This document shows positions 1 to 64,000 of a DNA stretch of 64,000 bases, piece by piece. Below the pieces are notes generated by a model, which was given only the letters and a program-made list of their open reading frames with translations, was not told where the DNA came from and did no database searches. This stretch comes from Flavobacteriales bacterium (GTDB lineage Bacteria; Bacteroidota; Bacteroidia; Flavobacteriales_F; PHOS-HE28). Within the stretch, counting starts at the first letter, position 1, and each line of letters starts with the position of its first letter. The stretch spans positions 3,116-67,115 of the forward strand of contig JBGTAJ010000110.1 of NCBI GenBank assembly GCA_041749915.1, read 5' to 3'. The position numbers and the translations under genes were made by a program.

Positions 1-1058
1 CCCAGGCCTACCATGCCGGCCTGGACCATGCCACCCGCGACCGCATCCAGCAGTCCTGGACCTCCAACGAACTGCGTTGTGTGGTCGCGACGAACGCCTT
101 TGGCATGGGGATAGACAAGGCCGATGTACGCAGCGTGGTGCACATGGAACTGCCACCGGACCTGGAGAGCTACTATCAGGAAGCTGGGCGCGCGGGTAGG
201 GACGGTAGGACCTCCCATGCCTTCCTGCTGACCGCACCCGGCGATGACGAGCGCGCCCTGGAAAAGGTGATCGCCTCCTTTCCACCCTTGGCCCATGTGC
301 GCACAGTATACCAGGCCTTTGCCGATGAACACGGCATTGCCCTGGGTTCCGGGTTCATGGAAAGCTACCCGCTCCAGATCTCGACGCTTGCACAGCGCAC
401 CGCCCTTGCACCCAGTGTGGTGGCAAACGCCATGAAGGTACTGGAGCTTGATGGGCGCATCGCACTTTCCGATGGTGTTCATTCCCCTTCGCGCGTGTTC
501 ATTACCGCCCATGCGAAGGTGGTCTATGACACCCGCGTCCGTGACGCGCGCGACGGCCCACTGCTGGAAACCCTTCTCCGACTGCACGGCGGGCTCTTTG
601 AGGAGGCATCCATCATTGATGAAACCCGAATGGCCCGTGTGATGGGCATTACGACCGCGAAGGTCATCGCTGGACTGGAACGTCTGAACAAACTCGGCAT
701 CATCGCCTACCGGCAGCGGAACGACCTTCCGTCATTGACCTTGCTTCAGCCCCGCGCGGATGCCCAGCGCCTGCAGTTGGACCCGGCCTCGCTCAAACTG
801 CGACAGGAGCGTGCCCAGTTGCGCTGTGATGCCATGCTCCGGTTCGTTCATGGAAGCGAATGCCGATCGCGGATGCTCCTCGCGTATTTCGGTGAAGGCC
901 TGGAAAAGGATTGCGGACAGTGTGACAACTGCCGATCGACGAACATCCGCAACTATGGTCAGGGTGTCCCGCTCTCCGCTCCGACCGGGCCGACCCATGT
1001 GCTTGAACCTGATGTCGAAGCCTTGCGCTGGAAACTCGATGAAGAGGGCGCGCTCTGA
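1..1058 (+). CDS. recQ: ATP-dependent DNA helicase RecQ, C-terminal part (5' end outside window)
   Basis: The frame is open from the window edge (QAYHAGLDHATRDRIQQSW...). It has helicase motifs VATNAFGMGIDKADVRSVVH and YYQEAGRAGRDG, plus a Cys cluster CGQCDNC in the RQC/Zn region. Stop at 1056-1058. Confidence 0.9.
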   Translation, partial: QAYHAGLDHATRDRIQQSWTSNELRCVVATNAFGMGIDKADVRSVVHMELPPDLESYYQEAGRAGRDGRTSHAFLLTAPGDDERALEKVIASFPPLAHVRTVYQAFADEHGIALGSGFMESYPLQISTLAQRTALAPSVVANAMKVLELDGRIALSDGVHSPSRVFITAHAKVVYDTRVRDARDGPLLETLLRLHGGLFEEASIIDETRMARVMGITTAKVIAGLERLNKLGIIAYRQRNDLPSLTLLQPRADAQRLQLDPASLKLRQERAQLRCDAMLRFVHGSECRSRMLLAYFGEGLEKDCGQCDNCRSTNIRNYGQGVPLSAPTGPTHVLEPDVEALRWKLDEEGAL

Positions 1059-1151
1059 GCCTTCAGTCGACGCGATGGGCACGGACCTGCGGGAGATCGC
1101 CGAACTTTCACGGCGCGAACAAGCAGCCGCTACGCTCCTCAGTTGTAGTTC

Positions 1152-2129
1152 ATGAACAGCATGACCAAGATCCATCCCGAGCAACGCATCATATTCCTGG
1201 GAACACCTGAGTTCGCAGTGGGCACCTTGAACGCACTGGTCTCGGCAGGGATGAACGTGGTGGCCGTGGTCACTGCGCCGGATCGTCCGGCCGGGCGGGG
1301 ATTGACCATGCGCATGTCCGCTGTAAAACTGCGTGCACTGGAGCTCGGTCTTCCGGTGCTGCAACCGGAACGCTTGAAGGCCCCTGAGTTCCTTGCTGAA
1401 CTGGCGGCGTTCGATGCGACCGTACAGGTGGTGGTGGCCTTCCGCATGCTGCCAGAAGCGGTGTGGGACCGACCGGCACTCGGAACCATCAACCTGCATG
1501 CATCCTTATTGCCGCAGTACCGCGGCGCCGCACCGATCAACTGGGCCATCATCAATGGCGAAAGCGTTTCCGGCGTAACCACCTTCCGCATCCAGCAGGT
1601 CATCGATACCGGAGACCTCCTCCTACAGGAACGCATGGCCATCGGTCCGGATGAAACGGCGGGTGAACTGCATGATCGGATGATGACCGTCGGCGCCACA
1701 CTCATGGTCCGCACCCTGACCGGTCTCTTTGAAGGAACACTGACGGCGCATCCCCAGGAGAGCAACGGTGAACTGCGAGAGGCACCTAAGTTGACGTCCT
1801 TGACAGGTATGATGGACCCCGATACGTCGGCGCGAAGGTTGCATGACCTGGTGCGTGGGCTCAGTCCTTATCCGGCCGCGTGGTGCATGTGGCAACAAGC
1901 CGGAAAACCGCCGATCAAGATGAAGGTCTTCCGGACCCGACATACAGAGGAAGCTTCCGGCGGTGTGACCGGCGCGATCCGCATCGTTGGCGACCGATTG
2001 CTGCTCGCCTGCTCCGATCATTGGCTGGAGTTGCTGGACGTGCAACCCGAAGGACGCAAGCGCATGCTGGCCGCCGACCTCATCCGCGGTCTGCAGCAAC
2101 GGGATGGCATACGGGTGGTCGTGGAGTGA
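1152..2129 (+). CDS. fmt: methionyl-tRNA formyltransferase
   Basis: IIFLGTPEFAV..., VVTAPDRPAGRG, and INLHASLLPQYRGAAPINWAIINGE are the classic Fmt N-terminal formyltransferase signature, followed by the C-terminal domain. Confidence 0.92.
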   Translation: MNSMTKIHPEQRIIFLGTPEFAVGTLNALVSAGMNVVAVVTAPDRPAGRGLTMRMSAVKLRALELGLPVLQPERLKAPEFLAELAAFDATVQVVVAFRMLPEAVWDRPALGTINLHASLLPQYRGAAPINWAIINGESVSGVTTFRIQQVIDTGDLLLQERMAIGPDETAGELHDRMMTVGATLMVRTLTGLFEGTLTAHPQESNGELREAPKLTSLTGMMDPDTSARRLHDLVRGLSPYPAAWCMWQQAGKPPIKMKVFRTRHTEEASGGVTGAIRIVGDRLLLACSDHWLELLDVQPEGRKRMLAADLIRGLQQRDGIRVVVE

Positions 2130-2278
2130 CCCGTGAGGCTCGCCAGAGCTGTTGGGCCAACGCCTACAGATGCACTTTGACGCATCTTCGGAAACCCTTG
2201 ATGGGGGCGGGATACAGCCGCACTTATCAACAAAGCACCAGATTTTTCAACATTCTCCGTGCATCCCGCCGGAAACCC

Positions 2279-2308
2279 TTGACAGACGCGGAAACGCAGA
2301 TACATTTG
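2279..2308 (+). promoter_or_regulatory. Bacteroidetes sigma-A type promoter for HU (-33 TTG, 19-nt spacer, -7 TACATTTG)
   Basis: TTG at 2279-2281 and TACATTTG at 2301-2308 match the TTG-N19-TAnnTTTG consensus, 45 nt upstream of the HU ATG. Confidence 0.5.
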
Positions 2309-2352
2309 CCCGTGAGTTCAACAAACACAAACCAACTCAAACACTTACAACC

Positions 2353-2631
2353 ATGGGCTTGAACAAGGCTGAACTGATCGAGGCGATCGCCGCTGATGCG
2401 AAGATCTCCAAGGCTGATGCGAAGCGTGCACTGGACGCTTTCGTGACCAGCACCACCAAGGCACTGAAGAAAGGCGAGCGCGTTGCCCTCGTCGGCTTCG
2501 GCACCTTCTCCATCACCAAGCGTGCTGCCCGCAAAGGCCGTAACCCACAGACCGGCAAAGAGATCAAGATCGCTGCCAAGAAGGTCGTGAAGTTCAAGGC
2601 TGGCGCCGACCTGCAGAGCAAGGTGAAGTGA
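2353..2631 (+). CDS. hup: HU family DNA-binding protein
   Basis: [30 protein letters not shown]...[40 protein letters not shown] is a full-length HU/IHF fold signature of 92 aa. The upstream part of ORF 2152.. is rejected. Confidence 0.93.
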
Positions 2632-2649
2632 TCCTTCCCGCAACTGCTG

Positions 2650-2684
2650 AAAAGTCCCCTGCAACCGCAGGGGACTTTTTCTTT
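2650..2684 (+). terminator. intrinsic terminator after HU
   Basis: AAAAGTCCCCTGC-aacc-GCAGGGGACTTTT forms a 13-bp stem followed by a T-run. It starts 19 nt after the stop. Confidence 0.75.
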
Positions 2685-2709
2685 GTCCCCCTGCCATCGA
2701 CCACACACC

Positions 2710-3384
2710 ATGACCGACGAACGACTGTACGAACAGCTCAGCGAGTTCATCTCCGATAACAAGCGCGCACTCTTCGACCGCCTTGCCCCCCTGCGCACAC
2801 GACACATCACCGTGGTGTTGGAGGACATTTACCAGGCGCACAACGCGAGTGCCGTGGTTCGGACGGCCGACCTGCTCGGCATACAGGACATGCACATCAT
2901 CGAGAACCGGAACAAGTACACGGTCAATCCCGACGTCACCCTGGGGTCATCAAAATGGGTGAACATGCACCGGCACCGTGAGGGCGATGACAACACCCTG
3001 AGATGCATGCAGCAGCTCAAACAACAGGGATACCAGATCGTGGTGACCTCACCGCGCGCAGCGGATGTGACGCCCGGCAATATCGACCTCGAACGCCCCA
3101 TGGCCTTCTGCTTCGGAACGGAACTCACCGGGGCGAGCGACGTCCTCATGGAACACGCAGATATGCATCTGCGCATACCGATGTACGGATTCACGGAGAG
3201 CTACAACATCTCGGTATCGGCAGCGATCGTGCTGTACACCGTGATGGAACGTCTGCGCGCGAGCGCGGTGCAATGGCAGTTGTCGGACGACGATCGCAAC
3301 GCATTGAAGTTGGAGTGGGCGCGCAAGGTGGTGCACAGTGCAGCGCATCTTGAGGCACGCTTCCGCGCCAATGATCGTTCGTAA
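2710..3384 (+). CDS. trmH: SpoU/TrmH family RNA 2'-O-methyltransferase (tRNA G18 type)
   Basis: ITVVLEDIYQAHNASAVVRTADLLGIQDMHII, FGTELTGASD and IPMYGFTESYNISVSAAIVLY are SpoU motifs 1-3. The start is taken at MTDERL. Confidence 0.8.
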   Translation: MTDERLYEQLSEFISDNKRALFDRLAPLRTRHITVVLEDIYQAHNASAVVRTADLLGIQDMHIIENRNKYTVNPDVTLGSSKWVNMHRHREGDDNTLRCMQQLKQQGYQIVVTSPRAADVTPGNIDLERPMAFCFGTELTGASDVLMEHADMHLRIPMYGFTESYNISVSAAIVLYTVMERLRASAVQWQLSDDDRNALKLEWARKVVHSAAHLEARFRANDRS

Positions 3385-3672
3385 TGAACACGTCGCGTCA
3401 TGTGATCAACAGCTTGTGCGCATGGCATGCAACACTCCGCTGAGATCACTCTGCATGATCGTCGACACATCACATCGTCAACTCGCGCGACACTCTGCAC
3501 ACCTCGCGCAGCAAGGCTTTCAGAGCATCGCTACATCACTGCATCAACACTTCATGCGTTGCACATCACACGTGATGTGTTGGTGAAGCATGAGGAGAAT
3601 GTGCCATGGTTATTGACACGGACCGGTTGACAATTGAAACATGCGCAACGTCGTCCGCGTATCACCACCCAG

Positions 3673-3680
3673 ATACTTTT
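3673..3680 (+). promoter_or_regulatory. candidate -7 box TACTTTTG for the Thx-like gene
   Basis: Exact TAnnTTTG lies 26 nt upstream of the ATG at 3706. No clear -33 TTG is present at the expected spacing. Confidence 0.4.
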
Positions 3681-3705
3681 GACCAAACCCTTAACACTCC
3701 AGACA

Positions 3706-3990
3706 ATGGGAAAAGGTGATATGAAAACGAAGAAAGGAAAGCGTACTGCAGGTAGCACTGGTAAAGCCCGTCCGGCAAAGCGCGTAGCCGCTGCCAAGAA
3801 GGCGACCGCCAAGAAAGCTGCGCCGAAGAAGGCTGCCGCCAAGAAGGCTGCTCCCAAAAAGGCTACGGCTAAGAAGGCTGCCCCCAAGAAGGCTGCTGCC
3901 AAGAAGGCCGCACCGAAGAAGGCTGCTGCTCCGAAGAAGGCCACTGCAAAGAAGGCCGCTCCGAAGAAAGCCGCTGCCAAGAAGAAGTAA
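3706..3990 (+). CDS. Thx-like ribosomal protein N-terminus fused to a histone H1-like (A/P)KKA repeat tail
   Basis: MGKGDMKTKKGKRTAGSTGKARPAKR parallels Thermus Thx [25 protein letters not shown], recalled from memory. It is followed by about 13 pentapeptide A-x-A-K-K repeats. Confidence 0.7.
   Translation: MGKGDMKTKKGKRTAGSTGKARPAKRVAAAKKATAKKAAPKKAAAKKAAPKKATAKKAAPKKAAAKKAAPKKAAAPKKATAKKAAPKKAAAKKK
3781..3987 (+). repeat. 15-nt periodic coding repeat (gcc aag aag gct gcN ...)
   Basis: A visible 15-nt periodicity encodes AAKKA/APKKA units inside the CDS above. Confidence 0.8.
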
Positions 3991-4012
3991 GGATCCGATC
4001 CCTACAGAAGCA

Positions 4013-4039
4013 AAGACCCCCCGGTTTCCGGGGGGTCTT
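4013..4039. terminator. bidirectional terminator hairpin between the Thx-like gene and pdxH
   Basis: AAGACCCCCCGG-ttt-CCGGGGGGTCTT forms a 12-bp stem flanked by A-rich and T-rich runs. It sits between convergent stops at 3990 and 4064. Confidence 0.65.
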
Positions 4040-4063
4040 CTGCATTCAGGACCTTTGGTCAGA

Positions 4064-4708
4064 TCATGGTTGAAGCCGCATGCGCAACCATGTCCCGTCG
4101 TTCATGTGTTCAAAGACCAGCCGATCATGAAGACGACTGGCACGCCCCTGCCAAAATTCAATGCGCACCGGACGTACACGGTAGCCCCCCCAATGCAAGG
4201 GCCGCGGCACCACTCCATCAGCGAAGCGTTCCTTCCATCGTTCGAATCGCTGTTCCAACTGTTCCCTGTTCTCCACAACACGACTTTGGTCGCTGCTCCA
4301 TGCACCGATGCGACTCTCCAGTGGCCGTGATGCGAAGTAGGCATCGGACTCGGCGTCGCTCACCATTTCCACTCGTCCTTCCACGCGTACCTGGCGTTCC
4401 AATCCTGGCCAGAAGAAGACCAGCGCCGCGCGTGGATCCCGCTCGATGTCCATCGCCTTCCGGCTATTGTGGTTCGAGTAGAACACGAAGCCATTGATGT
4501 CGAACGAACGCAGCAATACGATGCGTGAACTGATGGTGTATGCTCCCAAGGTGGAGAGATTCATGGCGTGCGGTTCGGGCAGTCCGGCATGTTCCGCATC
4601 CTCCAACCAAGCGCCGAACAGGGCGATGGGATCATCTCCCGCCTGGCTCTCTGTCAACTCTCCCTGTGTGTATTCCTTTCGATGATGTACGTGGCGTGGA
4701 TCGCTCAT
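4064..4708 (-). CDS. pdxH: pyridoxamine 5'-phosphate oxidase
   Basis: RIVLLRSFDINGFVFYSNHNSRKA, ALVFFWPGLERQVRVEG and the C-terminal IEFWQGRASRLHDR are PdxH signatures. Confidence 0.92.
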   Translation of the reverse strand: MSDPRHVHHRKEYTQGELTESQAGDDPIALFGAWLEDAEHAGLPEPHAMNLSTLGAYTISSRIVLLRSFDINGFVFYSNHNSRKAMDIERDPRAALVFFWPGLERQVRVEGRVEMVSDAESDAYFASRPLESRIGAWSSDQSRVVENREQLEQRFERWKERFADGVVPRPLHWGGYRVRPVRIEFWQGRASRLHDRLVFEHMNDGTWLRMRLQP

Positions 4709-4817
4709 GGAACCTCTGGTCTTTGAGCAACGAAGTTATCCCATCACACATCATCACATGCCGCACATTTGAGCGATCTTGCACCGTGGCAACGGTGTTC
4801 CACTGTGCGTATGTACC

Positions 4818-5405
4818 ATGAGCGGCAATATCCTTGATCTCGATCCGGACAACAAGCTGGCACCTGCAGCCGGTCGACTGCTCGTGAGCGGTCCGTACCT
4901 ACCCGACCCGTACTTCCGCCGAACAGTGGTGCTGCTGTGTGAACACAATGAAGAGGGGTCCTTCGGTTTCGTGCTCAACAGGCACATGGAACTGGATGTG
5001 AACGACCTGATGGAGAACATGCCTCCCGTGGCCTCGCGTGTGAGCATCGGTGGACCTGTACAAAGCGGTGAGCTCTACTACCTCCATACGCTTGGCCCTC
5101 ATGTTCCGGGCAGCAAGGAAGTGGTCGACGGAGTATTCATGGGCGGTGACTATGATCAGCTGCGGTCCATCCTGAGCACCGATCCGAAACTGGCGAAACA
5201 TGTGCGCTTCTTCGTAGGCTACTCAGGATGGGAGCTGGGTCAGTTGGAGAAGGAACTTGAGCAGCGCTCCTGGCTGATCACCCATGCGGACAAGCGCCGC
5301 ATCATGAACACGAAGATCGACGACCTGTGGGCCGACACGCTGCGCGGCATGGGCAAGGCGTATGCCCCACTCGCCAACTTCCCGGAGGACCCGGCGCTCA
5401 ACTGA
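4818..5405 (+). CDS. YqgE/AlgH family protein (UPF0301)
   Basis: GRLLVSGPYLPDPYFRRTVVLLCEHNEEGSFGFVLNR...GGPV...FFVGYSGWELGQLEKEL is the typical AlgH family pattern. The start is at MSGNIL. Confidence 0.85.
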   Translation: MSGNILDLDPDNKLAPAAGRLLVSGPYLPDPYFRRTVVLLCEHNEEGSFGFVLNRHMELDVNDLMENMPPVASRVSIGGPVQSGELYYLHTLGPHVPGSKEVVDGVFMGGDYDQLRSILSTDPKLAKHVRFFVGYSGWELGQLEKELEQRSWLITHADKRRIMNTKIDDLWADTLRGMGKAYAPLANFPEDPALN

Positions 5406-6240
5406 GCGTGGCGGCCACCAGGAGATCCATGAGCATGGAGGACTGCCGATGTGTGTAGCGCTTGGTGCGATACGTCCCCACCCATTGGATGCCGCGCACC
5501 GCATTGGTGAAGAACAGTTCATCGGCGGCCAGCAGGTTCTGCGGATTCAACGAGCACTCGTAGACCTTCACTCCGTTCGCCAAGGCAAGGTTGATGATCT
5601 GCGCACGCATCACCCCGCCAAGACAACCATCGGAGAGTGATGGTGTATAGAGCACCCCGTTGCTGACGATGAACAGATTGCCACTGCTGCTCTCGATGAT
5701 GTTGCCCCGTTCGTTCTGCAAGAGGGCATCATCCAGTCCGCGTTCCTGACCCCACAATGCCGCCATGATGTAATACTGGCAATTGAGCGTTTTGTGTCGG
5801 GAGAGCTCATTGATCGGTTTGCGCATCTCGGGCCAGAGATCCACCATCAGGCCCTGGTCATTGAGCGTATGATGCGGCTCGTCCAATGGAGCGAGTTCGA
5901 TGGTGTAGCTTCCTGCATTGGTCTTCGGACGATACTGCCCTCCACCGGAACGGTAGAGTGTGAATCGACAGCGACCGTTCCGGATACCGGTCCGTTCGAC
6001 AAGTTCAAGGATCAGCCGCTCGAAGCCGACCCGGTCCACCGAGGATGGAAGCGCGATGCGCAAGAGCGCAGCCCCGGTGGTCAAACGTGCCCAATGCGGA
6101 TCCACGAAGCAGGGCCGACCGTTGACGATGCGAAGGCTTTCGAAAAGGCCGTCGCCAAAATGGAAGGCCCGATTGTCCAGACCGATCACAGGGCCTTCTG
6201 CAGGGACCAATGTCCCGTTGATGTTCACAAGCATGCTCAT
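5398..6240 (-). CDS. class IV aminotransferase (BCAT / aminodeoxychorismate lyase-like)
   Basis: DNRAFHFGDGLFESLRIVNG and later GNIIESSSGNLFIV...TPSLSDGCLGGVMR give a fold-type IV PLP enzyme pattern. The ATGA start overlaps the gmhB stop. Confidence 0.8.
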   Translation of the reverse strand: MSMLVNINGTLVPAEGPVIGLDNRAFHFGDGLFESLRIVNGRPCFVDPHWARLTTGAALLRIALPSSVDRVGFERLILELVERTGIRNGRCRFTLYRSGGGQYRPKTNAGSYTIELAPLDEPHHTLNDQGLMVDLWPEMRKPINELSRHKTLNCQYYIMAALWGQERGLDDALLQNERGNIIESSSGNLFIVSNGVLYTPSLSDGCLGGVMRAQIINLALANGVKVYECSLNPQNLLAADELFFTNAVRGIQWVGTYRTKRYTHRQSSMLMDLLVAATLS

Positions 6241-6737
6241 GGAACTTGAAGTAGATCTTTCACCACAGGAAGGATGGAGCTGTTGGGCTCGATCCGCACT
6301 CCCTTCACCCCCACCGACCCGGCAGCATCCGTATCCCGCTCGCGATCACCGATCATCAGGGAACCTTCAGGTCGTATCCCATACCGCGCGATGGCCTTCT
6401 CCAACAACAGACCACCAGGCTTCCGGCACAGGCATCGTCCCTTGTTGGGATGATGCGGACAGTAATAGACCGCGGTCAATTGTACTCCGGCGTTGCCCAG
6501 CATGTCGTGAAGGTAGCCATGGAGCTGCGCCACTTCGGCGTGACCATAGAGCCCCAGGCCGATCCCGCTCTGGTTGGTGATCACCACCAGGAGGTAACCT
6601 GCATCCTGCGCCAGGCGCAACGCTGCCGGCACTTCGGGCAGTACCTCAAAATCCGGTAAGCGCCAGGTGTGTTCACCGCGCTCACGGTTCAACACACCAT
6701 CGCGGTCCAGGAACAGGGCCATCCGGTCATTCCTCAT
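6237..6737 (-). CDS. gmhB: D,D-heptose 1,7-bisphosphate phosphatase-like HAD-IIIA hydrolase
   Basis: ALFLDRDGVLN is the DxDGT/V motif. VVITNQSGI, CPHHPNKGRCLCRKP (Zn-binding loop) and MIGDRERD are also present. The start is chosen at the ATG that overlaps the rhomboid stop (ATGA). Alternatives are 6746 and 6722. Confidence 0.8.
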   Translation of the reverse strand: MRNDRMALFLDRDGVLNRERGEHTWRLPDFEVLPEVPAALRLAQDAGYLLVVITNQSGIGLGLYGHAEVAQLHGYLHDMLGNAGVQLTAVYYCPHHPNKGRCLCRKPGGLLLEKAIARYGIRPEGSLMIGDRERDTDAAGSVGVKGVRIEPNSSILPVVKDLLQVP

Positions 6738-7381
6738 GGTGTCCAATAGCGTTCAAAACTCCCGAACTCGAAAAGGGCGCGTGGTTCCAGAACTGCGGTG
6801 AACGCAATGCCGAACAAGGCACCATGGAGGTGCGCATCATGGGCCACATTGTCCCCTCCCCGCCGATCCATGTACCACGAATAGAACAGATACAGACCGC
6901 CGAAGACGAAGGATGGCACATCAAACGGAATGAAGAGGAAGCGCACGGGCGCTGTCGGCATCAACAGGATCTGCGCGAAGAGCACCGCCGACACGGCGCC
7001 ACTGGCACCCACTGCCCGGTAGCCGGGAGCAGCACCATGCTTGACAAATGCCGGAACGGAGGAGATCACGGCACCACCGAGGTACAGCAACAGGAACACG
7101 GCACCGGACAACTGGCCGAGCACCAGGCCATAGAGCAGCTCCACGTTGCGCCCGAACATGTACAGGACGAACATGTTCACGACCAGGTGCGGCATATCCG
7201 TATGCACCAAGGCATGGCTCAGAAAACGGAACCACTGACCATGCCGCACCAGGTAGGGATCGAAGAGCAATCGTGCGAACAGTCGCTCATCCTTGAACGC
7301 GGCCAAGGACACCAGGCACGTGATGACGATCAGGAGTATGGTCAAGGGATGGGCCAATCCGCAGATATCCGAAGCGCCCAA
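6734..7381 (-). CDS. rhomboid family intramembrane serine protease
   Basis: The ORF has FLSHALVHTDMPHLVVNMFVLYMFG, GASGAVSAVLF (catalytic GxSG) and HLHGALFGIAF (catalytic His). There is no in-frame ATG downstream of the preceding gene. A TTG at 7381 is proposed and the start is uncertain. Confidence 0.7.
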   Translation of the reverse strand: MGASDICGLAHPLTILLIVITCLVSLAAFKDERLFARLLFDPYLVRHGQWFRFLSHALVHTDMPHLVVNMFVLYMFGRNVELLYGLVLGQLSGAVFLLLYLGGAVISSVPAFVKHGAAPGYRAVGASGAVSAVLFAQILLMPTAPVRFLFIPFDVPSFVFGGLYLFYSWYMDRRGGDNVAHDAHLHGALFGIAFTAVLEPRALFEFGSFERYWTP

Positions 7382-7394
7382 GATATCCCGCCCT

Positions 7395-7817
7395 TCAATA
7401 GGTATGGTCGCGTGTGATCCGCCAGCCTTGTGTTTCCAAGGTCCAGAGCAGGGAGAACCCGCCGCCCAGGGTATCGGCCGTCCGGTACAGTTTCCACTCC
7501 CCGGTACACCAGGCATGGTCCGGGCCGGCCGGGATCACTTCATGGATCACGAAGTTCAGGTCTCCCATGGCCGCCTGATCCGGGTAGTTCCTGGCGTAGG
7601 AGGCCTGCACCTCGCTCTTGCCGCAACGGGTGCCGCGCGAACTGATGAAACAGATGGTATCCGAGTAGGCCTCCATGAAACCTGGGATATCCCCGCCGTC
7701 CCAAGCCCGTTCCTGTGCGGCCATGGCCACCCGGATGTCACTCAAGTCAGTTGCGCCCCCCTGTGGACCGCCGCAAGACTGGAGGAACATGATGGCACCT
7801 ATGGACCACCCCGACAT
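7395..7817 (-). CDS. DUF4440/SnoaL-like (NTF2 fold) lipoprotein
   Basis: MSGWSIGAIMFLQSC gives a signal peptide plus lipobox, followed by an NTF2-like pattern W..GD...F...Y. The longer ORF start (7907) would overlap the tRNA and is rejected. Confidence 0.6.
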   Translation of the reverse strand: MSGWSIGAIMFLQSCGGPQGGATDLSDIRVAMAAQERAWDGGDIPGFMEAYSDTICFISSRGTRCGKSEVQASYARNYPDQAAMGDLNFVIHEVIPAGPDHAWCTGEWKLYRTADTLGGGFSLLWTLETQGWRITRDHTY

Positions 7818-7858
7818 CACCCCAAACGAAAGGCCACCCTCCTGATGGAAGATGGCCT

Positions 7859-7935
7859 TGGTAGCGCGGGGGAGACTTGAACTCCCGACCTCAGGATTAT
7901 GAATCATGCGCTCTAACCAGCTGAGCTACCGCGCC
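7859..7935 (-). tRNA. tRNA with CAU anticodon (elongator Met, or Ile2 if lysidine-modified), CCA encoded
   Basis: The hand-folded sequence is GGCGCGG-TA-GCTC-AGCTGGTTA-GAGC-G-CATGA-TTCATAA-TCCTG-AGGTC-GGGAG-TTCAAGT-CTCCC-CCGCGCT-A-CCA. It gives a 77-nt cloverleaf with one U-C mismatch in the anticodon stem. Confidence 0.9.
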
Positions 7936-7960
7936 TTGTCTATCCGCTGGCTCTTCCAAC

Positions 7961-7975
7961 GGGGCCGCAAATATA
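7961..7975 (-). promoter_or_regulatory. tRNA promoter: -7 box TATATTTG plus GC discriminator CGGCCCC
   Basis: The minus strand reads TATATTTGCGGCCCC, 25 nt upstream of the tRNA 5' end. The identical 15-mer recurs upstream of tRNA-Leu (58711-58725). Confidence 0.55.
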
Positions 7976-8081
7976 ATGATCCGTTACGCACCACGTATCG
8001 CCGGCAGAGTACCATTTGGACTTGCCCAGGGGGTTGAACGTGCTACCTTAGGCCCAATTCGACCTCAGCAATTATCGCCCC

Positions 8082-9119
8082 ATGGCCAAGAAAAAGACCG
8101 CAGTACGCAAGCTTACTTCCATCAAGGCCAAGGCTGCGGGAAAGGCATCACCCAAGAAGAAGGCTGTTGCCAAGGGCCGGACGGTTGTTGCCAAGAAGAG
8201 CACTCCCTCCAAGGTGAAAGCCGCCTCTGGAAAGCCCAGGACCGCGAAGGCCGGAACGCCAAAGAAAGTGAACAAGCCTGCGGCCAAGCCCACCAAAGCG
8301 GTCAAGACCGTCAAGGTTTCCGGCGTCAAGGGAAAGAAGGGCGCACCCGTGAAGAAGACCGCGGTGAGGACCGCAGTGAAAACCACCAAGGTGACCAAGG
8401 GAGCCACGAAGCCGATGACCAAAAAGGCTCCTGCCAAAGTCGCCAAGAAGACGGCCCCATCCACCAAAAAGGCCACGACCGTAGCCAAAAAAGCCGTGAA
8501 GGCGTCTGCAACGAAGGTGGCAGCACCAGTGGTGAGCAGGACCAAGGCTTCTGCCACCCCAGCGGCCACCAAGGTCCCCAAAGCAACAGCAGGCACGCCC
8601 GCAGCGGTGGCCAAGAACGGTCCGGAAGCTGGGCCCAAGCCAGCGACGAAGGCCGCCGCTCCTCCCGTGAAGGCGCCGATGCCTCCTGTCGTGGCACCGC
8701 CCAAAGCGGTTGCGAAGGTGGCCGAGGGTCCCAAACGCCCTGCCAAGGAACGGGTGCAGATCGAATTCATGGTCCGCAGTGCCCCGGCCGTCCTCTTCGA
8801 CCTGATCAGCACGCCGAGCGGGTTTTCCGAATGGTACTGCTCCGACGTGAACATGAAGGGTGACCAATACACCTTCATCTGGCCGGACGAGGAGGAATCG
8901 ACCACCATGATCGGCCGGCGCTTGGGCGAGGTGGTCCGCTTCCGTCGCAATGACGAAGAGGACGAGAACGCCTATTTCGAGTTCCGCATCCGCATCGATG
9001 CCATGACCAATGAGGTGGCCTTGATCGTCACAGACCACGCATGGCCCGATGAAGTGGAGGAGACACGGAATCTGTGGAGTTCCCAGATCGCATCACTGAT
9101 CCGCGTGTTGGGTGCCTGA
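8082..9119 (+). CDS. Lys/Ala/Pro-rich H1-like N-terminal region (~220 aa) fused to a START-like (SRPBCC/START_2) domain
   Basis: The N-terminus reads MAKKKTAVRKL...KKAVAKGRTVVAKK...AAPPVKAPMPPVVAPPKAVAK. The C-terminus, IEFMVRSAPAVLFDLISTPSGFSEWYCSDVNMKGDQYTFIWPDEEE...YFEFRIRIDAMTNEVALIVTDHA, matches the small START-like proteins of Flavobacteria as I recall them. Confidence 0.75.
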   Translation: MAKKKTAVRKLTSIKAKAAGKASPKKKAVAKGRTVVAKKSTPSKVKAASGKPRTAKAGTPKKVNKPAAKPTKAVKTVKVSGVKGKKGAPVKKTAVRTAVKTTKVTKGATKPMTKKAPAKVAKKTAPSTKKATTVAKKAVKASATKVAAPVVSRTKASATPAATKVPKATAGTPAAVAKNGPEAGPKPATKAAAPPVKAPMPPVVAPPKAVAKVAEGPKRPAKERVQIEFMVRSAPAVLFDLISTPSGFSEWYCSDVNMKGDQYTFIWPDEEESTTMIGRRLGEVVRFRRNDEEDENAYFEFRIRIDAMTNEVALIVTDHAWPDEVEETRNLWSSQIASLIRVLGA

Positions 9120-9161
9120 CCTGCACCATACCAAGCGTCCTTCCCTAGCGTTGAGCACGGC

Positions 9162-10610
9162 ATGAAGCGGTTGCACCGCATGATCATCAAGGCCTATTTG
9201 GGGCCCTTGATGGTGACCTTCGTCATCGTCCTGTTCATTCTGGTCATGCAGTTCCTGTGGAAGTATGTGGATGACCTGATGGGCAAGGGCCTGGAATGGT
9301 ATGTCCTGGTGGAACTGCTCACCTACGCAACGGCAAGCTTCGTCCCCCTGGCACTGCCTCTGGCGATCCTGTTATCCAGCATCATGACCATGGGGTCCCT
9401 GGGTGAGAACTCCGAACTGGTGCCCATGCGTTCGGCGGGACTCGGACTGGGACGGATCCTCAGCCCCCTGTTCCTCACTTCCACGGCGCTGGCCATCGGT
9501 TCCTTCTTCTTCAGCAACGACCTGTTGCCGGTGGCCAACCTGAAGTTCCGCTCGCTGTTGTGGGATGTGACGGAGAAGAAACCCACCCTCAACCTGAAGC
9601 CGGGCATCTTCTACAATGGCATCGATGGGTTCAGCATCCGTGTTCAGGACAAGGACCCGGACACCGGCATGCTCACTGATGTGCTGATCTATGACCATCG
9701 GGCAGCGTTCCAGGGTAACCGCACGGTGATCCGCGCGCAGAGCGGCACCATGCGTCGAAGCACGGACGGGCATTTCCTGGTACTGACCCTGAAGGACGGG
9801 CACTTCTACGATGAACACTCACCGGCTTCAGGCGACAAGGGCCTCTACCCCATGATGCGGGGAAGCTTCGTAGAGGATGAAGTGCGGTTCGACCTGAGCG
9901 GGCTTGGTCTGCGCCGGACGGATGAGGACCTCTTCAAGGACCACTACAAGATGATGACCATGGGGCAGCTGCAGGTCTCGGAGGACAGCCTGCTCAAGCG
10001 CATGGAGGCCCGGCGGGAGGAACAGGTGAAGCACCTGAGCAACGGTCTGCAGTTCTTCCGACCGACCACCCAGAGCACGTTGCCTCCTCCCCCGGCGCGG
10101 TCCTGGAACGCCATGCAGGCATCGCTCACACCGGAGATGCGGAACGGGCTCTACGACGTGGCCATGAACATGGTGCGCAGCGACCTGTCCCAGATCGACC
10201 GTGGGCTGGAGGAACTGCAGGGACGGCAGGAACAGGTGTCCAGGCACCGCATCGAGTGGCACCGGAAACCCATGCTGGCCATCACCTGCATCATCTTCTT
10301 CCTCATCGGCGCACCCTTGGGTGCGATCATCCGCAAGGGCGGTATGGGGCTGCCTGTGGTCTTTGCCATCGTGTTCTTCCTGATCTTCCACATCGTTTCG
10401 TTCTCCATGGAGAAACTGGTGATCGCCGGGGGCATTGAGGCCTGGCCGGGCATGTGGATCGCAAGCCTGGTACTGCTGCCGATAGGGCTGTTCCTGTCGT
10501 GGAAGGCGGCTACGGACAGTCCTCTGCTGGATGCCGATGCGTATTATCGCGGCTGGGAACGGCTGCGCTCCCTGTTCCGCCCTCGAAATGCGCATACTCC
10601 AGCTATGTAA
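9162..10610 (+). CDS. LptF/LptG family LPS export permease
   Basis: IIKAYLGPLMVTFVIVLFILVMQFLWKYVDDL, PLALPLAILLSSIMTMGSLGENSELVPMRSAGL and the C-terminal TM bundle give YjgP/YjgQ topology. Confidence 0.85.
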   Translation: MKRLHRMIIKAYLGPLMVTFVIVLFILVMQFLWKYVDDLMGKGLEWYVLVELLTYATASFVPLALPLAILLSSIMTMGSLGENSELVPMRSAGLGLGRILSPLFLTSTALAIGSFFFSNDLLPVANLKFRSLLWDVTEKKPTLNLKPGIFYNGIDGFSIRVQDKDPDTGMLTDVLIYDHRAAFQGNRTVIRAQSGTMRRSTDGHFLVLTLKDGHFYDEHSPASGDKGLYPMMRGSFVEDEVRFDLSGLGLRRTDEDLFKDHYKMMTMGQLQVSEDSLLKRMEARREEQVKHLSNGLQFFRPTTQSTLPPPPARSWNAMQASLTPEMRNGLYDVAMNMVRSDLSQIDRGLEELQGRQEQVSRHRIEWHRKPMLAITCIIFFLIGAPLGAIIRKGGMGLPVVFAIVFFLIFHIVSFSMEKLVIAGGIEAWPGMWIASLVLLPIGLFLSWKAATDSPLLDADAYYRGWERLRSLFRPRNAHTPAM

Positions 10611-11793
10611 CAAGCCTCCCTTTCCGCCCATCGATGGGGGATCGAAGGCGATGCTGACCCTTACGAAGGGGCTGCTGGGTGCTGGGCACACGGTGAAAGT
10701 GTTGTGCATCAGCACACCCAAGCAAGCGCTCGACCTCAAGGTGATCCCCGATGAACTGATTGAGGGGACGCGGATGGAGGGGATCTTCGTGGACACTTCC
10801 CTCAACATCGTGGATGCGTTCACAGACCTGATCACTGCGGACAACTACAACATCAGCCGGTTCTTCTCACCGGACATGGACATCCGGTTGATCCGGCTGT
10901 TGACGGAGGAGACCTTCGACATCGTGCAGCTCGAAAGCCTGTTCATGACGCCGTACATCCCCACCCTGCGGCGCTACTCCAAGGCCCGCATCGTGCTGCG
11001 CTCGCACAACCTGGAGCATGTCATCCAGCAGCGCATCGCCATCGGCGAACGCAATTTCCTCAAGCGCCCCTACCGTCAATTCCTCGCCAAACAATTGGAG
11101 CGGTATGAGATGGACGTGCTGGACCGGGTGGACGGCGTGGCCGCCATCAGCCCGGCCGATGCAGAGCATTTTCTCGGCCACGGGAGCAGCACACCCATCG
11201 TGCCCATTCCCTTTGGCGTGAACCTCAAGGACTATCCTGTTCCAGAGGAGAAGGTCGGTGCGGCACCGGTGTTCTTCCATCTCGGAAGCATGGATTGGCA
11301 ACCCAATGAGGAAGGGATCCGCTGGCTGTTGAACTCGGTGTGGCCCCGGGTGATGAAGAAAAGGCCCCAGGCCCGACTGGACCTCGCCGGGAACAAGATG
11401 CCCAAGGACCTGGTCGACCTGGAACTTCAGGGTGTAACGATAAAGGGGCGCGTGCGGGATGCCGTGGTCTACATGCAGAAGCGTCAAGTGATGCTCGTGC
11501 CCCTGTTCTCTGCGGGAGGCATGCGGGTGAAGATCATCGAAGGCATGGCCATGGGGCGTACCATCATCAGCACACCCATCGGTGCGGAAGGCATCAATTA
11601 TACGGATGGCAAGGACCTGTTGCTGGCCCGTACCGCGACCGAGTTCGTGGAACGCATCGTGGGGCTGATCGACCGACCTGAAAGCGCCCGCGCCATCGGA
11701 TCGGCCGCCCACAGCTTGGTCAAGGAGCAGTATGCCGAAGAAGCCATCGCCCGCGACCTGATCGCATTCTATCAGCGCCTTCTGGGAAAATGA
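10588..11793 (+). CDS. glycosyltransferase family 4 (GT-B)
   Basis: MRILQLCNKPPFPPIDGGSKAM, and a C-terminal GT1 core (LVPLFSAGGMRVKIIEGMAMGRTIIST) containing the EX7E-like motif. It overlaps the lptF/G end by 23 nt. Confidence 0.8.
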   Translation: MRILQLCNKPPFPPIDGGSKAMLTLTKGLLGAGHTVKVLCISTPKQALDLKVIPDELIEGTRMEGIFVDTSLNIVDAFTDLITADNYNISRFFSPDMDIRLIRLLTEETFDIVQLESLFMTPYIPTLRRYSKARIVLRSHNLEHVIQQRIAIGERNFLKRPYRQFLAKQLERYEMDVLDRVDGVAAISPADAEHFLGHGSSTPIVPIPFGVNLKDYPVPEEKVGAAPVFFHLGSMDWQPNEEGIRWLLNSVWPRVMKKRPQARLDLAGNKMPKDLVDLELQGVTIKGRVRDAVVYMQKRQVMLVPLFSAGGMRVKIIEGMAMGRTIISTPIGAEGINYTDGKDLLLARTATEFVERIVGLIDRPESARAIGSAAHSLVKEQYAEEAIARDLIAFYQRLLGK

Positions 11794-12977
11794 GGTTGAT
11801 GGTCATTCTTTCCCGGGTACCCTATCCGTTGGAGAAGGGGGACAAACTGCGTGCTTACCACTTGGTGAAGCGACTCGCACGCAAGCACGAGATCTACCTG
11901 TTCTGCCTGAGCGATGGGCCAACGGCCCAAGAGCATCTGGATCACCTGCACCAGTTCTGCGCCCACATCGAGGTGGTCCGGATCGAGCGGTGGAGGATCG
12001 TCCTGAAACTGTTCTCCGCCATCTTCTCCCGGCTGCCGTTCCAGGTGGCCTATTTCCATCACCGAAAGGCGCAACGACGGATCGACGCTGCCCTTGAGCA
12101 GTTCAGGCCGGAGCACATCCTCTGTCAGTTGGTGCGCACCACGGAATACGTGCGTGATGTGCACACGGTCCCCAAGACCCTGGACTACATGGATACCCTG
12201 TCGAAAGGTTTGGAACGACGCAGTGAAATGGCCCCCGCGCTGCTTGCTCCATTGTTCCGCGCCGAGACCCGCCGTCTGATCCGGTACGAGAACCTGATGC
12301 TCGACCTCTTCGACCATAGCGTGATCATCAGCGCACAGGACCGCGAATACATCTACCATCCGCGCCGCGATCGCATCGCCGTGATCCCGAACGGTGTGGA
12401 CACCGAACATTTCACACCCCGGCAGGGAAGGCAGGACCATGATATCGTGTTCACCGGTAACATGAACTACCCGCCCAACATCGACAGCGCACTTTACCTG
12501 GCCCAACAGATCATGCCGCTGGTGAGGCGTACGCGACCGAACACCACCCTGCTCATCAGTGGCGTGGCACCAAGCCCCAGCGTGCGTGAACTTGGAAGGA
12601 CGGATCCCTTGATCCACGTGAGCGGCTGGGTGAAGGATATCCGGGAGTCCTATGCCGCTGCGCGCCTGTTCGTCGCACCGATGCAGATCGGCACCGGCCT
12701 GCAGAACAAGCTTCTGGAGGCCATGGCCATGCGGATCCCATGCATCACTTCAACCCTGGCCAACAACGCCGTGGGAGCAACCCCGGGTGATGCGATCCTG
12801 GTCGGCAACTCACCCGAGGAATATGCAGCCCACATCCTGCACCTGTTGGACGATCCAGCGGAACGGAAGCGCATCGCCGAGAACGGCTACCAGTTCATCC
12901 GAAACCAGTTCGATTGGGACAACGCTGCGGAAAAGCTGGACCGGATGATCAGCCCGGAAGCGCAGCCGACGGCCTGA
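11790..12977 (+). CDS. glycosyltransferase family 4 (GT-B)
   Basis: MRLMVILSRVPYPLEKGDKLRAYH..., VAPMQIGTGLQNKLLEAMAMRIPCITS. The ATGA start overlaps the preceding GT4 stop. Confidence 0.8.
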   Translation: MRLMVILSRVPYPLEKGDKLRAYHLVKRLARKHEIYLFCLSDGPTAQEHLDHLHQFCAHIEVVRIERWRIVLKLFSAIFSRLPFQVAYFHHRKAQRRIDAALEQFRPEHILCQLVRTTEYVRDVHTVPKTLDYMDTLSKGLERRSEMAPALLAPLFRAETRRLIRYENLMLDLFDHSVIISAQDREYIYHPRRDRIAVIPNGVDTEHFTPRQGRQDHDIVFTGNMNYPPNIDSALYLAQQIMPLVRRTRPNTTLLISGVAPSPSVRELGRTDPLIHVSGWVKDIRESYAAARLFVAPMQIGTGLQNKLLEAMAMRIPCITSTLANNAVGATPGDAILVGNSPEEYAAHILHLLDDPAERKRIAENGYQFIRNQFDWDNAAEKLDRMISPEAQPTA

Positions 12978-12995
12978 AGGCCCCTGTGGCTTGTG

Positions 12996-13003
12996 TACCT
13001 TTG
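12996..13003 (+). promoter_or_regulatory. candidate -7 box TACCTTTG upstream of ribBA
   Basis: Exact TAnnTTTG lies 38 nt upstream of the ATG and is followed by GC-rich CGCCGCC. No -33 element was found. Confidence 0.35.
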
Positions 13004-13040
13004 CGCCGCCGTTCACGCGGCCCATCCATCCATTGCAAGC

Positions 13041-14267
13041 ATGAGCAGCAAATTGAACCGTGTCGAGGAAGCCATTGAGGATATCCGCCAGGGAAAGGTG
13101 GTGATCGTGGTGGATGATGAGGACCGCGAGAACGAGGGCGACTTCGTGACGGCAGCGAGAAATGCGACCCCCGAGGTCATCAACTTCATGGCCAAACATG
13201 GCCGCGGATTGATCTGCGCCCCCCTTACCGAAGACCACTGCAATGCCCTCGGCCTGGAGCTGATGGTGCGCGACAACACGGCACTCCACGAAACGCCGTT
13301 CACGGTAAGCGTGGACCTGAAAGGCCGTGGCACCACCACAGGCATCAGCGCTGCGGACCGATCCAAGACCATGCTGGCGTTGATCGACCCGGCCACAAAG
13401 GCCGAGGACCTTGCCCGGCCGGGACACATCTTCCCCCTGAAGGCCCGCAATGGCGGAGTGCTCCGGCGCACCGGGCATACCGAGGCCGCCGTGGACCTCG
13501 CGCGTCTCGCAGGGATGGAGCCGGCCGGCTGCATCGTGGAGATCCTCAACGACGATGGCACCATGGCGCGCCTGCCCGAACTGTTGGAGATCGCCAGCCG
13601 CTTTGACCTGAAAGTGATCAGCATCGAGGACCTCGTGGCCTACCGCATGCGCACAGAGCGCATCATCGAGCGCCAGGTGGACATCAAGCTGCCGACCACC
13701 TTCGGTGATTTCGACCTCGTGGCCTACCGCCAGACCACCACGGGCGAGGATCACCTTGCCCTGATCAAGGGGACCTGGGACGATGGTGAACCCGTCCTGG
13801 TGCGTGTGCACTCCTCCTGCCTCACCGGTGACATCTTCGGATCATGCCGCTGTGACTGTGGCCCCCAGCTGCACCGGTCGATGGAGATGATCGAGGCTGC
13901 GGGTAAAGGCGTCATCGTGTACATGCAACAGGAAGGTCGCGGCATCGGGCTGATGAACAAGCTCAAGGCCTACAAGCTCCAGGAACAGGGTGCCGACACG
14001 GTGGAGGCGAACCTGATGCTGGGCTTTGGGATGGACACGCGCGACTATGGCGTCGGTGCCCAGATACTGCATGACCTTGGCGTTCGGAAGATGCGGCTGA
14101 TGACCAACAACCCGAAGAAGCGGACGGGGCTCGTGGGCTACGGCCTGGAGATCGTGGAGAACGTCCCCATCGAGATCGTGGCGAACAAGCATAACCAGCG
14201 CTACCTGCGCACCAAGAAGGAGAAGATGGGGCACAGCCTCAGCCTGGGGGACCCTGAAGGGGCCTGA
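13041..14267 (+). CDS. ribBA: bifunctional 3,4-dihydroxy-2-butanone-4-phosphate synthase / GTP cyclohydrolase II
   Basis: [17 protein letters not shown] and [16 protein letters not shown] are RibB motifs. [21 protein letters not shown] and [14 protein letters not shown] are RibA motifs. Confidence 0.93.
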
Positions 14268-14280
14268 GGACGAACTCCGA

Positions 14281-17200
14281 TCAGGGTGCTTTCCGGCCGA
14301 TCCTGAACAAGCGCCAGAAGCGATCGGCCTCCCTCCGGAAAGCCAGTCCCACACCTTGTGTGGTCAAGGCTTGATCGGTGAGGTTCAGGTTGCGATCGTT
14401 GCTGACGCTGAAGACCTTCAAGCGCAGCTTGCCGTCGTCGGTCATCAGGTATTCCAACTGGAAATCACCCACCAATGAATTGGCACTTTGCGCAGAGCGC
14501 GTTCCGTACTGTACGCCCACGTTGGTGCTCAGTAGAAGGCGCTCATCGAAGAGCTGCGTGCTTACAGCGACCTCCAGTTCGTCCTGCGTGATGTTGTCGC
14601 CCGGGCGATAATTCACCCCCAGGTCGAAGCCTGAACTGAGCTGCGACAGCCAGTTGCTGAGCTGGTTGCTCATGAGCTCGAAGCCCGTGGTGCCCGCCAC
14701 ATTCCCGCCCGCAGTGGGCGTACCTGCACCGGCATAGGATGGCGGTGGCAGGAAGCGGTTCAGTACGATCAGCGCGAATACCTGTCGGTTCATCTCCTGC
14801 TCGGTGCTCAGCACGCTGGCCACTTGCGCCTTCAGGCTTTCATCCACGGTGGGCAGCCGCACCTCGAAGTTGATCTCCGGGTTCAACAATCGGTCGCGCA
14901 GGTTCATCACCACTTCCACTGGCACACGCTTCCGGTAGGCCTCGGTGCGTTCGGATGGCGGCACCATGTCATACAGGGGCGCCCGCAGCTTGTAGATCCC
15001 GCGGAGTCCCAATTGGGCATCAAAGGGATCCCCGAACCACGTCACCGTCCCTCCCGGCTCTACTTGGAATCGCTTGTTCACCACGTTCCTAAGGGTGAAG
15101 AGATAATCGCCCTGCGTCAGTTCCACCTGACCACGCATCGCAAAGGCTCCGTTGCGGTCCACTGTCATCTCCATGTTGCCCTGCCCACTGCCGGACATGA
15201 TGTCGCCCACGGTGGGGTCGAAGATGAGCTCGAAGCGCGCGTCAGGTGTCACCTCCACATTGAGGTCGAGCACCACACCGGTCAGGTCCACGTCACCCGT
15301 GGCATCTGTCGTGTCACCCGTTGATGTGAATCGCACAAAACTGATCGCCGAGACCTCTGTGCTTCCTCCGACAGGGAAGTGAATGTCCGTGCCCGGTGCC
15401 GTTAGTGCATCCACCACCACTTCCAGGGAGCCCTCCTGCCCGCTCACTTCAACGGTCCCCGTGGCATAGGCCTTGCCGTAATAGAGGTCGTTCTCGGCCA
15501 CCGAGGTGTTCATGACCATGAACCGGTCCATATCCCCCCATACGTTGTAGTTCCATCTGCTCAGTCCTTGGTGCAGGATGGTCCCGCCCAATTTCGCGGT
15601 GTGGCCCTCCTCATCACGCACGGTCACCAGGTCGAGCGCGAACATGTCAGGCCTGACCTGTACTTTGTGCGAGAAGGTGTACAGTACGTTGAGGTAGTCG
15701 ATACGGATACCGGCGTCAACGAGGTCCAGTTCGCCGTTCACCTGTGGTTCCTGCAGCGCACCGGTCACCGCGAGGGTACCGGTCACGGTACCTTGGATGT
15801 CGCTCACGCCCTCCGGCAGATAGGGGTCGATGAAGGTGAGGTCGAGTCGGTCCATGATCAGGTCCACATCCAACAACTGCTCCCTCCCCAACGTCAGCTC
15901 ACCATCAAAGTCGAGCGCCTTGATGGGGCCACGCGTCAGGTTACCTGAAAGGTTCAGCACATCCCGATCATCCGCCCAACTCGCGGCAAAGCGGATATCC
16001 CCCACGGGATGGTCCTGCACCGCGAGGGAGTCGATCTGCAGTTCACTCACCAGATAGGGCGTTCCGTAGAGCGCATGAACGCTGCCGACACCGCCCAAAA
16101 CGCCGGTGATGAGCGGTCCGCCCAGATAGGGCGTGATGTTCTCCAATGCAACATTCTCGAGCTCGAAATGCAACGCTTTCTCCGGGTCCTTGTTGATATG
16201 TCCGGACAGCGAGATCCGTTGATCCTCGTTCAGAAGGATCAGCGTATCGACCTCGACCGAATCCCCTTTGACGGAGAAATGGGCCACCCGCGGATTCGTC
16301 CAATCCCCGCGGCCCAACAGAAGTTTGGACGGGAGAAGATCAAGCGATACGTCGTTGACCCCGTTCACAAGGCCCTGAACGTCCAGGTCACCACTGGTGC
16401 CGCTTGCACTGTTCTCCCAGCCCACGCTCAGCTCCAGTTCATCCTGGTAGGCCTTGCCGGTGAAGGCACTACCGGCGATCCACGTGCTGTCACCGATGGA
16501 TTGTCGGTCGCTACGCAATGAAAATGCCAGCACGTCCAATGCCTTTTCCATCACGATCCGGGTATTTTCGGCCCTGAAACTCCCGTAGTGAAGTTCAGGA
16601 ATGTCGGCGATGAACTCGAGGTCGAAGCGGCGGCTGTCCAATGACCCTTCGAAGATGGTGCCCGGTGCAAGGCGCAGCTCTGGAACGAACACACCCAGCA
16701 GCTCATCCGGATCCCTCAGCGTGATCTTGAACCAGAGCTCCTGCGGTTCGTGCGTGTAGTTCACCTCATCGGCCAATGCCGGGAACACACTGTAAACCAT
16801 GTTGGTCAACAGGTCAGGGATCCGTGTGGGCAGGAAGGACCCACGCACTTCGGCTTCCAGACCAGTGGCATCAACCAGCAACACATCCTGCCCTCCGACC
16901 CGGTCACTTTCAACTTGAATGGATCCCAGGTCATGGTCCCCCTGGTCATCGCAATACGTGATCTCGGAAGCTATCAGGCTACCCTTCAGACTGTCCGGCG
17001 AGAGCCGGCCCTTTGCCTGGACCAATCCACTGACGGACTGGTAACCGGAGCGGGGAGCCATTCCCAGAGCTCCCAGGTTCCCATGCTTCAAGTCCGCGGT
17101 GAAGTCCACGATCGGCCAGCGGCCCCTGAGGTCCGCAAGGCCTTTGAAATCAAGGACCAGGTTGTCATCCACCACTTGCAGTTCACCATTGAACAGGTCT

Positions 17201-18687
17201 TTCTCCAGCGTACCCTTGGTGGTGATGTTCGTAATGGTCCTGCCATTCACTGTCAGGAATGGGATCTGTCCATCAAGATCGGCCTTGACCTGTTTGAAGG
17301 TGCGCCCCGAGGCTTCCACCCTGAGCTTCGCGGCCATGTTCCCCACTGAAGCGGTGCCCAGCAACCTGCCCAGGTCAAAGCCTTCCGTGGCGAGCCTTCC
17401 CGAAAGCCTGAACCGGTCACTGATGGTATCGCGTTCGTAGGAGAGGTCGGTGAGCAACCTGCCCAGGTCGGAGCGAAGGTCACCGAAGGCGGTGAAGGCA
17501 TGTAAAAATCCGGTGAAATTGCCGTCGAAGCGGATCGGACCGAAGGAAGCGATCTCCTCAGGCAGTTCCAGGCGGACGCCAGAAATGAACGGTGGCGCCG
17601 GCAACGCTGAAAGGTCCGCAGGGTCGGTCGCCAGGTCGGCGATATCCACCAACAGGAAGGTATTGTCAATGTCCGGCAACCCGCTCAGTTCGGCGTTGCC
17701 CCGGAAATAGGACCGCTCTCCGAAATTGATGCGAAGGTCCCTTCCTTTAAGCTCCGCTATGGTGCCACGTACGCGACCGGAGATGGTGATGGGCAGCCGC
17801 ACACCTTGAAGCTCAGGAGCGAAATAGGCCACATCGGCGAAGTCCAGCAGAGAACTGTCCAATTGCATGCGCCACCGCACCAATTGAGTGAACTCATCGT
17901 GATCCGACCAGCTCTCGGTGAGCAGTTCCAGGTCGCCGACGAGTTCACTCTGTGAGGTGCGCAGCAACATATCCGTGATGCGGATCCCCGAGGGAGCGAC
18001 CTGGGCGAGACCGCTCAACCGCTCCAAGCTCAGGCCGCTCTTTTCCCGGAACCGGAACTGATGGAACTGCGCCGTGATGGAATCGCCGATCACATCCAGA
18101 CCCGTTCCCACCACGGTCACCTGGCTCAGGTCGATGTGGTCCATATCCACCCCGAAAGGGATCGGCTCTTCATGCTCATCGTGAAAGGAGAAGTGCACAT
18201 CGCGCAGGTCGAAACGGGCGCAGCGGATCCGCCAATCCGGCTGATCACTGCTGGTTGTGTCCGAGCCCAGTTGATCCAGCAAGGTGGTCAGGTTGCTGTG
18301 CTCCGCGCCAACGGAGCGGTTCAGTTTGAAGCGCAGGCGATCGACCTCCAGAGCGGACACACGGATGGTGTGGTTGGCCGAATGGATGCGCGGGCGCAGG
18401 ACACGGATGGAAGCGATATGGAACAGCGTGTCCCCCTGCAGATCGCCGATGAACACTTCCTTCAAAGTCACCGGCCCGAACGGTTCCACGGTGAACCGGC
18501 CGATGTGCACCTCCACCCCCAAGCGCTCTGACGCGTAATTCGCCAAATGGGCCGCCACAAAGGTCTGTACGCGAGGCACCAGGAGCAGGGCCATCATCCC
18601 GACGAGCAGGAATACCATGGCGGCCAGCAGCCTGCCGCTCCAGCGCAGCAGTCGTTTCAACCAGTGATATTTCGGCGTATCGGCCAC
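14281..18687 (-). CDS. tamB: translocation and assembly module protein TamB (DUF490 C-terminus)
   Basis: The protein is 1468 aa with a single N-terminal TM anchor (LLAAMVFLLVGMMALLLV) and a long beta-rich body. The C-terminus is DUF490-like (...GDFQLEYLMTDDGKLRLKVFS...). The start is GTG and the gene is divergent from tsaD. Confidence 0.85.
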   Translation of the reverse strand: MADTPKYHWLKRLLRWSGRLLAAMVFLLVGMMALLLVPRVQTFVAAHLANYASERLGVEVHIGRFTVEPFGPVTLKEVFIGDLQGDTLFHIASIRVLRPRIHSANHTIRVSALEVDRLRFKLNRSVGAEHSNLTTLLDQLGSDTTSSDQPDWRIRCARFDLRDVHFSFHDEHEEPIPFGVDMDHIDLSQVTVVGTGLDVIGDSITAQFHQFRFREKSGLSLERLSGLAQVAPSGIRITDMLLRTSQSELVGDLELLTESWSDHDEFTQLVRWRMQLDSSLLDFADVAYFAPELQGVRLPITISGRVRGTIAELKGRDLRINFGERSYFRGNAELSGLPDIDNTFLLVDIADLATDPADLSALPAPPFISGVRLELPEEIASFGPIRFDGNFTGFLHAFTAFGDLRSDLGRLLTDLSYERDTISDRFRLSGRLATEGFDLGRLLGTASVGNMAAKLRVEASGRTFKQVKADLDGQIPFLTVNGRTITNITTKGTLEKDLFNGELQVVDDNLVLDFKGLADLRGRWPIVDFTADLKHGNLGALGMAPRSGYQSVSGLVQAKGRLSPDSLKGSLIASEITYCDDQGDHDLGSIQVESDRVGGQDVLLVDATGLEAEVRGSFLPTRIPDLLTNMVYSVFPALADEVNYTHEPQELWFKITLRDPDELLGVFVPELRLAPGTIFEGSLDSRRFDLEFIADIPELHYGSFRAENTRIVMEKALDVLAFSLRSDRQSIGDSTWIAGSAFTGKAYQDELELSVGWENSASGTSGDLDVQGLVNGVNDVSLDLLPSKLLLGRGDWTNPRVAHFSVKGDSVEVDTLILLNEDQRISLSGHINKDPEKALHFELENVALENITPYLGGPLITGVLGGVGSVHALYGTPYLVSELQIDSLAVQDHPVGDIRFAASWADDRDVLNLSGNLTRGPIKALDFDGELTLGREQLLDVDLIMDRLDLTFIDPYLPEGVSDIQGTVTGTLAVTGALQEPQVNGELDLVDAGIRIDYLNVLYTFSHKVQVRPDMFALDLVTVRDEEGHTAKLGGTILHQGLSRWNYNVWGDMDRFMVMNTSVAENDLYYGKAYATGTVEVSGQEGSLEVVVDALTAPGTDIHFPVGGSTEVSAISFVRFTSTGDTTDATGDVDLTGVVLDLNVEVTPDARFELIFDPTVGDIMSGSGQGNMEMTVDRNGAFAMRGQVELTQGDYLFTLRNVVNKRFQVEPGGTVTWFGDPFDAQLGLRGIYKLRAPLYDMVPPSERTEAYRKRVPVEVVMNLRDRLLNPEINFEVRLPTVDESLKAQVASVLSTEQEMNRQVFALIVLNRFLPPPSYAGAGTPTAGGNVAGTTGFELMSNQLSNWLSQLSSGFDLGVNYRPGDNITQDELEVAVSTQLFDERLLLSTNVGVQYGTRSAQSANSLVGDFQLEYLMTDDGKLRLKVFSVSNDRNLNLTDQALTTQGVGLAFRREADRFWRLFRIGRKAP

Positions 18688-18697
18688 GGGGGCTCAG

Positions 18698-18705
18698 TAG
18701 CTTTG
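18698..18705 (+). promoter_or_regulatory. candidate -7 box TAGCTTTG for tsaD
   Basis: Exact TAnnTTTG lies 57 nt upstream of the tsaD ATG. Confidence 0.35.
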
Positions 18706-18741
18706 GCAGCGCATCCATGCAAGGAACGCGCCCAAAACCCT

Positions 18742-18749
18742 CAAAATTA
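18742..18749 (-). promoter_or_regulatory. candidate -7 box TAATTTTG for tamB
   Basis: The plus strand reads CAAAATTA, which is TAATTTTG on the minus strand. It lies about 55 nt upstream of the tamB GTG. Confidence 0.35.
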
Positions 18750-18761
18750 GCCGGTCGCAGC

Positions 18762-19808
18762 ATGCCAAAGGTCCTTGGCCCCATCATTCTGGGCATTGAG
18801 AGCTCCTGCGACGAGACCGCGGCGGCAGTTCTTGTGAACGGAGCGGTGCGCTCCAATGTGATCGCCGGCCAGCCGGTGCACGAACAGTGGGGAGGCGTGG
18901 TGCCCGAACTGGCCAGCCGTGCCCATCAGGAACACATCGTGCCCGTGGTGCATGAGGCCCTGCGCTTGGCGGGTGTCGATAAACACCAGTTGCACGGAAT
19001 TGCGTTCACTCAAGGTCCGGGGCTCATCGGGGCTTTGCTCGTAGGCACCTGCTTCGCCCGTTCCATGGCCCAGGGACTTGGTATCCCGCTGCTGGCCGTT
19101 GACCACCTGAGGGCCCACATTCTGGCGCACCTGATCAAGGACGCCGATGACCGCCCCATACCACAGTTCCCCTTCCTGAACCTGACCGTGAGCGGTGGCC
19201 ACACGTTGTTGATGCTCGTCCGCAGCCCTTTCGATATGCAGGTGATCGGAGGCACCTTGGATGATGCCGCCGGTGAAGCCTTCGACAAAGGCGCCAAGAT
19301 GCTGGGACTGCCCTACCCGGGCGGTCCATTGATCGACCACTACGCTGCATTGGGCGATGTGGGTCGCTATGACCTTCCGGCTCCCGCGACGCAAGGGCTG
19401 GACATGAGCTTCAGCGGCCTCAAATCGGCGTTCCATCGCGTGGTGAGCGGCATGCGCAAGGTCCATGGCGATCGGTTCAGCGACGAGATCCCCCATCTGT
19501 GCGCCACGTTGCAGCAGGCCATCGTGGACGTCCTGCTCAGGAAACTGCAGAAGGCCGGCCGCCAAAGCGGTGTGCAACGCATCGCCATCTCCGGTGGGGT
19601 CAGTGCCAACCGCGCATTGCGGACACAGGTGAAGGCCTTGGCCGAACGCGAAGGATGGGAGGTGTTCATCCCACCCTTGGCCTATTGCACCGACAATGCC
19701 GCGATGATCGCCATGTCGGGGCATTTCCTCTACCTGGCGGACGAACATGCCGCACTTGATACCGTGCCCATGCCACGTTCACAGGACCACCGGTCCATGA
19801 GGACCTGA
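18762..19808 (+). CDS. tsaD: tRNA N6-adenosine threonylcarbamoyltransferase
   Basis: ILGIESSCDETAAAV, GGVVPELASRAHQEHI, GPGLIGALLVG and ISGGVSAN are Kae1/TsaD motifs. Confidence 0.93.
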   Translation: MPKVLGPIILGIESSCDETAAAVLVNGAVRSNVIAGQPVHEQWGGVVPELASRAHQEHIVPVVHEALRLAGVDKHQLHGIAFTQGPGLIGALLVGTCFARSMAQGLGIPLLAVDHLRAHILAHLIKDADDRPIPQFPFLNLTVSGGHTLLMLVRSPFDMQVIGGTLDDAAGEAFDKGAKMLGLPYPGGPLIDHYAALGDVGRYDLPAPATQGLDMSFSGLKSAFHRVVSGMRKVHGDRFSDEIPHLCATLQQAIVDVLLRKLQKAGRQSGVQRIAISGGVSANRALRTQVKALAEREGWEVFIPPLAYCTDNAAMIAMSGHFLYLADEHAALDTVPMPRSQDHRSMRT

Positions 19809-19854
19809 GCGACCATCGCCAGCGGCGAACAAGCCGCTACCTTTGCCGGGCCTT

Positions 19855-20835
19855 ATGCGTATGCACCCTTCCTTGACCACCACTTCCCGGACCGACCTGA
19901 CGTTGGGTGTGTTGATGTTGCTCCTGTTCAGCACCGCTGTCCAGGGGCAGTCAGTGGAACAACTGATCGCCAACGGGGATTCCTTGCTGAAACTGGAGAA
20001 ACCACAACGTGCTCTGGAGTACTACGAGAAGGCCGTTGCCGCAGGGCCTTCCGCCCCGGCTTTGCTTGGGCGGGCCAAAGCCTTCTATATGACCGACCGG
20101 ATGGACCGGTTCCTCATCGATGTGGAGAACGCCTTGCGCCTGGACAGTACATTGGGCGAGGCCCATTACCAGCGGGGCCTCTATGCCATCCGCGCGAACG
20201 ACCCTTCCAAGGCGGAATTCCATGGTACGATGGCCATCCGTCATGCTGCGGACAGCACATTGAAGGCACGCTCGTTCATCCTTCGGGGGGAGGCCCTGGC
20301 CGAGTTGAAACGATACCCGGCGGCGATCTTGGACATCGACCACGGGATCGCTTCTGGGGCGAACGACACCGAAGCGATGCGCACATTGGCGCGTCTGCTC
20401 GACCAGGCAGGACGTCACCAAGAGGCCCTGGTGATGTTGGAACGCCTATGTGAGCTTGAGCCGAACGATGTTGGCAACTGGAGCAACCGAGGGTTTGAAC
20501 TCATCATGCTTGAGCGGTTCGATGAGGCCATGGTGATGATCGAGAAGGCGTTGGCCATCGACAAGGACGAACCAGTGGCTTTGAGCAACAGAGCCTATGT
20601 CAACCTCAAATTGGGACACGAACAGGAGGCTTGGACGGACGTTGAGCGCAGCCTGCGCTCCTATCCGTCGAATCCGCATGCCCTTCGGACGCGCGCGCTG
20701 CTTCGCCTGCGGAAGGGCGAACGCAGCAAGGCGTGCGAGGACCTGACCCTGGCGAAAGCCTTGGGCGATGTGGTCGAGGTTGATGCCCTGATCAAGGAGC
20801 ATTGCGCCACCACACCAGCGAACAAACGTCGTTGA
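19855..20835 (+). CDS. tetratricopeptide repeat protein with signal peptide
   Basis: The signal peptide LGVLMLLLFSTAVQGQ is followed by repeated TPR-like A..YY.KA/ A...L..AL..P.N units. The ATG at 19855 is preferred over the TTG at 19843. Confidence 0.75.
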   Translation: MRMHPSLTTTSRTDLTLGVLMLLLFSTAVQGQSVEQLIANGDSLLKLEKPQRALEYYEKAVAAGPSAPALLGRAKAFYMTDRMDRFLIDVENALRLDSTLGEAHYQRGLYAIRANDPSKAEFHGTMAIRHAADSTLKARSFILRGEALAELKRYPAAILDIDHGIASGANDTEAMRTLARLLDQAGRHQEALVMLERLCELEPNDVGNWSNRGFELIMLERFDEAMVMIEKALAIDKDEPVALSNRAYVNLKLGHEQEAWTDVERSLRSYPSNPHALRTRALLRLRKGERSKACEDLTLAKALGDVVEVDALIKEHCATTPANKRR

Positions 20836-21083
20836 TCTGGCAAGGGCACGGTGTCCGGGAAGCGGTCGCTCCCGGAGTGATGTGATCGATGGTTCAGCGT
20901 TCAACACGTCCCGCTCGGCACGGGGATGGTGACCGTGTCGCGATGGAAAAGGTATCTCGCCGTTGAAGGCATGCCACGGACCCGCCAGCGGCCCTGGATC
21001 ACCGATCCGCACCCGGCATATTCGACCACTGGGACATCATGCTACCCCTCCTGCAACATCGCCCCTAACGCCGGGCGCTATGG

Positions 21084-23447
21084 TCAGTTGATCACCATGA
21101 CCGGCTGCGAAAGGACCACGCCGTCGCTATCGCGCAAACGGATGACGTAGGAACCAGCCGGTAGTTGAAGATCGTGCACTGAGTTGCCACTCACTGATAC
21201 TTGCGAGCTGCTTACCAAAGCCCCCAGGGCATTGAGCACTTCGATATCCACAGGGCCATCGGCATCCAATTGAACATGGATGGTTCCCGTTGAGGGATTG
21301 GGCCATACCCGGAACATCCGAGAAGCATCTGGAGCTGTCACACCCAAGGTGCCGTTGTCCACTACCTCGAAGCGGTCCAGTGCAGCTTCCACCAAGTGAC
21401 CGGGCAGGTCATCCGTCACCCAGGCAATGAACCGCATCTGGTCGGTCGGGGTCAGGTGATCGGTGATGCGGATCGAGGACGAGCGCCATGTTCCCATACC
21501 TGGCGTAGAGGGCAGCACGGTCTCCACCACCGCGGTCGTCACCCCATTGCTCAAGGAGATCAGCATTCGGTCATTGGCCGCACTGTTACCGCCGGCATTG
21601 AAGAACCACCGCTCGTAGTTCACATAGGGATCGACCATCATGCTCACGTCGAACACCGGACTGCTCAGCTCCGAGGATCCGCCATCCACATCATCGTCCC
21701 CGGCACCGCCGCCACCGTTCCCGGTCACGTAGGCCTGATCACCACAATCGCCGGTGACGTCCGCACCAGGGTTCGAGGATTGACCATTGAAGGTGGTCCC
21801 CACGGGTGCCCCGCGCTCCCAGGCACCGTTGGTGGCATTACCGCTAACGGTCCAACCCAGGTCCAAGGCGAAGCCATCCGCGTAGCCCGGTTCCAATTCG
21901 ACCGTGAACGGAGAGAGGTCCGAGGTTATGCTGATCGCACCGGGACAGGTGGTGCGCCAGCCCCATTGACCTGCGGTAAGCTCGTATTCACCACTGAAGA
22001 TGGCCGGTATGGTGTAATCGCCCTGTGAATTGGCGGCGGTCGAGAAGGATAGGTCCTCCCCCACGAACTGGACCTGACCACCGGGTACTCCGTCTGCGGT
22101 CCCTGCTTCGACCACCTGGCCAAGAAGGGCAAAGGTCTCCAGCGGTTCAAGATCGACATCAAGCAAGGTCACCTCGCCATTGACGAGCACCACCCCGTCG
22201 ATGGTAACGCTGACATAACCCGGTGCGCTCACGGACACCTGGTAAGTCCCGGCTTGCACCGTTCCCGAGGCATGCACTCCATCAAAGGTGGTGACATCCT
22301 GCACTTGTGCACCTATGATCGTTACCGTAGCCGAGGCGACCGGCGAAGATGTCTGGGCATTCCGAACCACACCCTCCAACCAACAGGCACGCACGTATAC
22401 GGGATCCAGGACGATGAGACCTTCCTCGATATCCGTGCTGATGATCCGTCCGCTTGGCAGCCAGGGATAGGTGCCCCAGCAGCCATTGAAACCGTCTCCA
22501 GCGAAGTCGCTGTGGTCATAGTTCGCCACCTCCACCACGTTCCAAGGTCGGGAGACATCGTGGATCACGGTCCCCAAACGGTAGTAGCTGGTCACCACGA
22601 ACTCGTTGATGAAGTGTGTGTTGTGCGGTATGGTGTTCGAGCCCGGTTCGGAACGGAAGATCTGCAGTTCCTGGATGTCCGAAGGGTCCGAGATATCGTA
22701 ACTCCCCATCCACCCTCCGGAAACCTCATCCGTGGTGTACAAGTAGTTGCCATCATCGGACACCCAGCAATTGTGGGTGAAATTGTTGCCCGTGTTGCGC
22801 GTACCCAACAGGACCGGTGCCTGCTTGTCCGATACATCAACGATGGAGAAAAAACCATCACTTACATGCGCGGCATACATCGTGTCACCGCGCGTCATAC
22901 AATCATGGGAGTACCAGTTGTCGAACTCTCCCACCTCCACCGGAACGAAAGGATCCACGGTCAGGTCCAGGAAGATCACCCCTCCATTCCCCCGATCGGC
23001 ACCGGAGATATAGGCGATCCCGTTCTCATCGATATAGATGTTGTGTGCGCTGCTCCAGCCCCCACCGGTCCAATTCACGGCATTCAGGTCCGTGCTCTGC
23101 GGCAATGGGCTCAGGTCCACGATGGCGAGACCACCTCCTCCCTCGGTAGTGATGTAGGCATGGTCGTTCCACACCTTCAGGTCACGCCAGATGCTCCCCG
23201 GTCCCGGAAAGTAAAAGATCTCCGTGGGTGCGGTGGGATCGGCAAGGCTGACGACCGACACACCACCGCCATTGACCCCTACCAAGGCATACTCGTTGCC
23301 CAGTTCGTCCACATAGCCCCAGACATCGCTCACATCACTGTCGCGTAGGTCCTGGTAGTTCAACTGACCGACGAGGCTCATGTTGAGCTGTGCGAACAGC
23401 GATGTAGTACAAACGAACAGACAGACAGAGAGGAACTTCCGGATCAT
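21084..23447 (-). CDS. T9SS-secreted LVIVD-repeat / choice-of-anchor-B-like beta-propeller protein
   Basis: The signal peptide is MIRKFLSVCLFVCTTSLFAQ. The N-terminus has SDVWGYVDELGNEYALVG...DLKVWNDHAYITTEGGGGLAIVDL. A CarboxypepD_reg-like segment follows. The C-terminal sorting domain is FRVWPNPSTGTIHVQL...GSYVIRLRDSDGVV. Confidence 0.8.
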   Translation of the reverse strand: MIRKFLSVCLFVCTTSLFAQLNMSLVGQLNYQDLRDSDVSDVWGYVDELGNEYALVGVNGGGVSVVSLADPTAPTEIFYFPGPGSIWRDLKVWNDHAYITTEGGGGLAIVDLSPLPQSTDLNAVNWTGGGWSSAHNIYIDENGIAYISGADRGNGGVIFLDLTVDPFVPVEVGEFDNWYSHDCMTRGDTMYAAHVSDGFFSIVDVSDKQAPVLLGTRNTGNNFTHNCWVSDDGNYLYTTDEVSGGWMGSYDISDPSDIQELQIFRSEPGSNTIPHNTHFINEFVVTSYYRLGTVIHDVSRPWNVVEVANYDHSDFAGDGFNGCWGTYPWLPSGRIISTDIEEGLIVLDPVYVRACWLEGVVRNAQTSSPVASATVTIIGAQVQDVTTFDGVHASGTVQAGTYQVSVSAPGYVSVTIDGVVLVNGEVTLLDVDLEPLETFALLGQVVEAGTADGVPGGQVQFVGEDLSFSTAANSQGDYTIPAIFSGEYELTAGQWGWRTTCPGAISITSDLSPFTVELEPGYADGFALDLGWTVSGNATNGAWERGAPVGTTFNGQSSNPGADVTGDCGDQAYVTGNGGGGAGDDDVDGGSSELSSPVFDVSMMVDPYVNYERWFFNAGGNSAANDRMLISLSNGVTTAVVETVLPSTPGMGTWRSSSIRITDHLTPTDQMRFIAWVTDDLPGHLVEAALDRFEVVDNGTLGVTAPDASRMFRVWPNPSTGTIHVQLDADGPVDIEVLNALGALVSSSQVSVSGNSVHDLQLPAGSYVIRLRDSDGVVLSQPVMVIN

Positions 23448-23609
23448 GTGGATGGCTAAGGACCGGCAAAGTAGGCAGCCGGAGCGGTACGGAACGGTGA
23501 CCGAGGGCACGTAGGTCGGTCAAGGTTGGAAAGCTTGCTCCCCGAGTGTCCGGTCCTGGCGCCCGGATGACACACATGCCTCGTTATCTTTCGTGCCGAT
23601 CATCGCCCC

Positions 23610-24401
23610 ATGAAAGACATCCTTTGCGCCTCGGACCTGACCCCTGCTTCTGACATTGCGCTCCACTATTCACTGCATATCGCGGACCGGGCCACGTCCC
23701 AGGTCACCCTGCTGCATGTGGTGGATAATGGGGCCTCCCAAGGAGAGGAGGGACTGTTGAAGATGTCCAAATTAGCTGATCAGGTAGAGCGTGAGAACGG
23801 CACCGAACGGGTGCGCAAACTACTGCTGGAAGGGAACTTCATGGAGCGTATCGCCGAGGAGAGCGGACGCGACCATGCCTTGGTCGTTCTCGGGACGCAT
23901 GGTCCACGCGGGATCCGACAGACCCTCTTTGGTGCCGATATCCTGAAGTTGGTGCGCAAGTTGCACACTCCGGCCCTTGTGGTGCAGGAGAACACCAGCC
24001 CAGAGAACGCTTTCGACCGCATCATTCTGCCCGTTGCGGCCCATGATGAGATCGAGCTGCTGATGGATGCTGTCTGTGCCTTGGCCCGGCTCCATGCTTC
24101 AGAGGTGCATGTCTATCAGCTAGTGCGCCCCAACGAGCAACCTTCCGACCACCTGCTGAAGAACAAGGTGCGCATGCTGGAACGGCTGGAGAAGGAGCAG
24201 GTGCGCTTCCTGGAGGTGAACGAGCCCTCGACCGTTTTCAGCGTCAGTTTCGCCGAACCCACCATCCGCTACGCCGAGCGGGTCAAGGCGGGTTGTATCG
24301 CGATCATGTCACATGCCTCCGACGATCATCGATACATCGCGGACGCGGAAAAGGAGCGGATGTTGACGAATTCACCGGGTATCCCGATCCTCTGTGCCTG
24401 A
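23610..24401 (+). CDS. universal stress protein (tandem UspA domains)
   Basis: There are two Usp-like halves, VTLLHVVD...LVVLGTHGPRGI and ILPVAAHDE...IAIMSHAS. Confidence 0.85.
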   Translation: MKDILCASDLTPASDIALHYSLHIADRATSQVTLLHVVDNGASQGEEGLLKMSKLADQVERENGTERVRKLLLEGNFMERIAEESGRDHALVVLGTHGPRGIRQTLFGADILKLVRKLHTPALVVQENTSPENAFDRIILPVAAHDEIELLMDAVCALARLHASEVHVYQLVRPNEQPSDHLLKNKVRMLERLEKEQVRFLEVNEPSTVFSVSFAEPTIRYAERVKAGCIAIMSHASDDHRYIADAEKERMLTNSPGIPILCA

Positions 24402-24465
24402 ACCGGGCTGAACCGTCTGTAGGCCACGTCAGCAGGGGTTCATCGGCAGTCGGGTGCCGATCACC

Positions 24466-24473
24466 TATTTTTG
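24466..24473 (+). promoter_or_regulatory. candidate -7 box TATTTTTG for the FG-GAP protein gene
   Basis: Exact TAnnTTTG lies 42 nt upstream of the ATG at 24515. Confidence 0.4.
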
Positions 24474-24514
24474 TCTGATGGCCCTTCAGTTCCAATACCT
24501 TAGGGTCATGAAAC

Positions 24515-27265
24515 ATGGCTTCTAATTGCTCCCTGTACCTGTTGGCGGCGGCATCCCTCGGATCGCTGAACGCCGTGGCCCAATTCGGTGCTGCACAGTT
24601 GGTACATGACCTGCCTTTCGCAGGACAGTTGAAGGCCATGGACCTCGATGGCGATGGAGACCAGGATCTTGTGGGGCTCTTCAACGGGAACCACGTGAAG
24701 TGGATGGAGAACACGGACGGACAGGGTGCGTTCGCTGAGGAAGTGGAGTTTGCCAACACCGGTCTCGATTACCAACGGTTCCTTGGCGAGGACCTCGACA
24801 ATGACGGCCTCACGGACATCCTGTTGGTTCGCGATGATGTCTTGGCTTGGGTCCGGAACCTTGGCGGTGGTGTCGGTGACGATGTGGAAGGTATCGCCCA
24901 ACTGGATGAATTCACCGGTGCCGTGGCCTGCTCGGATGTGAGCGGTGACGGACTGGTCGACATCTTGTACCTCGCTCCCACGGAGTTGGGGGCAGGGCTC
25001 GGCGTGCTGGTCAACAATGGCAACGGTTTTAGTGCACCGACCTTTCTGCCCGACCCGGTGGATGGTCTCGCCACCACCATGCTGTTGGTTGCGGACATGG
25101 ACCTCGTCGGAGGCTTGGACGTGGTGGTGTCCACCACGTTCGGCGATCTCATGATCCTGCGTAACACCAGCGGCGACGGCTCGCTCTGGTCGCCCACCGT
25201 GTTGCTAGCCGGGTCGCCCTATGCCTATTTCGCACCAGAGGCCCTGGATGTGGACGGTGATGGTGACCTGGACCTTGTGGAGGCCGGTGGTGGCGCGGTC
25301 CATTGGGCGGAGAACAATGTGGGCGAAGGCGGGGCATGGGATGTCTTCACCGAGCATGTGCTGGAAGCAGTCTGGACGGCGGGTCAAGGTCGCTTCGGGA
25401 ACATGGGATGCGATGGTGTATCACTTGTGTACGTACCCTCCAACCCTTCCCTGCCAGTGCGCTGGTCATCCTGGTTGTCGAATTTGCAGGACTTCGGTTA
25501 TCGCCAAGACAGGCCTGACATTGCACGGGGAATGAACCCATTGCTTGCGGACCTGAACGGGGACGGGAAGGATGACCTGGTGATCGTTCGGCCCGAAGGG
25601 ACCTTCTGGCAGCCTTCGGAAGCTGTTCCCGCCACCACGGTGCTCGTCCTGCCCACCTTCGAACCGCTCTGCCTCTTCGGTCCTCCCGTGGATCTCCCAC
25701 CAGCGGAACCGACCGGTGGACGCTGGAGCGGCACATGGGTGGATGCTGACATCTATTATCGGTCGAACATCGGCGTCTCCGGTGAGCAGACCCTGGCCCA
25801 CACCTACTACGAGCCGACCAGTTGCCCAGTGGCGGAGATCGCCGCCGTCGACCTGCTCCAGGGCCCTGTTCCCAGCCCTGCCGTCCCGAACATCCTCTGT
25901 ACCGCCCAGCCCCCCGTCGTGATGACCTCCTACCCGGCCTCCTCCACTTGGTTCGGCCTCGCAGAAGGGAACATCCTTGATCCCGCCCAGTTCACCGGCG
26001 GGATGATCGCCTGCGAAATGACCGATGCGACGAACATCACCTGCGCCACATTGATCGGCCCCATCGAAGTGTGGAACTCGCTTCCCGCAGAGATCACGGC
26101 AGCGGGCCCCTTCTGTGTGGATGCCGGCCCCCAAAGCATCACAGCACTTGCAGCGCCCCCTCAGGGTGCGATGTGGAGCGGGGCCATCGTTGATCAATCG
26201 CCCTTCCAAGCCCTCTTCGACCCCGCAGTTGGGCCGGGTACCTATGAAGTGATCATGACAGTGACACCGGTGGGCCCCAACCAGTGTGCGAACAGCGATA
26301 CACTGGTGATCGAGGTGACGAACGACCACCCGGAGGTGATCCTACCTGAAGTGACCGCTTTCTGCCAAAGCGGTGACCCTTATCCTGTGGTCGTTACACC
26401 TGCGGATGGCGTGTGGTCCGGTACCGGCATCGTGAACGGTGAACTGGTCCCTGCCCTGCTGTCTCCGGGGTCGAACAGTCTGACTTACACGGCCATCAGT
26501 GCCTCCGGTTGCGCGACCATCGCCACCTACAGCGTGGAGATCTATGATGCGATCGCGGTGGATTGGGAGATGGAGGACCTGGTCTTCTGCAAGACCGATC
26601 CCTCGGCATTCCTCAACGCCTCACCAACGGGTGGTTTGTGGAGCGCACCAGTTTGGACAGACGGTGAATTCGTTCCCGGGACCGTTCCACCTGGCACTTA
26701 TCCGGTCACCTACACGTGGCAGGGTCCGAACAATTGCGAGATCGTGTCGGAGGTGATCGAACTGAACGTGCTCGATGATACGCCTGTGGAGCTCGACCCC
26801 ATCTGGAGCGCCTGCGTGGAAGCCACGGAAGCACAGATCACCGGGTCGCACTACGGGATCTGGTCGGTGAGCATCGTCGGGGAGGGATCCACAGTGGTGT
26901 ATTCCCCCAACGCACTGGGTGTCGGCAGCTGGCCCGTGACACTCACGGCGACCGAGGAAGGCTTCTGCCCGGGAACGGCGAATGCCCTGATCCTGGTGGA
27001 GATCTGCTCCGAGGTGTCTGAACTGGCGAACTCGGCCACAACCTTGGCCCCGAACCCCTTCCAAGATCGCCTCACGCTCCAGTTCGGAAGTGTGACCGCA
27101 CTACGTATCGAGGTGCTCGACGCCACGGGCCGCTCGGTGCGTCAACTGCAGCCCACGTCGGACCATGCGATCCTGGACCTGAGCGGTGAAGCGAACGGCA
27201 CCTACGTGATCCGGGTGTTCCACGCCAACAGCATGGAAACGTTCCGTGCTGTCAAGGCCGACTAA
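24515..27265 (+). CDS. T9SS-secreted FG-GAP/VCBS repeat protein
   Basis: The signal peptide is LLAAASLGSLNAVAQ. FG-GAP-like Ca-binding loops recur (DLDGDGDQDLV, DLDNDGLTDIL, DVSGDGLVDIL, DVDGDGDLDLV, DLNGDGKDDLV). The C-terminal sorting domain is LAPNPFQDRLTLQF...GTYVIRVF. Confidence 0.8.
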   Translation: MASNCSLYLLAAASLGSLNAVAQFGAAQLVHDLPFAGQLKAMDLDGDGDQDLVGLFNGNHVKWMENTDGQGAFAEEVEFANTGLDYQRFLGEDLDNDGLTDILLVRDDVLAWVRNLGGGVGDDVEGIAQLDEFTGAVACSDVSGDGLVDILYLAPTELGAGLGVLVNNGNGFSAPTFLPDPVDGLATTMLLVADMDLVGGLDVVVSTTFGDLMILRNTSGDGSLWSPTVLLAGSPYAYFAPEALDVDGDGDLDLVEAGGGAVHWAENNVGEGGAWDVFTEHVLEAVWTAGQGRFGNMGCDGVSLVYVPSNPSLPVRWSSWLSNLQDFGYRQDRPDIARGMNPLLADLNGDGKDDLVIVRPEGTFWQPSEAVPATTVLVLPTFEPLCLFGPPVDLPPAEPTGGRWSGTWVDADIYYRSNIGVSGEQTLAHTYYEPTSCPVAEIAAVDLLQGPVPSPAVPNILCTAQPPVVMTSYPASSTWFGLAEGNILDPAQFTGGMIACEMTDATNITCATLIGPIEVWNSLPAEITAAGPFCVDAGPQSITALAAPPQGAMWSGAIVDQSPFQALFDPAVGPGTYEVIMTVTPVGPNQCANSDTLVIEVTNDHPEVILPEVTAFCQSGDPYPVVVTPADGVWSGTGIVNGELVPALLSPGSNSLTYTAISASGCATIATYSVEIYDAIAVDWEMEDLVFCKTDPSAFLNASPTGGLWSAPVWTDGEFVPGTVPPGTYPVTYTWQGPNNCEIVSEVIELNVLDDTPVELDPIWSACVEATEAQITGSHYGIWSVSIVGEGSTVVYSPNALGVGSWPVTLTATEEGFCPGTANALILVEICSEVSELANSATTLAPNPFQDRLTLQFGSVTALRIEVLDATGRSVRQLQPTSDHAILDLSGEANGTYVIRVFHANSMETFRAVKAD

Positions 27266-27333
27266 GGGTTGCTGCGCAAGCGCATCCTAGCGTCCTTCCA
27301 AGGATGAGCGATCAGCTGGTCCACTTGACGGAA

Positions 27334-28110
27334 CTACCAGCCGAGCACATTTCGAATTTCCGGCCGAAGCCAGTGGTCCAGCTCCGACCTCGGTAATTCG
27401 ATCGCCACGGCATACAGTTCATCCATCCCCAATTCGGCATGGCTGCTGCAACGGGCAATGGTGAAACGCATCGCGTTGGAAAGGATCTCCATATCCTCCA
27501 CGTACGGTGAGTTGATCGTCCGTTCTTCCAAACAGGAACGATAAAGCTGGACGCGATCTTCCCCGTCGTCCCGGTCACCGGCCGTGTCTGCTTCCAATGT
27601 CCTGATGTGTTCTGTCACGATCTCGCGCCAACGATGGTCGAGGACCTCTGCGATATGCGTGGCGCCACTGTCCATGAACAGCTCCTCATAGCGGATCCGG
27701 CGGCCGAGCTTCACGTCATAGGCATAGTGGTTCGCGAACCCTTCGCAATATGCCGCACAGAATTCGGCGGAGAACTCCACCATGATCACGCCGTCCATCG
27801 GCCTTGACCATGACCACGAAATGGAGGACAGCGGCGGGTACACCTGGCCAGAGGAGTCTCCCCAAACAAGGTCGAACCATCGCCCCTCTGCGGTATCGGG
27901 ATCGACCGAGAGCAGCTCGAGTTGAAGGTCCCTGTTGATCCGCAGGGCCGTGGCAGCATCATGGGGTATCCTGACCAAGGGAAAGGTGTAGAGCTCACGC
28001 TCTCCCCAAGGCCTGTTCATCCGGATGGTGTCCACGAGGAGGTCCTGTGCGCCAAGCCCGCCCGTGAAGGCGATGAGCAGGGTCGTGACCAGGAAAGGGA
28101 CACCGCGCAT
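27334..28110 (-). CDS. hypothetical secreted protein (weak DUF3298-like resemblance)
   Basis: The signal peptide is MRGVPFLVTTLLIAFTGGLGAQ. The ATG overlaps the parC stop (TGATG). No catalytic motif was recognised. Confidence 0.55.
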   Translation of the reverse strand: MRGVPFLVTTLLIAFTGGLGAQDLLVDTIRMNRPWGERELYTFPLVRIPHDAATALRINRDLQLELLSVDPDTAEGRWFDLVWGDSSGQVYPPLSSISWSWSRPMDGVIMVEFSAEFCAAYCEGFANHYAYDVKLGRRIRYEELFMDSGATHIAEVLDHRWREIVTEHIRTLEADTAGDRDDGEDRVQLYRSCLEERTINSPYVEDMEILSNAMRFTIARCSSHAELGMDELYAVAIELPRSELDHWLRPEIRNVLGW

Positions 28111-30851
28111 CAGTCCAGCCCCAGTGTGATCTGTTTGCCCGGTTCGTAACCGATGAGCGGATCTTCCGGTGACCGCTCCACTTCCTGCTGGGCCTGGGCG
28201 CGTTTGAACTGCTTGACCGGTGATTCCTCCAAGCCCTCTTCCTCAGGTGCTTCAAGATTGCCGATCTCATCCTCGCTGATCAACATGCCCTGGGTCTCCT
28301 CCAGTTCCGGGGTCATCGGAATGAACACGGGGCCAAGCAGCTCGAGGTCCTTCACCTTGAAGGGGGTGAGGCGGTTGCCAAGGGCCTTCACGCCTTTCAC
28401 GGCGATGAACGACTCCAGGTCCAGCTCCTCCTCCGGCCGATCGCTGCTCCGTTTGTCGAAGCTCACCTTCAACTTTGGATGCGGCACGAGACTGTGCAGG
28501 GCCAGCTTGCTGTCCGGATGCTCGGTGATGAAGCTGACGGCATCCTTTGCCGGTTCCACCACGAAACGCTTCACGTGGTACTGCTGCTTCTCCCCTTCCC
28601 AATACACGGCACTGATGGCCGCCTTGGGGTCCCACTTCACCACGGTCACGGCATTGTCCGGGAAGTGTGTGCTCAGCGCGAAAGGGAACACCTGATAGCT
28701 GCCGTTGGACATGATGGCCAGGATGCGGTCCTCACCGCTGAAGCGGCCCAGGTATCGGCCATGTCCGGTGTCGTTCAGGCGGCGCACGGTTTCGTCGAAC
28801 CAGATGGGGATGGCGCCCAATGTGCTGCCTCCACGCTCCTTCTGCGTGATCTTGCTCACCATGTAGCGCGTGAGCAGGTTGCCCTTGCTCGACCGGCCTT
28901 TCACGGCCAGCTTGGCGAAGTCGATATCGAACTTGGTCTTGCGCAGGCTGGGGCGTGGGCGCAGGATCACCTGGATGACCTCTCCTGCCCCGTCCGGGTT
29001 CGCCGTGAAGTACTCCACCCGCGATCCGGTCGCGCCGCTCGTGAGGTCGTATTCCTTGTCCCTGGTGATTCCCGTGACCGCAAAACGCTTCATGAAGAAC
29101 GCGCCTTTCGGACCATCCTGGTAGACCATGTGGTAGATGGTTCGCTCGTCGTTCTTCTTGAAGACCCCCACATGGATGACGCCTTTGCCGATGAACTTCT
29201 TGTCGGCCACCTTGGTCACCAACATGGATCCGTTGTCGCGGAAGATGATGACGTCATCGATCTCCGAGCACTCGTCCACGAACTCGTTGTTGCGCAGGCT
29301 CCAGCCCATGAAGCCTTCGGCGAGGTCCACATAGAGTTTCCGGTTCGCCACGGCCACCTTGGCGGCCACGATGGTGTCGAAGGCTCGGATCTCCGTCCTG
29401 CGCTCGCGGCCCGGACCATACTTCTTCTTCAGCTCCTTGAAGAAATCGACGGCATAATCCACGATGTGGTCCAGCTTCTGCTGTACCTCGGCGATGGTCT
29501 CGGCCAGTTGCCGGATGTGTTCGTCGGCCTTGAAGCTGTCGAACTTCGAGATCCGCTTGATCCTGATCTCCGTCAAGCGGAGGATGTCCTCCTGGGTCAC
29601 CGGGCGTTTCAGCTCCTTCACATGCGGCTTCAAACCCTTGTCGATGAAGTCGATCACCTGCTCCCAGGTCTCGGCCTCCTCGATCTTGCGGTACACCTTC
29701 TTCTCGATGAAGATCCGCTCCAACGAGGCGAAGTGCCACTGCTCCTCCAGCTCGCCTTTCCTGATCTTCAGCTCGAGCTCCAACAGCCGCAGCGTGTTCT
29801 CCGTGCTGATCCGCAGCAGTTCCTTCACCCCCACGAAGCGGGGCTTGTCATTCTCGATCACCACGGCGTTGGGCGCCATGCTCACCTCACAATCCGTAAA
29901 GGCGTATAGCGCATCTATGGTGTTGTCCGGGGATACACCGGCTGCCAGATGGACCAGGATCTCCGCGTTCTCGGCCGTGTTGTCCTCGATGTGGCGGACC
30001 TTGATCTTGGCTTTGTCGTTGGCCTTGATGATACTTTCGATGAGCGAGGTGGTGTTGGTCCCGAAGGGAACCTCGTGGATCACCAGCGTCTTGTTGTCCT
30101 CCTTCCGGATGCGGGCCCTGCACCGGACACGGCCACCGCGTTCGCCCTCGTTGTAGTTGCTCACATCGGCAAGACCGCCCGTGGGGAAGTCGGGCACCAG
30201 ATCGAACGAACGTTTGCGCAGCACCGCAATGCTCCCGTCGATGAGCTCATTGAAGTTGTGCGGGAGCACCTTGCAGCTCAGGCCCACTGCGATGCCTTCC
30301 CCCCCCTGCGCGAGCAACAGCGGGAACTTCACCGGCAGGAAGACCGGTTCCTTGTTCCGGCCATCGTAGCTCAGTTGCCAGTCCGTGGTCTTCGGGTTGA
30401 ACACCACATCGTGCGCGAACTTGCTGAGGCGTGCCTCGATGTATCGTGGCGCGGCGGCACTATCACCTGTGAGCGTGTTCCCCCAGTTCCCCTGGCAGTC
30501 GATCAGCAGGTCCTTCTGGCCCAATTGCACCAAGGCATCACCGATGCTGGCATCACCGTGCGGGTGGTACTGCATCGTGTGCCCGATGATGTTCGCCACC
30601 TTGTTGTAGCGCCCATCGTCCAGGTCCTTCATGGAATGCAGGATCCGGCGCTGCACGGGCTTCAGGCCATCGTACAGGGCCGGCACCGCACGCTCCAGGA
30701 TCACATAGCTGGCGTAGTCCAGGAACCAGTCACGGTACATGCCGCTCACGGAGAATTTCCCCGTGGTACCGGCCCCGGGAATACCCTTGTCGTTGGCCGG
30801 CGTTGGTTGCTCTTCGCCTTCGTTGAAGGTCTCCTCGTTCTGATCGCTCAT
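28110..30851 (-). CDS. parC: DNA topoisomerase IV subunit A
   Basis: MYRDWFLDYASYVILERAVPALYDGLKPVQRRILHSM and HPHGDASIGDALV are present. The long C-terminal beta-pinwheel is typical of Bacteroidetes ParC. The ATG at 30851 is preferred to the GTG at 30854. Confidence 0.92.
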   Translation of the reverse strand: MSDQNEETFNEGEEQPTPANDKGIPGAGTTGKFSVSGMYRDWFLDYASYVILERAVPALYDGLKPVQRRILHSMKDLDDGRYNKVANIIGHTMQYHPHGDASIGDALVQLGQKDLLIDCQGNWGNTLTGDSAAAPRYIEARLSKFAHDVVFNPKTTDWQLSYDGRNKEPVFLPVKFPLLLAQGGEGIAVGLSCKVLPHNFNELIDGSIAVLRKRSFDLVPDFPTGGLADVSNYNEGERGGRVRCRARIRKEDNKTLVIHEVPFGTNTTSLIESIIKANDKAKIKVRHIEDNTAENAEILVHLAAGVSPDNTIDALYAFTDCEVSMAPNAVVIENDKPRFVGVKELLRISTENTLRLLELELKIRKGELEEQWHFASLERIFIEKKVYRKIEEAETWEQVIDFIDKGLKPHVKELKRPVTQEDILRLTEIRIKRISKFDSFKADEHIRQLAETIAEVQQKLDHIVDYAVDFFKELKKKYGPGRERRTEIRAFDTIVAAKVAVANRKLYVDLAEGFMGWSLRNNEFVDECSEIDDVIIFRDNGSMLVTKVADKKFIGKGVIHVGVFKKNDERTIYHMVYQDGPKGAFFMKRFAVTGITRDKEYDLTSGATGSRVEYFTANPDGAGEVIQVILRPRPSLRKTKFDIDFAKLAVKGRSSKGNLLTRYMVSKITQKERGGSTLGAIPIWFDETVRRLNDTGHGRYLGRFSGEDRILAIMSNGSYQVFPFALSTHFPDNAVTVVKWDPKAAISAVYWEGEKQQYHVKRFVVEPAKDAVSFITEHPDSKLALHSLVPHPKLKVSFDKRSSDRPEEELDLESFIAVKGVKALGNRLTPFKVKDLELLGPVFIPMTPELEETQGMLISEDEIGNLEAPEEEGLEESPVKQFKRAQAQQEVERSPEDPLIGYEPGKQITLGLD

Positions 30852-31282
30852 CACAGGGTCACGCAGATCTCTTCCGCGCGTGCGGCGGACAGGTTGTTCG
30901 ACAGGCGCAGTTCCAGGCAGACCGGCGTGCCGATCACCAGGTTCTGCTTGTAATACTTGAAGGAGTCACCACCCGGTGGGTCGGCGTCCAGCAGGATGGT
31001 CTGATCGTTCTCCAGGTCATGGACCCGGACGGAATAGGTGACATCGGAAAGAAAGAGCTCGCTCCGGACACGGAAGGCGATGACCTGACGGAGCACGTTG
31101 CCGATCTGCGGCACGAATACGGTCTCTGTGTACGTGCCTTCAGACACGAACACGTTCTCGCCCACGTATTCCGGATCGAACGGATTGTTCGTCAGCTGTG
31201 CGGGATCAAGGTCGTCCTTGTAGCAGGCGCTCATCAGGAGCATCGCGCCAAGGCTCAAGAGGTATTGGCTGCGCCCGTTCAT
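30851..31282 (-). CDS. hypothetical lipoprotein
   Basis: MNGRSQYLLSLGAMLLMSAC contains a lipobox. The start overlaps the upstream stop (ATGA), and the stop overlaps the parC ATG. Confidence 0.6.
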   Translation of the reverse strand: MNGRSQYLLSLGAMLLMSACYKDDLDPAQLTNNPFDPEYVGENVFVSEGTYTETVFVPQIGNVLRQVIAFRVRSELFLSDVTYSVRVHDLENDQTILLDADPPGGDSFKYYKQNLVIGTPVCLELRLSNNLSAARAEEICVTL

Positions 31283-32013
31283 CGGATGGGAATGGTCAAG
31301 CCTGCCGTCCATGATCCGCCGCCGCGTATATCGGGGGTCCAGGCCAGGCCATCGAAACGCACTTTCTCCTTGTCCTCGAAGACCGGTGCCTTCGTGGCGC
31401 TGGTCTTGCGGCGCAGGTAGTAGGCCGCTCCAGCCGACACCACGAACAGTCCCGTGGCCAAGTAGGTCTGTGTACGCGCCTTCTGGAAGTCGTCCTTCGC
31501 AGCGGGGATCTCCACGTCCTTCAGTCGGTTGATGCCAGCAGGATCGGCGGAGGTCCTGTACGCGTCCTCCAGGTCGACCAGGTCCTTATGGGCGGCGCTG
31601 TAGTCCAGATAGCTCACCAGCGCCCACACCCCGGCGGCACCGGCCACGATCGGCGGGACCACACGGCCCCAGCGCTGCATGGAGGCATAGCTCTTCATCC
31701 GGGACAGGTGTTCGATGTATTCCTCCGAATAGCGCAGGCTGATCCGTATGTCCCGTATGCCACCGCCCGGAACGATGATGGTGGTATCCAGCATGCGGCG
31801 CTCGGGCGCCCAGAACACGAAACGGTGCGGGCCTTCAAGCAGGCTGACCTCCCGTTGAGCCATGCGGTGCTTCCCGTCGAGAAGATAGCTGGTCGTGCCC
31901 GCGGGCTCCATCAACAGGCGCAGTTGGCCGGTCGTTTGGGCAGCAGCGCTGATGGTCAGGATGGCCATCCACCCCACCACGATCATCCGCTCGATCCGCA
32001 GTGCCTGTCTCAT
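31279..32013 (-). CDS. hypothetical membrane protein (signal peptide, beta-sandwich-like N-domain, two TM segments)
   Basis: Signal MIVVGWMAILTISAAAQ; TM segments VVPPIVAGAAGVWALVSYL and TYLATGLFVVSAGAAYYL. It starts 3 nt after the parE stop. Confidence 0.55.
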   Translation of the reverse strand: MRQALRIERMIVVGWMAILTISAAAQTTGQLRLLMEPAGTTSYLLDGKHRMAQREVSLLEGPHRFVFWAPERRMLDTTIIVPGGGIRDIRISLRYSEEYIEHLSRMKSYASMQRWGRVVPPIVAGAAGVWALVSYLDYSAAHKDLVDLEDAYRTSADPAGINRLKDVEIPAAKDDFQKARTQTYLATGLFVVSAGAAYYLRRKTSATKAPVFEDKEKVRFDGLAWTPDIRGGGSWTAGLTIPIR

Positions 32014-32016
32014 GCC

Positions 32017-33936
32017 TCAAACATCCACTTCGTTCTCCTCCAATTTCTGCGCGATGCTCTTCACCACACTGGCCCTTGCGGCTTCCTCAGCCTCTTCTAC
32101 CAGGTCCTTTTCCACCTTCAGGTTGTCGATGATGAAGTCCTGGCGCTCGGGCGTGTTCTTGCCCATGTAGAAACCCAGCAGATGCTGCACCTGCGCATCC
32201 TTGGTGATCATCACGGGTTCCAGACGGATGTCCGGACCGATGAAGTGCTTGAACTCGTCCGGGCTGATCTCGCCAAGACCCTTGAAGCGCGTGATCTCCG
32301 CGGTCTTGCCCAGTTTCATCAAGGCCCGCTGGCGCTCCTCATCGCTGTAGCAGTAGACCGTCTCCTTCTTGTTCCGCACCCTGAACAGCGGGGTCTGGAG
32401 GATGTACAGGTGATCGTTCTTCACCAGGTCGGGGAAGAACTGCAGGAAGAAGGTCATCAACAACAGGCGGATGTGCATGCCGTCCACGTCGGCATCGGTG
32501 GCGATAACGATGCGGTTGTAGCGCAGGCCGTCCATGCCGTCCTCGATGTTCAGTGCGGCCTGGATCAGGTTGAACTCCTCGTTCTCGTACACCACCTTCT
32601 TCGTCAGACCATAGCAGTTCAATGGCTTTCCCTTGAGACTGAACACTGCCTGGGTATTGACATCGCGGCTCTTGGTGATGCTTCCGCTGGCACTGTCCCC
32701 CTCGGTGATGAAGAGGGTGCTGTCCGCCTTGCGGTCCTCCTTCTTGGTATCGCTCAGGTGGATGCGGCAGTCGCGGAGCTTGCGGTTGTGCAGGCTGGCT
32801 TTCTTGGCACGCTCCCGCGCCAGCTTGCGGATGCCGCTGAGCTCCTTCCGCTCGCGTTCGTTCTGCAGGATGCGTGCCTGGAGCACCTCGGCCACATCGG
32901 CGTGCTTGTGCAGGAAGTTGTCCAGCTCGCGACCGATGAAATCGCCCACGAAGCTGCGCATGCTCTGCCCTCCGGGCTCGATCTCCAGGCTGCCGAGCTT
33001 GGTCTTGGTCTGGCTCTCGAACACGGGTTCGATGACCTTCACGCTGACGGCCGCCACGATGCCCGTACGCACATCACCGGCCTCCCAATCCTTCTTGAAG
33101 TAATCCTTGATGGTCTTGGCCACGGCCTCGCGGAAAGCGCCCTGGTGGGTTCCGCCCTGCGTGGTGTGCTGGCCGTTCACGAAGCTGTAGTACTCCTCCC
33201 CGTAGTGGTTGGCGTGGGTGATGGCCACTTCGATGTCATCGCCGCGCAGGTGGATGATCGGATAAAGCGGCTCGCCGTCCATCTTCACCTGCAACAGGTC
33301 CAGCAGTCCGTTCTTGCTCTGGTACTTCTGCCCGTTGTAGTGGATGGTGAGGCCCGTATTCAGGTAGCAGTAGTTCCACAGCAGGCGCTCGATGTGCTGC
33401 TCGCGGTACAGGTAGCTGCGGAAGATCTGCTCATCGGGCTCGAACACCACCCGGGTACCGTTGGGTTCGGTGGTGGGCTCCAGCTTCTCGTCCTTGCGCA
33501 GCACGCCCGTGTCGAACTCTGCACGCTTCAGCTGGCCTTCGCGGACGCTCTCGATCTTGAAGTAGCTGCTCAACGCGTTCACCGCCTTGGTACCCACCCC
33601 GTTCAGGCCCACGCTCTTCTTGAAGGCCTTGCTGTCGTACTTGGCGCCGGTGTTGATCTTGCTCACCACGTCGACCACCTTTCCCAGTGGCACACCGCGG
33701 CCGTAGTCGCGCACCTCCACTCGGGGGCCATCGATCCGGACCTCGACCTTCTTGCCGTGGCCCATCACGAATTCGTCGATGCAGTTGTCCAGGACCTCCT
33801 TCAGCAGGATGTAGATGCCATCATCGAAGCTGCTGCCGTCGCCCAGCTTGCCGATGTACATCCCGGGTCGCAACCGGATGTGTTCCTTCCAATCAAGTGA
33901 TCGGATATGCTCCTCGCCGTATGCTGTCTCGCTCAT
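32017..33936 (-). CDS. parE: DNA topoisomerase IV subunit B
   Basis: [45 protein letters not shown] (GHKL), [12 protein letters not shown] (Toprim EGDSA) and [12 protein letters not shown] are present. The start is at MSETAY. Confidence 0.92.
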
Positions 33937-34074
33937 CGAAAAAGGGCGGAACCTCGCTATGGACAAGGGTTCCCAATGGATGCGACGAAGTTAACCCTTC
34001 ACTTCCGGGGCGCAGAAGGGGGCTTTCGCCCGCTTTTCAACGATCAACGGGAGTTTTCAACAGACGCCCGCAGC

Positions 34075-37068
34075 TCAGGGAAGCTGCTCGTAGACCACGT
34101 TCGTGGGCACCGAACCGCCGATGTTGTTGAGGATGGGGTCCCGGTCGTTGTCCTGGCCGGTGTACCGCACCTGCCCGTCGAGGTTCACATCAGCCAGCAG
34201 GTAACCGGTGACGGCGTTCGTTGGAGAAGCACCGCCCACCGCGGCCAGGATCGGGTCGCGGTCGTTGGATGGGCCGGTGTAGCCCAGATTGTTGTTCACG
34301 AACACGTTCCCCGACCAGAGCGTGCGCACACTGCCCGCGGTCTTGCGCGCGTTCGTGCCGTAGGTGCTGGTCCCAGAAGCACTGAGGTCCAAGGGGGTCG
34401 CCGTTCCCGAAAGCGCCAACGCCACGCCGGTCATGCATCCCAGATGGTTGCGGTGCCGCACGGAAACACGGTAGCTCCCCGCGATCTGGCAGAACCCGAG
34501 CGATGATGCGCCGTCCGGGGCCACCACATCACCATCGCGCTGCACCAGACCCACACGCGACTCCAGCACGGCATGCGGCGCTGCACTGGACCGAAGCTCG
34601 ACGAGCACCCAATCCACCACAGCATTGGAACCGCTCACCGCCAGCACAGGGGCCGTGGTGCTCAATGGTCCGGTCACGGTATAACCCATGACCGTGTAGG
34701 GTTCGGTCAGGGGCAGGAGGCCTTTCACCCGCAGAGAGTCCACCATCAGGCCGTTCGTGGTGCGATAGGGTCCATCCAACAGCACCTTCAAGGCCAATAC
34801 CGAACGGGGGACCACTTCACAGGGTGCTTCGAGGGTGGTGAATACCACGGTGGCGGTGTAGGCTGAAGTGGTGACGCCCTGGCTGCCCGCCTGCCCTGCA
34901 CAGACCGTCCGTACTTCCACGTGATAGGTGGTCAGCGGCGAGAGGTTGGTGAACGTGAAATTGTTCGTGGTCAGGCCCACCACGGTGGTCCAGATGCTCT
35001 CACTCGCCAGTTTCCAACGCAGGTCATAGGTCAGCGCAGAGGGTGCAATGCTCCAGGAGGCCACGGCACCGTTCCAGGTGATGTTATCAACGTCGAGGCC
35101 ATCAGGTCGGTCACACGATTGGGTGGCGAAGGCGCTCACGGAAAGGTTGTAACACATGGTGGCGCTGAACGCGCCATTGTAGCCGAACACCTGCACCACA
35201 TAGTTCCCGGCAGGCGCGTTCGGGTAGTTGATGCTCTCCGGTGATGTTCCGCCGTTCTCCGATATCACGAGTTGAGCGCCGGCACCGTTGAGCAAGCGCA
35301 GGTCATAGTCACCGGCCAGGTTGCTCAGGTACAGGTTGATGGTGCTCGTAGTGGTCAGCGTGAAGGAGTAATGGTCGACATCCCCGTTCACGGCGATCAA
35401 TGCGTTGAGGGTGGTGGGCAATGATATCGGCGCAGCAGTGCCCAGTGTATTGTTGGGTTCGGAAACATCCGGGCAGGGAGTTGCCGTGGTGAAGTTGCCC
35501 GATGGTGAATAGGCTGAGCTCTGTGCGCCACAGATGGAAAGGACCTGGAACTCGTAGGCCGTGGACTGCGTGAGGCCGCTGAGGTTGTAAGTGTTCCCGG
35601 TGAGGCCGGTGACGGTGGTCCAAGTGCCGCTGGCCACTGCTTTCCAGCGCAGCGTGTAACCCGTGGCGCCGATGGACGCCCAGGAAAGTGTTGCGGAGGT
35701 GGTGGTGATGCTCGTGGCCGTCAGATTGCCGGGGGCATCGCAGGTGGTCCCACAGGCCGTGAGGCACGTGGAACTGTTCACGCGGTTCACGATCACCGCA
35801 GTGGGCTGCGGTCCGAATCCGTTCTGGAAGCGGATGCCTGCGCTCACCAAGTGGCAGTAGCTCATGATGGTGCCACCGACCGCTGAGGTGGGTACCGGAC
35901 CTGCAGGACAGGTGCCTTCCGTATACCCAGCGGCGGGTCCGCATCCATCGATCGCGGTGCTGTTACCATTCCATGCACAAGCGTGCGTGTGCCGCGACCC
36001 CAGGTTGTGCCCCTGCTCATGCGTCACCACCTCCACGCTCCAACTGTACGTGGGAACGTTGGAGAAGGTACTGTTGATGTCGCTGTAGGCCATCCGCAAG
36101 CGTGTCTGGCCATTGCAAAGGGTGTTCAACCAAGCGATCCCACCGTTACCGGCAAAGCCCAACAGGTGCGCCATATCTCCATTGAAACTGGTCCTCGTGA
36201 TACCGAACTGGTCCAACAGGGCGCTAGTGGTGGTCTGAACGTATGGGCTGGGAACGTCCCAGACAAATACCTCTGAAAGTGTCACATCAATGCCATCGTT
36301 CGCGAAGAGGATGGCGCTCTGGTTGAACAGGCCCGTTACGTAGTTCACGGTGTTGACGACACTGCCCTTGTTCTGGAAGATGTCGTAGTTCACCTCCCAA
36401 TAGTATCGGACACAGCGCAGGGTCCTATCAGCACCGCTCAGCCGCAGGTCATCCTCCGTGTAGGTCTCCGAGGATTCCGGCACATGGCAACTGTTGGTGG
36501 GTCGGATCAACAGGTCGTCCGCATGGTACAGCACATGAAGCCCTTGGGCGTCCGAAGCGGTCCGGCCCAGGATGCGCTCGCCGCCTGCATCGGTCAACAA
36601 GCCCATGACCTCATCGGCGAAGACGCTGATGGCCGCCAACGATCCGCCCTGCCCCCTGATGACACCACGGTAGTGCACCGCCGCCGGGACCGCAGTGGGA
36701 GCGCCGGTGCTCGCCAGCCGCACGATGAGCCGATCGATGGAAAGCTCGGTGCGCTCGAGGTCCAGCAGCACCGCGCCATCCTTACCGGGCAACTCCAAGG
36801 TGATGTATGGCGAACTGCTGGTGATCAGTTGCTGGGCAGCCTCCCGGTCCAAGCGCAAAACATGAGCGCTGGAAACCTCTTTCTCCCAAAGAGCATTCGT
36901 GACGCTGGTCGGCAGCACAGTTCCGAACAACTGCACGGGCTGGAAGCGCACGCCCTTCGACCGTAGCTCCTGGATGTGCTTATCAACCAGACCGCGCCCT
37001 TGGGCCGATACGCCGCAGGCTGATACCAACAGAAGGACGATCGCAACGATTCGTTTCACAAAGATCAT
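34075..37068 (-). CDS. secreted reprolysin-like (metzincin) zinc metalloprotease with 2 FN3, a PPC domain and C-terminal dockerin-like repeats
   Basis: The signal peptide is MIFVKRIVAIVLLLVSACGVSAQG. The zinc site is HEQGHNLGSRH. There are two FN3-like segments (ATLSWASIGATGYTLRWK..., AVASWSIAPSALTYDLRWK...). A PPC-like segment reads EPNNTLGTAAPI...GDVDHYSF. The C-terminus has a duplicated YTG..NDRDPIL..(V/I)GG..PTN motif. Confidence 0.85.
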   Translation of the reverse strand: MIFVKRIVAIVLLLVSACGVSAQGRGLVDKHIQELRSKGVRFQPVQLFGTVLPTSVTNALWEKEVSSAHVLRLDREAAQQLITSSSPYITLELPGKDGAVLLDLERTELSIDRLIVRLASTGAPTAVPAAVHYRGVIRGQGGSLAAISVFADEVMGLLTDAGGERILGRTASDAQGLHVLYHADDLLIRPTNSCHVPESSETYTEDDLRLSGADRTLRCVRYYWEVNYDIFQNKGSVVNTVNYVTGLFNQSAILFANDGIDVTLSEVFVWDVPSPYVQTTTSALLDQFGITRTSFNGDMAHLLGFAGNGGIAWLNTLCNGQTRLRMAYSDINSTFSNVPTYSWSVEVVTHEQGHNLGSRHTHACAWNGNSTAIDGCGPAAGYTEGTCPAGPVPTSAVGGTIMSYCHLVSAGIRFQNGFGPQPTAVIVNRVNSSTCLTACGTTCDAPGNLTATSITTTSATLSWASIGATGYTLRWKAVASGTWTTVTGLTGNTYNLSGLTQSTAYEFQVLSICGAQSSAYSPSGNFTTATPCPDVSEPNNTLGTAAPISLPTTLNALIAVNGDVDHYSFTLTTTSTINLYLSNLAGDYDLRLLNGAGAQLVISENGGTSPESINYPNAPAGNYVVQVFGYNGAFSATMCYNLSVSAFATQSCDRPDGLDVDNITWNGAVASWSIAPSALTYDLRWKLASESIWTTVVGLTTNNFTFTNLSPLTTYHVEVRTVCAGQAGSQGVTTSAYTATVVFTTLEAPCEVVPRSVLALKVLLDGPYRTTNGLMVDSLRVKGLLPLTEPYTVMGYTVTGPLSTTAPVLAVSGSNAVVDWVLVELRSSAAPHAVLESRVGLVQRDGDVVAPDGASSLGFCQIAGSYRVSVRHRNHLGCMTGVALALSGTATPLDLSASGTSTYGTNARKTAGSVRTLWSGNVFVNNNLGYTGPSNDRDPILAAVGGASPTNAVTGYLLADVNLDGQVRYTGQDNDRDPILNNIGGSVPTNVVYEQLP

Positions 37069-37273
37069 AGGCTTGGGGTTGAGCAGGACGTGGTCGCATC
37101 GGCCGGTCCGTGGGAACCAATTTAGGGCTTCATCCACATCGCCGCAGGACGAATGGTCGCGTCCACAGGGAATGCCGACGAAGCATTCAAAAACACCCAC
37201 GAGCACACCAAGTACCCAACAGGACAATGCTTCTCCCCTTCTGATCCATGAGGAGACCGAGGCCCTTCATCCC

Positions 37274-39409
37274 CTATTTCAATCCCCGCTTCACCAGCAA
37301 AGGCTCGACCTGCGGATCACGGCCCGTGAGGTCGCGGTACATCTGCGCTTCGGGCTTGCTGCCGCCTTGTGAGAGGATGGCCGCACGGAACTTGGTCCCG
37401 TTCTCTCGCGTCATGCCACCGTTCTCATTGAACCAGGCATAGGCATCCGCATCCATCACCTCGCTCCAGATGTAAGCATAGTAGTTCGCGGCGTAGCCGG
37501 TCCAGCTGTGACTGAAGTAGCAGCTCCTGTAGCGCGGCGGCACCTGGGCCAGGTCCAGTCCGTACTTCTTCAGGGCGGCCTGCTCGAAGGCGTCCACGTC
37601 GGTCACCAGCGGTGCATCGGCGCTCAGCGAGTGCCATTCCAGATCGAGCAGCGCGGCCGCCAGATACTCCGTGGTCGCGTAGCCTTGGTTGAACTTGCTC
37701 GCCTTCCTCAACTTGTCGGAAAGTGCCGCCGGCATCACCTCGCCGGTCTTGTAGTGCTTGGCGAAGTTGTTGAACACCTTGGGCACCATGGCCCAGTTCT
37801 CGTTCACTTGGGAGGGGAACTCCACGAAGTCCGTGGCCGTGGCGGTTCCGCTGAACTTGGGATACTTCTGGGCCGAGAGCATGCCATGCAGCGCATGCCC
37901 GAACTCGTGGAACAGCGTGGTCACGTCATCCCAGCTCAGCAGGCAGGGCTGCCCGGCCGCAGGCTTCACATAGTTGCAGTTCTGGGTGATCACCGGCTGC
38001 TGGTCGAGCAGTGTGCTCTGGTCCACGAAAGTGCTCATCCAAGCGCCGCCCTGCTTGTTGTCGCGGGCATAATAATCTCCGTAGAAAAGGCCGATGACCG
38101 TGCCAGTGGTGTCGATGATGTCGAACACGCGGACGTCCGGATGGTAGACGGGCAGGTCGTTCCGCTCCTTGAACGAGAGGCCGAAGAGCTCGTTCGCCGC
38201 GAAGAACACGCCGTTCTGCAGCACGGTCTCGAACTCCAGGTAGGGCTTCACAGCGGCTTCATCAAGGTCGTACTCCGCCTTGCGCACCTGCTCGGCGTAG
38301 AGGTCCCAGTCCCAGGCCTCCACGTTGAAGCCCCCTCCCTGCTTGTCTACCAGGGCCTGCAGCTTGGCGGCTTCGGCGCGGGCGTTCTTTGCGGCCGCCG
38401 GGGCCATGCCTGAAAGCAGTTCCATGGCACGCTTGGGTTCCTTGGCCATCTGATCATCCATCACATAAGCCCCCCAGTTGGGGAAGCCGAGGATCTTCGC
38501 CTTCTGTGCACGCAGTTGCGCCAGACGGGCGATGATGCTGCGGTTGTCATGGTCTCCTCCCCGGCCATTACGGGTGACCGAAGCCTTGAAGATCCGCTCG
38601 CGCAGCGCCCTGTCCTTCAGGTCGGCCAGGGCAGGCTGTGTGGTGGTGTTGCGCAGGTCGATGAGCCACTTGCCCTCGCTGCCCTTTTCCTTGGCGGCCA
38701 CAGCGGCGGCATCGATGGCCTCAGGTGTGAATCCTTCCAGCTGTGCCACATCATCGACCAGGATCGCCGAGGCCGAACGTTCCTTCAGGATGTTCTCCTC
38801 GAACTTGGTGGTGAGGTTCGCCTCCTCCTCGTTCAACTTCATCAGGTCGGCCTTGGCAGCATCATTCAGCAGGGCGCCTGCACGCACGAAGCGGGTGTAG
38901 TAGCGGTCCAGCAGTCGGTCTGAAACAGGATCGAGGCCAAGGTTGGAACGTTGGTCGTACAGCGCCTTTATCCGCGCGAACAATGCGGAGTTCAGGGTGA
39001 TGGCATCGCCATGTGCCGCCAGTTTCGGGGCGAGGTCGGTCTTGACGGCCTGAAGCGTGTCGTTGGTGGCACTACCGGTCAAGTTGTAGAACACGGACGA
39101 GGCCCGGCCCAGGTCCTGGCCCGCCTTCTCCAAGGCGACCACCGTGTTCTCGAAGGTGGGCGCCTCCGTGTTGCCCGCGATGGCGGCGATCTCCTCCAAG
39201 TGCTTCTTCATCCCCGCTTCGATGGCCGGGCGGAAATGTGCGTCGGTGATCCGGTCGAACGGCGGCGCATGGAACGGCAGGCTGCTCGGGGAGGACAGCG
39301 GGTTGACGGTGGCGGTCTCCATATCGGAAGGAACGGTTTCGGGTGCTGGTGAGCAGGCTGCCACCATGCTGATGACGCCCAGTGCGGACAACGAGTTCGA
39401 GATCTTCAT
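37274..39409 (-). CDS. dcp: M3 family peptidyl-dipeptidase
   Basis: LFHEFGHALHGML is the HEFGH zinc site and FVEFPSQVNENW is also present. The lipoprotein-type signal is MKISNSLSALGVISMVAAC. The longer ORF start is rejected. Confidence 0.9.
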   Translation of the reverse strand: MKISNSLSALGVISMVAACSPAPETVPSDMETATVNPLSSPSSLPFHAPPFDRITDAHFRPAIEAGMKKHLEEIAAIAGNTEAPTFENTVVALEKAGQDLGRASSVFYNLTGSATNDTLQAVKTDLAPKLAAHGDAITLNSALFARIKALYDQRSNLGLDPVSDRLLDRYYTRFVRAGALLNDAAKADLMKLNEEEANLTTKFEENILKERSASAILVDDVAQLEGFTPEAIDAAAVAAKEKGSEGKWLIDLRNTTTQPALADLKDRALRERIFKASVTRNGRGGDHDNRSIIARLAQLRAQKAKILGFPNWGAYVMDDQMAKEPKRAMELLSGMAPAAAKNARAEAAKLQALVDKQGGGFNVEAWDWDLYAEQVRKAEYDLDEAAVKPYLEFETVLQNGVFFAANELFGLSFKERNDLPVYHPDVRVFDIIDTTGTVIGLFYGDYYARDNKQGGAWMSTFVDQSTLLDQQPVITQNCNYVKPAAGQPCLLSWDDVTTLFHEFGHALHGMLSAQKYPKFSGTATATDFVEFPSQVNENWAMVPKVFNNFAKHYKTGEVMPAALSDKLRKASKFNQGYATTEYLAAALLDLEWHSLSADAPLVTDVDAFEQAALKKYGLDLAQVPPRYRSCYFSHSWTGYAANYYAYIWSEVMDADAYAWFNENGGMTRENGTKFRAAILSQGGSKPEAQMYRDLTGRDPQVEPLLVKRGLK

Positions 39410-39446
39410 GAACAGCGGATGAGGGCGCGAAGGTACTGGCGAAGGT

Positions 39447-40208
39447 TCAGCCGCCCCCCGCCGGGACCACGGGCGGTGCATGACGTGATGGATGGCGCCA
39501 CAGCGGAATGGTAGCTGCCAACTGCCAGGATGTGGACCGGCTTGGCGAAGCGCCTTCCACCCGTTCCAGCTGTGTGAGCCCCGAGCCATGGCGCACACCC
39601 AGCCCGAAGCCGCGCGGGCCCCGCACCTCAAAACCCAGGACCATCGACCATTCCAGGGGTTCGAACCATGCTGTGCGATCGATGATCTCCGTACCGTCCA
39701 TGAGGCGCTCGGCCGGGGTGAAACGCTGGCCGGTGAAGGTCTCCCGGGCTTCCAGCAGCCGAGATACGGAAGGTCCTCCGAGGAAGCGGAACCCTGGCCA
39801 GGGCTCCCACGTCAGAAGCAGGGGTACACCGATGGACCGAAGGCGGAACGAGCGTGTGCCCACCTCCCAGACCCCGTCCTGGTCCGTTGTATGGCGGGGT
39901 TGCTGCAGGTCGTCCACTGTCATGGTGGAGCCCCGATCGGACCAATGGACCGCGCCCCGAAGTCCGACCCGGGCATGGAACTGGTGATCCACCTCGGTAC
40001 CGAGGAAATAGCCCAAACCCTGCACGCGTCGGCCGGTCATGGCCCCGTTGGCCACGCCCAAGGGATCGTTCAGCCACATGAGCTGTGGTCCACCCACGAG
40101 CTGGACCTTCCAGCGGGATGCCTGCTCCTCCTGTGCGTGAACGGTGATGGTCGATGCGCACACCGCGATCAACAATGCGCGAGCACAGGCCAGGTTCCTC
40201 CAGGTCAT
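39447..40208 (-). CDS. putative outer-membrane beta-barrel protein
   Basis: The signal peptide is LLIAVCASTITVHAQ, followed by alternating amphipathic beta-strand-like segments. There is no enzyme motif, so the annotation is by pattern only. Confidence 0.5.
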   Translation of the reverse strand: MTWRNLACARALLIAVCASTITVHAQEEQASRWKVQLVGGPQLMWLNDPLGVANGAMTGRRVQGLGYFLGTEVDHQFHARVGLRGAVHWSDRGSTMTVDDLQQPRHTTDQDGVWEVGTRSFRLRSIGVPLLLTWEPWPGFRFLGGPSVSRLLEARETFTGQRFTPAERLMDGTEIIDRTAWFEPLEWSMVLGFEVRGPRGFGLGVRHGSGLTQLERVEGASPSRSTSWQLAATIPLWRHPSRHAPPVVPAGGG

Positions 40209-40250
40209 GCCACCGGAACGCAGGGTCCCGGTGGATCCGTGTGCGGAAGC

Positions 40251-41348
40251 TTAAACGTTGAACAGGAAGTGCATCACATCGCCGTCCTTCACGATGTACT
40301 CCTTCCCTTCCACGCGCAGCTTTCCGGCGGCCCGGCAGGCGGCTTCGCTGCCGAGGGTGATGAAGTCGTTATAGCTCATCACTTCGGCGCGGATGTAGCC
40401 CTTCTCGAAATCGCTGTGGATGACGCCCGCCGCCTTGGGGCCCGTGTCGCCCTGATGGATGGTCCAGGCACGGACCTCCTGCACACCTGCTGTGAAGTAG
40501 GTCTGCAACTTCAACAAATGGTAGGCTGCGTGGATGAGCTTGTTCACACCGGGTTCGGTGAGACCGATGTCGGAAAGGAACATCTCGCGCTCCTCCGGGG
40601 TCTCCAGCGAGGCGATCTCGGCCTCGATCGCTGCCGTGACGAAAATGACCTCGGCGTTCTCACTGGCCACCGCGGCCTTCACAAGGTCCACGTATTTGTT
40701 GCCGGTCACCGCGCTCTTCTCGTCCACATTGCACACGTACATCACGGGCTTGCTGGTGAGCAGTTGAAACTCCGCGAGCAATGCGGGATCATCGTTGGGA
40801 GTGACGACCGTGCGTGCACTTTCACCCTTCAACAAGGCGGTGCGGATGCGGTCCAGTAGGTCGAAGCGGCGCTTGGCCTCCTTCTCACCGATCTGGGCCT
40901 GTTTCTCCACCTTCTTCAAGCGGGCCTCGACGGTCTCCAGGTCCTTCAACTGAAGCTCGATGTCGATGACCTCCTTGTCGCGAACCGGATCCACATTGCC
41001 GTCCACATGAACGACGTTCGGGTCATCGAAACAGCGCAGCACATGCAGGATGGCATCGCACTCGCGGATGTTGCCCAGGAACTGGTTGCCCAGGCCTTCG
41101 CCCTTGCTGGCGCCCTTCACCAGACCGGCGATGTCCACGATCTCCACGGTGGTAGGGATGATGCGTTGGGGTTTCACCAGCTCGGCGAGCTTGTTCAGGC
41201 GCACATCGGGTACGGTGATGGTGCCCACGTTCGGCTCGATGGTGCAGAACGGGAAATTGGCCGCCTGGGCCTTGGCGTTGCTGAGGCAGTTGAACAGGGT
41301 GCTCTTACCTACGTTCGGTAGACCGACGATGCCGCATTTCAAGGCCAT
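40251..41348 (-). CDS. ychF: redox-regulated ATPase YchF
   Basis: MALKCGIVGLPNVGKSTLFN is the P-loop. FPFCTIEPNVG, DIAGLVKGAS and the C-terminal TGS domain are also present. Confidence 0.95.
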   Translation of the reverse strand: MALKCGIVGLPNVGKSTLFNCLSNAKAQAANFPFCTIEPNVGTITVPDVRLNKLAELVKPQRIIPTTVEIVDIAGLVKGASKGEGLGNQFLGNIRECDAILHVLRCFDDPNVVHVDGNVDPVRDKEVIDIELQLKDLETVEARLKKVEKQAQIGEKEAKRRFDLLDRIRTALLKGESARTVVTPNDDPALLAEFQLLTSKPVMYVCNVDEKSAVTGNKYVDLVKAAVASENAEVIFVTAAIEAEIASLETPEEREMFLSDIGLTEPGVNKLIHAAYHLLKLQTYFTAGVQEVRAWTIHQGDTGPKAAGVIHSDFEKGYIRAEVMSYNDFITLGSEAACRAAGKLRVEGKEYIVKDGDVMHFLFNV

Positions 41349-41360
41349 GAGTTCCGGATT

Positions 41361-41375
41361 GGGGCCGCGAAAGTA
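41361..41375 (-). promoter_or_regulatory. candidate ychF promoter, TACTTTCG + CGGCCCC (variant of the tRNA promoter motif)
   Basis: The minus strand reads TACTTTCGCGGCCCC, a 12/15 match to TATATTTGCGGCCCC. It ends 13 nt upstream of the ATG. Confidence 0.4.
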
Positions 41376-41414
41376 GGGCTTTCACAGGGTCCGGCCAGGC
41401 AGTAACGCTGTCGC

Positions 41415-42515
41415 TCAGGGTATCACGACCCGGCCGACCACCACCTGATCACCCTGGGTGAGCTGCACCACGTACAGACCTGGCGTGGCCTGAAGCGGCA
41501 AGGTGTGACGCTGGCCTTCCGCCTGCCCCAGTTCCTCCACGACCAGGCGTCCGGTGGCATCGTGCACCCGGAACCGCACCCTTTCGTCACCCGGCACGAG
41601 GCCGACCACCGTGAGCAGGGAGGATGGCCCATTGTACCATATCACAGGCCCATCCTGTGTGGTCCCTTCCGGTACTGCGGTCGTCAGGGCATTGCTCATC
41701 AGGCTGCCGGCCTCCAGGAACACGGCGGAATCAAAATTGTCGTCGTCCAGGTCGGCGACCGTGACCCGCAAGTGATATACCTCCCCGGGCACCACCACGG
41801 CACGCGCCGTCAACACCGTCGTGTATCCATCCAGCTGGGTTCCCAGGCCAAGGTCATTGTTGATGTAAAAAACAGTGTCCGAAAGCCAGGCTGCGTTCAG
41901 GTTGCACAAGGGGAAATTCCCGAACTCTCCAGGCTGCCCGCTGTTCACCGTGTTCACAGTGACCGGCAAGCCGCTGCCGGGCAGCACGGCCATGTTGATG
42001 GCACCGCTGGTGAACGGCCCATCGATCCCCGGACCGTCGAGGAACATCGCCATGCGATCGTCCTTCACACTACACACATACTCATCATACTCCTCCGAGC
42101 CGAAGACGTAGCGGATCGACAGGGTGTCACCCCAGGGGATGATCTCCATGTCCAGCCTGGCGATGTCCGTTGTGCCGCTGTTGGGGATGCTCAGCGTATA
42201 CAGGTCCATATCGAAAAGACCGGGGAAGGAGCCGTACGAAGCGTTGTCGGTGTTGTTGGGACCGATGACCACGAAATGCACGCCGGTGGCGAGCACCATG
42301 CCGCCCTCCATGCCGATGCTCCCCGTGGCATCCGTGAAGGTGGCCACCTGTTCCGGAGCGTTGGATATGCCTGCGGTAAGGAGCGTGACGTTGGCACCCA
42401 GCAACCCGGAGACAGCAGCAGGGATGTCGACCGCCTGTGTGGTGATGACCTGGGCGACCAGCGACCCACTGGCCAGCAGGAGGAGCATGAAAAGGTGACG
42501 GAACGGGTTGTGCAT
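41415..42515 (-). CDS. T9SS-secreted choice-of-anchor-L-like protein
   Basis: The signal peptide is MHNPFRHLFMLLLLASGSLVAQ. The body has LSIRYVFGSEEYDEYVCS...DRMAMFLDGPG...DDDNFDSAVFLEAGSL. The C-terminal sorting-domain-like tail is VRFRVHDATGRLV...GLYVVQLTQG. Confidence 0.75.
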   Translation of the reverse strand: MHNPFRHLFMLLLLASGSLVAQVITTQAVDIPAAVSGLLGANVTLLTAGISNAPEQVATFTDATGSIGMEGGMVLATGVHFVVIGPNNTDNASYGSFPGLFDMDLYTLSIPNSGTTDIARLDMEIIPWGDTLSIRYVFGSEEYDEYVCSVKDDRMAMFLDGPGIDGPFTSGAINMAVLPGSGLPVTVNTVNSGQPGEFGNFPLCNLNAAWLSDTVFYINNDLGLGTQLDGYTTVLTARAVVVPGEVYHLRVTVADLDDDNFDSAVFLEAGSLMSNALTTAVPEGTTQDGPVIWYNGPSSLLTVVGLVPGDERVRFRVHDATGRLVVEELGQAEGQRHTLPLQATPGLYVVQLTQGDQVVVGRVVIP

Positions 42516-42586
42516 GGCCACACAAGGTAGTGATCCGACAATACGGCACATGCCGAAGCTGACCTCAGCGCCCCGGGAAACAAGAA

Positions 42587-42617
42587 CGGGAGCCTGCAAA
42601 GGCTCCCGCTCGAGAAC
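42587..42617 (-). terminator. intrinsic terminator after the methyltransferase gene
   Basis: The minus strand reads CGGGAGCC-tttgca-GGCTCCCG followed by TTCTTGTTT. Confidence 0.6.
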
Positions 42618-42699
42618 GAACCGGTCCAAAACCAAAAGCACCGGGTATTGCTGAGACAACGGGGAACACCCAAAATGTTGCCTGGCAGGGATGAAAAGT

Positions 42700-43398
42700 T
42701 CAGCGAGCGGCCTTCCGGAAGACCAGGAAGTGCTGCCACGGCAATCCGTTCCACGCGCGGTCGAGCACAAGCCCGGCGGCCTTCATCTCCTTCATGGCCT
42801 GTTCCCGCCGCATGCGGTGGATGGCCTTGATGGGCACCCGGTCATCCTCACCCCGGAACTCCACCAGGAACAACAACGCTCCCGGTCGCATCGCGGCCAC
42901 GATGGCGCTCATCATCTCCTGCGGATAGGCGAACTCGTGGTACACGTCCACCATCAGCACCTTGTCCAAGCGCCCTGCGGGCAGGCGGGGATCCTGCTCG
43001 GTGCCCAGCATCACCTCCACATTGTCCAGGCCTGATGCCAGGCTCCGGGTGAAAACACTGTCCAGCATGGCCGGCTGGATGTCCACCGCATAGACCTTGC
43101 CCTGTGTGGCTTGTGCGGCCATCAGCAGGGTGTGATGCCCCGTGCCGCATCCGATATCGGCGATCACGTCGTTGGGGTCGATCTCCATCCTGCCCACCAT
43201 CCGGGCGGGCTGCTCCTCGCGCTCCCGTTCCGGCCGGTCCAACCAGCCCGAGTGCGCAGCGCACATGGTATGTGCGATCTCGCGCCCCATGTACCACTTG
43301 CCGATCCCGTCCGGTGAACCCGTACGGAGCTCATAGGCCGTTTGCGCTGAGCAGGTCACGGATGCGACCATCAGGATCACCACTACTTGGCTGCGCAT
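42700..43398 (-). CDS. class I SAM-dependent methyltransferase with N-terminal signal peptide
   Basis: VIADIGCGTGHHTLLMA is SAM motif I and KVYAVDIQ is also present. It is preceded by MRSQVVVILMVASVTCSAQ. Confidence 0.8.
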   Translation of the reverse strand: MRSQVVVILMVASVTCSAQTAYELRTGSPDGIGKWYMGREIAHTMCAAHSGWLDRPEREREEQPARMVGRMEIDPNDVIADIGCGTGHHTLLMAAQATQGKVYAVDIQPAMLDSVFTRSLASGLDNVEVMLGTEQDPRLPAGRLDKVLMVDVYHEFAYPQEMMSAIVAAMRPGALLFLVEFRGEDDRVPIKAIHRMRREQAMKEMKAAGLVLDRAWNGLPWQHFLVFRKAAR

Positions 43399-43508
43399 GG
43401 TGGTGGAACGACCAGCGCCGTGGCTTGTTCGCATGGACCTGCCGTCCGCAAAGCCGCACACTTTTCAAAAGTTGTCCACACGTCCCGGCCCTCCATGGCA
43501 GCCCCGGC

Positions 43509-43516
43509 TACTTTTG
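43509..43516 (+). promoter_or_regulatory. candidate -7 box TACTTTTG for the transketolase operon
   Basis: Exact TAnnTTTG lies 29 nt upstream of the ATG at 43545. A TTG at 43482-43484 sits 24 nt upstream, slightly further than expected. Confidence 0.4.
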
Positions 43517-43544
43517 AAGCGTCCCTCCAGAACCTTCGCACCCC

Positions 43545-44423
43545 ATGTCGTCATCCCCTTCCGTGGCCCCACCGGCCAAGGCTTCCGTCCTTGAACTCGA
43601 ACGCATCGCCAGCCAGGTGCGCAGGGACATCGTACGCCAGGTGCACGGCATGCAGAGCGGCCATCCCGGGGGATCGCTGGGCTGTGCGGATTACCTCACC
43701 GCCCTATATTTCAATGTGCTGCGCCATACGCCGGAGCCTTGGGACATGGACGGCATCGGTCAGGACCTGTTCTTCCTCAGCAACGGTCATATCAGTCCCG
43801 TGTTCTACAGCGTGCTGGCCCGCAGTGGCTACTTCCCGGTGAGCGAACTGTCCACCTTCCGGAAGATCAACAGCCGGCTTCAGGGTCATCCCACCACGCA
43901 TGAGGGACTGCCAGGGGTGCGCATGGCCAGCGGTTCATTGGGCCAGGGGCTCAGTGTGGCCATCGGCGCTGCCCTGGCAAAGAAACTGAACGGTGATGAC
44001 CACTTGGTCTATACCCTCCATGGCGACGGCGAACTACAGGAAGGCCAGATCTGGGAGGCTGCCATGTTCGCTGCGGGAAAGAAGGTGGACAACCTGATCA
44101 GCACGGTGGACTACAACGGCCGCCAGATCGATGGGGATGTGGATGACGTGATGCCCATGGGAGACCTGCGCGCCAAGTGGGAGGCTTTCGGCTGGATCGT
44201 GCTGGAGACCGATGGACACGACATGCAGGGCCTGCTCGATACGCTGGCCGAAGCTCGCTCACGCACCGGCAACGGTCGTCCAGTGATGATCCTGATGCGC
44301 ACCGAAATGGGCCAGGGCGTGGACTTCATGATGAACAGCCACGAGTGGCATGGCATCGCCCCGAACGACCAACAATTGGCCTCCGCACTGGCCCAGTTGG
44401 AGGAGACCCTGGGCGACTACTGA
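43545..44423 (+). CDS. tkt: transketolase, N-terminal (TPP-binding) subunit
   Basis: SGHPGGSLGCADYL, LSNGHISPVFY and HGDGELQEGQIWEA match the split-transketolase N-terminal section. Confidence 0.9.
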   Translation: MSSSPSVAPPAKASVLELERIASQVRRDIVRQVHGMQSGHPGGSLGCADYLTALYFNVLRHTPEPWDMDGIGQDLFFLSNGHISPVFYSVLARSGYFPVSELSTFRKINSRLQGHPTTHEGLPGVRMASGSLGQGLSVAIGAALAKKLNGDDHLVYTLHGDGELQEGQIWEAAMFAAGKKVDNLISTVDYNGRQIDGDVDDVMPMGDLRAKWEAFGWIVLETDGHDMQGLLDTLAEARSRTGNGRPVMILMRTEMGQGVDFMMNSHEWHGIAPNDQQLASALAQLEETLGDY

Positions 44424-44500
44424 GCCCCATGCATCGGATCGGCACGCTTTTCACGGAACAGGTCGGCAGCGGCAGCACCTGGTGCCGTGCGACACTCCCG

Positions 44501-45934
44501 ATGAAAACGTTCAGGAACTGGGTCCGACACGCGCAACGAACGGCATGGGTGGTCCTGGGACTGCTCGCGCTGGGCCCTTCGGATGATCTGGCCGCGCAGG
44601 ATGCCGCACCCGAACCACCCTTGACGCGGATGTTGTTCGTCATGGACGCCAGCAACAGCATGAACGCCTTCTGGGGCAACCAGCCCAAGATCAACACGGC
44701 GCGCGAACTGCTCCTGGCCACGCTGAAAAAGCTGGAGGACCAACCCGACCTGGAGCTCGCCCTCCGCCTTTACGGGCACCAGACTCCGATACAGCCCGGC
44801 AAGCAGGACTGCGATGACACCCGTCTCGAGGTGCCCTTCAGCCCGAATAGCATTCCGGCCATCCAGCAGACCCTCGCCTCCGTGCGCTGTGTGGGTACCA
44901 CACCCATTGCGCGATCGTTGGAGCGTGCCGCCACGGATTTCCCCTCAACGGAACGCACGCGGAACGCCCGTCCGGTGCGGAACGTCATCATCCTGATCAC
45001 CGATGGGATCGAAGCCTGTGATGAGGACCCCTGTGCCGTGAGCCGGGCGCTGCAGGCCAAGGGCATCGTTCTGAAACCCTTCGTGATCGGTGTGGGACTG
45101 GGCGATGCGGAGAAGTACGCCCTGCAATGCGTGGGCAATTACTACGATGCAAGCACCCCGGAGCTCTTCGAACATGTCCTGAACGTGGTGGTGACCCAGG
45201 CCTTGAACTCCACCACGGCACAGATCAGCCTGATGACCACCGACGGCAGGCCGAATGAGACCGATGTGCCGGTCACGCTCTATGACCAGCGGACCGGACA
45301 GGTGCGCTACCACCTGATGCACACCATGAACGACCGGGGTATCCCTGACACCCTGGGGATCGACCCCATCTTCACCTACCGCGTGGTGGCGCATACCGTG
45401 CCGCCCTCAGTGCGGGAGAACGTGACCGTGAAGCCCGGCGTGCACACCATCATCGCGGTGGATGCGGGCATGGGTTCCCTGGACCTGCGCATGGGCTCCG
45501 GTCCGGCAGATGGGTATCCGGTGTCGTGCATTGTTCGGCGCAATGACGGTACCGAGACCTTGTTCGCACAGGCTTCAGGTTCGGTGCAGCGCTACCGTGT
45601 GGGCACGTATGACCTGGAAGTACTCACCCTGCCCAGGACCTATATCCAGGATGTGCGGATCGAACAGGGGAAGACCACCGATATCGTAGTTGCCAAGCAT
45701 GGGGTGCTGAACGTGCAGACCGCCGCCTCGGGCCCGGGTGCCATCTTCCAGCGCAAGGGTGATGAACTGGTCTGGGTCGTTGACCTGGACCCGACCGGGA
45801 TGAACAACCAGTTCCGCCTCCAACCCGGCAGCTACAAGGTCTCCTACCGAAGCCGTAACGCACACCGCACCGAACTCTCGCTGGAACGCGAGGTCATCAT
45901 CGACAGCGGCCGATCCATCACTGTGAACTTCTGA
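44501..45934 (+). CDS. VWA domain-containing secreted protein
   Basis: The signal-like N-terminus is [25 protein letters not shown]. The MIDAS motif is [10 protein letters not shown], and [17 protein letters not shown] is present. The C-terminal half is beta-rich. An alternative start lies at 44429. Confidence 0.75.
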
Positions 45935-45936
45935 CC

Positions 45937-46896
45937 ATGGGCTACACCACCTATCCGATCCTCGATCAAAAGGACACCCGCAGCGGCTTCGGCGCCGGAC
46001 TGCTCGAACTGGGCCGCAGCAACCCCGATGTGGTGGCCCTCTGCGCCGACCTCACCGGTTCGCTGAAAATGGACGCCTTCAAGAAGGAATTCCCCGAACG
46101 CTTCGTGCAGGTGGGGATCGCCGAGGCGAACATGATGGGCATCGCTGCCGGGCTCACGATCGGTGGCAAGATCCCCTTCACCGGGACCTTCGCCAACTTC
46201 AGCACCGGCCGGGTGTATGACCAGATCCGCCAGAGCATCGCCTACGCCGACAAGAACGTGAAGATCTGTGCGAGCCACGCCGGACTGACGCTGGGCGAGG
46301 ACGGGGCCACCCACCAGATCCTGGAGGACATCGGCCTGATGCGCATGCTCCCCGGCATGACCGTGATCGTGCCGGCCGACTACAACCAGACCAAGGCCGC
46401 GACCCTGGCCATCGCGGAACACCATGGCCCGGTCTACCTGCGCTTCGGTCGCCCCAAGTGGCCCGTATTCATCCCGGCGGACATGCCCTTTGAGATCGGC
46501 AAGGCGCAACGCCTGGTGGAAGGCAGCGATGTGAGCATCTTCGCCTGTGGTCACCTCGTCTGGCGCGCGTTGAAAGCCGCCGAAGTGCTGGCCTCGGAGG
46601 GTATCCTGGCCGAGGTGATCAACGTGCACACGATCAAACCTTTGGATGTGGAGGCCGTCCTTTCCAGTATTGATCGGACGGGATGCGCGGTGACCTGCGA
46701 GGAGCACAATCGACATGGGGGCCTGGGCGATGCGATCGCACAGACCCTGGCCACGCATCGCCCCACCCCACAGGAATACGTGGCCGTGAACGACAGTTTC
46801 GGCGAGAGCGGCACCCCCGACCAGCTTCTGGCCAAGTACGGATTGGACACGCCCGACATCGTGGCGGCCGCGCGCCGGGCCATCGCGCGGCGCTGA
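45937..46896 (+). CDS. tkt: transketolase, C-terminal (pyrimidine-binding) subunit
   Basis: [31 protein letters not shown] and [17 protein letters not shown] are present. Confidence 0.9.
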
Positions 46897-46918
46897 ACAC
46901 ACTGCCACGGACAGCGGC

Positions 46919-47494
46919 ATGAGCGACCTGTCCGACGATGAGTTGCTGGCCCTCTTCCGTAAGGAGGACTCCCGCCACTATGCGTTCAACCTGCTGATGC
47001 GCAAGTACCAGCGCAGGCTCTACACCTTCATCCGGCGGATGGTGTGCGACCACGACGAGGCCGAGGATGTGCTGCAGGACACCTTCATCAAGGTGTGGCA
47101 GAAACTGGGCGATTTCCGGGGCGATGCGCAGCTGTACAGTTGGATCTACCGCATCGCCCACAACCAGTGCCTGGACCACCTGCGCCGCCTGAAGCGGGGC
47201 CTGTTCGTGAGCCATGATGCCGTGTCGGAGCGGCTCTGCGGTACGCTGGACAGCACGGAACACTTCACCGGGGACCACATCCATCGGCAGCTGCAACGGG
47301 CCATCATGACCCTGCCGGACAAGCAGCGGGCGGTGTTCCACATGAAGTACTTCGATGAGCTCAAGTACGAGGAGATCAGCACCATCACGGGCACCAGCGT
47401 AGGAGCCCTGAAGAGCAGCTACCATATCGCGGTCAAAAAGATCGAAGCCTGGCTCACCGCCGATCAAACCAAAGCGACCGACCCAACGTCCTAG
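46919..47494 (+). CDS. ECF (sigma-70 family) RNA polymerase sigma factor
   Basis: Region 2 reads AEDVLQDTFIKVWQKLGDFRGDAQLYSWIYRIAHNQCLDHLRR. Region 4 reads LPDKQRAVFHMKYFDELKYEEISTITGTSVGALKSSYHIAVKKI. Confidence 0.9.
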   Translation: MSDLSDDELLALFRKEDSRHYAFNLLMRKYQRRLYTFIRRMVCDHDEAEDVLQDTFIKVWQKLGDFRGDAQLYSWIYRIAHNQCLDHLRRLKRGLFVSHDAVSERLCGTLDSTEHFTGDHIHRQLQRAIMTLPDKQRAVFHMKYFDELKYEEISTITGTSVGALKSSYHIAVKKIEAWLTADQTKATDPTS

Positions 47495-47504
47495 TATCGA
47501 CACC

Positions 47505-47963
47505 ATGCAGAACGGATCATATCACGACGAACTGGACGAGGCCCCCATCCTGCGTTCGCTGCACCGTGAAGCACCCTTCGTCACGCCTCCCCGGTTCTTC
47601 GATGAGCTTCCTGCACGGGTACAACAGCGGATACTGGAGGAGGCCCGTCCGCGCCCCGCAGCGATATGGTGGACACACGTTCGGATACCTGCAGCTTCCC
47701 TGCTGGCCTTGGTGCTGGTGGCCGCCATCGCGTGGTGGCCACGTTTCGGAACCGTTGAAACGCCGAACGCCATGATCGCGGACATGGAACTACAAGGGAT
47801 CGAGCTTGACCGTCTGGACCTCGATGCGCATGACCTGATGGCGGCCTACGGTGAGGACCCCGACCTGTACTCGGAGGTCGGCCACGGGCTCAACTCCGAT
47901 GAACTGACCGCCTATCTCCTGAATGAAGACCTCTCACTCGACCAACTCATCGAGGAACTATGA
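47505..47963 (+). CDS. putative anti-sigma factor (single-pass membrane protein)
   Basis: The gene immediately follows the ECF sigma gene. It has one TM segment (AASLLALVLVAAIAWW). There is no sequence motif, so the call rests on context. Confidence 0.45.
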   Translation: MQNGSYHDELDEAPILRSLHREAPFVTPPRFFDELPARVQQRILEEARPRPAAIWWTHVRIPAASLLALVLVAAIAWWPRFGTVETPNAMIADMELQGIELDRLDLDAHDLMAAYGEDPDLYSEVGHGLNSDELTAYLLNEDLSLDQLIEEL

Positions 47964-48457
47964 AACAGCTTCTTTCCTTCCTGCTTCCCATGCTGCTCGT
48001 GACATCTGCGCTCACCGTGCACGCGCAGGGCGATGACATGCCCCCATTGAACGATGAGCGCATGCGGGAGATCAAGGCCCAGAAAACAGCCTACCTCACC
48101 ACCAAGCTTGGCCTCACTTCGGAGGAGGCGCAGCGCTTCTGGCCCATCTACAATGAGTATGACGAAGCCCGTGAAACGATCCGCAAGCAGATGCGTGGCC
48201 TGATGCGCCGAAAACAGGACCAGGACAAGCCCCTGACCGATGCCGAGGCCGGGCAGCGATTGACCAAGGGACTCGAGCTCCGCCAGCAGGAACTGGACAT
48301 CGAGCGCACGTACAAGGACCGCTTCGTCAAGTCCATCGGGGCCCTCCGTACGCTGGAGCTTGTGCGGGCCGAGCACGACTTCAACCGGGAGGTGCTGCGT
48401 CGACTGCGCGAACGCTCCGAAGAGCGCGGTGGAGGACGCCCTGTGCCAAAGCAATGA
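47960..48457 (+). CDS. periplasmic Spy/CpxP-like helical protein
   Basis: The signal peptide is MKQLLSFLLPMLLVTSALTVHAQ, followed by a charged helical body. ATGA overlaps occur on both sides. Confidence 0.5.
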   Translation: MKQLLSFLLPMLLVTSALTVHAQGDDMPPLNDERMREIKAQKTAYLTTKLGLTSEEAQRFWPIYNEYDEARETIRKQMRGLMRRKQDQDKPLTDAEAGQRLTKGLELRQQELDIERTYKDRFVKSIGALRTLELVRAEHDFNREVLRRLRERSEERGGGRPVPKQ

Positions 48458-49686
48458 CCCCGTTGCGTTCAGAGCCCGATCTTCGCGCCCTGATGGACGC
48501 CCCCGCGATCGGCCCCCACGGACACCTGGCACAGACCAGTCCCTACCCCCTCTCCCTGGAGGTGGTCCATGCTGAAGGGTGCTGGATCACCACCCGGGAT
48601 GGACGAAAGTACCTTGACCTGGTGGCCGGACTGGCCGTGGCCAACGTGGGCCACCGGCATCCATCGGTGGTCACCGCCATCAAGGACCAATGTGACCGCT
48701 ACCTGCACGTCATCCCCTATGGCGAGTTCATCCAGGGACCGCAGCTCCGGTTCGCGGAGCGCCTCACAGGACTGCTGCCCACCGATCTGGACTGCGTGTA
48801 CTTCGTGAACAGCGGGACGGAGGCCATTGAAGGCGCCCTGAAACTCGCCAAGCGGATCACCGGGCGCACACGACTCGTAGGGTGCAGGAAGAGCTATCAC
48901 GGCAGCACCCATGGCTCCTTGAGCCTGACGGACAATGAGACCAAGAAGTACCGGAACCGACCTCTGCTGCCGGACGTGGCGCACATCACCTTCGGACACC
49001 TGCCCGACCTGGACCTGATCGACACCCGAACGGCGGCCGTGGTCATAGAACCCGTTCAGGGCGATGCCGGGGTGCGCATCCCTTCATCGGAATGGATGAT
49101 CGCCTTGCACGGCCGTTGCCGCAAGACCGGGGCCGTGCTGGTGATGGATGAGGTGCAGACCGGTTTCGGCAGAACGGGCCTGCGTTTCGCCTTTGAACAT
49201 TGGGGCGTGGTGCCGGACATCCTGGTCCTTGGCAAGGCTTTGGGCGGAGGACTTCCCATGGGGGCTTTCGTCAGTTCGATGGAACGGATGGAACTGCTGA
49301 CACACGACCCGGTCCTGGGCCACATCACCACGTTCGGAGGACACCCCCTGCCCTGTGTGGCCGGGCTTGCCGCACTGGATGCCCTTGAACAGGAAGGGCT
49401 GAGTGCGAACGCCCGGGCCATGGGAAGGCTCTTCCACGAGCGGCTCGTTCACCCGGAGATCCGGGAGTTACGGGGGCTGGGATTGATGCTCGCTGTGGAC
49501 CTTGGCGATGCGGAAAAAGTGCAGAGGGTGGTGCATGCCTGTTTGGCGAACGGAGTCCTGGGTTTCTGGTTCCTCTCCTGCCCCACCGCGTTCCGGATCG
49601 CTCCTCCGTTGACCATTCGTTCCGAGGAGGTGGAGCATGCCTGCACCGTCATCCTCCAGGCCTTGGACGGGCTCGGCAAGACCTGA
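48454..49686 (+). CDS. class III (acetylornithine/GABA-type) PLP aminotransferase
   Basis: FVNSGTEAIEGALKLAKR, MDEVQTGFGRTG and LVLGKALGGGLPMGAF (PLP lysine) are present. Confidence 0.88.
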   Translation: MTPLRSEPDLRALMDAPAIGPHGHLAQTSPYPLSLEVVHAEGCWITTRDGRKYLDLVAGLAVANVGHRHPSVVTAIKDQCDRYLHVIPYGEFIQGPQLRFAERLTGLLPTDLDCVYFVNSGTEAIEGALKLAKRITGRTRLVGCRKSYHGSTHGSLSLTDNETKKYRNRPLLPDVAHITFGHLPDLDLIDTRTAAVVIEPVQGDAGVRIPSSEWMIALHGRCRKTGAVLVMDEVQTGFGRTGLRFAFEHWGVVPDILVLGKALGGGLPMGAFVSSMERMELLTHDPVLGHITTFGGHPLPCVAGLAALDALEQEGLSANARAMGRLFHERLVHPEIRELRGLGLMLAVDLGDAEKVQRVVHACLANGVLGFWFLSCPTAFRIAPPLTIRSEEVEHACTVILQALDGLGKT

Positions 49687-49892
49687 TCCTCAGCATTCTA
49701 TACATCCCTGAACTGGCCCCCCACACTTACACGGGGCCGGAAAACCGCCGCTTCCAACGCAACCACCGATGGTCCGGTATACCCCTCCGTTCCTCGACCC
49801 GAATGGGGGCGAACGAACCAATGAATGGTCTTCGGCCTTACTTTAGAGGCCGGCAAATTGAACAAACCGATCCCCTTGCCCCGGAGCACACC

Positions 49893-52652
49893 ATGAAACA
49901 ACTGATACTCGGATTAGCCATCGCCCTGCCGTTCGCTGCCAACGCACAGCAACTGCACTGGTGCCAAGCAGATGAGATGCGCCAGCGTCTGATCGAAAGC
50001 GACCCGACCTACTTGGAGCGGGAAGCTGCCTATGAAGCGGAGATCGTCGAACTGCTCCGCAACAGTGCGGTACAGCGTGACGATGAGACGGTGTACATCA
50101 TCCCCGTTGTCTTCCACGTCATCCATGCTGGTGGCCAGGAGAACCTAACGGATGAACAGATCTTCGCCGAAGTGCAGCAGCTGAACGATGATTACCGCAA
50201 GCTGAACTCTGACCTCGTCGATGCAGTGCCCTATTACCAGCAGATCGCTGGCGACGTAAAGGTGGAGTTCCGCCTGGCCAAGATAGACCCCGATGGGAAC
50301 TGCACAACCGGTATCGACCGGGTTCGCACTCCCGAGACCCTGGTAGGGAACGATGGCTCCAAGTACAACTACTGGCCCCGCAACAAGTACATGAACATCT
50401 GGACAGTTCGCCAGATGGGTGGTGGTGCGGCAGGCTATGCCTACTACCCGAACGCGCTGACCGGCATTTCGCAGGTCGCCGATGGGGTGATCATGCTCAG
50501 CTCTGACGTCGGAGTGAACGGTAATACCCTGACCCACGAGCTGGGCCACTCGTTCAACCTCGCACACACCTGGGGGGCTAACGTGGCCGGTATTGAAGGT
50601 GTGCCCGGATCCAACAACATGGTCACGGTATGCAGCGACGATGGTGTGGAGGATGTGCCACTGACCAAGGGCCACAAGCCCGGTTACTGTCGCCGATTCG
50701 ACCATACCTGCACCATGCAGAATTTCCGTGCATCGGTGATGAACTTCGACGGAATGGTGAACGGTGGCGGAACGACCGACCCCAGCACGATCCCGACCGA
50801 ACTGGACACCTTCTATAATGAGACCGCGGTGGTCGTGACCCCCTTTACCGCTGTCGGTGTGGGTTCCACCAATCTCGCGGACGGTGCATTCGGGTTCAGC
50901 AACTGGGGCACAGGTGCCGTGGATGGCGAGACGGAGTTCGTCAACCTGACCGGAACCCAGGACGTGGCCAAGTATTACGAGTTCAGTATCGACCCGACCC
51001 TGCCATACTCACATCGTCCGGAGTTCATCACGTTCAAGGCTCGGAGGACTGCAAATGGTCCGCGCACATTCGCTGTTCGTGCCAGTCGGACGGGTGCTTT
51101 CGGATCGAACTTCACGGCGTTGAACTCGACGACCGACCCGAATCTCCAGATCCAGGGCCTTACGACCTTCTTCATCAAGAACGATGTGGAGGACGTGATC
51201 AACGGTTGCCGGGTGAACCTGACCGGTCTCTTCTCCAGCGGCGGTATCCTGAACCCGGAGACCGATGAGACCGTGACCATCCGCATCTATGCATGGAACG
51301 CTGAAGAGGAAGGTGGTGCCTTTTTCATTGATTCCCTCGTGTTGGGTGGGACTTACGGACGTATCGAGAACGTGGAGAACTATATGGAATACTCCTATTG
51401 CTCCAAGCAGTTCACCGAAGGCCAGGTGGCCCGCTGGCGCGCCGCTGCAACCTCCGATGTCGGGGACCGTCGTTCCCTCTGGCAGGCTGAGAACCTGATC
51501 GCAACGGGAACCAACGATGGCTATGTGCCAACGTGCCCGCCGAACGCAGATTTCTACGCAGCCCTGTCCACCAACAATATCCCCTATCCTTCCACGGCCT
51601 GTGCCGGAGCATCCATCACCTTCCGTGACAATAGCTCGGGCGGTGCGGCCACCTCATGGAACTGGACCTTCCAAGATGGTACGCCGGCTACCAGTGCACA
51701 GCGGAACCCCACCGTATCCTTCTCGGGTGCGGGCTGGAAGTCGGTGACCCTTACCGCCACCAACGAACATGGTTCCAGCACCAAGGTTCAGGAGTTTGCC
51801 GTGAACATCAGCGAACAGTCCACGAACATGGCTCCGTTCTTTGAGAGCTTCGAGGACAACGAGAACCTCTGGCCTTTCCACGCAGAGAACTATGACAACA
51901 ACCACACCTTCTTCTCGCTATACACGGAAGGCGGTTTCTCCGGGAATGCATGCGCCATGCTGAACAGCGGCGCCCGCAACCAACTAGACCTCATCGATCC
52001 CACCAACGATCTGGACATCGACGACCTGGTATCACCGAGCGTGAACCTCTCCGGTCTCTCGGGTGTGCAGCTGTCCTTCCGTTATTCTTACAGCACCAGT
52101 ACCACTTCGATCGATAACGTCACCGAAAAGCTGGAGGTGGACCGTTCGCTGGACTGCGGCCGTACTTGGATCAATGCTTCAGAGATCACTGGAGAGGAAC
52201 TCGTGACCAATGGCAACAATCCTGAAATGCCACCCACGGCATGGCGCCTGAAGACCATCAGCCTACCGAACTCGACGCTGGGTCCGAACAACCGTTTCCG
52301 CTTCCGTTTCACCAGCAGCGAGTTCTCGAACAACTTCTTCATTGATGACATCAACTTCGGAACTCCGGTGGGGATCATCGACCTGAACGGCAATGTGGTG
52401 TTCATGAACCTCTACCCGAACCCCACCAATGACCACTTCACACTGCAGGTGACGGGCATGGAGGCTTCGAGCACGGAGATCGCCATCACGGACATCCGCG
52501 GTGCAGTGGTCTACCAGAACGTGTACCAGCCCACTGGCGGCGCGCTGATCGAGCTCAGCGGACGAGGCCTAGGCCTCAGCGATGGCATGTACCTTCTGCG
52601 CGCAGCGAACAGCGCCGGCAGCAGTGTGACGAAACTGATCGTCGGACAATAG
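49893..52652 (+). CDS. T9SS-secreted M43 (cytophagalysin/pappalysin-like) zinc metalloprotease with PKD domain
   Basis: The signal peptide is MKQLILGLAIALPFAANAQ. IPVVFHVIH and THELGHSFNLAHTW are present. A PKD-like segment reads ITFRDNSSGGAATSWNWTFQDGTP. The C-terminal sorting domain is NLYPNPTNDHFTLQV...GMYLLRA. Confidence 0.85.
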   Translation: MKQLILGLAIALPFAANAQQLHWCQADEMRQRLIESDPTYLEREAAYEAEIVELLRNSAVQRDDETVYIIPVVFHVIHAGGQENLTDEQIFAEVQQLNDDYRKLNSDLVDAVPYYQQIAGDVKVEFRLAKIDPDGNCTTGIDRVRTPETLVGNDGSKYNYWPRNKYMNIWTVRQMGGGAAGYAYYPNALTGISQVADGVIMLSSDVGVNGNTLTHELGHSFNLAHTWGANVAGIEGVPGSNNMVTVCSDDGVEDVPLTKGHKPGYCRRFDHTCTMQNFRASVMNFDGMVNGGGTTDPSTIPTELDTFYNETAVVVTPFTAVGVGSTNLADGAFGFSNWGTGAVDGETEFVNLTGTQDVAKYYEFSIDPTLPYSHRPEFITFKARRTANGPRTFAVRASRTGAFGSNFTALNSTTDPNLQIQGLTTFFIKNDVEDVINGCRVNLTGLFSSGGILNPETDETVTIRIYAWNAEEEGGAFFIDSLVLGGTYGRIENVENYMEYSYCSKQFTEGQVARWRAAATSDVGDRRSLWQAENLIATGTNDGYVPTCPPNADFYAALSTNNIPYPSTACAGASITFRDNSSGGAATSWNWTFQDGTPATSAQRNPTVSFSGAGWKSVTLTATNEHGSSTKVQEFAVNISEQSTNMAPFFESFEDNENLWPFHAENYDNNHTFFSLYTEGGFSGNACAMLNSGARNQLDLIDPTNDLDIDDLVSPSVNLSGLSGVQLSFRYSYSTSTTSIDNVTEKLEVDRSLDCGRTWINASEITGEELVTNGNNPEMPPTAWRLKTISLPNSTLGPNNRFRFRFTSSEFSNNFFIDDINFGTPVGIIDLNGNVVFMNLYPNPTNDHFTLQVTGMEASSTEIAITDIRGAVVYQNVYQPTGGALIELSGRGLGLSDGMYLLRAANSAGSSVTKLIVGQ

Positions 52653-52670
52653 TCCGGGACCTCATTGATC

Positions 52671-52709
52671 AGGAAGCCCCCGCCGATCAGGCGGGGGCTT
52701 CCTGTTTTT
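52671..52709 (+). terminator. intrinsic terminator after the M43 protease gene
   Basis: AGGAAGCCCCCGCC-gatca-GGCGGGGGCTTCCT forms a 14-bp stem followed by GTTTTT. Confidence 0.75.
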
Positions 52710-52716
52710 CGTCCCT

Positions 52717-53082
52717 TCAGTAGGTGCCTGCGGATAGCATGACCAAGGTGCAGCCCTCCACCACCTCCACCCCCATGGCAGAGGCACGGGTCGCAAATGC
52801 AGGAAGCTCGGTTCCGGGATTGAAGATGATCCGGCGCGGTTCCAAAGCGAGCAGGCGGTCCATCCACGACTCCAGCCCGGCCGGCCCTACATAAAGGGTC
52901 ACGGTGTTTACCGGCCGGCCTTCGGGCAGAACCGTATGGATGGGCGTGTCATCGATCCATCCGGGCCTGAGACCCACAGCCCAAAGCTCTATCCCCGCGC
53001 GCCGAAGGCGCTTCACTACCATGTTCGCATAACGCTCCGGCCGTGGGCTGGCGCCCAGCACCACATGAAGTCCCTGTTCCAT
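52717..53082 (-). CDS. CoA-binding domain protein
   Basis: VVLGASPRPERYANMVVKRL...VNTVTLYVGP...IIFNPGTE matches the small CoA_binding_2 family. Only the last 121 aa of ORF 52717..53457 are used. Confidence 0.8.
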   Translation of the reverse strand: MEQGLHVVLGASPRPERYANMVVKRLRRAGIELWAVGLRPGWIDDTPIHTVLPEGRPVNTVTLYVGPAGLESWMDRLLALEPRRIIFNPGTELPAFATRASAMGVEVVEGCTLVMLSAGTY

Positions 53083-53214
53083 GATGCAAAGGTGGGGGTG
53101 CATCCGCCAACAGGCCCTGTTCATAGTGACGATCGGCTTAACATGGTGTTCACCGCCCGCCAACACACCGATCGCAGCTTTGCATGTGAACATCCACACA
53201 TGCGGAGCAACGTC

Positions 53215-54012
53215 ATGAAACGGCCCATCGATATCCTGGTCCTCTCCGACCTTCACCTGGGCACCTATGGCTGCCGTGCAAAGGAGCTCACCGCCTACCT
53301 GCGCTCGGTGAAGCCACGCATGGTGGTCCTCAACGGGGACATCATCGACATCTGGCAATTCAAGAAGAGCTACTTCCCCAAAAGCCATATGCAGGTATTG
53401 AAGCGACTGCTGAAGATGGCCGGCAAGGTCCCCGTCTATTACATCACGGGCAACCATGACGAGGCCCTTCGGCGCTACAGCCCTGCGTCACTGGGTCAAC
53501 TGCAACTGCTGGACCGCCTGTCATTGAACATCGGGGGCGAGCGCTACTGGTTCTTCCACGGCGACATCTTCGACGCGAGCATGAAGCATGCGAAATGGCT
53601 CGCCAAGTTGGGGGGCTTCGGGTACGACCTGCTGATACGGATCAACACCGTGGTGAACCACGTGCTGTTAGCCCTCGGCAGGCCGCGGATGAGCTTCAGC
53701 AAGCGGGTCAAGAACAGTGTGAAGCGCGCCGTAGCCTACATCGGCGACTTCGAGGAGACCGCCGCCAGCATCGCCGTCCACGAAGGGTTCCAGCACGTGG
53801 TCTGCGGCCACATCCACCAACCGCAGATGCGACGTATCACCACCGCCAAGGGGTCGGTGAACTATATGAACTCCGGTGACTGGATCGAACACATGAGCGC
53901 GCTGGAGTATGTGGACGGGCATTGGAGCCTGTACTTCCATGAACAGAGCCGGCCAGCGGCGGCAAAGACCACCGTATCCAGCAGCGTGGCGAAGGAACTG
54001 GAGTACGCCTAG
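53215..54012 (+). CDS. lpxH: UDP-2,3-diacylglucosamine diphosphatase-like metallophosphoesterase
   Basis: ILVLSDLHLGTYGC, VLNGDIIDIWQF, YITGNHDE and VCGHIHQP are calcineurin-like motifs in the LpxH arrangement. Confidence 0.85.
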   Translation: MKRPIDILVLSDLHLGTYGCRAKELTAYLRSVKPRMVVLNGDIIDIWQFKKSYFPKSHMQVLKRLLKMAGKVPVYYITGNHDEALRRYSPASLGQLQLLDRLSLNIGGERYWFFHGDIFDASMKHAKWLAKLGGFGYDLLIRINTVVNHVLLALGRPRMSFSKRVKNSVKRAVAYIGDFEETAASIAVHEGFQHVVCGHIHQPQMRRITTAKGSVNYMNSGDWIEHMSALEYVDGHWSLYFHEQSRPAAAKTTVSSSVAKELEYA

Positions 54013-54013
54013 T

Positions 54014-55765
54014 TCAGACCTCAGACATGCCTTTGCGCAGGTCCTCCACCGTGCGCTCGGGCAATTTTGTGAGGTCCAGCACCATCAGTCCGTCCAAGGC
54101 ATCATTGAATCGCGGGTCACGGTTGAAGCCGATGATGCGTGCATTGAGCAGGAGGTACTTCTTCAGGAGCACCGGCATCGCGGTCTCCTTCGGGTCCACC
54201 TCCGCGATCAGCCTGTCCATCCGTTTCAGATCGGCCGTGGCCGCCTGCACCAATGTCTCACTGTCCGCCTTCTCCGCCTTTACCTTGAACCGATTGCGGG
54301 GGCTCACGTGTGAAGCCATCTCCTTGTCATAGTGGTGCTGCTGGGCGAACTCCATGATCAGCGCTCTGGAGAATCTGCTGTAGGTGCCACTGATGCTCAC
54401 CGGACCGATCAGATATTGATGGTCCGGATGAGCGGTGATGTGCAGCAACAGGCCGCGCCAGAGCATATACAGAGGCAGTCGCTGGCGTTGGTAATCCACG
54501 GCGATGAACGACCGCCCCAGCTCGAAGCTCCTGCGCAGCACCTTCTCCATATGCCGGTCCATCCGGAACAGCGTGTACGTGTAGAACCCCCGTTTACCAT
54601 AGCGCGACATGATCCGCTTCCCGTCACCGATCCGATAGGCGCCCACTAGTCGGCGTTTCTCACGGTCCCACAGAAAGAGATGATCATAATAGATGTCGAA
54701 TTCGTCCAGATCGATGGGCTTGTTGGTACCCTCACCCACTGCCCGGAAGGTCTCCTCACGCAGGCGACCGATCTCGCGCAGGATGTGCGGGATACGGTGA
54801 CTGCCGGCAAGGTACAGGTCGAACTCGGCCTGCTGGTTAATGAGCAGGTCCGAGATGGAGGCGATCTCGCGCTCCAGTTGAGGGATCTCCTGAGGCTCCA
54901 CAAGCTCCTTGGGCCGGCGCGGAAAGCGCAACGGTGTAAAGAACTCGCGCTTCACCTGCAGGCCACTGCCCAAGGCATAGGTGCGTGCGCGCAGGAAGCG
55001 CGCCAGCTGGTCGGCACTGTTGAACCCGGCGATGTCCTTCACGGGTATCGGCTTCCCGATGCGCATCCGCACAGAGCGGCCACGCATCCGCAGCATCTCG
55101 TTGGGCAATGCGATGGTGCGCAGGTTCGGATGGATCATCCCCAGCATCTGGAACACCAGGCTGTTCGCACCATCGAACCAGATCGGCACCACCGGAACGT
55201 TGGCACGCTGGATCAACTTGATCGCCGGGGTCTTCCATCGTGGGTCGGCGACGGCCTTCAGCTCCGTTCGGAAGCTGCTGACCTCGCCCGCAGGGAACAC
55301 AGCGAGCGCACCGCCCTCGGCAACATGGCCCAAAGCCTGGCGCATGCCTTGGAAGCTGCTGAGCGAGCCCAACTGCTCAAAGGGGTTGACGCCGATGAAC
55401 CGGTGCTTGAGCGGCTCCAGTTGTTGTAAGAGGAAATTCGCCATCACCCGAAGGTCCGGACGCACATGTCCAAGGATGTGCACGAGCGCAAGTCCATCGA
55501 TCGCTCCATAGGGATGATTGGCCACGAAGGCCAAACCGCCTTCAAGCGGGATGTTGTCCAGATCCTTCTGTGAGACCTCGATCTCCAGTTCCAGGTTCCG
55601 GAACACGGCGGCGACGAACTCCAGGTCGTGCAGCGCTTCCACCGAATTGTAGAACCGCTCCAAGCGCTTCAGCCCGCTAACCTCGGTCAGGAGCGAGATC
55701 CGCGGGTCCCCCGGACGCATGTGGCTGGCCTTGGCCAGTTCGAACGGATCCACCAATTTTTTCAT
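54014..55765 (-). CDS. olsF: bifunctional lipid acyltransferase, OlsF-like (PlsC-type O-acyltransferase + OlsB-like GNAT N-acyltransferase)
   Basis: The N-terminal half has FVANHPYGAIDG and VFPAGEVS acyltransferase motifs. The C-terminal half (LREETFRAVGEGTNKPIDLDEFDIYYDHLFLWD...LVGAYRIG...ELGRSFI) is OlsB/hemolysin-like GNAT. The architecture matches OlsF as described in Serratia and Flavobacterium. Confidence 0.7.
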   Translation of the reverse strand: MKKLVDPFELAKASHMRPGDPRISLLTEVSGLKRLERFYNSVEALHDLEFVAAVFRNLELEIEVSQKDLDNIPLEGGLAFVANHPYGAIDGLALVHILGHVRPDLRVMANFLLQQLEPLKHRFIGVNPFEQLGSLSSFQGMRQALGHVAEGGALAVFPAGEVSSFRTELKAVADPRWKTPAIKLIQRANVPVVPIWFDGANSLVFQMLGMIHPNLRTIALPNEMLRMRGRSVRMRIGKPIPVKDIAGFNSADQLARFLRARTYALGSGLQVKREFFTPLRFPRRPKELVEPQEIPQLEREIASISDLLINQQAEFDLYLAGSHRIPHILREIGRLREETFRAVGEGTNKPIDLDEFDIYYDHLFLWDREKRRLVGAYRIGDGKRIMSRYGKRGFYTYTLFRMDRHMEKVLRRSFELGRSFIAVDYQRQRLPLYMLWRGLLLHITAHPDHQYLIGPVSISGTYSRFSRALIMEFAQQHHYDKEMASHVSPRNRFKVKAEKADSETLVQAATADLKRMDRLIAEVDPKETAMPVLLKKYLLLNARIIGFNRDPRFNDALDGLMVLDLTKLPERTVEDLRKGMSEV

Positions 55766-55817
55766 CGCTGCCTTTGGCGAAGGTACCCCGTTCGAGTATG
55801 CGCAGCACTTCCGACCC

Positions 55818-56762
55818 CTAGAGCTCCAGCACTCCCAATATCTCCTCGTTCATGAGCTCCCCGCCAGGGTAGTTGCGCGTGTAGTCGAGGTTGATCCAAT
55901 GCTGGCCATCCGCATCGGTGTGGTGGTAAAGCGGTGCATCGCCGACCTCGCGTGTGAACAGCTTCCTGCGGATCAGGATCGCAGCGCGTTCCAATGCCGC
56001 ATCATCCCCGACCTTCATCTCGGGATACACATGGCCTGTGGTCCGGACCAGACGCACCTCCCCACCAATGGCCTTGATGCTGGCAGCCATCAACAAGGCA
56101 TGGTCATCACAGTCGCCGGCCAGCAGTTCAATGCTTTCAGCAGGTGTGGCGAAATATTCCCCTCCCTTCACATCGGACACGTAGCGCCATTTCGAATTGA
56201 TCTCCTTGAATATCGAGAAGGCCTGCACGAGCGTGTGCTCGCTCTCCATCACCGACACCTCCGTGAAGTGGGCCGTGGCCATCTGAACGGAAGCCTTGCG
56301 CACAGCGGGGTCGGTCACATCCACCAAGGACCTCAGCTTGTCCGCATCATGAAAGGGCTTCAGGCGATCGGCGGCCATGGGCACCCCCGAGGCGGTCTCC
56401 CGAAGATCGCGCAGGAACTGTGCATAGCTGTTGTACAAGGTGGACACCGGATAAAGACCGGTGATGGTGGTGAAGGAGAGGACCAGCAGACCGAGCATCA
56501 GCGCACCGTACATGACATACTGGAAGCGGCGCACCAGCACCACGAAGGCGCCCACCACCGCCACAAAGACCAGCAATTGATCGACCCGGAGACCTTCACC
56601 CAAGGGAAGGACAAGCTCCGGTACGAACGCATCGATGATGATGAACAAGGGCAACGCGAGCAACAAGGCGGTGAGGTAGACGATCACCAGGTGCGCCAAG
56701 CGGTGCGCGAACGGGTTCTCCCGCTGCCCATCCCCTGTCAACTTCGCATTCCGCTCTTCCAT
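55818..56762 (-). CDS. transglutaminase-like cysteine protease-fold membrane protein
   Basis: There are three N-terminal TM segments. The catalytic-type motifs are LLAGDCDDHALLMAA and TGHVYPE. The ATG at 56762 is preferred over the TTG at 56798. Confidence 0.7.
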   Translation of the reverse strand: MEERNAKLTGDGQRENPFAHRLAHLVIVYLTALLLALPLFIIIDAFVPELVLPLGEGLRVDQLLVFVAVVGAFVVLVRRFQYVMYGALMLGLLVLSFTTITGLYPVSTLYNSYAQFLRDLRETASGVPMAADRLKPFHDADKLRSLVDVTDPAVRKASVQMATAHFTEVSVMESEHTLVQAFSIFKEINSKWRYVSDVKGGEYFATPAESIELLAGDCDDHALLMAASIKAIGGEVRLVRTTGHVYPEMKVGDDAALERAAILIRRKLFTREVGDAPLYHHTDADGQHWINLDYTRNYPGGELMNEEILGVLEL

Positions 56763-56979
56763 GGTCGCTTCAGGGCATGAGGCCCCGCCCTCCTGCAACG
56801 TGATACGCGAAGGAAGTGCCAGGGTTCATCATCCCCGACCCTGATGACCTTCCGTTAACACAGTTTAACGCGACCAAGCCCCATTCTGAACCCCTTGACA
56901 GCAAAGGGATACAGTGCATATCCAAGCTTCACACGAGACCACGTGGACAGAACGGGGCGGTGCAAACTTGCACCGTCCG

Positions 56980-57933
56980 ATGTCGCGGATAGTTTTGCCG
57001 CCCATGTCAGCCCTGTCACGCCCCTTCATTGCAGCTGTTTGCACTGTTGTGCTGGGCCTTAACGCTGCCGCCCAGTCCGATACGACTTCCACAGGCGGAC
57101 CTGAAGGAGCAGACCTCTTCGAGGAGCTGGTGGGCACTGAAACCTCCGAGGAAGCCACCACGGAGATCGAACGCGCGGCCTCTGCGGCAGGGATGAACTG
57201 GGACGTGAACGACTCGCTGTCGAACATACCCAGTTACGACATGTATTGCAATTGGAACACGGATGCGATCTTTCTCGGCGGTCGTCCTGATGCCCTTCAC
57301 CACGACACCCTGCGGCTGGTCCTGGGCCATGCCGAATGTGACCATGCCATGCCTTGTGATGGTCATGTGACCTCCGGTTTCGGACCGCGGAAAGGGCGCA
57401 TGCACTATGGCCTCGACCTGAAGCTGCAGACCGGAGACCCCGTGAGGAGCGCATTCGCAGGAATGGTGCGCATCTCCAAATACAACAGCACCTTCGGCCA
57501 CGTGGTGGTGGTGCGCCACTTCAACGGTCTGGAGACCTTGTATGCCCACCTGAGCGCCCGCAAGGTGGTGCCAGGGCAGCATGTGGAGGCCGGCGACCTG
57601 CTCGGCCTGGGTGGCAATACCGGGCGGAGCTATGGCAGCCACCTTCATTTCGAGGTGCGTTTCCTGGACCAGCCCATCGACCCCTCACTAGTCTTCGATG
57701 TGGAACGGGGCCAATTGAAAGCGCACACCTTCGACATCCACAAAGGCACTTTCGCGAGCATCGCCGCCGCCAAGGCCGCTGCCAGTGCCCGCAAGTACCA
57801 CACGGTGCGCCGGGGAGATACGCTCTCGGCCATCGCCCGGCGCTACGGAACCTCGGTGAATGCACTTTGCAAGCTGAATGGCATGCGTCAGACCAGCGTC
57901 CTTCAGCTCGGCAAGCGTATCCGGTACAATTAG
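56980..57933 (+). CDS. M23 family metallopeptidase with C-terminal LysM domain
   Basis: HYGLDL (HxxxD), GNTGRSYGSHLHFEV (HxH), and the LysM segment YHTVRRGDTLSAIARRYGTSVNALCKLNG. An alternative start lies at 57004. Confidence 0.88.
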   Translation: MSRIVLPPMSALSRPFIAAVCTVVLGLNAAAQSDTTSTGGPEGADLFEELVGTETSEEATTEIERAASAAGMNWDVNDSLSNIPSYDMYCNWNTDAIFLGGRPDALHHDTLRLVLGHAECDHAMPCDGHVTSGFGPRKGRMHYGLDLKLQTGDPVRSAFAGMVRISKYNSTFGHVVVVRHFNGLETLYAHLSARKVVPGQHVEAGDLLGLGGNTGRSYGSHLHFEVRFLDQPIDPSLVFDVERGQLKAHTFDIHKGTFASIAAAKAAASARKYHTVRRGDTLSAIARRYGTSVNALCKLNGMRQTSVLQLGKRIRYN

Positions 57934-57937
57934 TCCC

Positions 57938-58513
57938 TCATTTCCGCTCGCTCAGGCGTCGGCTCAGGGAATCCACCAGGTCCTGGTTGTACTGCGGTGA
58001 AAGTAGCAGGTCATCGCCATTCCGAAGGCGTAACAGCACCAGATCATGCCTGGCATTGGGCAGGCGATCGATGACCGTTCTTCCAAGACCTAGCGTAAAA
58101 CTGGTCAACCCGATGTCCACGGTACAGAACCGGGTGAAGGCTCTCGCCCGGCGCCGCAGATCGCGCCATCCCTTGGTATGGATGAGGGAACGCTGACGGA
58201 TGTATTCCCGTGCTCCGGCCCGATCGATCAAGCTGGCATCAGCGATCTCTTCGAAGGGTATGTCCAAGCGGTCCGAGCGGCTGATGAGACTCAGCTTTTC
58301 TCCATTGATCCGGTACGTGCTGCGACCGCTCATGTCCCGGTACAGCGCAACACCGAGTCCGATAGCCAGAAGGGCCAGCAAGGCGATCAAGGTGGCGAAG
58401 CGCCCGGTGGAAGCCGCAACGATGAGACCGATGAGGACAGCAAAGGGCGACATCCACACTACCATGAGGGTGTTGTGCCATTGCCGACGTGTCCTGAAAC
58501 GTGTTTCACCCAT
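57938..58513 (-). CDS. hypothetical membrane protein, possibly bacterial PH-domain type
   Basis: There are two TM helices (MSPFAVLIGLIVAAS, ATLIALLALLAIGLGVAL) and then a soluble domain. The start is uncertain, either ATG at 58513 or TTG at 58558. Confidence 0.45.
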   Translation of the reverse strand: MGETRFRTRRQWHNTLMVVWMSPFAVLIGLIVAASTGRFATLIALLALLAIGLGVALYRDMSGRSTYRINGEKLSLISRSDRLDIPFEEIADASLIDRAGAREYIRQRSLIHTKGWRDLRRRARAFTRFCTVDIGLTSFTLGLGRTVIDRLPNARHDLVLLRLRNGDDLLLSPQYNQDLVDSLSRRLSERK

Positions 58514-58571
58514 GGCCCCGATCACAAAGCTATTGACCACCAGTGGCCATTCGGACAATAGCGGCGTGAAG

Positions 58572-58602
58572 TAAAAGAGGCGGCCCTTTGGGGGCCGCCT
58601 CT
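58572..58602 (-). terminator. intrinsic terminator downstream of tRNA-Leu
   Basis: The minus strand reads AGAGGCGGCCC-ccaaa-GGGCCGCCTCT followed by TTTAC. The stem is 11 bp. Confidence 0.7.
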
Positions 58603-58605
58603 GGG

Positions 58606-58689
58606 TACCGAAGGCGGGACTCGAACCCGCACAACCTTTCGGTTACACGCCCCTGAAACGTGCGCGTCTACCAATTCCGCCACTTCGGT
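58606..58689 (-). tRNA. tRNA-Leu (CAG), class II with long variable arm
   Basis: The hand-folded sequence is ACCGAAG-TG-GCG-GAATTGGTAGA-CGC-G-CACGT-TTCAGGG-GCGTG-TAACCGAAAGGTTGT-GCGGG-TTCGAGT-CCCGC-CTTCGGT-A. The 3' CCA is not fully encoded (CCC follows). Confidence 0.9.
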
Positions 58690-58710
58690 AAGTGGAACAT
58701 TTCCTTCGCA

Positions 58711-58725
58711 GGGGCCGCAAATATA
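58711..58725 (-). promoter_or_regulatory. tRNA promoter: -7 box TATATTTG plus CGGCCCC discriminator
   Basis: The minus strand reads TATATTTGCGGCCCC, 21 nt upstream of the tRNA-Leu 5' end. It is identical to 7961-7975. Confidence 0.55.
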
Positions 58726-58800
58726 GCAGATCATCGGAACGTCCCCCCCTGCCTTCGAAAAAGTGTCGCCCCATGAGTCTTAACGCACCAACAGCGAACC

Positions 58801-58933
58801 ACGGAAAGCACGAAGCCCCCATCCCGAATGAACGGGACGAGGGCGACGTGACTCTTCAGACTGACCTTTGAACTACTTGGACATACCCTGTAACGGGATA
58901 TCCGTGGGAAGGTTCCACCACCGGGATCTTTTT
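58801..58933 (+). ncRNA. candidate small RNA, copy 1 (family unknown)
   Basis: The conserved core folds as a long hairpin. Its elements are CACG/CGTG, a 2x2 AA/GA loop, GCCC/GGGC, a 3x3 loop, and TCCCG-aatgaa-CGGGA. A small hairpin CCC-tgtaac-GGG follows. A terminal hairpin spans 58900-58927 and is followed by T5 (58929-58933). The 5' end is not defined. Confidence 0.35.
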
Positions 58934-58989
58934 CCTCCAGAGCGACGGCAACACCTGTTCTTCCAGGACATGACCGCTTGCACAGGGGT

Positions 58990-59123
58990 ACGGAAAGCAC
59001 GAAGCCCCCATCCCGAATGAACGGGACGAGGGCGACGTGACTCTTCAGACTGACCTTTGAACTACTTGGACACACCCTGTAACGGGAGGTCGAATGGAAG
59101 GTTCCACGATTCCGATCTTTTTT
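58990..59123 (+). ncRNA. candidate small RNA, copy 2 (family unknown)
   Basis: The core is the same as copy 1. The terminal hairpin at 59088-59117 has a different stem sequence but the same loop (AAGGTT) and is followed by T6 (59118-59123). One G-U pair favours the plus strand. Confidence 0.35.
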
Positions 59124-59564
59124 CCTCCGGATCGACAACAGTACCTGTTTTTCCAAGGTCCGACCGCGAGCACCGGGGTACGGAAAGCACGAAGCCCCCA
59201 TCCCAAAAGAACGGGACGAGGGCGGCGTGACTCTTCAGACCGACCTCCGATCCAGTTGGACAGACCTTGGCATGGCGCCCCATCCGCAAGGTCCCATCGT
59301 CAGTTGACCATGTGGAAACAAGGGGTGCGACCACCCCTGTCCATACCAAGGATGCCCCAAGGCAGGATCGTCTAACACGAACCGACACCGCGAGGGACGC
59401 CGCAACCGGAACGCACCAGGCACAGGTACGGGGTGGCATGGTCTTGGCGAACGGAAGACTCTCCCCTCGGAGGGGTATGCTGTAGTTGTCCTGACAAGGG
59501 CTCTGTGGTCCTCATACCAGTCCACGAGAACCTTTCCCCTGCACTCTCGCGTTCAACTTCCCGC

Positions 59565-61013
59565 GTGCTTTTCAACTCCATCGATTTCGCCCTTTTCCTA
59601 CCGATCGTCTTCCTGCTCTATTGGAAGGTGTTCGGAGGCGACCTTCGCACGCAGAACGCGTTCCTTCTTGCAGCCAGCATGGTGTTCTACGGCTGGTGGG
59701 ATTGGCGATTTCTGGGGCTGGTGTTCCTGAGCTCGGTGATCGACTGGTCGGTGGGCATATCCCTGGACCGCACGGAAGCCCCAACCCGCCGAAAGTGGCT
59801 GCTGGCGGCGAGCATGCTGGCCAACCTGGGCATCCTGGGCGTGTTCAAGTACTACGATTTTTTCATCACCAACTTCAATGAGGCCTTCACCCTGATGGGC
59901 CTTCCCATCGGCATCCGCACACTGGACGTGGTGCTTCCGGTGGGCATCAGTTTCTACACCTTCCAGACAATGAGCTACAGCATCGACGTGTATCGCCGCC
60001 AGATCGAGGCGACACGCGACCCGGTCGCTTTCTCCGCCTACGTCCTGTTCTTCCCCCAGCTCGTGGCAGGGCCCATTGAACGGGCCAGTTCCTTGATGCC
60101 ACAGTTCAAACGCGAACGGGCCTTCGTCATCGCTGATGCCTGGGACGGACTGCGCCAGATCCTCTGGGGACTGTTCAAGAAAGTACTGGTCGCCGACACC
60201 TGCGCCAAGTATGTGGACCAGATCTACTCCGCACCCGAGCTGATGAGCGGAAGCACCCTGGCGCTGGGTACCGCGCTGTTCGCCTTCCAGATCTACGGCG
60301 ACTTCAGCGGCTATTCCGACATCGCCATCGGTACAGCCCGTCTCTTCGGCTTCAACCTGATGCAGAACTTCGCATATCCCTATTTCTCCCGTGACATGGC
60401 GGAGTTCTGGCGCCGTTGGCACATCAGCCTAAGCACCTGGTTCCGTGATTATGTATACATACCATTGGGCGGCAGCCGGGGCGGTAAGTTCTTCCAGGTG
60501 CGGAATGCCATGATCATCTTCGTGGTGAGCGGTTTCTGGCACGGCGCTTCGTGGAATTTCCTGATCTGGGGTTTCCTCAATGGCCTCTATTTCCTGCCCC
60601 TGATCCTGGCGAAACGAAACCGGCAAAACCTGGGCATCGTGGCGGAAGGGAAGCACCTGCCATCACTGCGAGAGGCCGGCGGCATGCTGAGCACCTTCCT
60701 CCTGGCCTGCATGGCCTGGGTCTTCTTCCGCGCCAACGACCTGCCGGACGCCCTATCGGTGTATGAGGGGATCTTCTCCAAAAGCCTGTTCACCGTGCCG
60801 GACCACCTGTTCTCCAAGGACCTGAAGGTGGTGTTCCTCAGCCTGGCGGTGCTGTTCACCTTGGAGTGGGTGGCCCGTGGTCGACAGTACGGACTGCAGT
60901 TGGACGGTATCGCGCCGCGGTGGGTGCGCCGGACCATCTACTACGGGGTGGTGGCACTGATCATCGCCTACGCGCCGATCACCACTGCATCGTTCATCTA
61001 TTTCCAGTTCTGA
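59565..61013 (+). CDS. MBOAT family O-acyltransferase (AlgI/DltB-like)
   Basis: (M)LFNSIDFALFLPIVFLLYW starts at a GTG. GISFYTFQTMSYSIDVYR, FPQLVAGPIERA, and the FWRRWHISLSTWFRDYVYIPLGG and GFWHGASWNF motifs (catalytic His region) are present. Confidence 0.88.
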   Translation: MLFNSIDFALFLPIVFLLYWKVFGGDLRTQNAFLLAASMVFYGWWDWRFLGLVFLSSVIDWSVGISLDRTEAPTRRKWLLAASMLANLGILGVFKYYDFFITNFNEAFTLMGLPIGIRTLDVVLPVGISFYTFQTMSYSIDVYRRQIEATRDPVAFSAYVLFFPQLVAGPIERASSLMPQFKRERAFVIADAWDGLRQILWGLFKKVLVADTCAKYVDQIYSAPELMSGSTLALGTALFAFQIYGDFSGYSDIAIGTARLFGFNLMQNFAYPYFSRDMAEFWRRWHISLSTWFRDYVYIPLGGSRGGKFFQVRNAMIIFVVSGFWHGASWNFLIWGFLNGLYFLPLILAKRNRQNLGIVAEGKHLPSLREAGGMLSTFLLACMAWVFFRANDLPDALSVYEGIFSKSLFTVPDHLFSKDLKVVFLSLAVLFTLEWVARGRQYGLQLDGIAPRWVRRTIYYGVVALIIAYAPITTASFIYFQF

Positions 61014-61936
61014 TGGTGCTGCGCTTCCTCCGCCAAAGTGCGCTCAGGGCGCTGCCCATCGTGATCGGTGTGGCGCTTTACGTGGCATGGGGATGGGACA
61101 CCTTCCCGGCGCCACCCATCACCTCCAACATCTCGGTGAACGAGAAGGTGCACCGGGTGGCGCTCAGCGGGCAGCGCAACGTGGACGTTCTGGCACTGGG
61201 ATCCTCGATGACCTTGAACAACCTGTCATCGGGACCGGTGGTGGAGCATTTCGGAACAACCCGCTACGTGAATGCCGGAGCGTGGGGCATCGGCGCGCTT
61301 GCCGTGAGCCGGATGGCACCTCCGCTGGTACGGCACCTTCGACCACGCCAGGTGATCATGGTGAGCAACCTGGTGGACTTCACACCTGTTTCGACCATGA
61401 CGGAAAAGGATTCGGCCTCGATCACAGAGCACCTCCGTTCACCTGGCGGCATCGGGCCTTACCTCTCCCACTGGAACGCGCCCTACTACCTGCGCCAGAT
61501 GAGCGCGAACCGCATCCGTTTCCACGACGCGGCCAACTACGAGTACCTGGGCTTCGATGCCTATGGCGGTGCTGCGCTCAGCGTGCCGGACCAGAGCATC
61601 CATCCCGGTCGCTATAACGAGCCGGTACCCTCAGCGGCAGAGATCGATGAGGACCGCTACGCTGCGTTCAAGGACCTGGCGCAGTTCCTCAGCGATGAAC
61701 ACGTCGAATTCCTGGTGATCTGCTCACCGCACCGCGATGGACTGCGTACTTCCGAAGGGGAAGCGCTCGCCCAAGCCCACGTGGCGCGCCTTCGCAGCAT
61801 CCTGCTGCCCCTGGGCCACCGCCTGGTGGATGCCCACGTGCGCCAGTGGCCGGACAGCCTGTTCTGCGACGCGAACCACTTCGATGGGGAAGGTGCCGAA
61901 CTGTTCACCCGTTGGAGCCTGGAGCAGGACCAGTGA
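61013..61936 (+). CDS. DltD-like / SGNH-type partner protein of the MBOAT
   Basis: The start overlaps the MBOAT stop (TGATG). There is an N-terminal TM anchor and an LALGSSMT (GSS/GDS-like block I) motif. The call rests mostly on context. Confidence 0.5.
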   Translation: MVLRFLRQSALRALPIVIGVALYVAWGWDTFPAPPITSNISVNEKVHRVALSGQRNVDVLALGSSMTLNNLSSGPVVEHFGTTRYVNAGAWGIGALAVSRMAPPLVRHLRPRQVIMVSNLVDFTPVSTMTEKDSASITEHLRSPGGIGPYLSHWNAPYYLRQMSANRIRFHDAANYEYLGFDAYGGAALSVPDQSIHPGRYNEPVPSAAEIDEDRYAAFKDLAQFLSDEHVEFLVICSPHRDGLRTSEGEALAQAHVARLRSILLPLGHRLVDAHVRQWPDSLFCDANHFDGEGAELFTRWSLEQDQ

Positions 61937-61992
61937 TGAGCCGCCGAGCAAGCAGTTCGTCCGTGCACATGCTTTGGGCCGCTGCCAGGCAA

Positions 61993-62032
61993 GCAGAACC
62001 CCCACCCGGCCTCGGCCAAGTGGGGGTTCTGC
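61993..62032. terminator. strong hairpin between convergent genes (no U-tract)
   Basis: GCAGAACCCCCAC-(14 nt)-GTGGGGGTTCTGC forms a 13-bp perfect stem. It lies between the stops at 61936 and 62091. Confidence 0.45.
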
Positions 62033-62090
62033 CTGTCGATAACGTCACTTTGCTATCCGGTACTGAGCGTCATGCATCAGCATGTCTCCC

Positions 62091-64000
62091 TCAGTTCACG
62101 TCGGGCAGATAGCTGTAGAGCTTTCCATAGCGGAGCATCTGCCCGATGAAATCAGAGGGATAGCTCAGCGTCACGTCGGTGATCTTACCCTGCGCATCCG
62201 TCACGGCCTGCATCTCAGGCTGTATGAAACCGGAATAAGGCGCCGTCTTGATCTTCTCCGAACGCTTGAGCACTTCGGCGTGCAGCGCCTGATCGACCTT
62301 CACGCCGTAGTTCTCGACCAGCGCCTTGCCGGCCTCATAGTCGCCCTGGCTCTTGATGCGTTGGGTCTCGCGCAGCAGATCGCCAAAGAGCGTGCGCAGT
62401 TTCTCGTAGTCGCGGATATCATAGTAGGTCTCGCCGTTGCGCGTCACCTTCACGATCACGCTGTCCGCCATGCCCTTCTCATACACCCAGGCGCTCACCC
62501 ACATCCGGTTGCGCATGTGGGCCTCCTCCACATCCTTGCCCAGTTTGATGCGACGCAACTGGGCGAGGAGACCGTTGCGGATGTAGCCGTCGTACTCGGC
62601 CTTGCCCACTTCGAGGCTGGGCATCACGCCCAGTTCCACCAGCTTGGGGTCCATGATGAAGTACAGGGCCACCAGATCGGCGCGGCCTTCCTCCAGGGTG
62701 CTGGCGTAGGTCTTCAGGGTGACGTCGGTTCCGGCGATACCTGGCTCCAGCTTACCTGAGGCATGGCCCACCACCTCATGCAGCGCGGTGTGCAGTTTGC
62801 CGGCCAGGCTGCTGTGCAACTTGGCGCGTTCGATCTCCTCCGCATCGTGGCAGAACACCTCGAGGCTGCTCTGGCCGCTGCTCTTCTCATAGGCCTCGCT
62901 GATGTTGCCCAGGCTCACGCTCTTGCTGCCATGTTCCGCACGGATCCAGTCGGCATTCGGCAGGTTCACACCCACCGGGGTGCTTGGCGCTGCATCACCC
63001 GCCTCACCCACGGTGTTGATGAAGCGGTAGGTGATGCCCACCACGTTCTCCTTCTTGTGCTCGGGCAACAGGGGGGAATTGTCCTCGAACCACTGGGCGT
63101 TCTCCATGATCATGGCCATGTTCCTGCTGGCTTCCGGATCGTTCACCTCCACGATGGCCTCGTAGCTACCGCGTTTGCCGATGGGGTCGTTGTACACCTC
63201 CACGAAACCGAGGATGTAATCCACGGTGCTCTCGGTGTCCTTCACCCAGGCCACGTTGAAATCGTCCCAGGTCTTCAGGTCGCCCGTGCGATAGTAGGCG
63301 ATGAGCAGTTCCAGCGCCTCCTTCTGCTTGGGGTTCTCAGCCACGATCACGGCCTTCTCCAGCCACTTCACGCTCTCGGCCAAGGCTGCACCGTAGAGGC
63401 CGTCCACCTTGTAGACCTGCTCCATCAATTGGCCGTCCTTGCCACGCACCAGGCGACTGTTGATGCCGTAGCTCAGCGGCCGGGGATCGTCCTTCTTCTC
63501 CATGGCGGCATAAAACTGGTCCACCTCCTTCTGGTTGATGTCATCGCCATAGAAGTTCACGGCGCTGGCGAGGATGGGGTCCTTCGTGGCATCCAGGCTC
63601 ACTTTCTTCGCATCCACGGTGGGATCGAAGATGGCCGCGAGCACTTCAGGCGCGAGGGTGGTACCGGTCTCTTTCAACAGCCCTTCAAAGTAGGCCTGCG
63701 AAAAGGCGGGGCTATGCTTGTCGTTGCTGTAATGATGATGGATGCCGTTGCTGAAGAAGACCTGCTTGGCATAGACCAGGAAGTTGTCCCAGTCGGCTCC
63801 ACCACGCTTCACCTTGTCGTTGGCCAGGATGGCTTCCAGCGCGCGGCGGATCGTCAGGTTGTGGCGGTAGTTCTGGTCCCACATGATGTCACGACCGGCA
63901 AGGCCGGCCATGTTCAGGTAGTAGCACAGCTGCTTCTGCTGCAGGCTTAACTGGTCCCAGCCCGGGACCTGATAGCGTAGAACACGAACGTCGGCGAACT
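62091..64000 (-). CDS. M49 family dipeptidyl-peptidase III (5' end outside window)
   Basis: HEVVGHASGKL (HExxGH) and LEEGRADLVALY (EExRAD/E) are present. The frame stays open upstream of the first Met to the window edge (...FADVRVLRYQVPGWDQLSLQQKQLCYYLNMAGLAGRDIMWDQN). Confidence 0.88.
   Translation of the reverse strand, partial: FADVRVLRYQVPGWDQLSLQQKQLCYYLNMAGLAGRDIMWDQNYRHNLTIRRALEAILANDKVKRGGADWDNFLVYAKQVFFSNGIHHHYSNDKHSPAFSQAYFEGLLKETGTTLAPEVLAAIFDPTVDAKKVSLDATKDPILASAVNFYGDDINQKEVDQFYAAMEKKDDPRPLSYGINSRLVRGKDGQLMEQVYKVDGLYGAALAESVKWLEKAVIVAENPKQKEALELLIAYYRTGDLKTWDDFNVAWVKDTESTVDYILGFVEVYNDPIGKRGSYEAIVEVNDPEASRNMAMIMENAQWFEDNSPLLPEHKKENVVGITYRFINTVGEAGDAAPSTPVGVNLPNADWIRAEHGSKSVSLGNISEAYEKSSGQSSLEVFCHDAEEIERAKLHSSLAGKLHTALHEVVGHASGKLEPGIAGTDVTLKTYASTLEEGRADLVALYFIMDPKLVELGVMPSLEVGKAEYDGYIRNGLLAQLRRIKLGKDVEEAHMRNRMWVSAWVYEKGMADSVIVKVTRNGETYYDIRDYEKLRTLFGDLLRETQRIKSQGDYEAGKALVENYGVKVDQALHAEVLKRSEKIKTAPYSGFIQPEMQAVTDAQGKITDVTLSYPSDFIGQMLRYGKLYSYLPDVN

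Follow-up and report, generated by a model that had tools for sequence, protein, structure and literature searches.

To our knowledge, post-transcriptional regulation in Bacteroidota is poorly charted, and small RNAs (sRNAs) linked to ECF sigma factors are almost all proteobacterial. In enterobacteria the sigma-E-dependent sRNAs MicA, RybB and MicL (PMC1804206, PMC4102768), and in Vibrio VrrA, combine an ECF-type promoter on the sRNA gene with a conserved single-stranded 5' region followed by a terminator hairpin, and act within an extracytoplasmic stress regulon as its repressing, non-coding side. The locus described here resembles them in promoter and RNA layout and presumably also in the third respect; it differs from them in having no sequence or structural homology, in phylum, in its tandem copies and in an invariant block of 37 nt. 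Because Bacteroidota, as far as we know, have no Hfq, the comparison with MicA and RybB concerns the regulatory logic and does not extend to the machinery. PrrF1/PrrF2, Qrr1-5 and OmrA/OmrB are likewise duplicated head to tail, each gene with its own promoter and terminator, and their bodies are conserved while the spacers drift; their regulators are Fur, sigma-54/LuxO and OmpR, whereas here the promoter is of ECF type, and copy number varies from 1 to 3 among close relatives, with one copy decaying. Within the phylum, intergenic sRNAs are described in dRNA-seq studies of B. thetaiotaomicron (PMC7366714) and F. psychrophilum (PMC9723704); the primary promoters of these organisms are of the form TAnnTTTG, the F. 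psychrophilum study recognises a CGT-box class of ECF-type promoters, and the passages found by keyword search in the two papers make no link between an sRNA and an ECF promoter. No sequence relation to the mapped Bacteroidota sRNAs was detected, and there was no match among Rfam 15 entries. Guide RNAs of Bacteroidota dCas12f-sigmaE systems share the phylum, an ECF sigma context and a stem-loop scaffold with the present RNA; they measure 85-105 nt, are sometimes tandemly encoded, lie directly downstream of an rpoE-dcas12f operon and have no promoter motifs at their targets (PMC13472631). Assignment to that class was rejected: in contrast to the dCas12f guide RNAs, this RNA is conserved in its 5' part and has a short 3' tail, its gene adjoins tRNA-Leu, ykuK-like, M49 peptidase or MBOAT genes, no dcas12f is present here, and the ECF operon in the window contains no Cas12f-sized gene.

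The window (the whole stretch of Flavobacteriales DNA that was analysed, 64 kb) carries an array that is best read, with reasonable confidence, as three minus-strand genes for one predicted sRNA of ~83 nt, with ECF-type promoters and a presumed role in trans. The genes and their downstream neighbour are located as follows.

58602..58690, minus strand: tRNA-Leu(CAG), the conserved same-strand downstream neighbour
58718-58725, minus strand: sigma-A-type -7 box TATATTTG of tRNA-Leu(CAG)
58801..58883, minus strand: predicted sRNA gene copy 1, RNA body of ~83 nt, 5'-UGUCCAAGUAGUUCAAAGGUCAGUCUGAAGAGUCACG-hairpin-CUUUCCGU (CM R1, 102.1 bits)
58809..58850, minus strand: hairpin P1 of copy 1, with the U-rich tail CUUUCCGU after the helix
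58990..59072, minus strand: predicted sRNA gene copy 2, RNA body identical to copy 1 (CM R1, 102.6 bits)
59180..59262, minus strand: sRNA gene copy 3, degenerate, P1 retained (CM R1, 85.5 bits)

A preliminary description of this DNA had reported three copies of a ~190-bp tandem repeat. The repeat is real: TRF returned a head-to-tail array at 58801-59246 with a period of 189, 2.4 copies, 87% matches and a score of 673, and two 25-32-nt core probes each had three exact matches in the 64-kb window, where shuffles expect 0; further copies elsewhere in the window were not found. Recounting gave the same figures as before for copies 1 and 2 (83 identical nt, 58801-58883 = 58990-59072; 98 nt with a single mismatch) and for the core of copy 3 (9 differences across 83 nt), while the remaining unit, put at about 75% identity, measured 73%, and the gap, put at 875 bp, measured 874 nt from the end of tRNA-Leu (58690) to the MBOAT start (GTG 59565). 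The array comprises two intact copies and one apparently decaying, upstream of tRNA-Leu. The sole long ORF in it, 156 aa on the minus strand at 58731-59201, owes its existence entirely to the repeats and had no Pfam match, in line with the earlier view that no credible ORF is present. Rfam 15 was searched at the gathering threshold and at E<=10, and in the window and in loci L001-L007 only tRNA matches were returned, with nothing at E<=10 overlapping 58700-59560; the core had been said to match no known RNA family, and this search agrees. The suggestion of tandem paralogous small-RNA genes is supported, for a family that is not in Rfam.

The same description had proposed plus-strand sRNAs of ~130 nt ending at a hairpin and T-run (58933 and 59123). 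The homologs place the RNA gene family on the opposite, minus strand. The long hairpin of the core noted earlier (P1) does show compensatory changes in homologs: six pairs change on both sides (49 cells), the covariation score was reached by 0/500 shuffles, and pairing was 92% in register as against 33-53% when the two sides were slid. On the minus strand P1 is a continuous helix of 12-14 bp in which each sequence has ~2 G-U pairs, their positions shifting between sequences; in the plus-strand reading these are C·A mismatches. When a single alignment was scored in either direction, the inner part of P1 gave 367 Watson-Crick pairs, 87 G-U pairs and 38 mismatches on the minus strand, compared with 367, 13 and 112, respectively, on the plus strand, and P1 folded better on the minus strand in 41/42 homologs (mean -29.6 kcal/mol vs -24.5 kcal/mol on the plus strand). 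The strand could be settled from this G-U/C·A asymmetry alone. For the small hairpin P2 (UUCARA/UCUGAA) the plus strand is the better fit, with 29 G-U cells that are A·C on the minus strand, a preference that depends on one column only. A four-helix plus-strand model (P1-P4, drawn by eye) was abandoned, as P3 and P4 had neither a consistent fold nor strand asymmetry.

Imperfect hairpins followed by T5 or T6 are indeed present in copies 1 and 2, as stated earlier, but they are not conserved: RNAalifold on 42 homologs found no conserved structure in this segment (columns 101-173), a terminator scan flagged no plus-strand terminator at the hairpins, and single-sequence folds were better on the plus strand in 20 cases and on the minus strand in 21. 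The claim of a terminator maintained by compensatory change is not supported. What had been taken for a terminator hairpin with its AAGGTT loop corresponds to the putative -35 box (GGAACCTT) and the variable spacer of a minus-strand ECF-type promoter, and the T-run to an A-tract upstream of it. On the minus strand G-N-AACC is followed after 16-18 nt by CGTT, which stands 8 nt before the invariant block UGUCCAAGUAG; this CGTT is the second conserved island, AACG in the plus-strand reading. Kissing or pseudoknot pairing of the AACG and GGTT islands with each other, or with the P2 loop, was examined by eye on the alignment, where covariation was not seen, and need no longer be invoked now that the islands are read as promoter boxes, which are listed below.

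58890..58895, minus strand: putative -10 box CGTTAC of copy 1, CGTT ending 8 nt before UGUCC
58911..58916, minus strand: putative -35 box GGAACC of copy 1, formerly the AAGGTT loop on the other strand
58929..58933, minus strand: A5 tract upstream of the -35 box of copy 1, formerly the T5 run
59079..59105, minus strand: putative promoter of copy 2, -10 CGTTAC at 59079-59084 and -35 GGAACC at 59100-59105
59118-59123, minus strand: A6 tract of copy 2
59269..59296, minus strand: promoter remnant of copy 3, -10 CATGCC (not CGTTNA) and -35 TGGGACC (not G-N-AACC)

Among 46 distinct copies the -35 motif G-N-AAC-C was almost without exception (G 46/46, AAC 46/46, C 45/46) and was followed by T-rich positions, and the sequence flanking it was not conserved. 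Anchored on UGUCC, the -10 motif CGTT-N-A had C in 44, G in 44, T in 46, T in 40 and A in 44 of the 46, so that CGT was present in 44-46 copies at a fixed distance; CGTT lay 8 nt from UGUCC in 44/46 and 9 nt in 2/46. The gap from AAC to CGT was 16 nt in 9 copies, 17 nt in 28 and 18 nt in 9. The sigma-W promoter of B. subtilis reads TGAAAC-N16-CGTA, and the modal spacing here is ~1 nt longer. AAC in the -35 element and CGT in the -10 element are ECF hallmarks, with a spacing range of 14-17 bp (PMC5758882), and a CGT-containing -10 element is described for flavobacteria (PMC9723704). Boxes and geometry are predicted to form a textbook ECF-sigma promoter, by which the copies are apparently driven. 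Homologs also share an A/T-rich patch 14-19 nt upstream of AAC, and the A5 tract at 58929..58933 may act as such an UP-like patch. In L002, L004 and L049 the terminator of an upstream co-directional gene is immediately followed by the promoter boxes, the position of the A-tract being taken by the U-tract of that terminator, which leaves a plus-strand or promoterless reading with nothing to work with. Plus-strand sRNAs, which in relatives would come from the 3' UTR of the upstream ykuK-like gene, are judged improbable. The hairpin with T5/T6, the G-U pairs of P2 and a plus-strand ykuK-like (PF04308) gene that ends at or inside the element in 28 loci speak for them; on the other side stand the excess of P1 mismatches and the unconserved terminator segment given above, the lack of a conserved promoter-like sequence upstream on the plus strand in loci without ykuK, the only ~26 nt between the element and the tRNA promoter in L014 and L037, the differing places and frames in which the ykuK-like ORF stops inside the element, and the two conserved islands with their fixed geometry, which this reading leaves unexplained. 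The case is a caution for reading sequence by itself: a hairpin loop with a T-run on one strand was a predicted -35 box with an A-tract on the other.

The predicted minus-strand RNAs run from 58883 to 58801 and from 59072 to 58990, in place of transcripts with their ends at 58933 and 59123. The bounds of this RNA are exactly those of the stretch in which copies 1 and 2 are identical, which stops 8 nt past P1; in the promoter spacer the two have diverged to 73% identity. Folded on the minus strand, the body of copy 1 reached -35.5 kcal/mol (z -4.85). In its P1 an outer helix (CACG/CGUG) is joined through a 2x2 internal loop to a GC-rich helix of 12 bp with 2 G-U pairs; the intrinsic terminator of the gene that ends at 52652 is built alike. 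The tail that follows (CUUUCCGU, or UUCGUGCUUUC if counted from the inner helix) makes a poor U-tract, which the terminator scan did not flag; P1 with its U-rich tail most likely acts as an intrinsic terminator, judging by the sequence. The weak U-tract also counts in favour of a minus-strand transcript that is not an independent trans-acting sRNA: either an ECF-driven leader transcribed together with tRNA-Leu(CAG) and the gene downstream, which would mean stress-dependent expression of the tRNA or operon, or else an antisense RNA acting in cis on the convergent ykuK-like gene. This is unlikely. The sRNA invariably shares its direction with tRNA-Leu and a conserved 200-aa gene, both close by, and in 28 loci its 3' end lies in antisense overlap with that of ykuK; but in every locus tRNA-Leu retains a conserved TATATTTG promoter of its own, each tandem copy has its own promoter and hairpin, P1 resembles a local terminator and the identity of copies 1 and 2 stops shortly beyond it. 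Where ykuK is present, reaching the tRNA would need 570 nt of antisense transcript, and in the roughly half of loci without ykuK the RNA is kept unchanged.

The 5' 37 nt preceding P1 are largely unpaired in minus-strand folds and invariant across copies except for A/G at three positions. Copy 3 departs from this with 6 changes in the otherwise invariant 5' block, at positions invariant in 47 other distinct copies. In the close relative L005 its ortholog, the distal copy, still has GGAACC...CGTTAC. The differences of copy 3 had been interpreted as a seed or ligand-specific variant; because both promoter boxes were lost and invariant positions changed, this looks like decay, in which promoter and sequence constraint went together.

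The family comprised 56 copies at 52 related loci, 48 of them distinct; the loci came from 7 GTDB genomes, 41 metagenome contigs and 4 sequences reached via the neighbouring protein. All copies were in high-GC Flavobacteriales MAGs or metagenome contigs, and the clade is known only from metagenomes (activated sludge, freshwater). tRNA-Leu(CAG) adjoined the element in nearly all loci, and on the other side the gene varied (MBOAT, M49 peptidase, a RidA-like gene or ykuK). A riboswitch or leader of MBOAT was rejected because the gene downstream on the plus strand varies in this way (MBOAT, a convergent M49 peptidase, RidA-like and others), and a 3' UTR element of the ykuK-like gene because about half of the loci are without that gene, whose ORF, where present, stops inside the element at varying positions and in varying frames. 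The 5' 37 nt were identical between loci whose neighbouring protein shares only 40-45% identity, and the core sequence is under strong selection. Each of the 7 GTDB genomes had one locus, so the core is not the dispersed satellite or MITE-like repeat that the preliminary description had named as an alternative, and searches of viral contigs, phages and plasmids gave no match to the element; a dispersed repeat, MITE or mobile element was rejected on both grounds. In a broader form, a DNA-level element (recombination site, protein-binding array or mobile repeat) is scarcely credible. A tandem repeat beside a tRNA gene would suit it, as would an integrase island found at this position in one relative, where tRNA and element are missing; yet the locus is single, not dispersed, and on the 5' side of the tRNA, and the G-U/C·A asymmetry with compensatory changes indicates a folded single strand.

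The most likely function of the minus-strand RNA, by analogy with MicA and RybB, is that of an ECF-controlled trans-acting sRNA. Envelope stress, or extracytoplasmic stress of another kind, would lead an ECF sigma factor to activate the genes through the intact unit of A/T-rich patch, -35 G-N-AACC(TT), 16-18-nt gap and -10 CGTT-N-A. Transcription would start at or within ~2 nt of the U of UGUCC (58883 in copy 1, 59072 in copy 2), pass through the 37-nt 5' segment and end at the GC-rich hairpin P1 with its U-rich tail. The invariant, largely unpaired 5' segment would base-pair with one or more mRNAs, tandem copies would raise the RNA dose, and the RNA would give an ECF regulon a non-coding arm of the kind that MicA, RybB and MicL provide for enterobacterial sigma-E. 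In the 64-kb window, perfect complements to the 5' segment amounted to one 10-nt match vs 2.9 expected by chance, a chance-level result. A tRNA-like origin, or pairing with the adjacent tRNA-Leu, was also dismissed, since only a 5-nt match (UUCAG/CUGAA) was found by eye. The minus-strand RNA might instead bind a protein or a conserved RNA as sponge, decoy or guide, possibly in connection with the RNase H-like ykuK product, although this is rather improbable. The 37 invariant nt exceed a usual seed and are identical even where the neighbouring protein has diverged to 40-45%, a PF04308 RNase H-like gene is often adjacent, and the window search saw no mRNA target; but ykuK is absent from half of the loci and from the window, is convergent with the RNA genes and not co-oriented, and the 5' block varies only by A<->G at three positions, as pairing with U would tolerate. 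A bolder form of the sRNA reading is put forward tentatively: it would be the first ECF-sigma-controlled sRNA family described in Bacteroidota, its 37-nt segment frozen throughout a family-level clade of uncultured Flavobacteriales by an equally invariant partner (mRNAs for a set of envelope proteins, a stable RNA or a dedicated protein) and its dosage adjusted by tandem duplication and decay. A well-delimited, strongly conserved sRNA with an ECF-type promoter would offer access to a stress regulon's non-coding arm in a metagenome-only clade, and the clean promoter motif could be used to find the remaining regulon members.

An operon lies 11 kb from the array (46919-48457) and encodes an ECF sigma factor, whose gene spans 46919-47494, together with a 152-aa protein and a Spy-like one, and an ECF sigma operon is again found ~11 kb from the sRNA in L008 and L037. 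Upstream of the operon in the window and of its Spy-like gene there was no convincing matching box, and the matches in L008 and L037 were at non-homologous positions and probably due to chance, so that a promoter link was rejected; no matching autoregulatory promoter was seen at 46919-48457. A motif similar to the predicted sRNA promoter was seen at a sensible distance before the MBOAT start codon in the window, in L005 and in L044.

A tandem array with a period of 189 nt, 2.4 copies and 87% matches was called at 58801-59246 by Tandem Repeats Finder, and each of two core probes had 3 exact occurrences in the window where 0 were expected. The 83-nt identity between copies 1 and 2 given in the preliminary description was exact (58801-58883 equals 58990-59072), and its counts of a 98-nt stretch with a single mismatch between these copies and of 9 differences in the core of copy 3 were reproduced; the rest of the unit, put there at about 75% identity, measured 73% between copies 1 and 2. 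The array lies in a gap of 874 nt and was without a match in Rfam, as the check proposed there showed at gathering thresholds and at E<=10; the family likewise had no match in Rfam 15. The sole long ORF (58731-59201, minus strand, 156 aa) had no Pfam match, which agrees with the earlier view that no credible ORF is present.

Features of the window used in the analysis (coordinates, strand, description)
58602-58690, minus strand: tRNA-Leu(CAG), one border of the gap
likely start GTG 59565, divergent from the array: MBOAT gene, the other border of the gap
57938-58558, minus strand: gene of a 200-aa protein, downstream of tRNA-Leu
52663-52713, plus strand: intrinsic terminator of the gene of an M43/T9SS-sorted protein (49803-52652), matched by the sRNA covariance model with 23.9 bits
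46919-48457: ECF sigma operon of three genes, starting 22 nt after a transketolase gene

The element is conserved, structured and strand-specific, with promoter geometry, and comparison of homologs points to the strand opposite to the one first proposed. The initial model kept the plus-strand orientation with four helices and was rejected, as RNAalifold backed only the long main hairpin (P1) and a small 6-bp hairpin (P2); the segment described as a plus-strand terminator gave no consensus structure with RNAalifold, and single-sequence folds of it showed no common architecture and preferred neither strand. On the minus strand P1 forms a continuous helix of 12-14 bp with about 2 G-U pairs per sequence, which on the plus strand are C·A mismatches, and it folded better on the minus strand in 41 of 42 homologs (mean -29.6 vs -24.5 kcal/mol on plus). 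A covariance model was built and used to realign 53 copies (41 distinct). On this alignment the inner helix of P1 was 92% paired; three columns alternated between C-G and U-G or between G-U and G-C, and changes on both sides were found in 6 pairs (49 cells). The covariation that had been suggested as a test of the core was borne out for P1: 0 of 500 shuffles reached the observed score, and sliding the partner cut pairing to 33-53%. Read on the minus strand the alignment contained 367 Watson-Crick pairs, 87 G-U pairs and 38 mismatches, against 367, 13 and 112 on the plus strand, so P1 is strongly specific for the minus strand and the plus-strand placement is not supported. P1 consists of an outer CACG/CGUG helix, a small internal loop, the first position of which covaries (U·U, A-U, G-C), and the GC-rich inner helix. 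The lone counter-signal came from P2, where in one A/G column 28 of 41 sequences have A·C on the minus strand but G-U on the plus strand.

Two constant islands, G-N-AACC(T/C)(T/C) and CGTT-N-A, stand amid unconserved sequence on the minus strand; the first had been read from the other strand as a conserved AAGGTT hairpin loop, and the second is the AACG motif. Across 46 distinct copies the G and the AAC of the -35 island were present in 46 and the next C in 45, and CGT of the -10 island in 44-46; the distance from AAC to CGT was 16 nt in 9 copies, 17 in 28 and 18 in 9, and CGTT preceded the invariant block UGUCCAAGUAG by 8 nt in 44 copies and by 9 nt in 2. A conserved AAC in the -35 and CGT in the -10 are hallmarks of ECF-sigma promoters (PMC5758882), and a study of Flavobacterium psychrophilum takes the CGT box as an ECF signature (PMC9723704). 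Upstream of AAC, by 14-19 nt, there is an A/T-rich patch; in the window it is the T5/T6 run assigned earlier to the terminators, A5/A6 on the minus strand. At L002, L004 and L049 (related loci) the boxes and then the RNA come directly after the terminator of a co-directional upstream M49 peptidase gene. This layout is consistent with a minus-strand gene complete in itself, and a plus-strand promoter would find no upstream sequence there. In two other loci, L014 and L037, the distance between the element and the TATATTTG box that belongs to the tRNA is only about 26 nt. This box (58718-58725, minus strand; GGGGSCGCAAATATA on plus) is conserved in the loci examined, with TATCTTTG in L045 and L047, and confirms that these high-GC genomes use the Bacteroidota sigma-A -7 consensus.

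The divergent MBOAT gene, too, has ECF-like motifs before its start codon, in the window (59527-59567, AGAACC-N18-CGTTCA), in L005 (~2083-2121, minus, GGAACC-N18-CGTTCA) and in L044 (~4698-4740, CGAACC-N17-CGTAGA); these suggest that promoters of this type are functional in the clade. They begin 38-40 nt before the start codon, which would imply a near-leaderless mRNA, and the divergent MBOAT and sRNA units may be co-regulated. In L003 (6670-6700, plus) an 11-nt fragment of the invariant 5' block (TCCAAGTAGTT), in the opposite orientation, is directly followed by an ECF-like motif (GGAACT-N..-CGTATA), with the MBOAT start about 125 nt downstream of the motif. The fragment may be the remnant of an inverted copy.

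Transcription is predicted to start at the U of UGUCC or at a neighbouring base. The 83 nt common to copies 1 and 2 run in this direction exactly from 58883 to 58801 and from 59072 to 58990; the two cease to be identical at the base preceding UGUCC and 8 nt past P1, and the spacer between the promoter boxes has drifted. The 83-mer folded with -35.5 kcal/mol (z -4.85) on the minus and -26.7 kcal/mol (z -3.48) on the plus strand. Strikingly, the 5' 37 nt of all copies together vary only between A and G at 3 positions, and the evidence from comparison is unusually clean. In build P1 resembles the intrinsic terminator of the gene that ends at 52652 (CAGGAAGCCCCCGCC-GATC-AGGCGGGGGCTTCCTG, then TTTTT; a weak covariance-model match), but the U-tract of P1 (CUUUCCGU) is poorer, and a consensus terminator scan did not call P1.

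Relatives were retrieved with two patterns. One, gapped and tied to the flanks of the hairpin, gave 7 GTDB genomes with one locus each, every one a Flavobacteriales MAG of 50-65% G+C; the other, 20 nt of the unpaired block, gave 41 metagenome contigs and 0 viral contigs. The family had no match in phage or plasmid collections. By HMM and later by covariance model, most loci hold one copy, L003 and L005 two and the window three. The element adjoins tRNA-Leu(CAG) in almost all loci with sufficient flank. At L012 alone the two genes are convergent instead of co-directional (3327-3411, 3697-3778), which suggests a local inversion. The gene that flanks the element opposite the tRNA is not constant (MBOAT, a convergent M49 peptidase, a RidA-like gene and others), so the element is not a leader for it. 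In 28 loci tRNA-Leu and the element are separated by a PF04308 gene (RNase H-like, YkuK/DUF458; 155-190 aa), which is on the strand first proposed for the RNA, convergent with the sRNA gene and overlapping its 3' hairpin (for example L010:2059-2532; also L001, L011, L013, L016 and L022). Its ORF ends just before the element or inside it at various points and frames, with a C-terminal tail whose length and frame depend on the locus; the ykuK-like genes carry a TAYCTTG box 8-10 nt before ATG. The gene is absent from the window and about half of the loci, where the element is unchanged. A literature keyword search found no description of a YkuK-associated RNA.

The order M23/LysM peptidase, 200-aa gene, tRNA-Leu, sRNA is conserved. 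The 200-aa protein has no Pfam domain except a sub-threshold DUF6232 match, and its approximately 120 homolog clusters (P0001-P0120), as far as they carry a source name, are labelled Flavobacteriales MAG. Through homologs with 40-45% identity more distant genomes were reached. At the loci of three of them the RNA again lies before tRNA-Leu, behind the same promoter, and its 5' block is identical. In a fourth (L051:1-4000 and L052) the position upstream of the conserved 200-aa gene is occupied by an integrase and methyltransferase island, with an integrase of phage type, a D12 methyltransferase and a gene of 497 aa, and neither tRNA-Leu(CAG) nor the sRNA gene was detected there.

On these features the family is provisionally placed among tandemly duplicated, terminator-ended sRNA genes with ECF-type promoters. 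A dCas12f-sigmaE guide RNA was rejected, because such guides sit downstream of dcas12f, which is absent here. By analogy with the regulatory logic of the sigma-E-dependent MicA, RybB and MicL (PMC1804206, PMC4102768), an ECF sigma factor would switch on the ~83-nt small RNA, and its invariant 5' segment would pair with mRNAs. Perfect complements of at least 10 nt occurred in the window at chance level, and the passages found by keyword search held no link between ECF promoters and sRNAs for Bacteroidota. The ECF operon encodes a 191-aa sigma factor (Sigma70_r2/r4_2), a 152-aa protein with no Pfam match, possibly the anti-sigma factor, and a 165-aa protein with a weak Spy/Metal_resist-like match; no promoter matching the sRNA motif was found for it. 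In L008 and L037 the same operon is again found, at a distance of about 11 kb from the sRNA.

Copy 3 had been taken for a variant in a seed or ligand-specific region. Both of its promoter boxes are lost (-35 TGGGACC, -10 CATGCC) and the otherwise invariant 5' block has 6 changes, with P1 kept; in the close relative L005 the orthologous distal copy is intact. Loss of promoter and constraint together indicates a probably decaying gene and not a seed variant. A hairpin (GGGGTGGTCGCACCCC then TTGTTTCC, 59323-59338, minus) stands just upstream of the decayed promoter, with a similar sequence at the same place in L005; as a terminator-like insulator it may shield the sRNA array and the promoter region of the divergent MBOAT gene from each other.
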